In this document: piece after piece, positions 1 to 64,000 of the stretch
How the letters are laid out: every line of letters begins with the position of its first letter
Numbering within the stretch: position 1 is the first letter of the stretch
NCBI RefSeq assembly: GCF_002113885.1
Contig: NW_018479971.1
Coordinates: 90,790-154,789 of the forward strand
From: Mizuhopecten yessoensis
Taxonomy: Eukaryota
DNA length: 64,000 bases
Direction: 5' to 3'
Program-made: the position numbers and the translations under genes
The notes under the pieces: generated by a model
What the model was told of the DNA's origin: nothing
Database searches by the model: none
The model's input: only the letters and a program-made list of their open reading frames with translations

Positions 1-199
1 TTTGTACAACAATACAAATATAAGTACAAAAAACAAACTTCTGCTTAATAGAAAAATACAAATTACAGACAGCCCTGTAATTTAGGACAACCACAGCTAA
101 TGCAGCCTGTGGTTAGGACGATTACAGACAGCACCTGTAATTAGGACAACTGCAGAAAGCACTACAGTTAGGGATGGTTAGTATTGGTTACATTAGACA

Positions 200-2112
200 T
201 CATCCAAAGTCTAATCGCAGAGCAATCATCTTGAAAGGCGGATCGATTCTCCCGAATACAGACTTATTTCCCTTCCCCAGAGAATATGAATCTTTATTAG
301 TTGGTAAGTATAACATTCCAACCACCTCGGGTCTAAAGCCGCCACCACTTGGACATAAAAATGGCCAAAAGCTGGCAGACCTCCACAAAGGTACAACCAA
401 CGTGCCGTATGCACCACACTGTTGCATATACTTTAGCACTCTATGCACCAAGCATGCTGGTGGCACGAACCACCCGTTCACCCCTTGCCAATCAGCTGTG
501 AACGCGTCCATACCGGACGACTGTGTATCAAAATACCTAGAAAAATATACCGGTAGCTTTCTATTGTTGACACTGGAAAACCAGTCAATTTCGTGAGGCC
601 CCCAAAGGGAATCTACATGGACAAAAATGTCCTTAGAAACACCCCAATCATCACAATCAATGATACGACTAATGTAGTCTGCCTGCTCATTTTCCCCTCG
701 AGGGATCCATTCAATATCAATAGAAATACCATTTGCTAAACACGTGTCAAATATTGACAACGCAAGACTTTGTAGCTCGGATTTCATACTCCCTTTGTTT
801 ACAATACACACAACATTCTGGTTATCTGTGTACCATTTCACACGCTTACCTCGAAGCACGTGTACCAATGACAACAATACACTACTGACAGCTGACAATT
901 CACGCCATGTCGAACTTTTCTCCTTCTCACTATCACTCCACATACCGTGGGCGAAACCAACCGGGGTATCTACCTCATAACCCCGGAACCCGTACCACTG
1001 GCGTCACTGAAAACTATTTTTTGACAGGAATAATCAAAATTAAACTTTTTCTCGTTTATTCGATCGACACTCCTTTCCCAAAAATAAAGTTGTTCAATAC
1101 TTGACCTAGACAATACTATTCCGGCATTCCATGATGGGGCAGATGCTATATCAATACTTAAGCTCTTTGTCATTATATATACAACATTTCCCAAAATGTA
1201 TGACATTGAAACTATCTGTAACTTCGAATTTGAAAAATCTTACTTTATTACCGAATCGCCATGAAAAACCCAAAAATGTTGTGTGTGGTTCGAAAATTTC
1301 AATGTGGTGATAGGCCGAATGTATGTCAAATTTAAAACAAAAACAATCATTTTTGATAAATTGCATGGCCACCCTTATATCTTCAAACTTTACACTACAT
1401 TTCAACAGGTGTGCATTGACGTGTCTCAAATCTAATATAAGACGTTTCTTACCGCTAGCTTGAACGGACACTGTCAATGGGTTAGTGACGTAAGGCATCT
1501 CGCTACACTCTCAACCAATGACCTTGCTACCAGATCTAAGATCGCTTTCTCAACAAATGATTCATGTTTCAACGCCGGCTGATTATTTTTTAACCATACC
1601 GAACATGGAGTAGAATAAAAGGGAATCTTGTACCCGTTTCTGATAGTATCCAATATAAAATTGCTACATCCTATACTCTCCCAGAACGAAATACGTCCTT
1701 TTAATCTAATCTTGACTTTGATATCAGCTTGCCCTTGCTCGTATTCATAAAAATCATCAGTCAAAAAATACTCATCTTTTACAAAGTCACTCTTTTCCGC
1801 CTGCACGACTGGACTTGGCTTGGCCTGGACACTCGTTTCTCCAGTGTGAGAATGATCCACAGCTAAAACATCCGCCTCCAGTCGTCCGCCTTCGTTGTGG
1901 GTAAGTGTGTGCGTGTGCTGACCCGGCCTGGGATGCGGGCCACGCGTTGACCCATGACTCCTGACCTTGGGGCACACGAAAGGGCAACTGAACACCAGAA
2001 ACACCAGGACCAACACTCGCAGGCTTGTAGACACTTTGTTTACGATTGTGCTGTTGTTTTCCCTTCTTTTTCTTGAGGGCCCGATTCTCCGCCCTGTTGA
2101 TTTTCCCCTCAT
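200..2112 (-). pseudogene. pol: pol (RT - RNase H - DNA adenine methyltransferase-like), frameshifted and internally deleted
   Basis: Pieces 1474-2112 (ILDTIRNGYKIPF), 1151-1498 (NPLTV...KKRLILDLRHVN...FDIHSAYHHI), 970-1206 (SMSYILG...DASGTG) and 200-943 (RH/MT). Frameshifts lie near 1500 and 975. The LPFG and YLDD blocks are missing at a junction near 1220. Confidence 0.88.
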
Positions 2113-2491
2113 CGTCAGAATTATTTGCTATTGGATTGTGCTCGTACTGACGCACAGTTTCCCATCCACCGTCACTGGTATCCGCGATTTTAATTAATTT
2201 GTTTCGCTTGGACAATTTCTCCTGCACACTAGCTACTAATTCGCACGCATAGTCGACCTTTACATTTTGTAAAGCCCAAGACACTTGATCCAAATCTTCC
2301 TTTATTTCTGTGTTGAGGGCAAACTGCAGTCTATGACTCTCGCTTTTCCATTTGAAAGAATGTTCCACCTTTAAACGCTTGACCTGGGCGGACACCTGCC
2401 CGGCCGACCCCTTTACTTCCTCCTTCAATTCCCCAATTTCGCGCCGTAAATTTGCGTTTATAGACGCAATACTGTCACCTTGCGATTTCAC
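1787..2491 (-). CDS. gag: Gag-like protein of the DIRS-group element (C-terminal CCHC zinc knuckle)
   Basis: Contains CFSCGSFSHWRNEC (CX2CX4HX4C), a coiled-coil N-terminus and the KRNKLIKIADTSDGGWETVRQYE block typical of these gag ORFs. No in-frame ATG was found upstream; the frame is open from about 2569. Confidence 0.8.
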   Translation of the reverse strand: MKSQGDSIASINANLRREIGELKEEVKGSAGQVSAQVKRLKVEHSFKWKSESHRLQFALNTEIKEDLDQVSWALQNVKVDYACELVASVQEKLSKRNKLIKIADTSDGGWETVRQYEHNPIANNSDDEGKINRAENRALKKKKGKQQHNRKQSVYKPASVGPGVSGVQLPFRVPQGQESWVNAWPASQAGSAHAHTYPQRRRTTGGGCFSCGSFSHWRNECPGQAKSSRAGGKE

Positions 2492-2804
2492 GGCGTTTAG
2501 AATGTCTCCTAAACTTATCTGTCCTCCTGAACGTGTCGACGTGGTCGCTCTGAATGACCACCTTACACCTTACACACCCACCCGTGCGACACAAGCACGG
2601 ACACTACATGCTGCCTCATGCAGCACGCATACGACAGGAGAAAACAATTTCAGTCTAATTCGTACCTCAAACGAATGAAATTGTATGTATATCAATTGTG
2701 TGTGAGACGAAATTATAAATGTTGAAAAATTGAAATAGTTGATTATACCAAACACTGCCGACATACAGATGATCCCATTCCAAGTTTTCCATATATCGCT
2801 TCAA

Positions 2805-2872
2805 TCGGGAACCGTCGGCACTTTCCGTAAACGAGAAAATACTCGTTTACAGAAAGTGCTGACGTTTCCCGA
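2805..2872. repeat. Inverted repeat / hairpin (about 31-bp arms, 6-nt loop)
   Basis: tcgggaaccgtcggcactttccgtaaacgag-aaaata-ctcgtttacagaaagtgctgacgtttcccga. Confidence 0.8.
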
Positions 2873-2999
2873 ATATTTTCGCTTGTGTTTTTAAGCAAAA
2901 CTCAAAACTCGGAAAGACGCCATATCAGAATGTGTGTTAATATTTTTTAATACGTGCTAAGCACAATGAAATCAACTTTGATTTAACCGGCTCAAATTT

Positions 3000-3590
3000 A
3001 AATGTGGTGGAGATTACAATTTGAACACACCAACTCTTATGGAATCTCGTGAAGAAATTCCCGTATGTTCCATTTTTATCATGGTTCCTTTTGGCACGTA
3101 CAATACAGCTTGGTACGAACATATTGTGCCGGTTGCTTTTTGTTACCGGCGACCACGTCAAAGGGGGATAACTGCATATATATATTTGTGAAACTCAAAT
3201 GTGCTACTGTTTTTATTTCAATTTGCGCATGGGTTCGACACACTGCGCATGGGTTCGACACACTGCGCAAGACCTGTGTCGCTTGTCCAGTTTTCAACTC
3301 CTAATAGAGTTCTATTTCAGGAAACATGAACTCTATTTTCGTTGTGTCTTCAATTTCTGACGGTAACACATACCGTGGACCCGAATTTATGAAATCGTTT
3401 TCATGCTCAAGCAGAGATTTTGAGCTCAAGACTAATTTCTTCTTCCGGTTATAGATTAATAAAACAAAATCATCATCTTTTGTCAAATATTTGAAAAACA
3501 TTGAAGATCGTATATTGTTTCCAACGTTAAGTTTGACTTCTTGATCGTTCGACACATAATCCATGCTTGAGCAAGAGAACGGTTTCATGA
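3000..3590 (-). pseudogene. Degraded ORF of unknown origin ending in a PHD-finger-like remnant
   Basis: ORFs 3301-3588 and 3079-3297 are in the same frame, separated by one stop. The frame continues TKLYCTCQKEP**...ELVCSNCNLHHI*. There is a 20-bp direct duplication at about 3231-3270. Confidence 0.35.
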
Positions 3591-4001
3591 ATACGGGCCC
3601 AAGTGTCGCTTGTCTTGTGTAAGAAATTTAGTGGAATCCTAAGGTAAACATTCCTTATCGCTATGGGTCCCAAATTCGACTCCTACTAGACGCATTCACT
3701 GCCGCTTTAGTCCTGGGTTCGACTCTAGTGAGTGATATTTTTAAGATGAATTTGGGGCCTTAAAAAGGTTTCTTTCATAAGATAACTTTTGCTGTATTTT
3801 TCCAAAAATCAATGCAGAAATCACTTTATTTCCCCCAAATTACGCTTTCTGTGTGTGATATTTTCCAGAAGTCACAAGGCACAGGCCCCTGTTGAGGGGA
3901 GGTAGAAACATCAGTGGACTCATAACAAAAGACATTTTGGTAACTTACACATTATCACCATCGTGTAACCGCTTGCACTTATAAGGTAAAATACAATAAC
4001 A

Positions 4002-4096
4002 TGACGTCATGATCGGTAAAATAGAGATACCCACTTGTGACGTCACATACCTGTTGCTAAGCTGCTTAGCAATCGGCGAAGGCGGAGATGATCAGT
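4002..4096 (+). promoter_or_regulatory. Putative promoter of the hidden plus-strand gene: two perfect CRE palindromes, a 19-bp palindrome and an Inr-like TCAGT
   Basis: TGACGTCA at 4002-4009 and 4038-4045; ttgctaagc-t-gcttagcaa at 4054-4072; TCAGT at 4092-4096; ATG at 4144 with A at -3. Confidence 0.45.
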
Positions 4097-4143
4097 CTCT
4101 CCCCTGATATTTACTGATTTTGTTAAAATCTTCGATTACCACA

Positions 4144-4226
4144 ATGAATATAAGGTTATTCTTGATATTTGTGGTAATGATGTGCGCCATGCACCAAGGG
4201 CCTACTGTATATCGGGGCCTTACGTG
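4144..4226 (+). CDS. Exon 1 of predicted single-pass membrane protein (signal peptide)
   Basis: MNIRLFLIFVVMMCAMHQGPTVYRGLT(C); ends in phase 2 at a GTAAGT donor (4227). Confidence 0.65.
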
Positions 4227-4402
4227 GTAAGTTTGGACCAGACATGATAAGATTGGATCGCATATGTTATTCTTTGACTTGACATTACGCAAAGATCTCG
4301 CGGAGCTCAAATCAACTTCAATAACCTTTTCAAGTTTACGATTGTGTTGCCATTGAATGCACAGAAATATTTACTCTTAACTTTATAATTTTAACTCTGT
4401 AG

Positions 4403-4499
4403 CGTGGAGCCCGAGCCAGGATATGCCAAAAGATTGTTTTATTATTTCACCGCAAGTGAAATTGAGAAAGTCTGTCCAACGGTTACCGCTCTGACAAGG
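4403..4499 (+). CDS. Exon 2 of predicted membrane protein (short ectodomain)
   Basis: Acceptor ttttaactctgtAG; phase 2 in, phase 0 out; VEPEPGYAKRLFYYFTASEIEKVCPTVTALTR; donor GTAAGG. Confidence 0.65.
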
Positions 4500-4855
4500 G
4501 TAAGGATTACATTTGTTTATTATTAATGACTGTGTGTTATGAAACGTCAACAGTTTTTGTACTAATAATTAAGTAAGATTATACTTGTGATGATGCTTAT
4601 CTGATTCTCCTTCTCACAAAGTTATTTTATTTATTATGTTTTACGCGTGTGCATTTCGTTTTGTGTGATTTAACCTGTGTGTATTTCGCAATTTTTATCA
4701 ACCGCCGGCTATGCTTTAAATGCGTCCAGTTGGCGTAAAAACGTTTTTCTTCTCCTGTTTTGTTGGTACCTTAGGAATTTGCAGATCTGGAACATTGAAT
4801 GTTTGTATTAGAATACAATTCCCTGAACAAATACTTATGATTTGATTTGTTTTAG

Positions 4856-4991
4856 CGATTTGGAAATGAGGTATTCTATAATCTGCTGTGTGTGCTTCTT
4901 ACCCTGCTGTTGGGATATGCGTCTTTGGTCGGAAAAGTCGTCAAAGAGAAATGGTCAGCCGCCGTGTCAATGTTCCAGAAATGGAGAGCTC
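4856..4991 (+). CDS. Exon 3 of predicted membrane protein (TM helix plus basic juxtamembrane)
   Basis: Acceptor tttgttttAG; RFGNEVFYNLLCVLLTLLLGYASLVGKVVKEKWSAAVSMFQKWRA; phase 1 out at GTAAGT. Confidence 0.68.
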
Positions 4992-5392
4992 GTAAGTAAC
5001 CAGCGAAGTTTAAAATATTAAATAAAGCAGCAGTTTTCAGTTCTAGTGTTCTGTTTACCTTTCAATTAGGACGTTTTCTATAATTAATGTACCTTTCTAT
5101 TAACCTCGTGTTGTAAAACTACCTTAACGCGCCACCTTCCGGTTGATACACGTTTGCTACATGTAGCTTGGAACCCATTTCAGTATTGTACATTCCTGGG
5201 TTCTCAGACCAATGTTTTGATCAATATTACAGCAAATTGTTTGGTAACGTACGGTGTAATTGTGAAATTAACAGGCTTTAATTTCAAAGAAGCTCTTTGA
5301 TAATCTTTAAAGTACGGGTAACACTTTCTATAAGCCTTGCAATTGGTCAGACTTGGGTGTCTGGAACCAGTCAAATGGCTATCTGTTAGTCC

Positions 5393-6131
5393 CGGTGTAG
5401 CATGGTATTGTGAAGCATGATGAAAGGAACAGCGGTTCATATTACCATTATAGTTATATGAACCGTCATTTATTGTAAAGTGAAGTGCCCCTGTCACACC
5501 CTAAATTGTTTTTCGTCAGACTTGATTTTTGTGATTTTCATATGCACTACATCAAACTGATGTAAACTAAAACACGTTTGGTTTAAAGAAAGTCAAATAA
5601 AAGAAATAAAAAAACTTCATTTCACCATTATGGTAAAGTAAAGGGCCCCTGCCCCACCCTAAATTGGTCTACCCTAGACTTTATTTTTATGATTTTCATA
5701 TTCAGGACATCAAACTGTCAAAAAAGTCAAACAGAAAAAAGGTAAAACCCTGTATTTCTTGATTATGGTAAAGCGAAGCGGCCCTGACCTCCCTACCTTT
5801 CTCTACCCAAGACTAATCTTTTGTGATTTTCATATTCAGGACATCAAACTGATGTAAATTAAAACAGATTTGGTTTAAAAAAGTCAAATAGAAAAAAATG
5901 CTAGAACACTTCATTTCACAATTATGGTAAAGTGATGCGCCCCTGCCCCACCCTAAATTGTTCTTCCCCAGACTTAATTTTTGTCATTTTCAGATAAAAT
6001 ACATCAAACTGAAATAAAATGGAAATTGATGGTAGCCTTCATTTTACCATGGGGCGGTTCATATTACCATAATGGTAATTTGAACCGCGGTTCAATTTCA
6101 CCATGACCTTCATATTACCATACCTACACCG
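5393..6131. mobile_element. Non-autonomous DNA transposon (MITE) with ~75-bp imperfect TIRs and 3-4 internal ~150-bp tandem repeats, in intron 3 of the hidden gene
   Basis: The left end cggtgtagcatggtattgtgaag...gcggttcatattaccattatagttatatgaaccg matches the reverse complement of the right end (...ttaccatacctacaccg). Internal units read ggtaaagt..cccctgccccaccctaaattg...catcaaactg. Confidence 0.7.
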
Positions 6132-6239
6132 TGTTCCGTTATGAGGAAATCTACGGATGCATAGAAAGTAATGTTTTGTGTGCCGAAAACTAAAACCCTT
6201 GATTTCGGAAAGTCGTAACATAAATATTTGTTTGTACAG

Positions 6240-6532
6240 GTCCTTCCCTCTGTCGTCACTGCGGTACTGCCCCGTGTCAGGTCAAAAGGAGATCCTTGTG
6301 GAAGCCCTCGGGTACTCGAAAGAAAGACAAGGCGAATTTCGCAAAGAGATCCAACGCCATGATGTTGTTTTACTATGGACTAGAGTTGTCCGTAGTACTG
6401 ACCAAAGAGCTGCCATGGAATGACCTGTACTTGCAGAGGAAGTTGGTCCAGCATTTTGAGGAGAAGCATATGGTATTGTTCCCAGTATGCATCCAGCGTC
6501 AGATAAACTACTGGTACCCTGTCCCTGGTTAG
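6240..6532 (+). CDS. Exon 4 of predicted membrane protein (Cys-rich cytoplasmic domain, P2X7-ballast-like spacing)
   Basis: Acceptor tttgtttgtacAG; phase 1 in (C|GT = Arg); PSLCRHCGTAPC...NFAKR...WNDLYLQRK...FPVCIQRQINYWYPVPG*. Same frame as track ORF 6296-6532. Confidence 0.68.
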
Positions 6533-6539
6533 GTAATGT

Positions 6540-9500
6540 ACTCTGTCCCTCAGCTGGTACTATGTCCCTCGCTTGATTGGTGTTATATCCTTCTCTATGT
6601 ACTCTGTACTATATTCCTCGCTCATAACACTGCCATTCACTAGGTACTATGTCCCTCGCTTGATTGGTGTTATGTCCTTCTCTATGTACTCTGTACTATA
6701 TCCCTCGCTAATAACACTGTCATTCACTAGGTACTATGTCCCTCGCTAGGATGGTGTTATATCCCTCTCTATGTACTCTGTACTATATCCCTCGCTAATA
6801 ACACTGTCATTCACTAGGTACTATGTCCCTCGCTAGGATGGTGTTATATCCCTCTCTATGTACTCTGTACTATATCCCTCGCTAATAACACTGTCATTCA
6901 CTAGGTACTATGTCCCTCGCTAGGATGGTGTTATATCCCTCTCTATGTACTCTGTACTATATCCCTCGCTAATAACACTGTCATTCACTAGGTACTATGT
7001 CCCTCGCTAGGATGGTGTTATATCCCTCTCTATGTACTCTGTACTATATCCCTCGCTAATAACACTGTCATTCACTAGGTACTATGTCCCTCGCTAGGAT
7101 GGTGTTATATCCCTCTCTATGTACTCTGTACTATATCCCTCGCTAATAACACTGTCATTCACTAGGTACTATGTCCCTCGCTAGGATGGTGTTATATCCC
7201 TCTCTATGTACTCTGTACTATATCCCTCGCTAATAACACTGTCATTCACTAGGTACTATGTCCCTCGCTAGGATGGTGTTATATCCCTCTCTATGTACTC
7301 TGTACTATATCCCTCGCTAATAACACTGTCATTCACTAGGTACTATGTCCCTCGCTAGTATGGTGTTATATCCCTCTCTATGTACTCTGTACTATATCCC
7401 TCGCTAATAACACTGTCATTCACTAGGTACTATGTCCCTCGCTAGGATGGTGTTATATCCCTCTCTATGTACTCTGTACTATATCCCTCGCTAATAACAC
7501 TGTCATTCACTAGGTACTATGTCCCTCGCTAGGATGGTGTTATATCCCTCTCTATGTACTCTGTACTATATCCCTCGCTAATAACACTGTCATTCACTAG
7601 GTACTATGTCCCTCGCTAGGATGGTGTTATATCCCTCTCTATGTACTCTGTACTATATCCCTCGCTAATAACACTGTCATTCACTAGGTACTATGTCCCT
7701 CGCTAGGATGGTGTTATATCCCTCTCTATGTACTCTGTACTATATCCCTCGCTAATAACACTGTCATTCACTAGGTACTATGTCCCTCGCTAGGATGGTG
7801 TTATATCCCTCTCTATGTACTCTGTACTATATCCCTCGCTAATAACACTGTCATTCACTAGGTACTATGTCCCTCGCTAGGATGGTGTTATATCCCTCTC
7901 TATGTACTCTGTACTATATCCCTCGCTAATAACACTGTCATTCACTAGGTACTATGTCCCTCGCTAGGATGGTGTTATATCCCTCTCTATGTACTCTGTA
8001 CTATATCCCTCGCTAATAACACTGTCATTCACTAGGTACTATGTCCCTCGCTAGGATGGTGTTATATCCCTCTCTATGTACTCTGTACTATATCCCTCGC
8101 TAATAACACTGTCATTCACTAGGTACTATGTCCCTCGCTAGGATGGTGTTATATCCCTCTCTATGTACTCTGTACTATATCCCTCGCTAATAACACTGTC
8201 ATTCACTAGGTACTATGTCCCTCGCTAGGATGGTGTTATATCCCTCTCTATGTACTCTGTACTATATCCCTCGCTAATAACACTGTCATTCACTAGGTAC
8301 TATGTCCCTCGCTAGGATGGTGTTATATCCCTCTCTATGTACTCTGTACTATATCCCTCGCTAATAACACTGTCATTCACTAGGTACTATGTCCCTCGCT
8401 AGGATGGTGTTATATCCCTCTCTATGTACTCTGTACTATATCCCTCGCTAATAACACTGTCATTCACTAGGTACTATGTCCCTCGCTAGGATGGTGTTAT
8501 ATCCCTCTCTATGTACTCTGTACTATATCCCTCGCTAATAACACTGTCATTCACTAGGTACTATGCCCCTCGCTAGGATGGTGTTATATCCCTCTCTATA
8601 TACTCTGTACTATATCCCTCGCTAATAACACTGTCCCTCAGCTGGAACTATTTCCCTCGCTAGGATGGTGTTATATCCCTCTCTTTATACTCTGTACTAT
8701 ATCCCTCGCTAATAACACTGTCATTCACTAGGTACTGTGCCCCTCGCTAGGATGGTGTTATATCCCTCTCTATGTATTCTGTACTATATCCCTCGCTAAT
8801 AACACTGTCATTCACTAGGTACTATATCCCTCTCTAGGATGGTGTTATATCCCTCTCTATATACTCTGTACTATATCCCTCGCTAATAACACCGTCATTC
8901 ACTAGGTACTATGTCCCTCGCTAGGATGGTGTTATATCCTTCTCTATGTACTCTGTACTATATCCTTCGCTAATAACACTGTCATTCACTAAGTACTATG
9001 TCCCTCGCTAGGATGGTGGTATATCCCTCTCTATATACTCTGTACTATATCCCTCGCTAATAACACCGTCATTCACTAGGTACTATGTCCCTCTCTAGGA
9101 TGGTGTTATATCCCTCTCTATGTCCTCTGTACTATATCCCTCGCTAATAACACTGTCAATCACTAGGTACTATGTCCCTCTCTAGGATGGTGTTATATCC
9201 CTCTCCATGTACTTTGTACTATATCCCTCGATAATAACACTGTCATTCACTAGGTACTATGTCCCTCGCTAGGACGGTGTTTTATCCCTCTCTATGTACT
9301 CTGTACTATATCCCTCGCTAATAACACTGTCATTCGATAGGTACTATGTCCCTCTCTAGGATGGTGTTATATCCCTCTCCATGTACTTTGTACTATATCC
9401 CTCGATAATAACACTGTCATTCACTAGGTACTATGTCCTCACTTGATTGGTGTTATATCCCTCTCTCTGTATTCTGTACTATATCCCTCGCTAATAACAC

Positions 9501-9970
9501 TGTCATTCACTAGGTACTATGTCCCTCTCTAGGATGGTGTTATATCCCTCTCCATGTACTTTGTACTATATCCCTCGCTAATAACACTGTCATTCACTAG
9601 GTACTATGTACTCACTTGATTGGTGTTATATCCCTCTCCATGTACTTTGTACTATATACCTCGCTAATAACACTGTCACTCACTAGGTACTATGTCCTCA
9701 CTTGATTGGGGTTGTATCCCTCTCTATGTACTCTGTACTATATCTCTCGCTAATAACACTGCCATTCACTAGGTACTATATCCCTCTCTAGAAGCACTGC
9801 CACTCACTAGGTATTATGTCCATTGCTAGGGAGGTACTCCCCCTCTCGAGGTACTATGTCCCTCACTGGGTTGGTACTATATCCTTCTCTAGGTAATAAG
9901 TACTTTGCTAGGTTGTGAAATTTCGTGTAGGTACACTTCCCTCACTAGGTAGGCTACCTTTCCTGGCTAG
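6540..9970. repeat. Satellite array, 87-bp higher-order unit (~37 copies) built from four ~19-26-bp related submonomers
   Basis: Unit aggtactatgtccctcgctaggatggtgttatatccctctctatgtactctgtactatatccctcgctaataacactgtcattcact, with starts at 6729, 6816 and 6903. The core is near-identical to about 8560 and the edges are degenerate. Confidence 0.97.
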
Positions 9971-11899
9971 GTGCGTTCCTCCCGAAAATGATAATAATAA
10001 AAATGGAAAATATTGTTTTGATTTTAAATAATCAATATAATGAATATATTTCAATTAATTTTCCTTGATGTTCTTACTACAATCACGACAACAAATTCTG
10101 AAGTGGAAAACGGATAGATTGTGCATTAAGTTTACATAAAATCTTAAGCTTGTTATTTCTTTATGTCATTGCAGAATGTGGATGACAGTCGGTGATGGAA
10201 TCGAAGTTTTGTGATTGACGTACCAGTCTCGTTTTGATTGTCTTAGTTTTGTTGGGGTCACGATCCGATCCGATCCGATCGGAATGGTGTTTGGCCAATG
10301 TTACATATATTGTACCTTATATTTGTTAAATTAAATTGTAACTCTGTGGATCTCAGCCTATAGTGGTCTCATGAAGAACTGAACCTATATCTGATGAATT
10401 GGCCATTTAGAATTTAGCTAGTGTTGACCAGCAGTGGTCCAATTTGTAAATGTCGATGGTGTTGAATTGTTTGATTGGTCAGTTGCTAATTAGACGGAAT
10501 GTAGCTTTGGTCAGTTTGAAGTCGGTTCATCTTGAATGAAAGGATTTTCATGAAAAAGGTGTCTTGCATTTGTTGATCACGTACATGTCAGTTCTATCAA
10601 TGTTGGTATCGACCTGCAATGGGCCACCGTCCATGTTTCCAGTTTTTGTTGTTTTGGTCATTTGGATATAGTTGATCTTTCGTTGTGAGCGATATTTGTG
10701 TTTTAGCGGACATTTGCCATATATATATGTGTATATTTTGGCCAGCAGTGGTTTCACGCTGATTGCGTCTTTTTTTCGGAAGGTTCTTACTTTCTTGGAT
10801 CTTGACAGCTAGTAGTCCCTCGTAAATATCTAACAAGTGCTTGATATTTTCGCTAATCAAAATGGACTGATTCTTCAATGACCACTAATGGTCTGAGGTG
10901 TTGTCGTGGTCAGTTATAAATTCAGTCAAGCTGACCACCAGGTTCTGTAGAATTACCAACATGCAAAGTTCTGCTCGTTTTGTATTGGTCAGTTTTGTTC
11001 TAGCGAATTTTATGTAGTAACAATCACGTGATCAATGAAATATTCTAAAATTGATTTTCGTGTTCATGTTATATTTTTGTAACCGTCGTTGTAAACATGT
11101 CATAGATTCGTAAAAACGTATGAAATGTCATACATTGAAGTGAGACTGAACTTATGTACGAAACCGTTCTCAGACTCAATCATTGATTTGGTGATCAATC
11201 AAACTCTGTTACTCGCTTAAATAATGTGACACGCTCGAAGGTCAAATGTTAACATTGAAATGATATACAGATTTTTAAAACATAATAATTCCTCGAATTC
11301 ATTGACAAAATTATTATTTCACATTTATCACCGGAACAAGATATTTGGCTTCGGCACAGAAATTGAGTTTGAGCATGAAAACGGTTTCACGATAACGGCC
11401 CCTTGATTTACGGACCTCCTCTAAATTCTTTAGGCATCATGGTATATTTTTTTATAAAGATGATTTATCTGTCTGTATCTCCGTATTTTGAAGTCCTCAC
11501 TGATGTTCGGTACATATACATACATGCATATCATATAAAAAGAAAAAATCTCAATAACACGTCATTAGCACTTTCATCTCATGAAAGAGATTCTTCATGT
11601 TTATTCTACCACATAATTTCAGAAAAATGTACTTCCAAGATTTAAAACCCCCGATAAATGTAGAGAATAGAGACGAAAAGATATATATGAAATAAAATTC
11701 TCTTTAGGTAGATTCAATTTCGTTTAGCATTGAATAGTTTATTACAAAATGTAAAAAATATGATGTTTTTACATATGATAAAAAATATTTTTTATTATTA
11801 CTGTTCGTTTATCTATATAAATAATAAAGATATATCAAAATCTATTGGAGTCGGAAATAAATTGCTGGGTGCTTTGACATATTTTAATGTTGTCTTCTA

Positions 11900-14800
11900 A
11901 AGATAAATTATTACTATAGTCTAGCGGGATGAATTCATTTAATTCACGGTACAATTTTATTCTTAGGTCCGCATAATTATTACAAACAAAGAAGAAGTGG
12001 TATGAATCATCAATGGGATGACCGCACTGACAGTGACGGTAGACAATTAAATTAGATTGGAATAGATCATCATCTAATTATAAAGTACTAGATCTATTTC
12101 TCAGTCTGGCTTGCAATATATTGGATAATTTGGAACTTTTGTCATTGTTCTAAGAGATTTTTTAAAGACTGGGTACGAAACACTGTTTCTAATTTCAAGA
12201 TCTAGTTGGTTCCAAAATCGAGTCGTAGATGGGAAAAGTGATAAGTTGGTTAGTTGTAGTCGGAAATTTTGTATTGAGTAATTAATTACGTCATGGAGGT
12301 GATAATGGAGTTTTCTGAGACTAAAGGGTGCAGTAAAGAAGTTAGATAACCGGGTGTGAGTTTGGTAATAATTTGGAAGAATAGCTGTAGTTTCCTCCTA
12401 GAACGTCGATTTGATAGTGGTTCTAACCCACTTTCAGGATATAAAGAAATTCTACTAACATTAGAAGGTCATCCAGAGATTATTCGAGCAGACTCCAACT
12501 GAAGTTTTTTTGTCTGCGTCACCGAGAGAGCACCCGTCCCAAACCTCACAACAATATTCTAATAAGGGAAGAATGTATGATTTATAGATTTTGAATAAAG
12601 TTTGTCTATTTAACATATATTCAAGTTTACGAAGGATACTTACCTGCTTGGATACATATTTACATATTTTTTCTATATGTCTACTCCATTTACAATTAGC
12701 GTCCAAAATAGCTCCTAGGTGCTTATGATTATCTACAAAGTCAACATTCACATTATTGAATTTAATATCTATCACATGATCATGTTCAATGTTTGAAATG
12801 AGTAAAGCTTCCGCTTTTAGGGGATTACATTTTACATACCATTTTTCTGCCCACTTTTGAATTTTAGCTAGGTCGCTGTTAATTTTAGTTTCGATAGCCA
12901 AAAGAGATGGCTCAGAGCATAATAAAGACGTGTCGTCAGCAAACAATTTTGAAAGACTTTCGAGATGATCAGATATACCATTTATGAACATAAAAAGTAA
13001 AGGACCTAAAACTTAACCTTGTGGAACGCCTGCATTTGTAGCTTTAACGGAAGATTTACTATTTCCTACAAAGACCTGTTGTTTTCGGTTACTTACAAAG
13101 TTGTTTAACCAGACAAGTAGTTTCCCACGTATACCATGGTTTTCTAAATTCACATTCAGTCCCTTGTGCCACACACGATCGAACGCTTTAGAAATATTGC
13201 AAAAAACTAGACAGGATGATTGCATTTTTCAATATTTTCTCATAATGTATGGTACATTTCAATAATTTGATGAACAGTAGAATGGCCAGGCTAAAAACCA
13301 GATTGGTATTTATATATCAGTGAATTTTCAAGCAAATAGTTATGTAAGTATTTGACAGCCAAACGTTCGAAAAGTTTCCCGATAGTACTTCGTAGTACTA
13401 TTGGTCTATAATTTGCAGAATCTATTTCATCACCTTTTTTAAATAATGGCATAACTAGAGCTTATTGCCCATGTTTTTGGAAAGATACCAGTTTCAAAAG
13501 AAGATCTAAATATTAGAGATAAAGGAAAGGCTATAGAGACCGCAGAATTTTTTAGCATATGATGACTAATTGTGTCGCTGCCTACAGCTTTGTTGATAGG
13601 TAAATATTTAAGAATGTCAGTAATGTCGTTTAATTAAGCATTGAACTGTTTTTGTATGGTATTTATGATCTATTTGAATGACACAGCTTAGCAAGCAAAC
13701 AACATAATGCGCGCTAGCGCATTATGATTTGTTTGCTTTCAAAGCTGTGTCATTCAAATAGATCATAAATCTCATACAAAAACAGTTCAATACTTATATT
13801 TACGTTTTCTCTGCCTCTTATGTTCTTTTTTAACTTATAATTTATAATTAAAATTAAAAATGCCCGCCTTATCGACAGTCCATACAATTTCGTTCAATAG
13901 TTTGAACACCGTATTGTCGCGTGCTGATTGGCAAACAAAGTAGTACTTTGTCATTTTAACAAACACTTTAAATTTATTCCACAATTTTAGTATCAATATA
14001 ATTGCCTATGATATGTCTATAGGGTGATTCAAGGTTATCAATAGAAATCTGAGCTGAAAGTTAGATTTGAAATTGTTTCGATTTTCCCCCGGAACAAATT
14101 TCGCGCATGGATAAATACAGTGAACACCGTGAATCCGACCTTGACCTCCACGAGGGAGTTATTTTTAGAAGTTCGTTCGAACTTTTCTCTTTGCTCATTT
14201 TGTGAAGAATCCAGGCGTGAATGTATTTGTTGATTGTATGGGAACCCGACAACAGTCGGTGGGTTCTATAACAGCATCGTTATTTGACATGTCGTCAGAA
14301 ACTGATCATGAGGAACCGTGGATCCGAGACGCGTGAAACTGATAGCGTTTGAAGTGAGTGATCTTGCGACGGAGCACAGGTTCGTTACAAATGTCTGAAA
14401 TGACAAATGTTTATGTGTTGTGAGTCATATCAGTAGGTCTGTAACATATGTGTTAGTAGGTCTATGGAATATGTGTATTTCAGACATTTGTAACGAACAC
14501 CTGTTGATAAGTTCTGTGTAACAGACGATATTTCTGATGAATTGCATGAGCGTTAAATTTGTTTCCATTGCCGGCATTGGTGATTTCAACCGATGTGCAT
14601 TTTGTACGAGATTGAGGACCTTGGTCTTGTTTTCGTTGTTATAAAAGTGTTTTTTGTTTTATTTTTTATTTTGCACATAAATTTACAAAGACATTATCAA
14701 ATCTCACAATGTCCAGCGATATTTCAGCAGCCGTCATGTTTATTTACATTGGATATTGTAGTTCTGGTCAATGTTGTAATTAATACGCTAAGAATTGTGT

Positions 14801-16480
14801 CTCGTGCGGCATGGTAATTAAAGTCCCATCAACGACACAGCTTTCAAAGAGGCAATATAGTGACAATGCCATGCAAATGTAAATATTTGAAATTGTATGT
14901 CAGATATCGTAGGGTCCGTCCTTAGCTCTACGTCTGGTACGTCGATGTCAGTATCGGCAATAGAAGAGATAGAAACAAAGTAATCATTTAGGATATTAGC
15001 TTTACCTCCATTTGTCATTTCAAGATTTACTGCATCATCAATAAGGGGAGGTATAGTATTGGAGGTGTCAGAAGTTTTTAAAAGTCTGCGGACAGTTTTC
15101 CAAAAATGTCTAGGGTTCGAACCAGAATAACGATCTAAAATGCCATTTATGTCCTAAGGAAAATTTATTTAGGCGTTTTTTGAGATTGTTAACATGATTA
15201 CGATGTTTTTCTAAAATTAGATAAATTAACTATAGAACGGTTAGACTTAAAAAACAAAAATAGTCGGTCTCTTTTCCTAATTTCTCGTCGTAATTCAGAA
15301 TTGAACCAAGGCTTGTCAATAGATCGAATCGTTACAGTTTTTGTAGGTATGCACTCCCCAGCTATGTCCAGATGTCGTCCGGAGAGGAGTGCGCAGTCGA
15401 AAAGCAATCTAACCAGTCGGTACCGTCTAGTCTATTAATACAAAGGTCATAATTAGCCTCACTGTAACATCTTATTTTTCGTGCATACGTCCTCGGAATA
15501 ACAGCCCCAACAGTCAGTTCTACAGTCGTCGCTTTATGTTAAGATATGTCGTCGTCAATGTCGATTACGTCAGCAAAGTTTGAAGTACACGTGTTCGAGA
15601 GTAAAATTGGGTCGAGTAGAGTAGAGATCGTACGTCTAATACGTGTCGGTTTGTCGATTTCAAGTACATAATTAGTCAGGTGAAACGAGTGGATAATGTC
15701 ATAAATCACGTTAGTATTTTCTACAGATAGAAGATCAACATTTATATCACCAACAATTACAATATGTGGAGTTTCCTGGCTAGCGGATTCAATAGAAAGT
15801 CGAAAGTGATTCCAAAAGTTGTGTGTGATATTCGGGGGTCTATAGAGAGTGCACAAAAGGTATTTCTTATTTGGAAACTGGATCTCTGTCCAAATAATCT
15901 CACCAACCTGAAATTCTAGATCAGCTCTACGACGGCTGCACAAGAGACTGGATGCGTAAACAGCTATACTCCCTCCCTGAGTTCCCGATCCTTGCGGTAT
16001 AACTCATAACCACGTGCACACCAAGAGTATATCAGCGGCTGCTATGGAAATATCAAGGTGAGTCTCGGTGACGCAAACAATATCATAATCTGACGCCACA
16101 TTTTCTAAGTGTGGTAATTTATTTCTTGGGCTACGGATGTTTAAATGGAAGATAGATATATCGCTATTTTGATCTGGGGGCCTGGGTTAGTATGAACGTC
16201 ATGACAGGATAGGAGGAGGAGTTGTAGCATCAAGAGGAAATTAGAGTTATGAGTTATGCCAGAAAGTAAGACATGGGTAACGAAAAGAAGTTTGGATATA
16301 ATAAACATCACAGTCAGTAAAAATATTATACATATTAATGTGGATTTTTATTTTTTTTGAAATCGATAAAGCATGAGTACGCTGGTAGAAACACCCGATA
16401 GCCGCCCGATACTGAACTAAATAACTGCCCATGGTCATAAAACAATACATAAAACGTAGAGAGGCAGCCGGTTGCACTAA
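11900..16480 (-). mobile_element. CR1/L2-group non-LTR retrotransposon ORF2 (APE endonuclease + RT), near full-length, pseudogenised
   Basis: APE motifs (HLNIRS...VTETHL, LYRPP, GDINVDL, PTR...LLDPI, SxH), KPWFN, RT motifs (KAFDRVWH, GVPQG, LFADDT) and a C-terminal CxC..H..C. It has many stops and frameshifts and is split by the insertion at 13633-14883. Confidence 0.92.
13633..14883. mobile_element. Non-autonomous element with a large subterminal hairpin (Crypton-like by inference), inserted at a TA within the LINE RT
   Basis: Removing 13633-14883 plus one TA restores the LINE frame (IQFQI-NDITDILK). The hairpin spans about 13635-13797. A second family copy lies at 43921-45510. Confidence 0.75.
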
Positions 16481-16485
16481 CCATA

Positions 16486-16671
16486 TTCCGTCTTTGCGTA
16501 TTGCAGAGTTATCTTCTCTTGAGAACAGGTATTGATTCTTACGTCATTTGTTTGTGAAAGTAACGTCATCAATTTTTGAGAAAACGACGTAATTTTCTCA
16601 CACCCACCAATGACGTAACAATCAATACCTGTTCTCAAGAGAAGATACCTCTGCAATACGCCAAGACGGAA
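16486..16671. mobile_element. Palindromic MITE flanked by TA (Tc1/mariner-type target)
   Basis: ta-TTCCGTCTTTGCGTATTGCAGAG...CTCTGCAATACGCCAAGACGGAA-ta; long TIRs cover most of the element; second copy at 23323-23510. Confidence 0.85.
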
Positions 16672-18599
16672 TAGTTAACATACAGTCTGGTTGAACGAGA
16701 CTAGTATAAGAGTCAAAGCACTCTGGGTGACAGAGGTCATAGCAGGATAGGTCAAGGTTGAGAAGGAAGAGAAGGTAAAAAAAACCATGTAAACAAAACC
16801 CATGAGTTAGAAAATACAGGTTTTATCTACAGTTAAGTTTACCATAGTTTGTAATTTTAGTTAAATTATGCCATAATATTAAATCATTTTCAAAATGAGA
16901 TGTGCAGATTCACAACAATTTGAAGCAGGTACGCTACATGAAATTATACAGGTGTACATGATATAGATAGGTACTTCTAATGAAATTTGGTTAAAAAAAT
17001 AATATTCATTTTTTTTTAATTATAATCTTTATTAAATTAAATTTGAATCTTTGATAAACACTGGAAATTTACAGGTAAACTAGACTTGCACACAAGTAGG
17101 TATGTTTACATGAAACCAGATAATAATAATTAGGTATCAAGATCACGTGTTTGGAAGTATTCTCACAAAGTAGATTTCTACCCTGAAAAGAACGAGAGTT
17201 AATGTCGCCCCAAACAGACAAAAGAACAAGATTCAAACAAACTATTCAACCTAGTCTTTTACATCTCAAATACAGTAGTAATTGAAGTACCGCATTTAAT
17301 TAAAATAGAATTGTGGACGCAAGATGGCGGCGTTACTATGTAACTACACTAGTACTACGGTAAATCTTTATAGGACATTTGTATTATGAAGGTGACGGAG
17401 TACATATCGTACTAGTCATCAAACGTCACGCATAAACAATTCACTGGCTGTGCTATATAAACCTTTCTCTTCTATATTATCCAATAGGATAAACACCACA
17501 AATTCTCAGCGACATAGGCACTGACCGATGTTTATTTACAATCGCCACGATTAATAAACACAATTACACAATAATATACATCTCACACACAAACACAAAT
17601 TCTAACTTATTAATCTCAATATAATAAACACCCTTTAATAAAATACACGTGTGCTTCCTGTGGCCTGTGTTGCCTGAATGACACGTATAGGTAACAACCC
17701 AGCCCATTTGCACGTGCAAATACCAGCAATAGCGCCACCTATTGGCGTATCTCATACCAAAGAGAAAATAATTACATCCTTATTCCTACCGTCAACCGTA
17801 TACAAAATATACTTACCAACCCAACGAAAAGGTTTAGAAATCAATGCATAACCTAAAGGAAAACAAGAAGTACAAAGTATGATGATTCAATTGTAACACG
17901 AATTAAAATGTTTTCAAGAATATTTTACATACTAACTTTAAATTCTTCCCGCAAGAACACGGTGGTCACCAACAGTGATGCACTATATCTAGGGTAAACG
18001 CATCACTAAAAACTAAATCTAAGTTAAACGTAGATCTGAAGATATTGTTTGAGGGGAAATCAAAGTCTATCGATCTGTACTACTTTATTTTCATAGATAT
18101 CTAAACTCAGAGGATTGAATGTAAACAAATAACGTTTTGTACGTTACAATATGTATTGTACTTCTTTTAACCGTAGCCTATATATTACTGTATATATGTA
18201 TACATTGTGTATAAATCTAGTGCGTATAATAAATGTACTGGTTACATGGTAAATCTAGGTACGGATGTCTTTCCGGACGAGAACGACGGAGTTTAATTTT
18301 CTATAAAATTCAGATTTAATTTGATTACGGACCGGATAAAGGTAGGTTGATTCATTGGAATCTGATATAACTTGTGGAATTTTAATTTATGACAATACAC
18401 GTTTTTACTTATGTACATGCATTTTAACAATGACGTCACAGATATTGTCTTTGCACGTGCAGTACAACTATATCCTACATGATGACCTAACTGATGTATA
18501 GTTTGAGTGTATCCTACATGATGACCGTGCTATTCTATCAACAAACATGATCTCTCATTAATACTTTGCCTATCATACTCTCTAAATATTATCAAGCAT

Positions 18600-20930
18600 G
18601 ACATCTTTTCTAAGAGTTATTCGACCTAACTTGCTTCTTTTGTATTTTATTAGATTATCCACTCTTTACTTCTTGTATATTTATTATCCACTCTTTACTT
18701 CTTGTATATATATATTATCAACTCTTTACTTCTTGTATATAGATTATCCACTCTTTACTTTTTGTATATATAATATCCACTCTTTACTTTTTGTATAAAG
18801 ATCATCCACTCTTATCTCTTGTATATATATCCACTCTTTACTTTTTGTATATATATTATCCACTCTTTACTTTTTGTATATATATTATCTAGTTTTACTT
18901 TATGTATATAGATTATCCACTCTTTACTTCTTGTATATAGATGATCCACTCTTTATTTCTTGTATATAGATTATCCACTCTTTGTATATAGATTATCCAG
19001 TTTTACTATATGTATAAAGATTATCCACTCTTTACTTCTTGTATATAGATTATCCACTCTTTACTTCTTGTATATAGATTATCCACTCTTTACTTAATGT
19101 ATATAGATTATCCACTCTTTACTTTATCTATATAGATTATCCACTCTTTACTTCTTGTATATAGATTATCCACTCTTTACTTCTTGTATATAGATTATCC
19201 ACTCTTTACTTCTTGTATATATATTATCCACTCTTTACTTCTTGTATATAGATTATCCACACTTTATTTCTTGTTTATAGAGTATCAACTCTTTACTTCT
19301 TTTATATAGATTATCCACCCTTTACTTCTTGTATATAGATTATCCAGTTTTACTTTATGTATATATATTATCCACTCTTACTTCTTCTATATATATTATC
19401 CACCCTTTACTTTTTGTATATAGATTTCCAGTTTTACTTTATGTATATACATTATCCACTCTTTACTTCTTGTAGATATATTATCCACTTTTTACTTATT
19501 GTATACAAATTATCCACTCTTTACTTATTGTATACAAATTATCCACTCTTTACTTATTGTATATAGATTACTGTCTCCACTCTTTATTTCCTGTATATAG
19601 ATTATCCATTCTTTAAATTTTGTATATAGAGTATCCACTCTTACTTCTTATATATGTTATCCGCCCTTTCCTCTTGTATAAAAACTATTTTGCCTCACTT
19701 CTTGTATGAATAATATCACGCGTTACTATTTATATAAAGATTATCCAGAATAACTTCATGCATAAAAGGTATTCAGACTTTCTACTTCATAATAATAAAC
19801 CAGGCTTAGTTCTTGTATACCGAATGTTCGGCCTTGTTAAAGGCTATCAAGTCTTACTATTTCTTTAAAGATTGTCCATCCTCTGGTATACATTCTGGTG
19901 TAACTTCCTGTAAAAAAATCAGCCTGTCTTACTCGTTGTATAAAAGTAAATTGTCGTACTTCTTGTATAAAGATTATCTAGACTAACAACTTGTTTAAAG
20001 ATTATCTAGACTAACTACTTGTATAAAGATTATCTAGACTTACTACTTGTATAAAGATTATCTAGACTAACTACTTGTATAAAGATTATCTAGACTAACT
20101 ACTTGTATAAAGATTATCTAGACTAACTACTTGTATAAAGATTATCTAGACTAACTACTTGTATAAAGATTATCTAGAATAACTACTTGTTTAAAGATTA
20201 CCCATCCTAACGCCTGTATAAAACAACATCCAGAATTACTTGTTATAGTAATACAATTCAGCCTTACTTCCTGTATAAAATCTATCCAGCCTTCCTACTT
20301 GGTTAAATAATTATTCAGACTTACCCTTTGTGTAAAAACTGTCCAGCCTTACTTCTTTAATAAAAATATCAAACTTGCTACTTGGTTACAATTATTCAGA
20401 CGTACTTTTTGTATAAAAATTATCCAGACTAACTTTTTGAATAAAATTATCCACCCTGCTACTTGTATAAAATGTATCCAGCTTGTATTTATAAAGGGTT
20501 GCCTAATATATGCCCTTTAAGTTACTTATCCAAGAGTGTCTATCTGTGTTAAGATTATCCAGATTAACTGATTTCTAATATTGTTCCGCCTGACTGACTC
20601 TATAATTGATTATATCCAGACTAACTTATTTTCGTCATACCACAGTATTTACTGTCTTAAAGATTATCGTTCTATCAAGCATAGCTTACTGTCAATGACT
20701 ATCTGTACGAAAATATTGTCTAGATATGCAGCAGCCTTACTTGTTCTCTTAAGTCGTTATGTTCGAAATTTTCTAGCCTAATTAGCTCTCTGTTTCAACA
20801 AATATTAACTTTCTGAAAATAATCCATTCTTAACTGTCCCTCCTAACTTATATCCTATTGACTTAAAATTATCCAGCCTAGCTTACTGTCTAAAGAGTGT
20901 CTTATTACCTAGCTTATAATTTACTTTAAC
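18600..20930. repeat. Minisatellite array, 28/29-bp units with two homogenised subarrays
   Basis: gattatccactctttacttcttgtatata (29 bp, ~18650-19650) and gattatctagactaactacttgtataaa (28 bp, ~19960-20190), joined and flanked by degenerate units. Confidence 0.9.
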
Positions 20931-21874
20931 TGGGTCAACTTGCTGTCTTCATATTTTCTCGAACCTCAGACAGAGATACCTCACGTCATACAGTACCCCG
21001 TGCTAGATTTTTCTATCCTGTCCGGTCTGTCTGGTACTTTAACCTTTTGGTTTTACATGACTTTTCGCAAAAAAAATACACAGCAAATGTACACATTTTA
21101 CGTGTACGTTTATTTTTTTCACAGCTCAAATTCCATCAGCTTTTGATTACAATTTGTTTAGAATATTTAATAGTCTTGTTATAGTCTTGACATAATTTAT
21201 TCATACATGACCATTCATTAAAGAATTAATTGATAGTACCAATTAACCCTGATTTTCGAGACAAGAACGAGTTTTAACGCCCCTTTCAGCAACATAGTGC
21301 TTACTCACACCGCGTGCAGATTTATGACTAGTTACAGACAGAGACTGTTTAATTTTATTTAACATATATAGTATACTAACCTATCAAACCTCGGTGACTA
21401 AGAATATTTGAAATTCGACTCGATGTTTCAGGATCCAGAAACCGGAATGTAGGTGATAAATATCGATATTAAGACCATCTCAGTTTTCTTTAAAATATTA
21501 CAGTGTTTTCATTTTTCCATTTTGTTTTTAAACTGATATCTTTATACATTTACATCGATATATCGTCAAATATATACTATGACTTTTATTGATTGTATAG
21601 CAATTGCCGAATAGTTTTGTTTCAAACTTTTCTCAATCAATTTTTTTTTTTTTTTTGGTGCTCTGACGGAAGGTAGAACTATCCGGAGAAAACACACGAC
21701 AGGTGACAGGGTTAGAATCCGGCCATCTTGCTGAAGCAAACATTTAAGTTACGCACAAGAAAATATACATGTATCTACTTTAGTTTTGAATGGAAGAAAA
21801 CGGTGTCATTGATTTAAAAATTATATTGTGAATAAATGTTTTACCAATCATCTACGAAACAGAAATGCTACATA

Positions 21875-22270
21875 CGGGAGACCGGGGCAAGTTCGGCAAC
21901 AAAAGATACTTGTGCTAATATTTACATCTTTGAGGATCTTAGCAGTTTAGTTGATTGGACATTCACACGAAAACATGACAAGGAAATAAAATTAGGCCAG
22001 GGCAAGTTCGGCCCCATGCAACGCACAAAAAGTCGTGAAATTGGCGGTAAAATCTGACGCTGCACGCTTTATGACGTCATGAACAAACTGATTGCAACGA
22101 GACTGTCTGTCCGAATTTACCCCAAGGCGGATTTCATTTTGGTCATCCGATCTGCCGACATGAAAAGTTAAATAAATCTTCAAATACGGAAGTGTTTTCC
22201 ATAAGCAAATTAATGCCATACTACCCAGAACGATTTAGATAAAGATTGGCCGAACTTGCCCTGGTCTCTC
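21875..22270. mobile_element. MITE with ~25-bp TIRs (pogo/mariner-like)
   Basis: Left ta-cgggagaccggggcaagttcggc; right gccgaacttgccctggtctctc; internal TIR-like copy at about 21994. Confidence 0.6.
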
Positions 22271-22503
22271 AAATGTTTGCGTCGATCTTACAATCTCATA
22301 AGATCATCTGTTTTATTCTTATATCTCGACTTGCCGACTTACATTGCTCTGAATCTAAAAGTATCAGAGATTAACAAAAGCTACGCTATTGTTAAAATGA
22401 AAATAATACAAAACAAAAAATAAGTTGTGTTTTATCAAACTTTATTCTCCGTTATATAATAACAGATGCAAGTCAAAATTGTCAGTAAAATCATATTTCA
22501 AAA

Positions 22504-24165
22504 CAGTATTCCGATCACAAGCGTTACATGGATAATGATGTCGGTGACATTTTTTATCTGTATATTATGTTATAAAAAACGATATAAAATAAAGATAACT
22601 TGAGTATTCAGACACGTTTGCTTTCCAAACAGATTTTCATCAGCAGATGTTTCATATGATCGAGATAAGATCATTGTGTTCGTTAAATGAAAAAGAAAAT
22701 GCTTGGTAGTATTTTCAGATACATGGTTGACCCTATAAGCTAGGCCCCTTTGTAAAAGGTGTCGTCATTTACCCACAGTTGTGGTATATATCATTATTTG
22801 TAATACTTTTACCGGTGAAATATTGGTTTTAAAGTGTTGTACTCACTGCAGCAAGGAATGTCATTTTTTTCATTTTTTTTTCGTAAGTTTTTATTTCCCA
22901 GCACATACCTCACATATGAATGATTGCCAGGTTTGGGTCCCTGGGGTCAGTGTCCGTACAATAGGTTGTCCACTCGCAGGAGGAGATTCATTCAACGCTT
23001 TGATTAACTTCCATGACACAACACATATGCCTAATAGCCTGACAAACCGTGATATAATATATTCATTACCTAACACGCATACATACTATCTCTCATTTCC
23101 GTACACATATGCATACAACCACGACAGAACTTATAGATTATACTGATTTTCCTAACACACATATTCTCATGACATATATACATCTAATTCCTCTTGCATA
23201 CTAACTACAATATCGTAAAAGCACATTTGATAACATATATTAACATAAATATGTATACCAAAAGTCGTAATACCAGGCCGAAGTAGTCGATAAGCGAGGT
23301 ACATGTACCAACTTCTTGTAATATCCGTCTTTGCGTATTGCAGAGTTATATTCTCTTGAGAACAGGTATTGATTGTTACGTCATTTGTTTGTGAGAGTAA
23401 CGTCATTTATTTTTGAAAAAAAAACGACATAATTTTCTCACACAAACCAATGACGTAACAATCAATACCTGTTCTCAAGAGAAGATAACTCTGCAAACGT
23501 AAAGACGGAATATATCAAGCTCGGCCTACCACAACGACCAAACATGGCTGCCTGACCGGTGTTCGGTGCAGCATTCCGATCACAAGCGTTACATGGATAA
23601 TGATGTCGGTGACATTTTTTATCTGTATATTATGTTAAAAAAACGATATAAAATAAAGATAACTTTAGTATTCAGACACGTTTGCTTTCCAAACAAATTA
23701 TCATCAGCAGATGATTCAGATGATCGAGATAAGATCATTTTGTTCGTTAAATAAAAAATAAAATGTTTGGTAGTATTTTCAGATACATGGTTGACCCTAT
23801 AAGCTAGGCCCCTTTGTAAAAGGTGTCATCATTTACCCACAGTTGTGGTATATATCATTATTTGTAATACTTTTACCGGTGACATATAGGTTTTATCGTG
23901 TTGTTCACACTGCAGCAAGGAATGTCAAAATAATTTTCTTTTAGAAGTGAATAAAGATTTTTCTTATTTTAAAACGGAATAAAAATATAGAACGAATAAA
24001 TCATTTAATACACTGTAATACACCAAATATTGGTTTTAAAGTGTTGTTCTCACTACAGCAAGGAATATCAAAATAATATTCTTTAAGAAGTGAATAAAGT
24101 TTTTTCTTATATAAAAACGGAATAAAAATATAGAACGAATAAATCATGTATTACACTGTAATAAC
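22504..24165. repeat. Local duplications: 360-bp direct repeat (22504-22863 / 23569-23927) and ~145-bp tandem duplication (~23885-24165)
   Basis: cag(t/c)attccgatcacaagcgttacatgg...gcaaggaatgtca occurs twice; ggtttta..gtgttgtt..cact.cagcaagg occurs three times. Confidence 0.85.
23323..23510. mobile_element. Second copy of the palindromic TA-flanked MITE
   Basis: Near-identical to 16486-16671. Confidence 0.85.
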
Positions 24166-25967
24166 CAATCGAAACGCTTGAAATGTGCGCGTTCGGCATC
24201 GTCCTTGATTGTGACGTCATATAAATTTAACGTCATTAACTGAGGTCCTGCCCCCAAATGTAAAGAGATGTTGACGTTTTTTAAGTGCTGTTCTTTGCAG
24301 AGTTATTTTTCTTCTTTTGTAAGCTTTAAAGTCAATAGACATTATTATATTTATTGGTTACCCGATAAATATCATTGATATCTTACAAAATATTCACACC
24401 AATAATATTACTATAATACTACGATGATACTATTTTGTATTTTATATTTTGCTACACTCAAGAAATATTAATGATTTTTAACAGTAAATCCTTAAATATC
24501 CTCTATACATGTATATATTCAGAATGTTTTAATGTAACAAATGTAAAACCACTTGTTTTAACAATGTCGTAATGAATTCACAAAAAAATGCAAACAAAAA
24601 TCTTTTTTTTTTTGTATCAAAAAATGTCATTACAGTAGATATATTATAGATCTTATGATGAAAATGGTGAAATTTTCGTTCCGTATCCTTTTTACTTTGA
24701 TAAAAATCTCCGAAGATGGGAGATTCTAAGATTCCTTGATACTGTTCAACACGGGTATTAAAAGGAATCAAATTATATAAAACGAACTTTATATTTCTAC
24801 TCAAAATATTGAATATTTCAGAACAGGTACATATCCTTATTAGGGGATAGGGTTGATTGATATCACACACAAAAAAAACGTATTTTACATTCACACGGGA
24901 TCACAGATCCACATTATGTATATATATCAAAATACGGAAATGATATGCATATTAACTTGAATATGCATAAAATCATAGCATTATGCATCAAACTTTGTTC
25001 AGAAGCTTAAATTTCCGGCCAGCCGGTTGCTTTGAGATTTGCGATTTGTTTAAATGAAAGTGGTTTTTAAAAAATATGTAGCGATTTTCCATTTCGGATA
25101 AGGTGCTTTTTCACTAGAGTTTTTTCATGAAGTCTTCAAAACCGAAATGTCCACACTTCACTGCTGTAGCAAAAATATTATGCCTAAAGACAATGACTCC
25201 GAAAATATGTGTCATAAGTTTTGTTTATGACGATTCAAAAGTTGTCAATATAATACTCCTCGCTCGAGTGCTTTTCGAGCTAGTTAATCGATAGTTTTGT
25301 ATATGTAGGTACATATGTTACTTATTTCACCAGTGAAATATTGAGCATACTAAATATTCAAGAAAGCATTTCACTATATTGACGGTATAATATGAGAATA
25401 TATAAGAATATCATTTCAACAATGTCCAAACCTCGACAGACCTCTATAATCGAGTTACAAATGTAATTGCGTTCATAGAACGTTCCCTAACATGTACGTA
25501 CAGAGTTGATATCCTCGTCCCATTATCGTGTTCAGTTAAAAATCCCTTTTTCTTCACAGAGGAAAATGGAATGGGCATGAATATGGCCTTTTTCAAATTC
25601 AAAATATTTCACATGTTGGATACGCAAAAAAATACAATGGTCATATAAATACAGTCTTTTCCTCCCTATAGTTTTCCCTGTGTTGGAGATAGTGAGCGAA
25701 ATTTCAATCCGAATTTTCTTATTCTAGCGTCATTTTGATTTGATCATACTACACGACTATTTAACAAGTGAATGCCGTCAACAGTAAAAAAAAATATGCG
25801 GAGAATCATAGTTGAACTATTGTTTTTCACAGTACAGTTGTTGAAGAAAAAACTAATTTTCCCTTGACATCTTTTGTTAACTCTAATATAATGTCAGATT
25901 GAAACACCAGACATATCAAAGTCACACCGGATATAAATGTTATCTTATAGTAAAGCAAACACGAAAA

Positions 25968-26052
25968 TGTTTGTACATCGGATATGCATGTTTGTATACC
26001 GGATATGCATGTTTGTATACCGGATATGCATGTTTGTATACCGGATATGCAC
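25968..26052. repeat. 21-bp tandem repeat x4 downstream of the CYP stop
   Basis: (tgtttgtataccggatatgca)n. Confidence 0.85.
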
Positions 26053-26258
26053 AAACTAGTTGACTAAGGCAAGAAACATGAACAAATATTGGTTAGATTA
26101 GTATCTCAATATCTCCAAAAACGGGGAAAAATACAAGTGGGTATACTGAAACGTCCCTACCCGAGGGATATTAAATATAGGCTGTAAAGTCCCTACCCGA
26201 GGGCCACTAACGTTAGACTGTAACGTCCCTGCCCGAGGGACATTTACGGAAATATAGT

Positions 26259-26452
26259 TTACATTTTAACTGGTCTCCTCCTCTTTGCAATGAATTTGAA
26301 GGTAACAGGTCCGTGAGATATACCGTCACAGCCCAGGATCTCTGGTAAAGTGTTCGGATCCTCCGGCAAAAACTCAAAGTTCTGTACCATGCTGGTTATG
26401 AAGAGGAACAGTTCAATCTTAGCTAAGTCCTTGCCCAGGCAAATGCGGCGTC
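26259..26452 (-). CDS. Cytochrome P450 (CYP2 clan) exon 4, heme-ligand Cys and stop
   Basis: Acceptor tgtttcAG; joins to give PFSIG|RRICLGKDLA (FxxGxRxCxG); ends RRRPVKM*. Confidence 0.95.
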
Positions 26453-26720
26453 CTGAAACAGAGAAGATATCAAGTAAGATATCACGGAGGGGAAACAAAG
26501 TATGTTGCTCATTTTGATATAAATAGAGATATGTTTCTACATAATACGTATGTTGACATTGGCGTGTGACATGCCAAATATCTAAATAATTTTGTAAATA
26601 ACACATGCAACTGCGTCCATATCGCTAAGGCTCTGGGAAAGCTGGGCTTTGCTTTAAGTAAAGTATGCATTATAATTGGCTGGATTCTTTGTGCATGTAT
26701 ACACATTATACATTGCTTAC

Positions 26721-27161
26721 CAATTGAAAACGGAATTAAGCTGTTTTGAACAACATATGTTCCTTCGCTGTCAAGAAATCGTTCCGGTCTAAATGCTTCC
26801 GGGTCGTCAAAGTACTTCGGATCCTTTAAAGCGGAAGTGAGGTTCATGAGCAGAGTAGCCCCCTTTGGAATGAGATAGTCATTCACGTAGAAGTCCTTGC
26901 TGGCCGAATGTGGCCCGGAAAGGGGAGCTACATTTCCGCATCGCTGAACCTCCGAAATGAATGCCTGACAGTAGTTGAGGTGCGGATGGTCCGCCATTGT
27001 CGGTGTTCGTTCGTAACCCAGATTTGATATGATTTCATCCGCCAATTTATCCTGTACGTCTTTGTTGTGAAGCATGAACATGACAGCCCATCTGATGGTT
27101 GCGCCGGAAGTCTCAACGCCGGCCACGAAGAATTCAAACAGGACATGGAGTAGCTGGTGCT
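26721..27161 (-). CDS. Cytochrome P450 exon 3 (I-helix, K-helix, PERF)
   Basis: Acceptor ttatcAG, donor GTAAGC; motifs AGVETS, EVQR and FRPERF; 441 nt, phase 1-1. Confidence 0.96.
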
Positions 27162-27179
27162 CTGATAACAACAAACAAC

Positions 27180-28135
27180 GGGTAACATTTATAACTCTCT
27201 AAACAGTAAATAGCGGGTAACATTTATAACTCTCTTTACAGTAAATAGTGGGTAACATTTATAACTCTCTAAACAGTAAATAGTGGGTAACATTTATAAC
27301 TCTTTACACAGTAAAAAGGGGTAACATTTATAACTCTCTCCACAGTAAATAGCGGGTGACATTTATAACTCTCTTTACAGTAAATAGTGGGTAACATTTA
27401 TAACTCTCTAAACAGTAAATAGTGGGTAACATTTATAACTCTCTACACAGTAAAAAGGGGTAACATTTATAACTCTCTCCACAGTAAATAGCAGGTAAAA
27501 TTTATAACTCTCTAAACTTAGCGGGTAACATTTATAACTCTCTAAACAGAAAATAGCGGGTAACATTTATAATTCTCTAAACAGTAAATAGTGGGTAACA
27601 TTTATAACTCTCTAAACAGTAAATAGCGGGGAACATTTATAACTCTCTAAACAGTAAATAGCGGGGAACATTTATAACTCTCTAAACAGTAAATAGCGGG
27701 GAACATTTATAACTCTCTAAACAGTAAATAGCGGGGAACATTTATAACTCTCTAAACAGTAAATAGCGGGTAACATTTATAATTCTCTAAACAGTAAATA
27801 GTGGGTAACATTTATAACTCTCTAAACAGTAAATAGTGGGTAACATTTATAACTCTCTACACGGTAAATAGCAGGTAACATTTATAACTCTCTGAACAGT
27901 AAATAGCAGGTAACATTTATAACTCTCTAAACTTAGCGGGTAACATTTATAACTCTCTACACAGTAAATAGCGGGTGACATTTATAACTCTCTATAGCAC
28001 AGTAAAAAGGGGTAACATTTATAACTCTCTAAACAGTAAATAGCGGGTAACATTTATAACTCTCTACACAGTAAATAGCGGGTGACATTTATAACTCTCT
28101 AAACAGTAAATAGCGGGTGACATTTATAACTCTGT
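27180..28135. repeat. 35-bp minisatellite (~27 copies) in CYP intron 2
   Basis: (gggtaacatttataactctctaaacagtaaatagc)n. Confidence 0.95.
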
Positions 28136-28438
28136 ATACATTGTTTATTAACAGTTTTACTCAAGCGTTGATAATTTCCGGATGGAACAATATTTTTGCA
28201 TGTTATATCTATTGAAATGAAGAAAATTGTGATTTCATCTTTCGTTATGAATTTGACAGTTTCATCAACTATAGTTGTATATTTATATCAATCGCCTTAA
28301 TATCAGATATATATAACTGCATTAACGCGTGGTGAAAGGAAATACTAACAGAGAGATGGCAGGAGATATAGAGATGGTATGAGAGGTAAATAGAGGGAGG
28401 GGGGGGGACATAAAGATGGATGATTTCGAGATATTTAC

Positions 28439-28954
28439 CCGTGTATGTTGTGTCCCCCTCCTGTGATTTGGCTTCAAGCATGAAGGCGTCGATAAAATCT
28501 TCGATGTCGTCTTCGTGTTCCGGAACGCCTCCAGGTCTTTCGTCGATCAATTCTTTCAGCCATTTGAAAATATCCTCTTTATCATCTAGCATTGATTGAG
28601 CATGGAACATGTCACCGGGAAGGTATTTGAGCGCAGGAAAAAAGCAAAGGGCTTCCGAAAACCCAGAGTATAGCATGATATCATCTATAGCTTTTAAAAG
28701 TTGAATCAGTCTAGCATCATCGTGCTCAAAACGCTTGCTCATACCTAATGTCAATGTAACGTTTGTAAGACTTGTTCCAATAATCCTGCGAAGTTCCATT
28801 GGCTTTTCGTTTGCATCGTGGATGCGCTTGATATAATGAGTGACTTCGTGCTCTATTAAGCCTTCGAGTCTCTCTCTGCGAAATGATTTCCTCAGGAAAT
28901 TTAATATAAATGTCCGATGTTCCTTCCACAAATTACCAGAACTCCCACCAACAC
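28439..28954 (-). CDS. Cytochrome P450 exon 2
   Basis: Acceptor atattgcAG, donor GTAAAT; C-helix WKEHR and DFIDAFM; 516 nt, phase 1-1. Confidence 0.93.
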
Positions 28955-29488
28955 CTGCAATATCAAATATCAACACAAATATACGATACATACTGAAATT
29001 AAATTTGCGCGATCGGAAAATAAAAGGTTCATATTTCAAGAATCCTAAAAATCAAAACTCTGCATTTCTTTGCATCTAAGCAGCTCGCCTGACCCGACAG
29101 CTAGCCTTAGCCAAACGGCGTCATTTGAGATTTAAGCTACTTTTAGTTGGCAATCATAGTCAGTATGAATGCCAATTGAAAACGACAAATTCCTTCTTGA
29201 AAGTTAAAGTTTTGTCTAGTGTTCTAAAAGGAAAGAGATTGAGGAAATGACTGCAAAATACCAGTCGTTTATCAATGTCAGCATTACACTTAGTACATTG
29301 TAGCAATGGCAAATAGCATTTGTTGACACAGTGGAAATATAACAAGCAACAGACTGTAATAAATCTTTAAGAAAGTAAAGAAAAACCTCGATATAATGAC
29401 ACTCATTTTATTTGCCACTATTAGTCACGTATTTCAATGTCCCCCTTTTTAATCATATTTTCTGAACAATTTCCGTTACGCATCACCC

Positions 29489-29603
29489 TAGTCCGAATTA
29501 TTCTGACGTTTTATCGACTTTTTTATATCGGTCTGTCCTCGATTAACCGACGACAGACCGATATAAAAAAAAAGTCGATAAAACGTCAGAATAATTCGGA
29601 CTA
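29489..29603. mobile_element. 115-bp palindromic MITE with TAG...CTA ends and 9-bp TSD (AcademH-like by inference)
   Basis: TSD gcatcaccc at 29480-29488 and 29604-29612; ~50-bp near-perfect TIRs. Confidence 0.85.
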
Positions 29604-31324
29604 GCATCACCCTTGATTTATTGCCAAATCTCTTTATGACGCCAAATTGTCCCTGAACAAACTGTGGCCGTATAACGAGGTCTTCTTTTTAATGTAAAAC
29701 AGAGGGATCATAAGGTAATACACCTCCTGTAAACAAACAAATGGTGCACAGTGTATCTTGTAAAGATGTCTACCCAATACAAAAAGTTGATGTACCTAGT
29801 CAGTCGCATTATAATAAATAAGTTGTGCGTACGTGACTTATATCAGACTATTTTATTTCGGTTGGAATATCGTATGACGCAGCATACAATAGTTTGACCT
29901 ACCGATCACGAGTAAGTCTAAAGGCGTGGGCGACCGTATTTTATAATGGCGTGCCGAAGAAAAGTAATGAATGGACCAACGACACAAGCTGACACAATGG
30001 TACCAGTGGCCTATTGTACGGAAACGCTCCGTCGACTGTGTTTACATAGGGATACTTATACGGTAGCATCATCAACTTCAAAGAGGAAGGTTCGTATTAC
30101 CTATACATGATACGGGGTACATGCAATATTTGTAAATATCAGGCATGCCCTTACAGTCACACCAGTATATCAGACGAGAGGCAGTTGGTAGGGACAATAA
30201 GCAGACTGGAAAGTCACGTGGACATATATAGAACCTGGTCAGGGGTTTCCGAGTGCAAAAGGTATATAGCTAGACCGTGTTATCATTAGTTATGCCCTCG
30301 GAAAATAATTTGTGAACTGCTTTGAGACAACCTTCGAACTAGGTTGTGATAAAGCGGTATATTAGATCCTCAATTCAAACTGAGAGTAGCAATATTTACA
30401 GAGATTTTTGTCTTTATCTTTCTACCTGTTTAGATGAGACAGCATGTTTACCAGACCAAGACGCAGTTGTATGGCCTAGACTAAACTAAAGCAGAAGCGT
30501 GCGGCGAACTGTTTATTTATCATCTAGGGTAACAGATTTTATATATCAATGTTATTATTAAATCTACAAATGTACTATTACAGGATTTCAGCTAACGAGC
30601 CAGAAAATACACAACTCCACTCTAGTGCAAAATGAATTATTGTTAAGATAACGAACAAAAAGCCACACCAAATATCAATCCTTTGAGAATTATGTCACAT
30701 CTTGAACACCACTCAATGGAAAGAACTAAATATTGTCGTGAGAAAAAATATCAAACAATTTCAGTAGCGTTATAACGGACTTCGGGAAAATTCACTGAAA
30801 TAATGTAAAAATGCATGAGTTATAGGGGAAAATATACGATTCCAACCTTTAATTTGGCACAGTACTATATTTTAAAAAGTACCTGTAACAATCATGCAGA
30901 GCTTTTATTTAAATGAAATAATTGTATTGTGTGTATTGCATATACATTTGTACTTATATATGGAGTGTGATGAGAAGAAAAGAAAAAAGATAATGACAAT
31001 AATAAAAAACATAAAATACTCATCTCGTGCATCTTGAATGATTATAAAAAATGCTTAAAGAAGCCATTTTAGTCGACAAATTATCAAATGATATATAAGC
31101 TTAAATTGTATTTATTCAGTTTAATATTATGGATCTGCTAACTTGTGACCAGGCGGACCATTGTAGTAATGTTATATATGTGACCCCAGGCTCTGACCGC
31201 AACATAGAGCTGTGATCCTGGCTATCTCTAATTCTTCAAATAATGCGAAGTGGTTGGGAGGTAAATTAGAAAAAAAGGCTGCACAATAACAACAACTACA
31301 AACCTACAATCACTACAACTGCGA

Positions 31325-34300
31325 ACCCACCATGATACCAGCTACATACCAACCATGATTACAGCTACATACCAACCATGATAACAGCTACATACCAACC
31401 ATGATGAATGCTACATACCAACCATGATAACATGTACATACAACCATGATAATAGCTACATACTAACCATGATAACAGCATCATACCAACCATTGTAACA
31501 GCTACATATCATCCATAATTACAGCTACATACCAACCATGATAACAGCTACATACAAACCATGATACCAGCTACATACCAACCATGATTACAGCTACATA
31601 CCAACCAAGATAACAGCTACATACCAACCATGATAACATGTACATACCAACCATGATAACAGCATCATACCTAACAGCTACATACCAACCTACCAACCAT
31701 GGAACAGCTACATACCATCCATAATTACAGCTACATACCAACCATGATAACAGCTACATACCAACCATGATAACATGTACATACCAACCATGATAACAGC
31801 TACATACAAACCATGATACCAGCTACATACCAACCATGATTACATCATCATACCAACTATGATAACGGCTACATACCAATCATGATAACAGCTACATACC
31901 AACCATGATAACATCATCATACCAACTATGATAACAGCTACATACCAACCATGATACCAGCTACATACCAACCATGATTACAGCTACATACTAACCAAGA
32001 TAACAGCTACATACCAACCATGATAACATCATCATACCAACTATGATAACAGCTACATACCAACCATGATAACAGCTACATAGTAACCATGATAACAGCA
32101 TCATACCAACCATGGAACAGCTACATACCATCCATAATTACAGCTACATACCAACCATGATTACAGCTACATACTAACCAAGATAACAGCTACATACCAA
32201 CCATGATAACATGTACATACCAACCGTGATAACAGCATCATACTAACCATGATATTATGTACATACCAACCATGATAACAGCTACATACTAACCATGATA
32301 ACAGCATCATGCCAACCATGATAACAGCATCATACCAACTATGTTAACAGCTACATACCAATCATGATAACAGCTACATACCAACCATGATAACAGCATC
32401 ATACCAACTATGTTAACAGCTACATACCAATCATGATAACAGCTACATACCAACCATGATGACAGCTACATACCAACCATGATAACAGCTACTAACATGT
32501 ACATACCAACCATGATAACAGCATAATACCAACCATGATAAAAGCTACATACCAACCATGATGACAGCTACATACCAACCATGATAACAGCTACTAACAT
32601 GTACATACCAACCATGATAACAGCATCATACCAACTATGGTAACAGCTACATACCAATCATGAGAAAATCTACATACCAACCATGATAACATCATCATAC
32701 CAACTATGATAACAGCTACATACCAACCATGATACCAGCTACAAACCAATCATGATTACAGCTACATACCAACCATGATAACAACTACATACCAACCATA
32801 GTTATAGCTACATAACAACCATGATAACAGCTACATACCAACCATGATTACAGCTACATACTAACCAAGATAACAGCTACATACCAACCATGGTAACATG
32901 TACATACCAACCGTGATAACAGCACCATACTAACCATGATATTATGTACATACCAACCATGATTACAGCTTCATACCATCCATAATTACAGCTTCATACC
33001 ACCCATGATAACAGCTACATCCCAACCATGATAATATGTACATACCAACCATGATAACAGCTTCATACTAACCATGATAACAGCATCATACCAACCATGA
33101 AAACAGCATCATACCAACTATGGTAACAGCTACATACCAATCATGAGAAAATCTACATACCAACCATGATAACATCATCATACCAACTATGATAACAGCT
33201 ACATACCAACCATGATTACAGCTACATACCAACCATGATAACAACTACATACCAACCATAGTTATAGCTACATAACAACCATGATAACAGCTACATACCA
33301 ACCATGCTAATATGTACATACCAACCATGATAACAGCTTCATACTAACCATGATAACAGCATCATACCAACCATTGTAACAGCCACATATCATCCATAAT
33401 TACAGCTACATACCAACCATGATAACAGCTACTAACATGTACATACCAACCATGATAACAGCATAATACCAACCATGATAAAAGCTACATACCAACCATG
33501 ATGACAGCTACATACCAACCATGATAACAGCTACTAACATGTACATACCAACCATGATAACAGCATCATACTAACCATGATAACAGCATCATACCAACCA
33601 TGAAAACAGCATCATACCAACTATGGTAACAGCTACATACCAACCATGATAACATCATCATACCAACTATGGTAACAGCTACATACCAACCATGATAACA
33701 TCATCATACCAACTATGGTAACAGCTACATACCAATCATGATAACAGCTACATACCAACCATGATAATAGCTACATACTAACCATGATAACAGCAAACCG
33801 TGATAACAGCATCATACTAACCATGATATTATGTACATACCAACCATGATAACAGCTACATACCAACCAAGATAACAGCTACATACCAACCATGATAACA
33901 TCATCATACCAACTATGGTAACAGCTACATACCAACCATGATAACATCTACATACCAACCATGATTACAGCTACATACTAACCATGATAACAGCTACATA
34001 CCAACCATGAGAACATGTACATACCAACCATGATAACAGCTACATAGTAACCATGATAACAGCATCATACCAACCATGATAACATCATCATACCAACTAT
34101 GATAACAGCTACATACCAACCATGATTACAGCGACACACCAACCATGATAACAGCTACATACCAACCATGGTAACAGCTACATACCAACTATGATAACAT
34201 CATCATACCAACTATGGTAACAGCTACATACCAATCATGATAAAATCTATATACCAACCATGATAACAGCTACATACCAACCATGCTAATATGTACATAC

Positions 34301-34515
34301 CAACCATGATAACAGCTTCATACTAACCATGATAACAGCATCATACCAACCATGAAAACAGCATCATACCAACTATGGTAACAGCTACATACCAATCATG
34401 AGAAAATCTACATACCAACCATGATAACATCATCATACCAACTATGGTAACAGCTACATACCAATCATGATAACAGCTACATACCAACCATGATAACAGC
34501 TACATACCAACCACC
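31325..34515. repeat. 23-bp minisatellite (~135 copies) in CYP intron 1
   Basis: (accaaccatgataacagctacat)n with interspersed variant units. Confidence 0.96.
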
Positions 34516-35331
34516 ACTACAGTAACAAACCCAACAAGATTACAACTCCTTACCGACTTAAATAACAGTTACAAACCCGTAATCATTATCTCATCCTCGA
34601 TATTCAGGGGTTACGCTCATGTGCGCTCTCTACACATCTGGACTGATGCAACATATTCTGATATCGTTAAATATATGACGAGTAATTTAAGGATTGTATT
34701 TATCATAATTACGGATCATTTCACGGACTTGTGTGGCTCAATAAGCTTCATTTTATTTGTCCGCTACTGTGAAGTTTTATTATTTCTAATGAATGTACTA
34801 AGTAGATCATTAAAAAAGGCAATCATATCGTTGTTAATAAATCAAAGTGTGGTATTGTAAGTGTAACACTGACGCAGAGAGTCTAATTATAGAGATGATT
34901 GAATCCATTCAATATTATACTAGAATACATAAACATATTGTATCGTTTCGATATATGATTAACCTGCTGATTGGCGTCGAGCATATTCTTATTTGTTTTC
35001 ATCATTAATTACAATAAAATTTAAATAGTACCTGGTCAGACATTTCAACATACGAACAAGTAATCAGTACACAAACAAGCAAATTCATGGAATGTATACC
35101 CTCAGCTTGCAGGACATATTGTAGGTAAACATTATTGAGGTTAGGTTTAAACATGTGAAAATCGTGCTGTTGAGACATAATGTATAGCTTGAAACTTGAA
35201 GAAAACAATACACTCTATACCTCATTGATTATCCGTAAATATGCACAAATCACATCGGTTGGCAATATAACTTAGCATGAGTTGGATGTGCATAAGGATT
35301 TTGGTTGAAACATCTTAACATTATCTACAGC

Positions 35332-36489
35332 AACAAGTACTAATTGTAATGGGAGACCATTACAGATGTCCCCTAAACTGCCCCGATAGTCGCAAAGATG
35401 CATCAGAAAAGGATCGCATTGCCATAGTACACCTACAATATACATACTAAATTTGAGTGAAATTGAGCAATTTCTAAATTGCAACCAATCAGAATCCTCT
35501 GTGTAGTTGCTATGGCAACGGAAAGTATGCGATTGAATTTTCAGTCCCCTAATACCCCTATATACCAATTTTCATCGAAATCAAACAATATCTAAATTGC
35601 GACCAATCAGAAGCCTCCGTGTGGTTGCTATGGTAACGAAACTTATGCGGTTTTATTCGCAGTCCCCTAATATACCTATATACCAATTTTCATAAAAAAT
35701 CGACCAATATCTGAAATTTCACCAATCAGAAGCCTTCTTGCGGTTGCTATATGGTTGCTATTGAAACGAACCCTATGCGGTTGAATTCGCAGTACCTTAA
35801 TATCCGTATATACCAATTTTCATCTGAATCGAACAATATCTAAATTTCGACCAATCATAAGCATCCATGTGGTTGCTATGGTAACGAAACTTATGCGGTT
35901 TTATTCGCAGTCCCCTAAAACCCCTATATATCATTTTTCATAAAAAATAAAATTAAAAAATCTAAATTTCGACCAATAAGAAGCGCCTCCATTTAGTTGC
36001 TATGACAACGAACCCTATGCGGTTGAATTCGCAGTCCCCTTATACCCCAAGATACCAATTCTCATCAAAATCTAACAATACCTTAATTTCCACTAATCAG
36101 AAGCCTTTGTGTTGTTGCTATGGCAACGAAACTAATGCGGTTGAATTCGCAGTCCCCTAATATCCCTATATATACCAATTTTCATCAAAATCGAAACAAG
36201 TTTGAACAAAATCGGTTAACATTTATTGTAGTTATTGCACGGAAACGAAACGCGGCAGATAATGACGTTTCATTTTTCAAGGGGCCATAACTCCGCCAAA
36301 TGGGGTCTGCTGAAAGTGGTCATCGAACTTGGCCGAGCCCTTAAGGCATTTAACCCTGTGACCAAGTTTGAAGAAAATCGGTTAACATTTGTTGTAGTTA
36401 TTGCACGGAAACGAAGCGTGACAGACAGACGGACAGACGGGCAGACCCATATTAATATCCCCCGTTTCGGTGAAAGCGGGGGATAATAA
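35332..36489 (+). mobile_element. Non-autonomous Helentron-associated element (HINE/DINE-1-like) with internal ~120-bp tandem repeats
   Basis: 5' aacaag plus short hairpin tgtaatgg-gaga-ccattaca and gatgtcccc; six ~120-bp repeats; (gaca/gacg)n microsatellite at about 36420; 3' hairpin tatcccccg...cgggggata followed by ataa. Confidence 0.8.
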
Positions 36490-36623
36490 GTACAATTATA
36501 ATATAAGACAGTCCAAGCAAGTACTATGAAATAGAAAAATAAAAACCGTTACAATAAAATTGACATGAAACACCTCGATTCTATCCGATTCAATCCCAAA
36601 CCCGTATAGCATACAGCACTTAC

Positions 36624-36969
36624 CATATCCCTTCTGTATCGACTTGATGAAGAAGCTCTGAGGAGGTCTGTTCGTTGTCGCATCACCTTTCTTGACAAAA
36701 ACTTCACGGATAAGGTCATACCCGCTGAAGATGACACATTTCGTTGTTCCAAATGTCAGGCAGACGATGTCTCCAAACTCAGCCCGAAGCCGTTTGTACA
36801 CTGCTAGCTTGTCCGTAGGTACGAGGACCAAGGAGTTCCCAAGTATAGGCAGCGGGGTAGGGCCAGGCGGTAGGTGGACATCGCGCCGGGATCGCAGGAT
36901 AAGAGAAATGACCATACAGGCCAAAACGACGCAGATTCCGCCAGTGACCAGGAACGTGACTGACAGCAT
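36624..36969 (-). CDS. Cytochrome P450 exon 1 (ER anchor, proline hinge); full CDS 1497 nt = 498 aa, CYP2-clan-like
   Basis: Hydrophobic N-terminus, basic linker, PPGPTPLPILGN hinge and NRP; donor GTAAGT at 36623, phase 1. All four exons join in frame. Confidence 0.95.
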
Positions 36970-36986
36970 TGTGATGACGTGGAAGA

Positions 36987-37110
36987 GAATGGTGAGAAAA
37001 GATGATAGCTGCCGTTTATATAGCTGTCAGATAATAAAGGGTTGGTATGCAAAGCAGCTATCGCAAGCATTTTCTGAATGAAGGGTTCAAGTGTATTCCA
37101 CGTGACCTTA
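36987..37110 (-). promoter_or_regulatory. CYP core promoter: TATA box, Inr-like element, E-box and nuclear-receptor half-sites
   Basis: TATATAAA (minus, 37022-37015) lies 32 nt upstream of CCATTC (A at 36990). GGTCACGTGG is at about 37098-37107, with half-sites GGTTCA (37084-37089) and TGACCT (37103-37108). Confidence 0.6.
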
Positions 37111-39859
37111 TACGACGATACTGTTCGCTACTACTATAATGGTTTTCCTATTACATGTTACCTCGTCAAACGATACTGTGTACTACTAAGGTTACACAGA
37201 TGTACGTCAGACAGGTTTCTTTGTTTAAGTTTTTTTTTATCATAAGACATACACGTGATGGAATTAATCCTCTGATACTTACAATGCTGGTTTATCAAAC
37301 AATTGTATTCCATGTTACCTTAATATAAAATCAGTCCACTTTAGGTTTTATAGTCGTTATGATAGCAACTAGGTATTAACTTATGTTGATATACTGGTCA
37401 CCAACACACATGCCATAATATGAAACCTGTATAATTCTTTGGTACGGTAACGAAGTATCGTTATTAATTTTGATCAATAAAATCTTAAGTATAAATATAG
37501 ATGATTTCATTGAAGTTCAGGCCAATAAATGAAACGAATACTTGCTATAGATACGCTATACACAGCCTATTGTTCTAAAGAAAATCTAAATATATGATAA
37601 TGAGATCAACATTTAATAACAGAGTAAGGTTAAACTATAATGTCTTGCAAGCTTGTTATCATCGCCTAAAATTATATGCCCTAGTTACCGATTGAGTTTT
37701 CTCGTGTAAGATTTCTTTAAATACAAGACACTATTTTGATGGTAGTCGTCTATTATTCAGCTGAAACATTTCATTTATTGTTTACTATTAATTTTTAATT
37801 AATCGTTCACACAAATGTACCTAGTATATCATGCAGAATGTGTTTTGTACGTATATCCTCTATTTATTAACTAAGTGTTAAATAAAGGCTATACTAGTAT
37901 GCTATACTAGAGATGTGTTTCCAGATACAATTACAGTACATGTATATCAAAATATTTATTCTTTATTTTTATCATTTCAATTAATCTTGATAAGGCAAAT
38001 ACATGGTTGGGTGTAAATCAGGCGACATTTAAATGAAATTGAAGCAGGTGGTTCCGGATACTTGGTGTAATGTAATTCTGATTCGTCATGGTGAATCGCG
38101 TTTCTTCACTAATGTATCTATCCGTGATTACATGTATAAATGGTATGTTCGGATATATAACATCCGTAATATTCCCCGGCTAGTAAGAACATTCTAGACT
38201 AAAGTACAACACATTGTAAAATTAAGGATATTTTACGATCGTTTAGCTGTCCTAGCCAGGGCTTTTTTCATGTTGTCGATTTAACTAAAAATGCGCAACT
38301 ACCATCCCGAATACAACAACCAGGCAGTGTTTAATACTAGATGGTTCTTGATTATAAACATCCAAAGGCCGCTGTTTGGAGCATCGATATTGAAATTGGC
38401 ATAACCTTTGTATTAAATTTAACATTAAAGAACATGGCTGTAAATAAAGATATTTCTCAGAAAAAAAAATGTTTCAGAAAAAAAAACCAAAGAATATTTG
38501 GGAGGTTTTATGTTATTTACCCTAAAAACCGTGATCATTCGCATTTTTTTTTTAAATGAAAGTACAGTTCTGATCCAATTTAAAAAGTGATATCTTCAAA
38601 CTTTTAAAATATAAGTTATGATATATGCACCGTATAAAATGTATCATTATCAAGTTGATATAATTCTATATTTCACTAACGAAAATTCAAAAGTGTTGCT
38701 CGGCTAAGAATATTTATTATAAAAAGGGAAGCATGTCATTACTGTGAAATTTATTTAGGAGATAAACCGTTATATCTGCCATAAGATGCAAGGGGTCACA
38801 ATCAAGTACGTGTCCGTTTAAATGTAAAATTCACCAGCTTATTTTGATAGCGTGCCTTTCTGTACTAAAGGGGTTTTCGGTACAAGTATAATCTGTATGG
38901 TCCCGTGTACCTGGTATTATCATAGTTGTACAAAGGACAGGTCAGTACTTCATGATCAGATGCCGTGAGATATTTACTCTGCATTCCACTGTAATCTTCT
39001 GAACAGTCACGTGAACATAGATGATATTAATCAAACTGGTACACTGAAACAAAAATCGTAAAATATTGAATACCATTAATTCAACAATGACATTATCAGC
39101 AGTGGTTTTTTTATTGACATCAAACAAAATTAATAATAATAAAGCTCTGTTTTGATATGTTTAATACATGAGCTATTTTTGTTAATTTGTCCTATATGCG
39201 TCGCTCAATAGATAAAATTGTTTTTTTTTGTGTGCTTTTTATAATATAATTCCATTTCATATTGTGATTTTTGTACATATGATAAATGTAAACAATGCTA
39301 TATAACTAACGCAACACAATGCTTTAAAACGTACACAATTCTTAAATTCTATGAAGTACCTTATAAGGAAAGGCTGAGCATCACATTTAAAACTTAATTT
39401 AATGTTTTTAAGAACATTTTAGGACGGTAATATGATGTTATGTTTGTGACGCATGGAACTGAAATAAACTACTATAGATTGATTGATTGATTGATTGATT
39501 AATTGATAAGATAAGCGTTTACCTAGCTTTTAACTTTCGGGTTTAACTTATTGGTATCATGGTACATTGTACATATACGAAGGATATTATTGTATGCAAG
39601 AAAAATATTAAGTGTAATCGTCATAGTTACTGTCGGTACTTGGAAAAAGGCAAATGTATGTAGAATTACCCTACATATAGGTTTTAGAAACGATTTTAAT
39701 TGTTTTTCTTCTTGAAAAATCTTTATTGTGTATAGGAAATATAAGTTTTGTTGTTATGTTAATTTCTAGGATCATAATTGGACACTTCTCTTGTGAGCCA
39801 TGTATTCCTCATGTTGTTTCTGTTTCACGCTGGTACTAGAATTATTACTCCTCAACACG

Positions 39860-40260
39860 TTTAACCTGGGCAGTATTACCTCTTCAAACCATTCAAGCGG
39901 GCACTATTCCAAGTCAAACTGTATCTAGAGGGCAATATTTCCCCGTCTATTTGTTTCCCGGGGGCACTATTCCCCGTCAATATGTTTCCAGGGGGCGCTA
40001 TTCCCCGTCAATTTGTTTACCGATGGCACTATCCCCCGTAAATCTGTTGTCAGAGGGCAAGATTTCCCGTCAATCTGTTTCCCGGGGGCACTATTCCCCG
40101 TCAATATGTTTCCAGGGGGCGCTATTCCCCGTCAATCTGTTTCCCGGGGGCACTATTCTCCGTCAATATTTTTCCCGAGGGCAAGATTCCCCGTCAATCT
40201 GTTTCCAGAGGGCGTTATTCCCCCGTCAATTTGTTTCCTGATGGCGCTATTCCCCGTCAA
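39860..40260. repeat. 31-bp GC-richer minisatellite (~11 copies)
   Basis: (ggggcactattccccgtcaatctgtttccag)n. Confidence 0.9.
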
Positions 40261-43200
40261 AAAACCAGTATTGTTTACACTTTTATGATGATTTGTATAA
40301 AAGTATAACGTTTAAATTATTCTCTCATTTACATTTGATGTTCTTAGTTGCGGCTCTTTCCTAACAGTTTTCTGATGGTATTGATTTGGTAATAAAGGAC
40401 AATGCATGTTTAAAAGTTCACTTTGGTTTATGTTTCGGGTCATAATTAATCAAAGATTATTTCTAATGTACAGGTAAGCTGTACCGTTATCGTCCGTTAT
40501 TGCTTGTTTATGAGGAATGTTTATGATAAATAAGATATCATCAATATTGTTATTAAGACCTGAACATATTTTCATAGCATATCTACGGAGAGAATACTCG
40601 TGTGTGTGTATAAAATAGGGTCATTCATCGCTTGTTAGTACATACCTGACGACCTCATATCTCTAGTCCAATTCAAAGTTCTTGACACCGTGTTGTATCA
40701 GATAATCCGTAAGGTCTAAGATTATGTTGTGATTAGTTAAGAAAATATCTAAATATTTGAAATGATAATGACGTCATAGGCATGGCGTGACTGATAACCT
40801 GCTTAACTTGACGCATTTTTTCATCGGACGATCTAAACAGAGTTATACGACAAAAGAAAAATGTTAAATTGTTTAAGATACATTTCAATCAAAGTTAATT
40901 GAAATGTATAGGAAACCCGAGCGAGTGCAACCTGCTACGTCAAAGGAACACACAAGGGTGTTATTGATTTTACTACATACACATTTTTTGCATATTAAAT
41001 GTATCTATTGAACATAATTCGTTATATTTACATTTGCTCTGCATTGCCACTATATAGCACAACAAATGCCACTTCCATGTTATGAGACCATAACGCAGGC
41101 GTAGTGATATCTCAACTGGTCCGATTCACCACCGGATCGCTATTCCCCTCCGCACTAGCAAGCAGATAGGCAAAAACACCCGCTATGTTTCATTAATATT
41201 CACCGTGTTATGTAAGACTATTATGAAATGTCAATTTAATATATTGATTTGGGCTGTTCTATCTCTTGAACAAACACCGTGAAAGTAGAATTTAAAAGCG
41301 CGTTGTGAACTTAGACATGAAAATTAAACACATGAAAAATGTAAATATAAACATAAAACAGCAGTTCCGTGTTATGGCCCTATGACACCCCCTGTTCCAT
41401 GCTATATGACCATAACACGGGACAGAATACAGTTTAATGCTTCAGTAACACCGTGTTCAATCTGTTTGCCGAAATCGTAAACCAAACAGCAATGATGGAC
41501 ACAATGACGTCGACGACTTTTAAAATAGTGACGTCACAATGCCACGTCTGTATTCGAGGATTCACCAGGTATGCAAAAATGACTGAAACCGATTGTTTTC
41601 GATAAAAAAACCCACACATTTTTGTTTTAAAAAACCTCTTAAGGGGTATTGTGACTGTAGAAAATTCAGCTAAAACCAAACTCGATGGAAATATGCAATT
41701 CAAGATGGCAGCAAATGACGTCATACTGAACTGTTTTTTTGAGTAAGGGAATTTTGGTTTACCAATATTTTTTGTATATGTACATTTTACATGTTAATTT
41801 TAAACACAACCATTAAATTGATTCAAGTTTTGAAACAGCAAATAGACCACCAAGAACTACAGAAAAAAAGACCAACTAAAATAGATGTCCTAATTGTCCA
41901 AAAGTTGCATCGAACACAATATTAAAAAAATATGTTTAAAGATTGAAATCGCAATTTTTTAGTTAATTACAAATTAAGGCAGTATTAGTTTATAACCGAT
42001 TGCAATCTTGAATCTGTATTTGATTTTCATGCATCCTCCATTGTTGGCCATTTGGCCTCGTGTGAAGCTATCCATATTTCCAATAGTTGAACTATGCATC
42101 ATTTTCTACATAATGCATTTTGAAATATCATAAACAATCGTAAAAAGCAATTATTCATTTTTTTCTGTTTGTTACTACCTACTTGAAATGGGGTTTTTTG
42201 GGGGTTTTTTTAAATATGTTTTAAAAAAAAATTATGGCCAAATTTAAATTTTGTGCTATCTTGACTAAAAGCTTCTGACCAGAAGCTAAAACGATTTTGA
42301 ACAACATTAATTTTTTGTCATTTTTTTTTCCATATTTGTATTTCCGAACAATAAATGATTAAGCCAGAAAAGTCGTTATTAAATGGACGTTTTCTTACAT
42401 TAAATTAAAAGCGAAACGGTCGAACACATTTTGTAAAATACCATTTCCCTACATTCTTTACTGATGAGTTATGAGGAACATTTCATTGGTTTAAATATGA
42501 ACCTCCTGTTATCCTTATTTATGTAAAGGATCATAATAGTAGTTAAAATATATGACTGCCATAATATTAAGTAATCGGACAAAACACAAAAAATACCCGT
42601 TATTGTGGTTCAAAATCAATTTTAGGATTATTATTGATTTTTTGGACGTGATGACGCTGTATTAAACATATATACATGTATTACATATATGTATTTTACG
42701 GTTAGTAACATTTTGAAATGTTTGAAAACCGGTATACCTCGGCGGTCTGACCGAGTGCACGTGTTGACCACTGCAATCCTGATAATCAACCGTATATATG
42801 CTTAGCGTTATTTTTATTTCTGAAAACGCAATTAATATAACAACGCTAACGGCTCCCATCTTTAATTCCTCATTGGACATTATCATTATTTTTTCATCTT
42901 TCCAGCGTTTACTCCCTAATACATAAAACTAGACTTGTGTAGCCCAAGTTTTAATCCCTGTACTTTTTTAAAAGTAATAGGTAAAGACCTTGACACGTAT
43001 TACAGTACACATCATCCGCTGGGAGAAAGAGCACGTACTCTGTCAACTGGCCTACACTATGTATCTCACTATCAGGGTTAGTAGGCCAAATCAAAGGTAG
43101 AATCACTGGAATATCTAACCATACTTAAAGATGTTTTTCAAATAAAAACAAAGAGAACGATATTTGATAACAGAATAAAGGATATGTATTCTGTAAAGAT

Positions 43201-43920
43201 TAAAATATTTGATTAGGCAGATTTCACAGGTACATGTACAGTGAAACCTGTTTAATATGTCCCTTGATTAACTGACATCATGTCCAATCCGACGTGATTT
43301 TTCCTTCAATTTAACTTAAATGATATTTTTCAAAATATTATTTTGAGATCCTGTTGTATCTTTCCAACCTGTTAGGTCCCGTATTGTGCTATTATAGATA
43401 GGCCTTACAATTAACTATGAACTACATATTTTGTTTTACATACAGTATTATATCACTTATATTATTCAGAGCAGAAATTGTAACTCTTTTACCATTCCCA
43501 GTACGACCAAATTAGCTAGTCTTTGTACGTTTTTTGGTCACTATTTAACTCCAAGCGACTGTAATTTAACCAGACTGATAGATCTAATAAATTGAAAACG
43601 CATGAAGAATCAAGGAAATATGGTTGTCTCCCTTTTGTAGCCTAAAATGTGTGCACGTGCCGTTTTGAGTTTTGCTTATGTCACTGACCGAGTTTAAGTT
43701 GTTGTATGTATACATAATGAAATGATAGGTGGTATGTACGTCACTAATGTAAATAAGACATGACGGGACACAAATGACTATACAAGATAAGCGATAGAAT
43801 TACCGAACATTCTCTATCGATATCTGTTTTAGTTATTTAATACATGAATTTATTAAAAGCAGGTGACAATTTTCTCGTGCAAGAAGTTCACACTAATAAG
43901 TAGTTTCCATGTTAATAAAC

Positions 43921-45510
43921 TTAAGCATTTAACTGTTTTTGTCTGGCATTTTTGATCTATTTGAATGACACAGCTTTGCAAGCAAGCAAATCAGAATGCG
44001 CATTGAACTGTTTTTTTATGGCATTTATTTTTGCTTACAAAGCTGTGTCATTCAAATAGATCATAAATGCCACACAAAAACAGTTCAATACTTGTATTCA
44101 CATATTCTTAGCCTTTTTATGCTTTTTCTAACTTGCAAGTTACAACTTTTTTTTTTTTTGAATTCCCGCCTTATCGCGGTCAAAGCGTGTTGTAGCGTGT
44201 TGATATGCAAACAAAGTAATAAATTGAAAATTAAACAAATACTTGAATTGTATTCCACAATTCCTTATCAGTACAACAGCGTATGATAGGTCGATAGAGT
44301 GATTTAAGTTGCTGATAGAAATCTGAGCTGAAATTTAGATGTAACATTGTTGTGATTTTTACCCCATGGATAAATGCAGTCAACACCGTAATCCGACCTT
44401 GTCCTCCACGACGGTGTTATTTTTGGAAGTTGAATGCGCAGAGAGAACAGTTCGAAAAGTTCGAGTTTGCGATGATTCCAGGCATGAATTTGTTTGTTGA
44501 TTGCCTGGAAACCTTACTACAGTTGGGAGATGCTACAACAGCCTCGTTATTTGACATGTCGTCAGAAACTGAGGAAACCGTGGCTGATGAACGCATTTAG
44601 TTTAAGCAGATTTTGTGGCATATTAAAACAAAAGGCGCAAGTTATCATAACTTATTTATGCCTTTTCACGATTCAATTATAAAACAATGCATGATAATGC
44701 AATAGTCTAGCTGTAAAAATACTTAACAAATTGTATGGAGGGTAAAAGGATGAATGCATGATAGAGTTTGAAGTGTGCATGGTGACCTTGCGACAGCGTA
44801 GGACAACTCAGAATGAAATAAAAAGGGGAGTGTGCCACTCAGTGGTTCCTATTGTGATGTTGACACGTTTCTGTTACATGACCGGGTTGATGATTCGTTT
44901 TTCTGATTAGACATAAACATGATGTGCCTTATCGTTTTCTCAAAATTAAGGTCTTTCAAATATTATACGATTCTGGATGAGCTTGTATTCGTGTCGATTG
45001 GTTTGAAACCAATGTCTGTCAATTCTAGTTGTAAAAGTTTTATCCACGCAAGATGAGAATCCATCACCAAAAAAAGTCGTCAAATCCAAGGAAAAACTTG
45101 GAAGATCGTTTGATTTTGTCATGGTTAAATCAGTGCAGTGTAACAGACGAATTAACTGTATTAGTGTTCAAATTAGATAAACTGTATTAGTGTTCAAATT
45201 GTTTTCATTAGTTACGTATTTCAACCGATGTGCATTTTGTACGATATTGCAGATTTTTGTCTGTTCTGCTGTTGTAATAAAAGTGGGTTTTTTGTGAAAT
45301 GTTCTCGGGTCTTTTTACACATTTACATTTACACTATCAAGTCTCACAATGCCCTGTAATATTTCAGCAGCCGCCGTGTTTGTTTACATTGTATATTGTA
45401 GTCCCGGTCTGTGTTGTATTACTACGCTAAGAATTGTGTCCTGTGGTGCATGGCATATAGAGTCCCATCTCTAGTGACAACGTGAAAAAATCCTAGTGCG
45501 TATTTTAAAT
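43921..45510. mobile_element. Second, longer copy of the hairpin-ended non-autonomous element
   Basis: Shares the left hairpin, the gaaatctgagctgaaa block, the tatttgacatgtcgtcagaaactga block and the right block (tacgctaagaattgtgtc...agtcccatc) with 13633-14883. The central part differs. Confidence 0.75.
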
Positions 45511-46508
45511 AAGACCAACATTTCAAATACAAAACATAACAAAACATTGTTTTTTGAAAATAATATTTTTATTATAATACGTCGGGTTCTTGGTCGGTCG
45601 GTTAGTCGGTTGGTATCCAACTGGTGCTATCCCTCAGTTATGGAATCAACCCGGCATGTATGCAGGAATTTCCTAGCAAATCCAACCAGCCTGCGTGCCC
45701 GGATGCTAATCTGGAGGTAGAGTTGGTTCTCCCTTGCACTATTCGCATTGATTGAATCACAAGTCTCAGGCAGAGCAAATTTGCAAAATACGCCTATATT
45801 ATGCAATATAGCATATATAATCCAACTGTTTAAATGAGGCGATCTACATAGCTTGTTGTGCATCACACCAGAAATATAAAAAAAGAACAGTCTAATTTGA
45901 ATGAATCAATTTCCCAGTCACCTGGTATAATATAAGCCTATGGACACAACGGTAGACACGAAAACACACTTTCACTACATTTTACGTAGTAGAATAGATA
46001 TAATCCACATATGGTTGTATATTAAGGTAGATTATATAAATCAAAATTTGAAAAAAGTTGGAAAAATAATGCTTTTTCGCATTTACAATACGGGAAAGTT
46101 TTAGAAGAGTGTTGCACGTGCCTTGTTTGTTGGAAAATAATACATGAACGGGCATGCGTTTCCGTTTAATAATACACGTACATGGTGATTAACCAATGAT
46201 AACCGTTGTTACATTACCGACGTGGTAGACTTGTCAATATCTAATCACTATTATAAGTAATAATCTGAGTTATATTATTGCAAACCTTTTAGTAAACCTT
46301 TTATTTACATGTGTCATCGATTAATTCCGGTTCCAACTGCCATATATACAAAAATACTTTCTTTTTCCACATGAATATGAAATACTCCTCAAAGCACTCA
46401 AGTCGTCATGTATAAACTAAGCGGGTAATGGTCGTCACTTCTGTAGGGCTCATTTACTGGACATTGCCTTGGACGTGGTCAGAATACTTACGTTTGGTCA
46501 AAATGCGC

Positions 46509-46742
46509 CAGGGCCGCTGTGGCCAAATGCACGTGGTTATGGCGTCTGGCATTCTGCTACCACTAGCCCTCCACCTCTGGGTCGCGGGTTCGAGACCTAC
46601 GTAGGGCAATCGTCAGGTACTGGCCGTAGGTCGGTGTTTTTTTCTCCGGGAACTCCGGCTTTACTCCACCACCAAAACCTGACACGTCCTTAAATGACCA
46701 TAGCTGTTAATAGGACGTAAAACACATACAAACAAACAAATC
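46509..46742 (+). mobile_element. tRNA-derived SINE (V/Meta-type central domain)
   Basis: Box A-like tggccaaatg..gg, box B gggttcgagacc, central ttttctccgggaactccggctttactccacc, and tail taaatgaccatagctgttaataggacgtaaaac(aaac)n. Confidence 0.8.
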
Positions 46743-47044
46743 AACACACGCTACTTATGTATCTGCACAGTGACTGGACCTTTAGCACAGATCATTGACT
46801 TATTTACTAATACCAGTGTAGGTACATGTATCCTTTAACGATCATTGCCTCTAATGCTGAATTATAATATACTATTTATACTAAATATTTGCTTGTATAT
46901 ATTTTTGGTATGAAATTAGCTACTGTTCTGAAATTCTGCAGAGAAATTTTTACAAAATTGCAAAAATAAAATATTGCATAAAGTATCAATTAACTGTACA
47001 AAGTAATTTTAGAATTATCGTAAAATTATATAGATATTGCTTCG

Positions 47045-47180
47045 GTTTGGCTTGGCTTAGTGTTGTTTAGCGTCCTATCAACAGCTATGGTCATTCAAGG
47101 ACGGCCTCCCCTGTGTGCAAGATGCATGTGGAGGCTGCGATATGTTCTTGTTTGTCTCCTTGTGATAGCGCGGAACCAGG
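47045..47180 (-). mobile_element. SINE 3' fragment with the same tail as 46509-46742
   Basis: gtttagcgtcctatcaacagctatggtcattcaagg is the reverse complement of that tail. Confidence 0.6.
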
Positions 47181-48117
47181 TTTCTAAGTAAGAAAACCCC
47201 TTGGTGAGTTAGTTTTAATTTATATCCTCAATATGTTAAATGTACAATATGATGGTTAAGCATTACCTAAATTTGTATTAACGCATTCTCCTCTGAAATT
47301 TCAAAAAAAAAACTATTCCAAATTTTGAATCGGAAGAGTTCAAATGTGTCTGTAGGGGTAAATGAGTTGATGACGGACAATGCAGTGATCATATGTCTTA
47401 AGTGAGGAATTTACCAGTAAAAGTAAAAAGGTTTTTTCATTTTTTTATTTTGACGAATAAAAACTATTGTCTAAAATTCAGACGGTTTATTTTCTTTTCT
47501 TTTCTTTACAACAGACAAAATATTTCTACTTTCCTTGTTCAAGTAAATAGGAATTTTACAACTCGATCGGATGCATATTATTCGCTCTAAATATAGAAAT
47601 ATGCACTTCATTTGATGAGATATAACTGGTTTGCATTTATTATCATCAATACCTTGTGTATGTGATAAACACAACTGTAGGTAATACAGTATCGTATATT
47701 GGTACATGCTAAGCTGGTTGGTCAAGGATTCTCTCGAGCATGCTATTTATACAGTAAATAAAGGAGATAAAATGGCCTAGATAACTTGACCAGTACACCT
47801 TATCGCATTGTAATAGTACATTTGGCCACCACATACGACCTTCTGGCCATATTAAAAGTGCATGTGTACTTAAACCTTGTTCATCACTCTTATCAAAAGG
47901 TTATTACATTTCGTTCATTGTGCTGATCTTATCCGAACTCAGCTCCATCCAGAAAACTGTATTATCTTTCTTATCTCCAGTAATGAACAAAACAAATTGA
48001 CAGAATCATAAATTTAATATTATACAAAGGCAATAACATACAATACATGAATGATTCATTTACCTTAAAGTAAGGTATTACGGAACATATTTAAATAATT
48101 TACATAATCGAAGTGGA

Positions 48118-48330
48118 TGGTCGGATGGCGCAATAGATAGCACACTCGCCTTTCACCAAGGCGACCGGAGTAAGATTCCTCAACGCACGTGAACAAGTAT
48201 GCATGGGGTCACCCGCCCGAATACGCTGGTTTTCTCCATGTAATCCAGTTTCCTCCCACATTAAGACCCCCTGCGCGCTTACATCCTGGCCTGCAAGAGT
48301 GTTTGATAAAACGTTATGTAACTTGTTTCA
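48118..48330 (+). mobile_element. tRNA-derived SINE, degenerate
   Basis: gatggcgcaatagatagcacactcgcctttcaccaaggcgaccgg head and ggttttctcc...gtttcctcccaca domain. Confidence 0.65.
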
Positions 48331-49649
48331 TTATACTGTTGTAAAATAAATAAAATTTACAGTAATTATCGAAGTACGGGTATTTGTTTTGGCGATATAA
48401 ATGAAATGCACATTTACAAGACTATCTTTGTTGTTATATAGAACATATATCGATGTAATCAAAACATTTTCGAATCCATAATGATTTTTCTTTATAATAC
48501 ACGTTTTAACAATAACATTATTGTACACAGTACTAATTGAAGATTGGCGAAAGTCCTTTCACTTAGTAACGTTATATACCTTTTTCATCGCATATCCGGA
48601 TCCATAACTGACAGATTGAAATCCGAGTGCCCATGCACATTAACACCAAACTCCAATCTTCCACATGCACTTTACATGTATACCTGTATGCATGTAATGT
48701 TATATGATTTTCAACATTTATAGATTCCATATTTATGACACAAAGTCTCAGTGGATATATTTTCTGATATTCACGACCAACTTTCCAGCAAGAATGTGGA
48801 GTAAATTTATGATGAATCATCTTAAAATTTACTGTGGTTATAAATTTTCAAATATCTTTACTTGTTACGTTTCTTCCACTGTATTTAAGAAGGAGATTAA
48901 CAGACACATGCGAGACGCCAACATTCTTTACAGGAACCATATATAATAAGTTCGGTTTTAGGCAGATAACCCTGCCTGCTGTAAGTGTAATTTTGTTACC
49001 AAGCTATAGTCATCAGTTTCATTACGTCAAGTTTATTCAATGTCTACGATGTGATCGTTTACTTTATTCCGAACTGTTCTGTTAAACAGATCATGTTATT
49101 TATAGTTTTATTGGATATTACATTTTATATGATTCCGCGACGCTTGCAATCATTCATATCGATAGATATTTACTATAGTTTTCCTAACTTCATTAAATGG
49201 AGCTTTAATGTTTGAGGCACCAACTTCCTTCTTGCTCATTGCTTCCTGCAGCTTTTTATTGGCCGTCCCTATAGTTTATATCAACAAGGTTCAATGTTCA
49301 GATCGCTATGGTTGTTGACAATTATAAAATTGTAAATCAATGTCGTGTTGCAGCAGGCTAACTGTACATTGTAATTTGTTAGTGGGTACATGTAAATTAC
49401 CTTTTGCCTTAAAGCAGTGCACTGAACATCCAGTGCGGTTATTAACTTCTAATAAATTTCATTCCTTTATAAAAAAAAAAATGAGTTTTTCTTTAATTAA
49501 TTTATTTATTTATTTATTTATTTGCAAATTCGTCAACGTTTAATTCTTTAAATGTTTCTGTCCTTTCAATATCATTCAATTCATCACAAAACATCTAATA
49601 ATGATATATAATATAATCTGCGCCATTGAGATTAAATTCCACAAAATAG

Positions 49650-49870
49650 TAGTCTCGTTCAACCAGACGCTTCATCACATGTAATTCAAGTGTCTCTCTG
49701 TTCGGCGTAGCTTGCACAGGCAACAAGAGTCTGGTTGAACGAGAGTACACACAAAACACTCACTTACAACAGTAGTCTCGCTCAACCAGACGCTTGATCA
49801 CTTGTAATTCAAGAGTCTCTCTGTTCGGCGTAGCTTGCGTAGGCAACAAGAGTCTGGTTGAACGAGACTA
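49650..49870. mobile_element. Two adjacent ~98-bp TAG...CTA MITEs (49650-49747, 49773-49870); the second has a perfect 9-bp TSD
   Basis: TIR tagtctcgttcaaccagac / gtctggttgaacgagacta; TSD ttacaacag at 49764-49772 and 49871-49879; a solo right end also occurs at 16684-16703. Confidence 0.85.
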
Positions 49871-50454
49871 TTACAACAGCGGATACAGGAGAGAGAACAG
49901 AAACCATTACATAAATGAACTCGGTGCCGGACTGGGAGTTCCGGAATCCGACATAACACACATAAACACATGACAACTATCTGTTGGCGCAGTTTTAATC
50001 CTTGCGATTTGATTGACATCTAAAAGGTATTAACAGTACCAATACCAGACATCAGCTGATTCACAAACAATGACTTTTTATCATATCTACATATAGAGGG
50101 AGTATATGAGTACCTTGTAAATTAAGAAAACTTAAATTGTATCAACAAGGCGAGATTATTGTATCTGATTCGTTAGATTATTACAGTGACACGACCAGAG
50201 TCAATACCGAAGGTCATTGACTTTTATCAAAATCACATATACGTATTATACCATAAGTTTAACAGTAAGTGATAATATCTATAGCGTACTTAATCCAAAG
50301 TTCATTTCCTGCAATGTAGTGATCTAAAAATGTGCCAAATATAGTAAATGTATTAGTTGTTGTGTATTCGATACATGAGCATTAATGTAATCGATTTCAA
50401 ATTACAATAATATGTTATATTTTCATACTCGACAAATGCTATGGCTGTATTGTA

Positions 50455-53400
50455 TTAGGACACAATGTGACTAATGTAACATGGATTAGACAGGGGACAA
50501 TGTGATTAATGTTACCTGGATTAGACAGTGGACAATGTGATAAATGTTACCTGGATTAGACAGGGGACAATGTGATCAATGTTACCTGGATTAGACAGGG
50601 GACAATGTGATTAATGTTACATGGATTAGACAGGGGACAATGTGATTATTGTTACCTGGATTAGACAGGGGACAATGTGAATAATGTTACCTGGATTAGA
50701 CAGGGGACAATGTGACTATTGTTACCTGGATTAGACAGAGGACAATGTGACTAATTTTACCTGGATTAGACAGGACACAACGTGACTTATGTTACATGCA
50801 GTAGACAGGGGACAATGTGACTAATGTTGCATGGATTAGACAGGACACAACGTGACTAATGTTACATACATTAGACAGGGGACAATGAGACTCACCTGCA
50901 TTAGACAGGGGACAATGAGACTAACCTGCATTAGACAGGGAACAATGTGACTAATGTTATATGGATTAGAAAGGGGCCAATGAGACTAACCTGCATTAGA
51001 CCGGGGACAATGTGACTAATGTTACATGGATTAGACAGGGGACAATAAGACTAACCCGCATTAGACAGGGGACAATGTGATTAATGTTGCAGGGATTAGA
51101 CAGGACACAACGTGACTTATGTTACATGCAGTAGACAGGGGACAATGTGATTAATGTTGCAGGGATTAGACAGGACACAACGTGACTTATGTTACATGCA
51201 GTAGACAGGGGACAATGTGATTAATGTTATATGGATTAGAAAGGGGGCAATGAGACTAACCTGCATTAGACAGGGGACAATGAGACTAACCTGCATTAGA
51301 CAGGGGACAATGAGACTTACCTGCATTAGACAGGACACAACGTGACTAATGTAACATGCATAAGACAGGAGACACTGTGACTAATGTTATATGGATTAGA
51401 CAGGGGATAATGAGACTAACCTGCACTAGACAGGGGACAATGAGACTAACCTGCATTAGACAGGGGACAATGTGACTAATGTAACATGCATAAGACAGGA
51501 GACACTGTGACTAATGTTATATAGATTAGACAGGGGATAATGAGACTAACCTGCACTAGACAGGGGACAATGAGACTAACCTGCATTAGACAGGGGACAA
51601 TGAGACTAATGTTACATGGATTAGACAGGGGACAATAAGACTAACCTGCATTAGACAGGGGACAATGTGACTAATGTTAAATGGATTAGACAGGGGACAA
51701 TAAGACTAACCTGCATTAGACAGGGGACAATGTGACTAATGTAACATGCATAAGACAGGAGACACTGTGAAAAATGTTATATGGATTAGACAGGGGATAA
51801 TGAGACTAACCTGCACTAGACAGGGGACAATGAGACTAACCTGCATTAGACAGGGGGAAAATGAGACTAATGTTACATGGATTAGACAGGGGACAATGAG
51901 ACTAATGTTACATGGATTAGACAGGGGACAATGTGACTAATGTTACATGGATTAGACAGGGGACAATGAGACTAACCTGCATTAGACAGGGGACGATGAG
52001 ACTAACCTGCATTAGACAGGGGACAATGAGACTAATGTTACATGGATTAGACAGGGGACAATAAGACTAACCTGCATTATACAGGGGACAATGAGACTAA
52101 CCTGCATTAGACAGCGGACAATGAGACTAACCTGCATTAGACAGGGGACAATGAGACTAACCTGCATTAGACAGGGGACAATGAGACTAACCTGCATTAG
52201 ACAGGGGACAATGAGACTAACCTGCATTAGACAGGGGACAATGAGACTAATGTTACATGGATTAGACAGGGGACAATAAGACTAACCTGCATTATACAGG
52301 GGACAATGAGACTAACCTGCATTAGACAGCGGACAATGAGACTAACCTGCATTAGACAGGGGACAATGAGACTAACCTGCATTAGACAGGGGACAATGAG
52401 ACTAACCTGCATTAGACAGGGGACAATGAGACTAACCTGCATTAGACAGGGGACAATGAGACTAACCTGCATTAGACAGGGGACAATGAGACTAACCTGC
52501 ATTAGACAGGGGACAATGAGACTAACCTGCATTAGACAGGGGACAATGAGACTAACCTGCATTAGACAGGGGACAATGTGACTAATGTAACATAGATTAG
52601 ACAGGACACAACGTGACAAATGTAACATGCATTAGACAGGGGACAATGAGACTTATCTACATTATACAGGGGACAATGTGACTAATGTAAAATAGATTAG
52701 ACAGGACACAACGTGACAAATGTAACATGCATTAGACAGGGGACAATGAGACTAACCTGCATTAGACAGGGGACAATGAGACTAACCTGCATTAGACAGA
52801 GGACAACGTGACCAATGTACTGTAACATGCATTATACAGGGGACAATGAGACTAATGTTACACGGATTAGACAGGAGACACTGTGACTAATGTTACAAGG
52901 ATTGGAGAGGGGACGACGTGGCCAATGTTACCTGGATAAGACAGGGGGCAATGTGACTAATATTACCTGCATTAGACAGGGGACAATGTGCCTTATCTTT
53001 ACATGGATTAGACAGGAGACACTGTGACTAATGTTACATGGATTAGAATGGGGACAATGTGACTAATATTACCTGCATTAGGCAGGAGACAATGTGACTA
53101 ATGTTACCTGGTTGGAATATTGGGAAAACGTGACTAATGTTACATGGGTTGGACAGGAGACGACGTGACTAAATATTACCTGGATTGGACAAGAGGACAA
53201 CGTGACTAATATTACCTAAATTGGACAAGAGGACAACGTGACTAATATTACCTGGATGGGACAGTGGGACAACATGACTAATATTACCTGGGTTAAAAAG
53301 GGGACGTCGTGACCAATGTTACCTGGATTGGACAGGGGACAACGTGACCAATGTTACCTGGATTGTACAGGGGACAACGTGACTAATGTTACCTGGATTG

Positions 53401-56400
53401 GACAAGGGGGACGACTTGACTAATGTTACCTGGATTGGACAGGGGACAACGTGACAAATGTTACCTGGATTGGACAGGGGACGACTTGACTAATGTTATC
53501 TGGATTGGACAGGGGGGACGACTTGACTTATGTTACCTGGATTGGACAGTGGGACAACGTGACCAATGTTATCTGGATTGGACAGGGGACAACGTGACCA
53601 ATGTTACCTGGATTGGACAGGGGGGACGCCTTGACTTATGTTACCTGGATTGGACAGGGGACGACTTGACTAATGTTCCCTGGATTGGACAGGGGACAAC
53701 GTGACCAATGTTATCTGGATTGGACAGGGGACAACGTGACCAATGTTACCTGGATTGGACAGGGGACAACGTGACCAATGTTATCTGGATTGGACAGGGG
53801 GGACGACTTGACTTATGTTACCTGGATTGGACAGGGTACGACTTGACTCATGTTATCTGGATTGGACAGGGGACAACCTGACCAATGTTACCTGGATTGG
53901 ACAAGGGACGACTTGACTAATGTTATCTGGATTTGACGGGGGACAACGTGACCAATGTTACCTGGATTGGACAAGGGACGACTTGACTAATGTTATCTGG
54001 ATTGGACAGGGGGGACGACTTGACTTATGTTACCTGGATTGGACAGGGGACTACGTGACCAATGTTACCTGGATTGGACAGGGGGGGACGACTTGACTAA
54101 TGTTATCTGGATCTGGATTGGACAGGGGGAAACGTGACCAATGCTACCTGGATTGGACAGGGGGGACAACGTAACCAATGTTACCTGGATTGGACAGGGG
54201 ACGACTTGACTAATGTTATCTGGATTGGACAGGGGACAACGTGACCAATGTTGCCTGGATTGGACAGGGGACAACCTGACCAATGTTATCTGGATTGGAC
54301 AGGGGGGTCGACTTGACTTATGTTATCTGGATTGGACAGGGGACAACCTGACCAATGTTACCAGGATTGGACAAGGGACAACTTGACTAATGTTATCTGG
54401 ATTGGACAGGGGACAACGTGACCAATGTTCCCTGGATTGGACAGGGGACAACCTGACCAATGTTATCTGGATTGGACAGGTGGGACGACTTGACTAATGT
54501 TATCTGGATTGGACAGGGGGGTCGACTTGACTTATGTTATCTGGATTGGACAGGGGACAACGTGACCAATGTTACCTGGATTGGACAGGGGACAACCTGA
54601 CCAATGTTATCTGGATTGGACAGGGGGGACGACTTGACTAATGTTATCTGGATTGGACAGGGGGGACGACTTGACTTATGTTATCTGGATTGGACAGGGG
54701 ACAACCTGACCAATGTTACCAGGATTGGACAAGGGACAACTTGACTAATGTTATCTGGATTGGACAGGGGACAACGTGACCAATGTTACCTGGATTGGAC
54801 AAGGGACGACTTGACTAATGTTATCTGGATTGGACAGGGGGGACGACTTGACTTATGTTACCTGGATTGGACAGGGGACAACGTGACCAATGTTACCTGG
54901 ATTGGACAGGGGGGACAACGTAACCAATGTTACCTGGATTGGAAAAGGGACGACTTGACTAATGTTATCTGGATTGGACAGGGTGGACGACTTGACTTAT
55001 GTTACCTGAATTTGACAGTGGGATGACGTGACTAATGTTACCTGAGTGGGACGGTGGGACAACGTGACTAATGATACCTGGATTATACAGGGGATAACTA
55101 CATGTAACTTAAGTTACCTGGATTGGACAGGGGACAACGTGATTAATGTTACCTGGATTGTGACAGGAGACAAACTGTAGATAGCGATAGTTTTCTAACA
55201 TAACCAAAACAAAAGCATGTTCAACGCACATTCAACGCTTAAATTAAAACGCACATCAAACGGTCAACGCAAACGCAACGGAAACGCAACGGAATTGCAA
55301 CGCACGTTTGGTAAAAAAGTAAGCTTCAATGAACTGACAGGGGGAAACGTGACTAAAGTGACTTGAGTTGTACAGGGACAACATGACTTGAGTTAACTTG
55401 ATTTTACACGGAACGACGTGAATGGGGTTATCTTGAAAGGACATGGGATGGCATGACTGGTGTTATCAGGAATGGACAGGTGACAAGTTTACTGCCTGGG
55501 TTGTACATATGACAACGTGATTTGGTGTTAACCGAATTGGACTGATGCCAACGCAACTGTCATTACCTGGAACTGACAGAGGACAGAATGACTACAGTTA
55601 CATATATAGAACCGTTGACACAATGTTTTACCTAGAAATAAAAGATAACAGCGTAACAAGTGTTTCCATGATTGAACAGAGGTTACCGTGACTGATTATA
55701 CTTGAATTGGACAGGTAACAACGCCATTGACATAACCTGGATTTGACATGTGACAACACGACTGACATTACCTGGGCTGGACAGGTAACAACGCGACAGA
55801 CATAACTTGGACTGGACAGGTAACAACGCGACAGACATTACTTGGACTTGACAGGTGACAGCGCGACTGACATTACCTGCTTTGGACAGGTATCAACGCG
55901 ATTGTCGTTACCTGTGGACTGGACAGGTGACAGCGCGACTGACATTACCTGTGGACTGGACAGGTGACAGCGCGACTGACATTACCTGTGTACTGGACAG
56001 GTGACAGCGCGACTGACATTACCTGCTTTGGACAGGTATCAACGCGATTGTCATTACCTGGCTTGGGCAGGTAACAACGCTACAGACATTACCTGGACTG
56101 GAAGATAAGATCGCAACTGACATTACCTGAACTAGACAGGTGACAAAGCGACTGATATACCTTGACTAGACAGGTAACAACGCAACTCGCATTACCTGAC
56201 TTTGACAGGTAACAACGCGACTGACGTTACCTGGATTGGACTGGTAACAGCGCGACTGACATTTCCTGGCTTAGGCAGGTGAAAACGCGACTGACATTAC
56301 CTGGATTGGACAGGTGACACCGCGGCTGACATTACCTGGCTTGAACAGGTGACAACGCGACTGACATTGCCTGGACTGGACAGGTTATAACGCGACTGAC

Positions 56401-57000
56401 ACTGCCTTGACTGGACAGGTAACAACGCGACTGACATTATCTGGATTGGACAGGTTATAACGCGACTGACATTACCTTGCTTGGGCAGGTAACAACGCGA
56501 CTGACATTACCTGGACTGGACAGGTTATAACGCGACTGACATTACCTTGCTTGGGCAGGGAACAATGCGACTGACATTACCTGGACTGGACAGGTTATAA
56601 CGTGACTGACATTGCCTGGACTGGACAGGTTATAACGCGACTGACATTGCCTTGACTGGACAGGTAACAACGCGATAGACATTACCTTGCTTGGACAGTG
56701 ACAACGCGACTGACATAACCTGTTTTAGACAGGTATCAAAGCGATTGCCATTACCTTGCTTGAGCAGTTTAACAATGCGACTGACATTGCCTGGACTGGA
56801 CAGGTTATAATGCGACTGGCATTACATAGACTGGACAGATGACAAGGTAATTGACATTAGCAGAATTGGACAGGAGACAAGGTCATTGACATAAGCTGAA
56901 TTGGATAGGAGACAAGGTCATTGACATTACCTTGATTCTACAGGTGACAAGGTCATTGACATTCCCTAGATCGGACAGGTGACATAATATGGAAAAGACA
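50455..57000. repeat. 6.5-kb satellite with a 35-bp register (plus a 30-bp deletion variant), sequence drifting along the array
   Basis: ggattagacaggggacaatgtgactaatgttacct (left), gcattagacaggggacaatgagactaacct (30 bp, ~52000-52580), ggattggacaggggacaacgtgaccaatgttacct (53300-55100) and ggacaggtaacaacgcgactgacattacctggact (55700-56900). Confidence 0.95.
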
Positions 57001-57284
57001 GGATCCTTTGTGACTGGTGTTATCTGTATTGCTTATGGTAGTTCATTAAGTGTTTTGTTTTGATATTTCCTGTTCTGTTCTGTTTAGTGGTGCCAGTAAC
57101 ACAGAATCTGTAGTATCTAACAATAACTATATATTCAAAAGGGCGGAGGTAAACAGCAGTATTGAATTGTCCTGCTAAAGATCACAGCCACCCACACCAA
57201 TGGGATCCAGGCGTACTAACTGACGGAGTTTATGACGGTGTATTACCCAACCGTTATGTTAATGGTAATTTTTGTCTTTTTGAT

Positions 57285-57640
57285 AATAGTAATAATAATT
57301 ATATACAACATTTGATATAGCACCCTATCAAGCTAACATAAGCCACTCTAAAGCTCTTTACAGTACATAGATATACAATTGATACAATTAGCATATACAA
57401 CTTTTGAGGAATTCGCGGGAGCTTCCTTTTCAGGCGCTAACAACATGTACTAATCTTATGCTACCTGGTTAACATCTCCCTATGTGTGTATGCCTGCGTG
57501 TGTGCTGGATGTGTAATGTAATCTGTTTGTAGTGGGACCGTGCTTCCAATATTATCATCTATAGTGCCACCTCACTTAATCTCTACAGCACAGCTACCGC
57601 AACATCAACCCAAGGCCATTTTTTTTTTTTTTAATATGAT
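57285..57640 (-). mobile_element. Degenerate SINE fragments
   Basis: (taa)n plus atttgatatagcacc...aagctctttaca resembles an L2/MIR-like tail in reverse. The tatagtgccacctcactta block is shared with the SINE at 63466-63720. Confidence 0.4.
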
Positions 57641-59214
57641 CGGCCCACGAATGTAATGCAATAATAAACCAAAAATGCAACATCAGTTATAAAACGTCCT
57701 TCACATGGTCGCTTCGTGATACACCAATTCGTGTCGAAGTCCGGTCAACTACTGTGTACATGTAGACGACGTAATTCATTGAATAATGTTTATACAAATG
57801 TACAGCCACTTGATATGTTCATCATATGTCACCTAGTTTTTGAAGAAAAAATAGTTCCGCTGATAAAACTTAGTTCACCTATCGGGCGTTTTGTGTTTGT
57901 GTGCTTGCTCTAATCATGTAAGATTGGACAGCTATTGTTATACACACTGCGTAACTGGAATTAGTCGAATGCCAGCAGTGACCAGGTCATTAACTTTGAT
58001 GGTAGAACGGCACCCTTGAGTACTAAGTCGCTGGGTTCGAATCCTTGTCTAATCCGTTGTATTTTGTCTATCCTTTTATGTTTATGCCAATATGAAACAT
58101 ACCCATGGCAATAGGCAAATGCCAAACACACTGTTGACAGAGGACGAGCGTGAGGCAAGTTAAGTTAATCGCAGACGGTTTCATGACATATTTTGTAGAT
58201 TTACATTTTAGAATCTAAAAGGTCATTCGAAACATGGCCTGGACCATTCCTTTTTACCAGAATCTGTTAGAAATCTATATCAAGTTGAAAATACTTTGTT
58301 TATTACCAGAACTGATGAGATGATAGCTGAACTGTGTTTTTTTTCTGACCGACATCGGATATGTATAAAGACAATACAGATACCGCCCTTACCTCCAGCT
58401 AGCGGGTTCTAATGGGTTTTTTCACGTGTCAATAACGTTAACAATGGCAAGGTCGTTTGAGTGAAACGACATAGTTTGCATTGTCACTTCACGCATAAGG
58501 CTGTATATTACCGTAATACAATTCTCCGAGGACGTCAGGGAAGTTCGCCGAGACAATGATACAGCCTCTGTGTCCTTGTCCAATATATTATTTTACAACT
58601 GGTACTGACACGACCATGCGCGTTTCATGTGACTGACGGCCATAAACCAATTATATTCACCGAATTTTGAAATTTGTTATGATGTGGGTTGAAACTTAAA
58701 ACTCAAAATATTTGCACCCGGTAACTTCCAGGTTGGGAATTTAGATATTTTTCTAACTCCTGACTAGAATGTACATTTTATTGAATCGTTTACGTTTGTG
58801 CATTGCCTTGACTATACATTTTCATATTTTTGTCTGCGATACTATTACCGTTTTGAAAAGCGGAAGAATATATACAGCAATATTAAAGTCGAAAACTGGC
58901 ACCACCTCACAGAAATAAGCAACTTATGAACAAAGTTGCTATCATAGTATGAAGATAGTGCACACCTCTGTAGACTTCGTCTGGTCTGTTATATTGATCA
59001 GGTATTTCCAAATGTATTCTTAGTTAGTGTGTGACCAATCAAGAAACACTACCATTCATGTTGTTACACTCGAAACGCCAAGGTCAATTTTAACCGAAAT
59101 CTTGTGTATGAGGTGAGCAGAAAAGAGTATGTTATTATGTAGGTATAAATGGTATATGTACATGTTACCCCTAGGGTCAGGACCTCCCTCATTCAAACCA
59201 TCGGATACACATAT

Positions 59215-59982
59215 ATAGGATCTGACACTCGTTTTCATTTCATATGACATTTAAGAAACGAGTCTAAGATTTTTTTAAATTTAGCGAAATTCGTGACGAG
59301 TTTCATAAATTTCATATAAATGAAAACGAGTGTAAGATTCTTTTTATCACATAATCAACATTTGTGGCATTTATTCGGGTAAAACGGCAATTTTCATGCA
59401 ACCTTGAAATGTAAAAAGCCGCCATTTTGGCTCCAGTGCGTAAGCTTGTGACGTCATGTACTTGTCCTAGGCGTGACGTCGCAACTGAAACAATTGAATC
59501 TTACAACCAATCAAAGGGCTGATAGGTCATATTACATGGGTTAATACGCAAACAAAAAGTACATGGGTATATTCACTGGATAACACAGTACATTATGTAA
59601 TAGATATGCAAGACCACACACTTGTGTTTTTCTAACGAATCAGAAAGCCCGAGTTTACTGCGCGGATGTATATATTCGTCCTCGCAATAAACGCGTGCTT
59701 TCTGATTCGTAAAAAAAACACAAGTGTGTGGTCTTGCTTTTATCACATACCTTCCGTATTTCGTAGAGATCGATACAAAGATTTTATAAGCTTTGATATT
59801 TTTTGCTAATACCGGGAACTTTTCAGTTCGTCATGACGAGAGGATTCCCATAAAAAAAAGTAGTTCCGGCTAGTAGGTAAATACAACTTTCCGTATTGCA
59901 CATGTGCAAAGCAGAACGTTGTATTTCATGGTCTGGAAATTGCTTGTATCCCTATAACAAGAATCAACAGGTATGTGATAAA
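59215..59982. mobile_element. Two abutting hairpin-ended non-autonomous elements (about 59215-59605 and 59607-59982), Crypton-like by inference
   Basis: Each begins with a long hairpin followed by tttatcacata, and ends with its complement (attatgtaataga at ~59592; ggtatgtgataaa at ~59970). Confidence 0.65.
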
Positions 59983-60899
59983 TTCTTTTATCTTACTTAC
60001 ACATGATAAACTATGTTAGTCCTATTACACAACAAAGAATACTGGAACGTAAACAAACGAGCGATTCGAACTCAAAATTAAGGAAAGAAAGGAAAAAGGA
60101 ATGAAAATAAGACCAGATGTTCCGGAAGAGTAAGCGTTTTCTTCTCAATATACGACACATGGCATATACATCTAGGTCAAATCCAAATCATGCCATGCTC
60201 CAAAAAGGAAGAACCGGGAAAATAATAACGAAACCACACGGTTTTTCATTTCATGTCAACACATTTTACTGACAGATGTAATAGTCAACTGCAAATGGAT
60301 TGAATAACAGGTAAGCCTATATAAATTCTTTCCATGAGTGGCTCAAAATTTTATCAAATATATATACAATGTAGTTACAACAATAATGATTAATAAATTT
60401 AAGGATACTTTGAAATGAATATACTTATTAAAGGATAAGGAGAGTTAACTCCAACACGACAAACACAAAGGGGATCAACTCATCATAGGACATCACAATA
60501 ACAATACACACATACCTCCAACACACATACAATTATTTTCTTATTAAATAAAGCATAGTCACAGTCAGTATATCATATGTACAGAAAGAGTAGACTTTGA
60601 CCAAAAGTCCATGTGCATTTATGTGCACAGGTCATTGCTTCTAATACTGTTTATGAGTAAAAGGTACAAATTTAAATAATGTGACACAAAGGCAATATAA
60701 TATTATGTTTATTATATTGAACAGAAAATAAACAAGATATAACAAACCTACTCAACTATAATCTCATTTATCATAATGCATCAAAAATATTATAATTCGT
60801 TATTCCATTAAATTTCAGATAATGCATCATGGCTTTCTAAGTCATATAAAAATTAAAACACCTAGTTTTTCCAATACAAATCTGAAAATGACTTAGCAT

Positions 60900-62250
60900 C
60901 TGTCTGTTTATATTCAGATCACATGTAGGACAACCTTTAAAAAATATATTTAAATCCATATGGTTATGATTACTAATTATTCAAAGAAGTAAACAGAGTA
61001 TTTCGTTGTTCGATATACAGTGGACAATTGAAGAAATAATGAGAGTCTGTTTCGCATTCAAAAGAACAAGCACAAGTTGGACTATCTATTAAATGGTCAC
61101 GATAAAAATCAGAATTTTAATTACTACAGGAATTTCTTAATTGGCAAAGAATAATATTTACCCTTCTTTCACCGTCGTTTTTAAAAATTGAAGTTACTTC
61201 TCTGTCATTATCTTTATTTTGTAATTTTTTAAACAGAGCAAGAGATGGAGAGTTCCACATTTCAGTATCCATTGTGTTGACATTGCTGTACATAAAGGGG
61301 AAAAAACTGTCGAAATATTTCTTAGCTCTACACATATGTGGGTTAAAGAATCGGGTTTGTCTAAGAGAGTAGGGATTGTTATTATGATTGTTAATAGAAG
61401 GATTTGTGACATTTTGCAAGTATTGAGTACCTGAGTCCATGCATTATCTTAAACATCATTATTTTTTTATGTTTATACCTTCTTGCAGACAGTGTTTCCC
61501 AACCAAGTTTATTATAGAGTTTATTATGTGATGTCCCTGAACGAAGACCAGTTATAATCCTAGCTGCTTCTAGTTGTACAGATTCGAGTAATTCAATAGA
61601 TTATAAGGTGCAATTATCCCATACTATGTCTGCATACTCCAAAATTGGTCTTATAAATGCAATACATATTTTAATTAAGGATTTACGTCCTACCTTAGAT
61701 TTGTTATAACGAAGAATATCTAATCTGTTGTATGCTTTTTCATATATAATCTGTATGTGCTGTTTCCATGATGCATCGTCTGTAAAAGTGAGTCCTAAAT
61801 GTTTATGTGTTTTTGAATCAGTGATTTGATTGTTTTGAAAGGATATTGGGGGTTGTACCTGGCTATGTTTTCTAGAAAAAACAACTGACCTAGTTTTATT
61901 TGGGTTAAAATGTATATCCCATTTATATGCCCACTCACTAATGTTTACAAGGTCATTCGAGAGATCATGGGCTGCCTGAACTGGAATTTTGTCTATGATT
62001 ACATACAGAGAAGTGTCATCTGCAAAAAGTTTAATGTTAGTAGAAACATTGTCAGTAATATCATTAATATAAAGAGAAGACACAGGAGTGGTCGCAGAAT
62101 AGATCCCTGAGGTACCCCTGCATTTATAGTCCTAAACTGAGAGTGATCTGTTAAATAATTTTCAAACCAGAGAAGCAAATTTCCACCAATACCATATGTC
62201 TCAAGTTTATGAATTAGACCTTTATGCCAAACCTTATCAAAAACCACACG
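60900..62250 (-). mobile_element. 5'-truncated CR1-group LINE (RT C-terminal half), pseudogenised
   Basis: FDKVWHKGL, GVPQGSIL, LFADDTSL, KHLG, IRPILEYA..VWD and C-terminal CACS..ETDSHYFFNCPLY. Confidence 0.9.
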
Positions 62251-63465
62251 GTAATGTATATAATCAAAACCTTTGATATAAAATAGCGCACAAAGAATAC
62301 AAATTATTATTTTCACAATGATAGTGACGGCGACCATAAGCTTTGTCCATCATTAACCTCTCTCTCTTAAAACTACGTATTCCAGTCTGTGCATCAGCAT
62401 CCTTTGCCTATCACAGACCTTGTGATATTCGAAGCAAGCCTGTGAATATCGATTCAAAGGATACGATTGAAGGAACATTTAAGGAGCTGTTTCTAAGATT
62501 GATCAATGGATCAATATCCAAATCAATCTACATCAGAAGCAAGCTGAAAATCTACCTCCCCTGTCACTTCTCGTTCATTCTTTCGTACGGCCGACCCTTT
62601 ACCCTCTCCCTTTTAATAGTCCTATAGTGATGTAGCTATTCCTCAATCATACACGTAACTAAGAGTCTTTTCATATTTCTTATCAAGAAAAGATTTGTCA
62701 ATGTTGCAAATCTTAAATTCAAAAAGGGTTCAACATGCACTGTTTAGGTTCCATCTTTGCCAGGTTATTAAATGTACATTACCAACTGCATACCGAGTAG
62801 GAGGTATAGAACTACCACGATACCACTGTGGACATTGTTCGAAGAAAATTGCACGCTTTTTGTTCGGGTGGATTGTGTGAGAATTGGTAATAATGGTTAG
62901 TGTATGCACTTGACGTAACTGAACTCCTCCATTCTGAGGGTGATAAACATCACAGGTCAAGTCTTATTGCACATGGCTGACCTCCTCATATGTACCTGTA
63001 CGTGCCTCTGTGTATCTGTAGTATGTATACACAAGTCTGCATCACAACCTTGTACTCCTTGTTATGACTGCATTCAAAACCATGTCAAAGTAGACTGCAC
63101 CGACTGGTTCAATGCGATAGCATATCATCATGATAAAGATTTGCCTGTCGACATTGATGCATGTATATACAACGATGGAAACGTCATTGACTTATAATGT
63201 CTCAAGGTAGTTCTCACAATAGAATATGTTACATAACACAAATGGTATGCACGGGCACATAGTCCGAGGGTCGTAGATTCCGTGCCTGAATGTGACCGCG
63301 TCCTTGAGCAGGACACCACCCCGTTTTGCTTGCTCGACTCCGCTGGATTAGAGTATCGTGCTGTATTCCTTTATCAAAAAGCGAACGATCTATGTTGTTT
63401 GTATTAGAAAATGTAACATTTTTTCCAGGAATAAAAAATCAGCAAAGAAAGGTTTTTGTCTTGAA

Positions 63466-63720
63466 TGTTTGGTTTGTTTTAATTTTGTTTAACGTCTTAT
63501 TAACAGCTAAGGTCATTGAATGACGTGCCTCTATGTGTGTTGTGTATGCATGCATGCGTGTATGTGTGCCGGAGACAGGGTATTTTGGTGTCTGATGCCG
63601 ACTTTATAGTACTATCTCACTGAAATACCATGCCGAAGGCACCCGTCACGCATTCATTCCGGTCCCATTATACAGACAACGGATGAACCAGTTGCCATTC
63701 CACTTAACAACTACCATTTT
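63466..63720 (-). mobile_element. SINE (reverse), same tail family as 46509-46742
   Basis: gtttaacgtcttattaacagctaaggtcatt...cattatacagacaacggatgaaccagt. Confidence 0.6.
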
Positions 63721-64000
63721 TTATAACTTTCGTATGTCCCGGCCTGTGGACAGAACCCGTTGTCTTCCTCACCTAGGTGAATGCTCAATATTAAAGCCAA
63801 AAATGAGGTATTGCCAAGCAAGGCGCTAGGAAATGAAAGGTAGACAGAAGTTTTAAGAAATATGAAGATCCCAAATATTGCAATGGGTGCAGCAGATTTA
63901 TTTTGGTCGTTTTCGTGTTCCGAAATAGAGGACACAAAAGCAAATCCACAATTTTGCAGGGGGCTCCTACATCAATCTCCTCTTACGATACATGAGCATA

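What the first reader, a model, noticed from the sequence alone, without database searches (positions are those of the whole stretch)
4144..6532. Hidden 4-exon gene: small single-pass receptor-like protein with a P2X7-ballast-like Cys-rich tail
Seen: four exons join with canonical GT-AG sites, strong donors (GTAAGT, GTAAGG, GTAAGT) and matching phases (2, 0, 1) into a stop-free 202-aa protein. Only the tail of exon 4 appears in the ORF track. The protein has a signal-peptide-like N-terminus, a ~40-aa ectodomain with two Cys, a TM helix (VFYNLLCVLLTLLLGYASLVG) followed by KVVKEK, then CRHCGTAPC...NFAKR...FPVCIQRQINYWYP. Recalled knowledge: the P2X7 cytoplasmic ballast (Zn/GDP-binding) ends with N-x3-R and P-x-C-x4-I-x3-[FY]-P (NSRLR...LPSCCRWRIRKEFP), the same spacing, and this domain also occurs in transposon-associated proteins. 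Inference: a ballast-like domain is attached independently to a tiny membrane protein. It could be an undescribed invertebrate signalling/immune receptor or transposon cargo.
Basis: partly seen in the sequence, partly recalled or inferred. Interest (0 to 1): 0.85.

Follow-up and report, generated by a model that had tools for sequence, protein, structure and literature searches.

The report
Unannotated scallop membrane-protein gene, family of ~55
The predicted four-exon gene is real: it is an intact, transcribed, unannotated copy of a scallop-only family of about 55 small single-pass membrane proteins, but every test failed to support the proposed kinship of its tail with the P2X7 "ballast" domain.

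Summary
Exons 4144-4226, 4403-4499, 4856-4991 and 6240-6532 join through GT-AG introns (phases 2/0/1) into a stop-free 202-aa protein.

- **Fifth exon:** RNA contigs add a 3'UTR exon starting at 10175. Intron 4 (6533-10174) holds an 87-bp satellite.
- **Family:** The genome is Mizuhopecten yessoensis. About 55 collinear paralogues exist, many annotated in RefSeq as 202-aa "uncharacterized protein". Relatives occur in Pecten, Argopecten and Ylistrum. This copy is not in the protein database.
- **Expression:** RNA contigs cover exons and not introns, and they show the predicted exon 2/3 and 3/4 joints.
- **Selection:** dN/dS is 0.28 for the tail, 0.42-0.43 for exons 1 and 3, and 0.76 for the ectodomain exon.
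- **Duplication unit:** The gene duplicates as a roughly 6-9 kb unit with promoter and satellite intron. No transposase or defined ends were found.

Best reading: a lineage-specific type I membrane protein with a new, possibly zinc-binding, helical cytoplasmic domain.

The parts
3917..4143 (+). Conserved proximal promoter and 5' leader. It holds two perfect CRE palindromes (TGACGTCA at 4002-4009 and 4038-4045) and the inverted repeat TTGCTAAGC/GCTTAGCAA (4054-4072).
   Evidence: In the alignment of 7 paralogous loci, the CRE cores and most of the last ~150 nt before the ATG are invariant, with 82% mean column identity overall. Promoter function is inferred, not shown.
4144..4226 (+). Coding exon 1: start codon and signal-peptide-like segment (MNIR, then a 12-residue hydrophobic core, then HQGP). 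It ends in phase 2.
   Evidence: The exon is conserved at paralogous loci. Three or four raw reads of X17 lie on it at low depth.
4403..4499 (+). Coding exon 2: ectodomain (VEPEPGY...EIEKVCP). Its first base completes a Cys codon.
   Evidence: RNA contigs cover it, one with 0 mismatches over 4428-4488, and loose ends run on into exon-3 letters.
4856..4991 (+). Coding exon 3: end of the ectodomain, the TM helix, and the basic juxtamembrane stretch KVVKEK...WRA. It ends in phase 1.
   Evidence: RNA contigs in run X1 begin exactly at 4855/4856, preceded by exon-2-type letters.
5396..6128 (.). Copy-specific insertion in intron 3: a dispersed MITE-like repeat with ~70-bp terminal inverted repeats and internal repeats. 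It makes intron 3 1248 nt long, against roughly 500-800 nt at most paralogues (about 1 kb at a few).
   Evidence: It is absent from all paralogues, whose homology jumps from 5393-5396 to 6129-6134. There are inverted arms at 5427-5465 and 6055-6093. More than 80 matches lie on unrelated contigs, with bases 1-70 matching in reverse at the far end of copies.
6240..6532 (+). Coding exon 4: the 96-residue cytoplasmic tail domain (C-x2-C-G-x3-C ... R-x2-A-x3-F ... FP-x-C-IQ-x2-IN-x-WYP). The stop TAG is its last three bases.
   Evidence: AF2 gives pLDDT 91.1 and pTM 0.83. RNA contigs begin exactly at 6240, preceded by exon-3 letters. A 203-nt contig matches 6404-6532 with 0 mismatches and then continues in exon 5.
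6533..10174 (+). Intron 4 (tag|GTAATG ... TTGCAG|aat), lying in the 3'UTR. It contains the 87-bp satellite array 6556-9791 (37 copies, 96% matches).
   Evidence: The loose end of the RNA contig at 6532 matches window 10180-10204 exactly. The satellite was found. A related satellite follows exon 4 in the paralogues.
10175..11710 (+). Exon 5, 3'UTR. The start is shown by RNA. The end is inferred from AATAAA at 11691-11696 and from paralogue homology, which stops at about 11760-11790.
   Evidence: The 3' end is not confirmed by reads.

Best explanation
This is an intact, transcribed, so far unannotated copy of a Pectinidae-restricted multigene family. The Mizuhopecten yessoensis genome holds about 55 copies. 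The 202-aa product most likely inserts as a type I membrane protein. It would have a cleaved signal peptide, a ~45-residue ectodomain with two Cys (probably one disulfide), one TM helix, and a ~115-residue cytoplasmic tail. The last 96 residues of the tail form a compact, mostly helical domain. That domain has four invariant Cys (C-x2-C-x4-C near its start and one at the N-cap of the last helix), probably holding one zinc ion. I infer that the tail is the working part, a membrane-tethered docking or signalling module, because it is the most constrained region, while the short ectodomain evolves almost freely. A conserved promoter with two CRE sites suggests bZIP/CREB-type inducible transcription. 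Shown: exon structure, family, transcription and splicing, purifying selection, confident fold without known relatives. Inferred: topology, disulfide, zinc binding, adaptor role, promoter logic.
For: Gene structure is given. The four exons are collinear at 50 or more loci. RefSeq 202-aa models of paralogues and orthologues in four scallop genera use the same joints. In RNA run X1, depth is in the hundreds to thousands on exons 2-4 and at or near zero across most intron bins. Loose ends show the joints 4499/4856 and 4991/6240. A contig identical over 6404-6532 is spliced to 10175. Eighteen of 19 close paralogues have open frames in every exon recovered. dN/dS against the window is 0.20-0.45. 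All-pairs values are 0.28 for the tail, 0.42 for exon 3, 0.43 for exon 1 and 0.76 for exon 2. All residues invariant or nearly invariant in the family alignment are kept in this copy. Hydropathy and the positive-inside rule fit a type I topology. AF2 gives pLDDT 91.1 and pTM 0.83 with a 39-sequence alignment. The promoter is conserved across copies.
Against: No SignalP or DeepTMHMM run and no experiment supports the topology. I could not inspect model coordinates, so clustering of the four Cys is unverified. The exon 2/3 and 3/4 joint contigs carry paralogue-type letters (for example QEW instead of this copy's QKW). For this exact locus, therefore, only intron 4 splicing and exon coverage are directly shown. 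Raw-read runs gave only 6 and 12 reads, so expression is low there. X1 is labelled RNA only by a guess, although its exon-only coverage and spliced ends argue for RNA. Function is wholly inferred. All pairwise dN/dS values share sequences and are not independent.
Confidence: 0.8

Rival explanations
1. The tail is a strongly reduced, divergent P2X7-ballast / KolX (P2RX7_C, ZCD) domain. It would keep the N-terminal Cys knuckle, the R-x2-A-x3-F helix and the P-x-C-x4-I-x3-[FY]-P helix, but would have lost the central CC...C part and the second zinc.
For: The only region hhalign aligns is the C-terminal motif, at the equivalent end of both domains. By eye, R36-x2-A39-x3-F43 has the spacing of R546-A549-F553, positions that Rump et al. 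list as conserved (PMC7016195). C-x2-C-G recalls the CxCGxC start of the scallop's own ballast ORF. [quoted passage not shown] The scallop genome carries at least 28 true P2RX7_C copies that could have served as a source.
Against: There is no PF20478 hit at E<=10 for 20 members and no family locus among 37 PF20478 genome hits. hhalign probability is 0.05-0.08%. A profile search of 1.84 billion representatives returns only 10 clusters, all scallop proteins or unnamed metagenome ORFs, and none was a recognisable ballast/P2RX7_C protein. There are 0 PDB sequence hits. A pLDDT-91 model finds no P2X7 chain by Foldseek or VIA-align. The family has 4 invariant Cys, not 7. The R578 equivalent is N/D. 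The two motif blocks lie about 21 residues further apart than in ballast domains. The model is all-helical.
Confidence: 0.1
2. The gene is cargo of, or itself part of, a mobile or otherwise selfish ~6-9 kb unit (promoter + gene + satellite intron + 3'UTR) that spread through the scallop genome. The protein may serve the element rather than the host.
For: Homology between copies covers introns and flanks at 70-89% identity. For most pairs it stops about 1.1-1.8 kb upstream of the ATG and 1.4-1.65 kb past the exon-5 start, although neutral divergence (dS about 0.2) would leave longer duplications alignable. Copies lie on more than 40 contigs. A ~70-bp palindrome sits near the upstream edge in several copies. 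Satellite-bearing elements are, from my own knowledge, common in bivalves.
Against: No transposase, RT or Rep/helicase ORF lies inside the unit. The RT-like fragments at 203-943 and 15542-15943 are outside it. No TIRs or target-site duplications were found, and the left edge is ragged, with homology continuing past indels in some pairs. Several copies are local tandem pairs, as in ordinary gene-family growth. The family has conserved introns, a conserved promoter and tail dN/dS of 0.28, and it has persisted across four scallop genera.
Confidence: 0.15
3. This particular copy is a recently disabled or silent paralogue, for example through the MITE-like insertion in intron 3. On this reading the RNA signal comes from its relatives.
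For: The joint-spanning contigs for exons 2/3 and 3/4 carry paralogue-type letters. The copy has a private 733-bp insertion in intron 3. It is absent from the protein database although many paralogues are annotated. Raw-read depth is very low.
Against: The frame is open and all family-invariant residues are kept. Splice sites are canonical. One contig matches 6404-6532 with 0 mismatches, and its continuation matches exon 5 exactly over the 25 nt tested, where paralogues are only about 80% identical. Another contig matches exon 2 with 0 mismatches.
Confidence: 0.1

Closest known systems
RefSeq 'uncharacterized protein' models of Pectinidae, e.g. XP_021339039.1 / LOC110440346 (Mizuhopecten yessoensis, 202 aa), with relatives in Pecten maximus, Argopecten irradians and Ylistrum balloti
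   Same: Same length, same four coding exons and joints, and 74-93% identity over the tail for the scallop members (51-65% for the most divergent). They share the signal peptide, ectodomain motif VEPEPGY, TM segment and Cys pattern.
   Different: This locus is not among the database proteins. It has private substitutions (QKW, EEKH, terminal G), lacks the extra Cys at tail position 69 that most non-yessoensis members have, and carries a MITE-like insertion in intron 3.
P2X7 cytoplasmic ballast / ZCD / KolX domain (Pfam PF20478, P2RX7_C)
   Same: Both are Cys-containing cytoplasmic domains at the C-terminus of a membrane protein. They share a short terminal motif P-x-C-x4-[IL]-x3-[FY]-P and possibly R-x2-A-x3-F, with an N-terminal CxxC-type cluster.
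   Different: There is no HMM, profile-profile or structural match. The domain has 96 residues against about 120-190, and 4 invariant Cys against 7 for two zinc ions. The GDP-contacting R578 equivalent is N/D. The motif blocks are spaced about 21 residues further apart. The predicted fold is all-helical.
Lineage-specific expanded families of small single-pass receptors or adaptors in invertebrates (a general class, named from my own knowledge and not tested here)
   Same: Tiny ectodomain, one TM, a constrained cytoplasmic module, dozens of paralogues partly in tandem, and an ectodomain evolving faster than the tail.
   Different: No known signalling motif or domain (ITAM, TIR, death domain and the like) was detected. 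Pfam is empty for all members.

Membership tests
P2RX7_C / ballast (Pfam PF20478) | Match to the PF20478 profile at or above its gathering score (23.5 bits) | tested here: not met
   hmmscan of the window tail and of 20 family members at E<=10 listed no PF20478 row. PF20478 over the whole genome at E<=10 gave 37 places, none at any of the ~55 family loci.
P2RX7_C / ballast (Pfam PF20478) | Seven conserved Cys around a dinuclear zinc site (Kojima and Bao 2022, PMC9587614; Rump et al. 2020, PMC7016195) | tested here: not met
   The family alignment has four invariant or near-invariant Cys (tail positions 4, 7, 12, 83), and a fifth at position 69 in most members but not in this copy. The central CC...C block seen in the scallop's own ballast ORF is absent.
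P2RX7_C / ballast (Pfam PF20478) | Conserved C-terminal positions R546, A549, Y550, Y/F553, W559, I/V568, P570, C572, R578, F/Y581-P582 | tested here: inconclusive
   By eye, R36/A39/F43 and P81/C83/I88/Y92/P93 can be laid on R546/A549/F553 and P570/C572/I577/F581/P582. Y550, W559 and R578 are not kept, and the blocks lie about 21 residues further apart. hhalign aligns only the last 14-17 columns, with E 0.64-0.83.
P2RX7_C / ballast (Pfam PF20478) | Ballast fold as in full-length rat P2X7 structures | tested here: not met
Pectinid 202-aa uncharacterized membrane-protein family (LOC110440346-like) | Tail domain homologous over its full length | tested here: met
   Identity to RefSeq members is 88-93% for the closest, with E of 1e-50 or lower.
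Pectinid 202-aa uncharacterized membrane-protein family (LOC110440346-like) | Same four coding exons with the same joints and phases | tested here: met
   The exon peptides lie collinear at paralogous loci. Database proteins read ...YR-x-LT|C|VEPEPG...LT-x|R-x-GNE and ...WRA|R|PSLC across the joints.
Type I single-pass membrane protein | Cleavable N-terminal signal peptide, one TM helix, and positive charge on the cytoplasmic side | tested here: inconclusive
   A hydropathy scan gives a 12-residue core (KD 3.0) after MNIR and a 19-21-residue TM (KD 2.1-2.6) followed by KVVKEK. The tail has net charge +10. No dedicated predictor or experiment was available.

The most novel reading that the evidence does not exclude
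The tail is a previously undescribed small zinc-binding helical fold that defines a scallop-restricted, about 55-member family of mini-receptors. The ectodomain evolves almost neutrally or under diversifying pressure while the tail is constrained. The family was amplified as a discrete promoter-gene-satellite unit, so it would be a lineage-specific signalling or recognition system (immune, stress or gamete) with an unusual mode of gene-family growth.
Probability: 0.25. Interest if true: 0.6.

Novelty: new member of a known kind. Interest (0 to 1): 0.4.

Why it matters
For annotation, this adds a missed, intact and expressed gene and corrects its structure to five exons with a satellite-filled 3'UTR intron.

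For biology, it flags a scallop-only family of roughly 55 genes. The family has no Pfam domain and no paper that I could find. Its cytoplasmic domain folds confidently yet has no structural neighbour, and its members carry a conserved CRE-rich promoter. That makes it a tractable candidate for a new fold or a new lineage-specific signalling module.

It also removes an attractive but unsupported link to the P2X7 ballast domain. Had that link held, it would have been the main source of interest.

Tried and rejected
**Tests of the ballast link, all negative**
- Pfam on each exon peptide and on 20 family members gave only sub-threshold noise (DUF7114, E 0.04-0.07).
- PDB sequence searches with the single tail and with profiles A1 and A3 gave nothing relevant.
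- hhalign of three family alignments against the scallop's P2RX7_C domains was negative. The P2RX7_C alignment has only 8 sequences, so this test is weak.
- My attempt to deepen that alignment found one homologue only.

**Structure work**
- The first AF2 run, with 23 near-identical paralogues, was poor (pLDDT 60) and was discarded.
- With the second, confident model, Foldseek against PDB and BFVD, VIA-align wide, pdb_via and the ESM-Atlas shape search all gave no meaningful match.
- The ESM-Atlas feature search gave no usable hit.

**Other dead ends**
- The scan's earlier notes returned one unrelated note on this window and none by words.
- A literature search for six family LOC identifiers gave 0 papers.
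The ends of the duplicated unit and the most distant genomic members (C5561, C4076, C104, C76751) therefore could not be studied.
- No TIR, TSD or transposase was found for the unit.

Exons were searched one by one by reference, and full-length comparisons used database paralogues.
- No complex-prediction job was sent, because I claim no binding partner.
Full report
**1. The observation**

- Exon 1 (4144-4226) starts with ATG and ends before GTAAGT.
- Exon 2 (4403-4499) follows a CTGTAG acceptor and ends before GTAAGG.
- Exon 3 (4856-4991) follows TTTTAG and ends before GTAAGT.
- Exon 4 (6240-6532) follows GTACAG and ends in TAG.
- The lengths 83+97+136+293 sum to 609 nt, which is 202 codons plus the stop. 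The phases are 2, 0 and 1, and the split codons read Cys and Arg.
- Only the last 78 codons show up as a conventional ORF.

I did not send the joined protein to any search tool. Each exon was searched by reference, and full-length comparisons used database paralogues.

**2. It is a gene family, not a chance alignment of splice sites**

The exon-4 peptide has 70 matches in the window's own genome, about 52 of them near full length. Exon 3 has 52 matches and exon 2 has 55. In the loci I fetched, the four exons lie in the same order and orientation within about 1.6 kb.

Database names identify the genome as the scallop Mizuhopecten yessoensis. Many paralogues are RefSeq or GenBank models of exactly 202 aa called "uncharacterized protein", for example XP_021339039.1 / LOC110440346. 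Relatives exist in Pecten maximus, Argopecten irradians and Ylistrum balloti. These models use the same three joints. None carries a Pfam domain.

A profile search of 1.84 billion cluster representatives found only 10 clusters at E<=0.001. All were scallop proteins except three short ORFs from marine metagenomes. No row is flagged as encoded by the window, so this copy is unannotated. A literature search for six family gene identifiers found nothing.

**3. Transcription and a fifth exon**

I laid four runs on 4050-6560 at 96% likeness or better.

In run X1 (contigs, RNA by the tool's guess), depth is in the hundreds to thousands on exons 2, 3 and 4 and at or near zero across most intron bins. 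DNA would not give that pattern. Loose ends are informative:
- A contig ending at 4496 continues with exon-3-type letters.
- A contig starting at 4855 is preceded by exon-2-type letters.
- Two contigs starting at 6240 are preceded by the end of exon 3.

These flanking letters are of the paralogue type (QEW rather than this copy's QKW). They therefore prove the joints for the family rather than for this locus.

A 203-nt contig matches 6404-6532 without a mismatch and then continues with letters that are not at 6533. Those letters match the window exactly at 10180-10204, directly after a TTGCAG acceptor. The gene therefore has a fourth GT-AG intron, 6533-10174, immediately after the stop codon, and a 3'UTR exon from 10175. 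Paralogues are only about 80% identical there, so this contig very probably comes from this locus.

The two raw-read RNA runs gave only 6 and 12 reads. These lay on exons and were partly clipped, too few for the tool to list joints. AATAAA at 11691 and the end of paralogue homology near 11760-11790 suggest where the transcript ends. This is not confirmed.

**4. Selection**

Eighteen of 19 close paralogues have open frames in all exons recovered. Nei-Gojobori dN/dS against the window is 0.20-0.45. Over all pairs it is 0.28 for the tail exon, 0.42 for exon 3, 0.43 for exon 1 and 0.76 for the ectodomain exon 2.

Synonymous divergence (about 0.16-0.25) is similar to intron divergence, where blastn identity is 80-86%. 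The protein, and above all its tail, is therefore under purifying selection. The exon 2 value rests on 32 codons and on non-independent pairs, so I treat it only as a hint of relaxed or diversifying evolution.

**5. Architecture**

Hydropathy shows MNIR followed by a 12-residue hydrophobic core and then HQGP, a signal-peptide pattern. It also shows a 19-21-residue hydrophobic helix in exon 3 followed by KVVKEK. The tail has net charge +10, which fits a cytoplasmic location.

The mature ectodomain would be about 45 residues with two conserved Cys: the exon 1/2 junction codon and the Cys of KVCP. I infer one disulfide. No dedicated predictor was available.

**6. The tail domain and the ballast hypothesis**

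The family alignment shows invariant or near-invariant C4, C7, C12, R36, M40, F43, G46, L47, Y63, R66, F72, E74, H76, L79, F80, P81, C83, I84, Q85, I88, W91, P93 and P95 (tail numbering). This copy keeps all of them.

With 23 near-identical paralogues AlphaFold was poor (pLDDT 60). With 39 more diverse sequences it was confident: pLDDT 91.1, pTM 0.83, and helices at 32-52, 61-67, 74-79 and 82-91 after an N-terminal Cys-bearing coil.

This model has no meaningful neighbour:

| Search | Result |
|---|---|
| Foldseek vs PDB | best E 6.8 |
| pdb_via | nothing |
| BFVD | nothing |
| ESM Atlas (shape) | TM <= 0.45 |

Sequence tests agree:
- There is no PF20478 hit for the window tail or any of 20 members at E<=10.
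- PF20478 finds 28 places in this genome at E<=0.001 and 37 at E<=10, none at a family locus.
- The family profile finds no P2RX7_C locus and no PDB chain.
- hhalign against the scallop's own P2RX7_C domains gives probability 0.05-0.08%.

FP-x-C-IQ-x2-IN-x-WYP aligns with PSC-x-V-x2-IR-x2-FP at the end of both domains. By eye, R-x2-A-x3-F has the spacing of R546/A549/F553, positions listed as conserved by Rump et al..

Against a true relationship:
- A ballast has seven conserved Cys around two zinc ions, and this family has four.
- Y550, W559 and R578 are not kept.
- The two motif blocks lie about 21 residues further apart.
- The model is all-helical.

Caveats also apply. My P2RX7_C alignment is shallow (8 sequences, and one search added only one). 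I could not run a direct pairwise superposition. Kojima and Bao mention transposon proteins that keep only the C-terminal part of the ballast without most Cys. I therefore leave about 10% for a very reduced ballast relative. The claim as made is not supported.

**7. Surroundings and mode of amplification**

Homology between copies is not limited to exons. It runs through introns at 70-89% identity. For most pairs it extends from about 1.1-1.8 kb upstream of the ATG to about 1.4-1.65 kb past the start of exon 5.

The last ~230 nt before the ATG are especially conserved. They hold two invariant CRE palindromes (TGACGTCA at 4002-4009 and 4038-4045) and an inverted repeat at 4054-4072.

An 87-bp satellite (6556-9791, 37 copies) fills intron 4, and a related array follows exon 4 in the paralogues. 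As a result, the distance from exon 4 to exon 5 ranges from about 0.9 to 5.7 kb across the seven copies compared.

This copy alone carries a 733-bp MITE-like insertion in intron 3 (5396-6128). That insertion has ~70-bp inverted ends and many copies elsewhere in the genome.

Neutral divergence is only about 0.2, so longer duplications would still be alignable. The roughly constant extent therefore suggests a discrete unit of about 6-9 kb. However, I found no transposase or RT inside it and no TIRs or target duplications. The left edge is ragged. Some copies are tandem neighbours, and a few pairs share longer flanks. Mobility is thus possible but unproven. Further fetching was blocked.

**8. Verdict**

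The most likely mechanism, which is inferred, is a membrane-tethered, possibly zinc-stabilised helical docking module under CRE-type transcriptional control. It belongs to a scallop-specific expanded family.

The copy is a new member of a family that databases already hold as uncharacterized. The family itself, with a confident fold lacking known neighbours, is moderately interesting.

Noticed in passing
window 6556-9791 (and after exon 4 of paralogues, e.g. L033/L034, L039/L040): An 87-bp satellite (37 copies, 96% matches) lies inside the 3'UTR intron. A related array sits at the same place in the paralogues, and its length varies, so the exon 4 to exon 5 distance ranges from about 0.9 to 5.7 kb.
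   Followed up: partly
window 5396-6128: A copy-specific MITE-like insertion sits in intron 3. It has ~70-bp terminal inverted repeats and internal repeats of roughly 130-160 bp. More than 80 matches lie on unrelated contigs.
   Followed up: partly
window 4002-4072: Two perfect CRE palindromes (TGACGTCA) and a 9+9 inverted repeat lie upstream of the ATG. They are invariant in the seven paralogous promoters compared.
   Followed up: partly
window 2796-2880: A ~70-bp near-perfect palindrome (arms around 2802-2835 and 2840-2870) sits near the upstream edge of the duplicated unit. It is present at the same relative place in at least four other copies.
   Followed up: partly
window 3390-3600 and 11150-11390: A ~200-bp segment upstream of the gene recurs inverted in the 3'UTR region at 76% complementarity. 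It also matches other places in paralogous loci in both orientations, so it is probably a short interspersed repeat.
   Followed up: no
window 203-943 (-) and 15542-15943 (-): ORFs with weak, sub-threshold hits to RT RNase H-like and endonuclease-RT families flank the duplicated unit. They are retroelement remnants.
   Followed up: partly
window 13826-14887 and 16484-16678: One stretch is 87% identical to a place on contig C76533. Separately, a ~190-bp palindromic repeat is 92-93% identical to copies near two other paralogues (C2179, C3345). Both are dispersed repeats, and the first overlaps another note of this scan.
   Followed up: no
window 18651-19680: A 29-bp tandem repeat of 36 copies with 83% matches.
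   Followed up: no
G000:C5561:924030-924281, C4076:416092-416370, C104:27486-27752, C76751:1530337-1530597: These are distant genomic matches to the tail (30-45% identity). They might be older branches of the family.
   Followed up: no
exon 2, window 4403-4499: The ectodomain exon has an all-pairs dN/dS of 0.76 and unusually low synonymous divergence (pS 0.09, against 0.16 in the other exons). Gene conversion or diversifying selection is possible, but only 32 codons are involved.
   Followed up: partly
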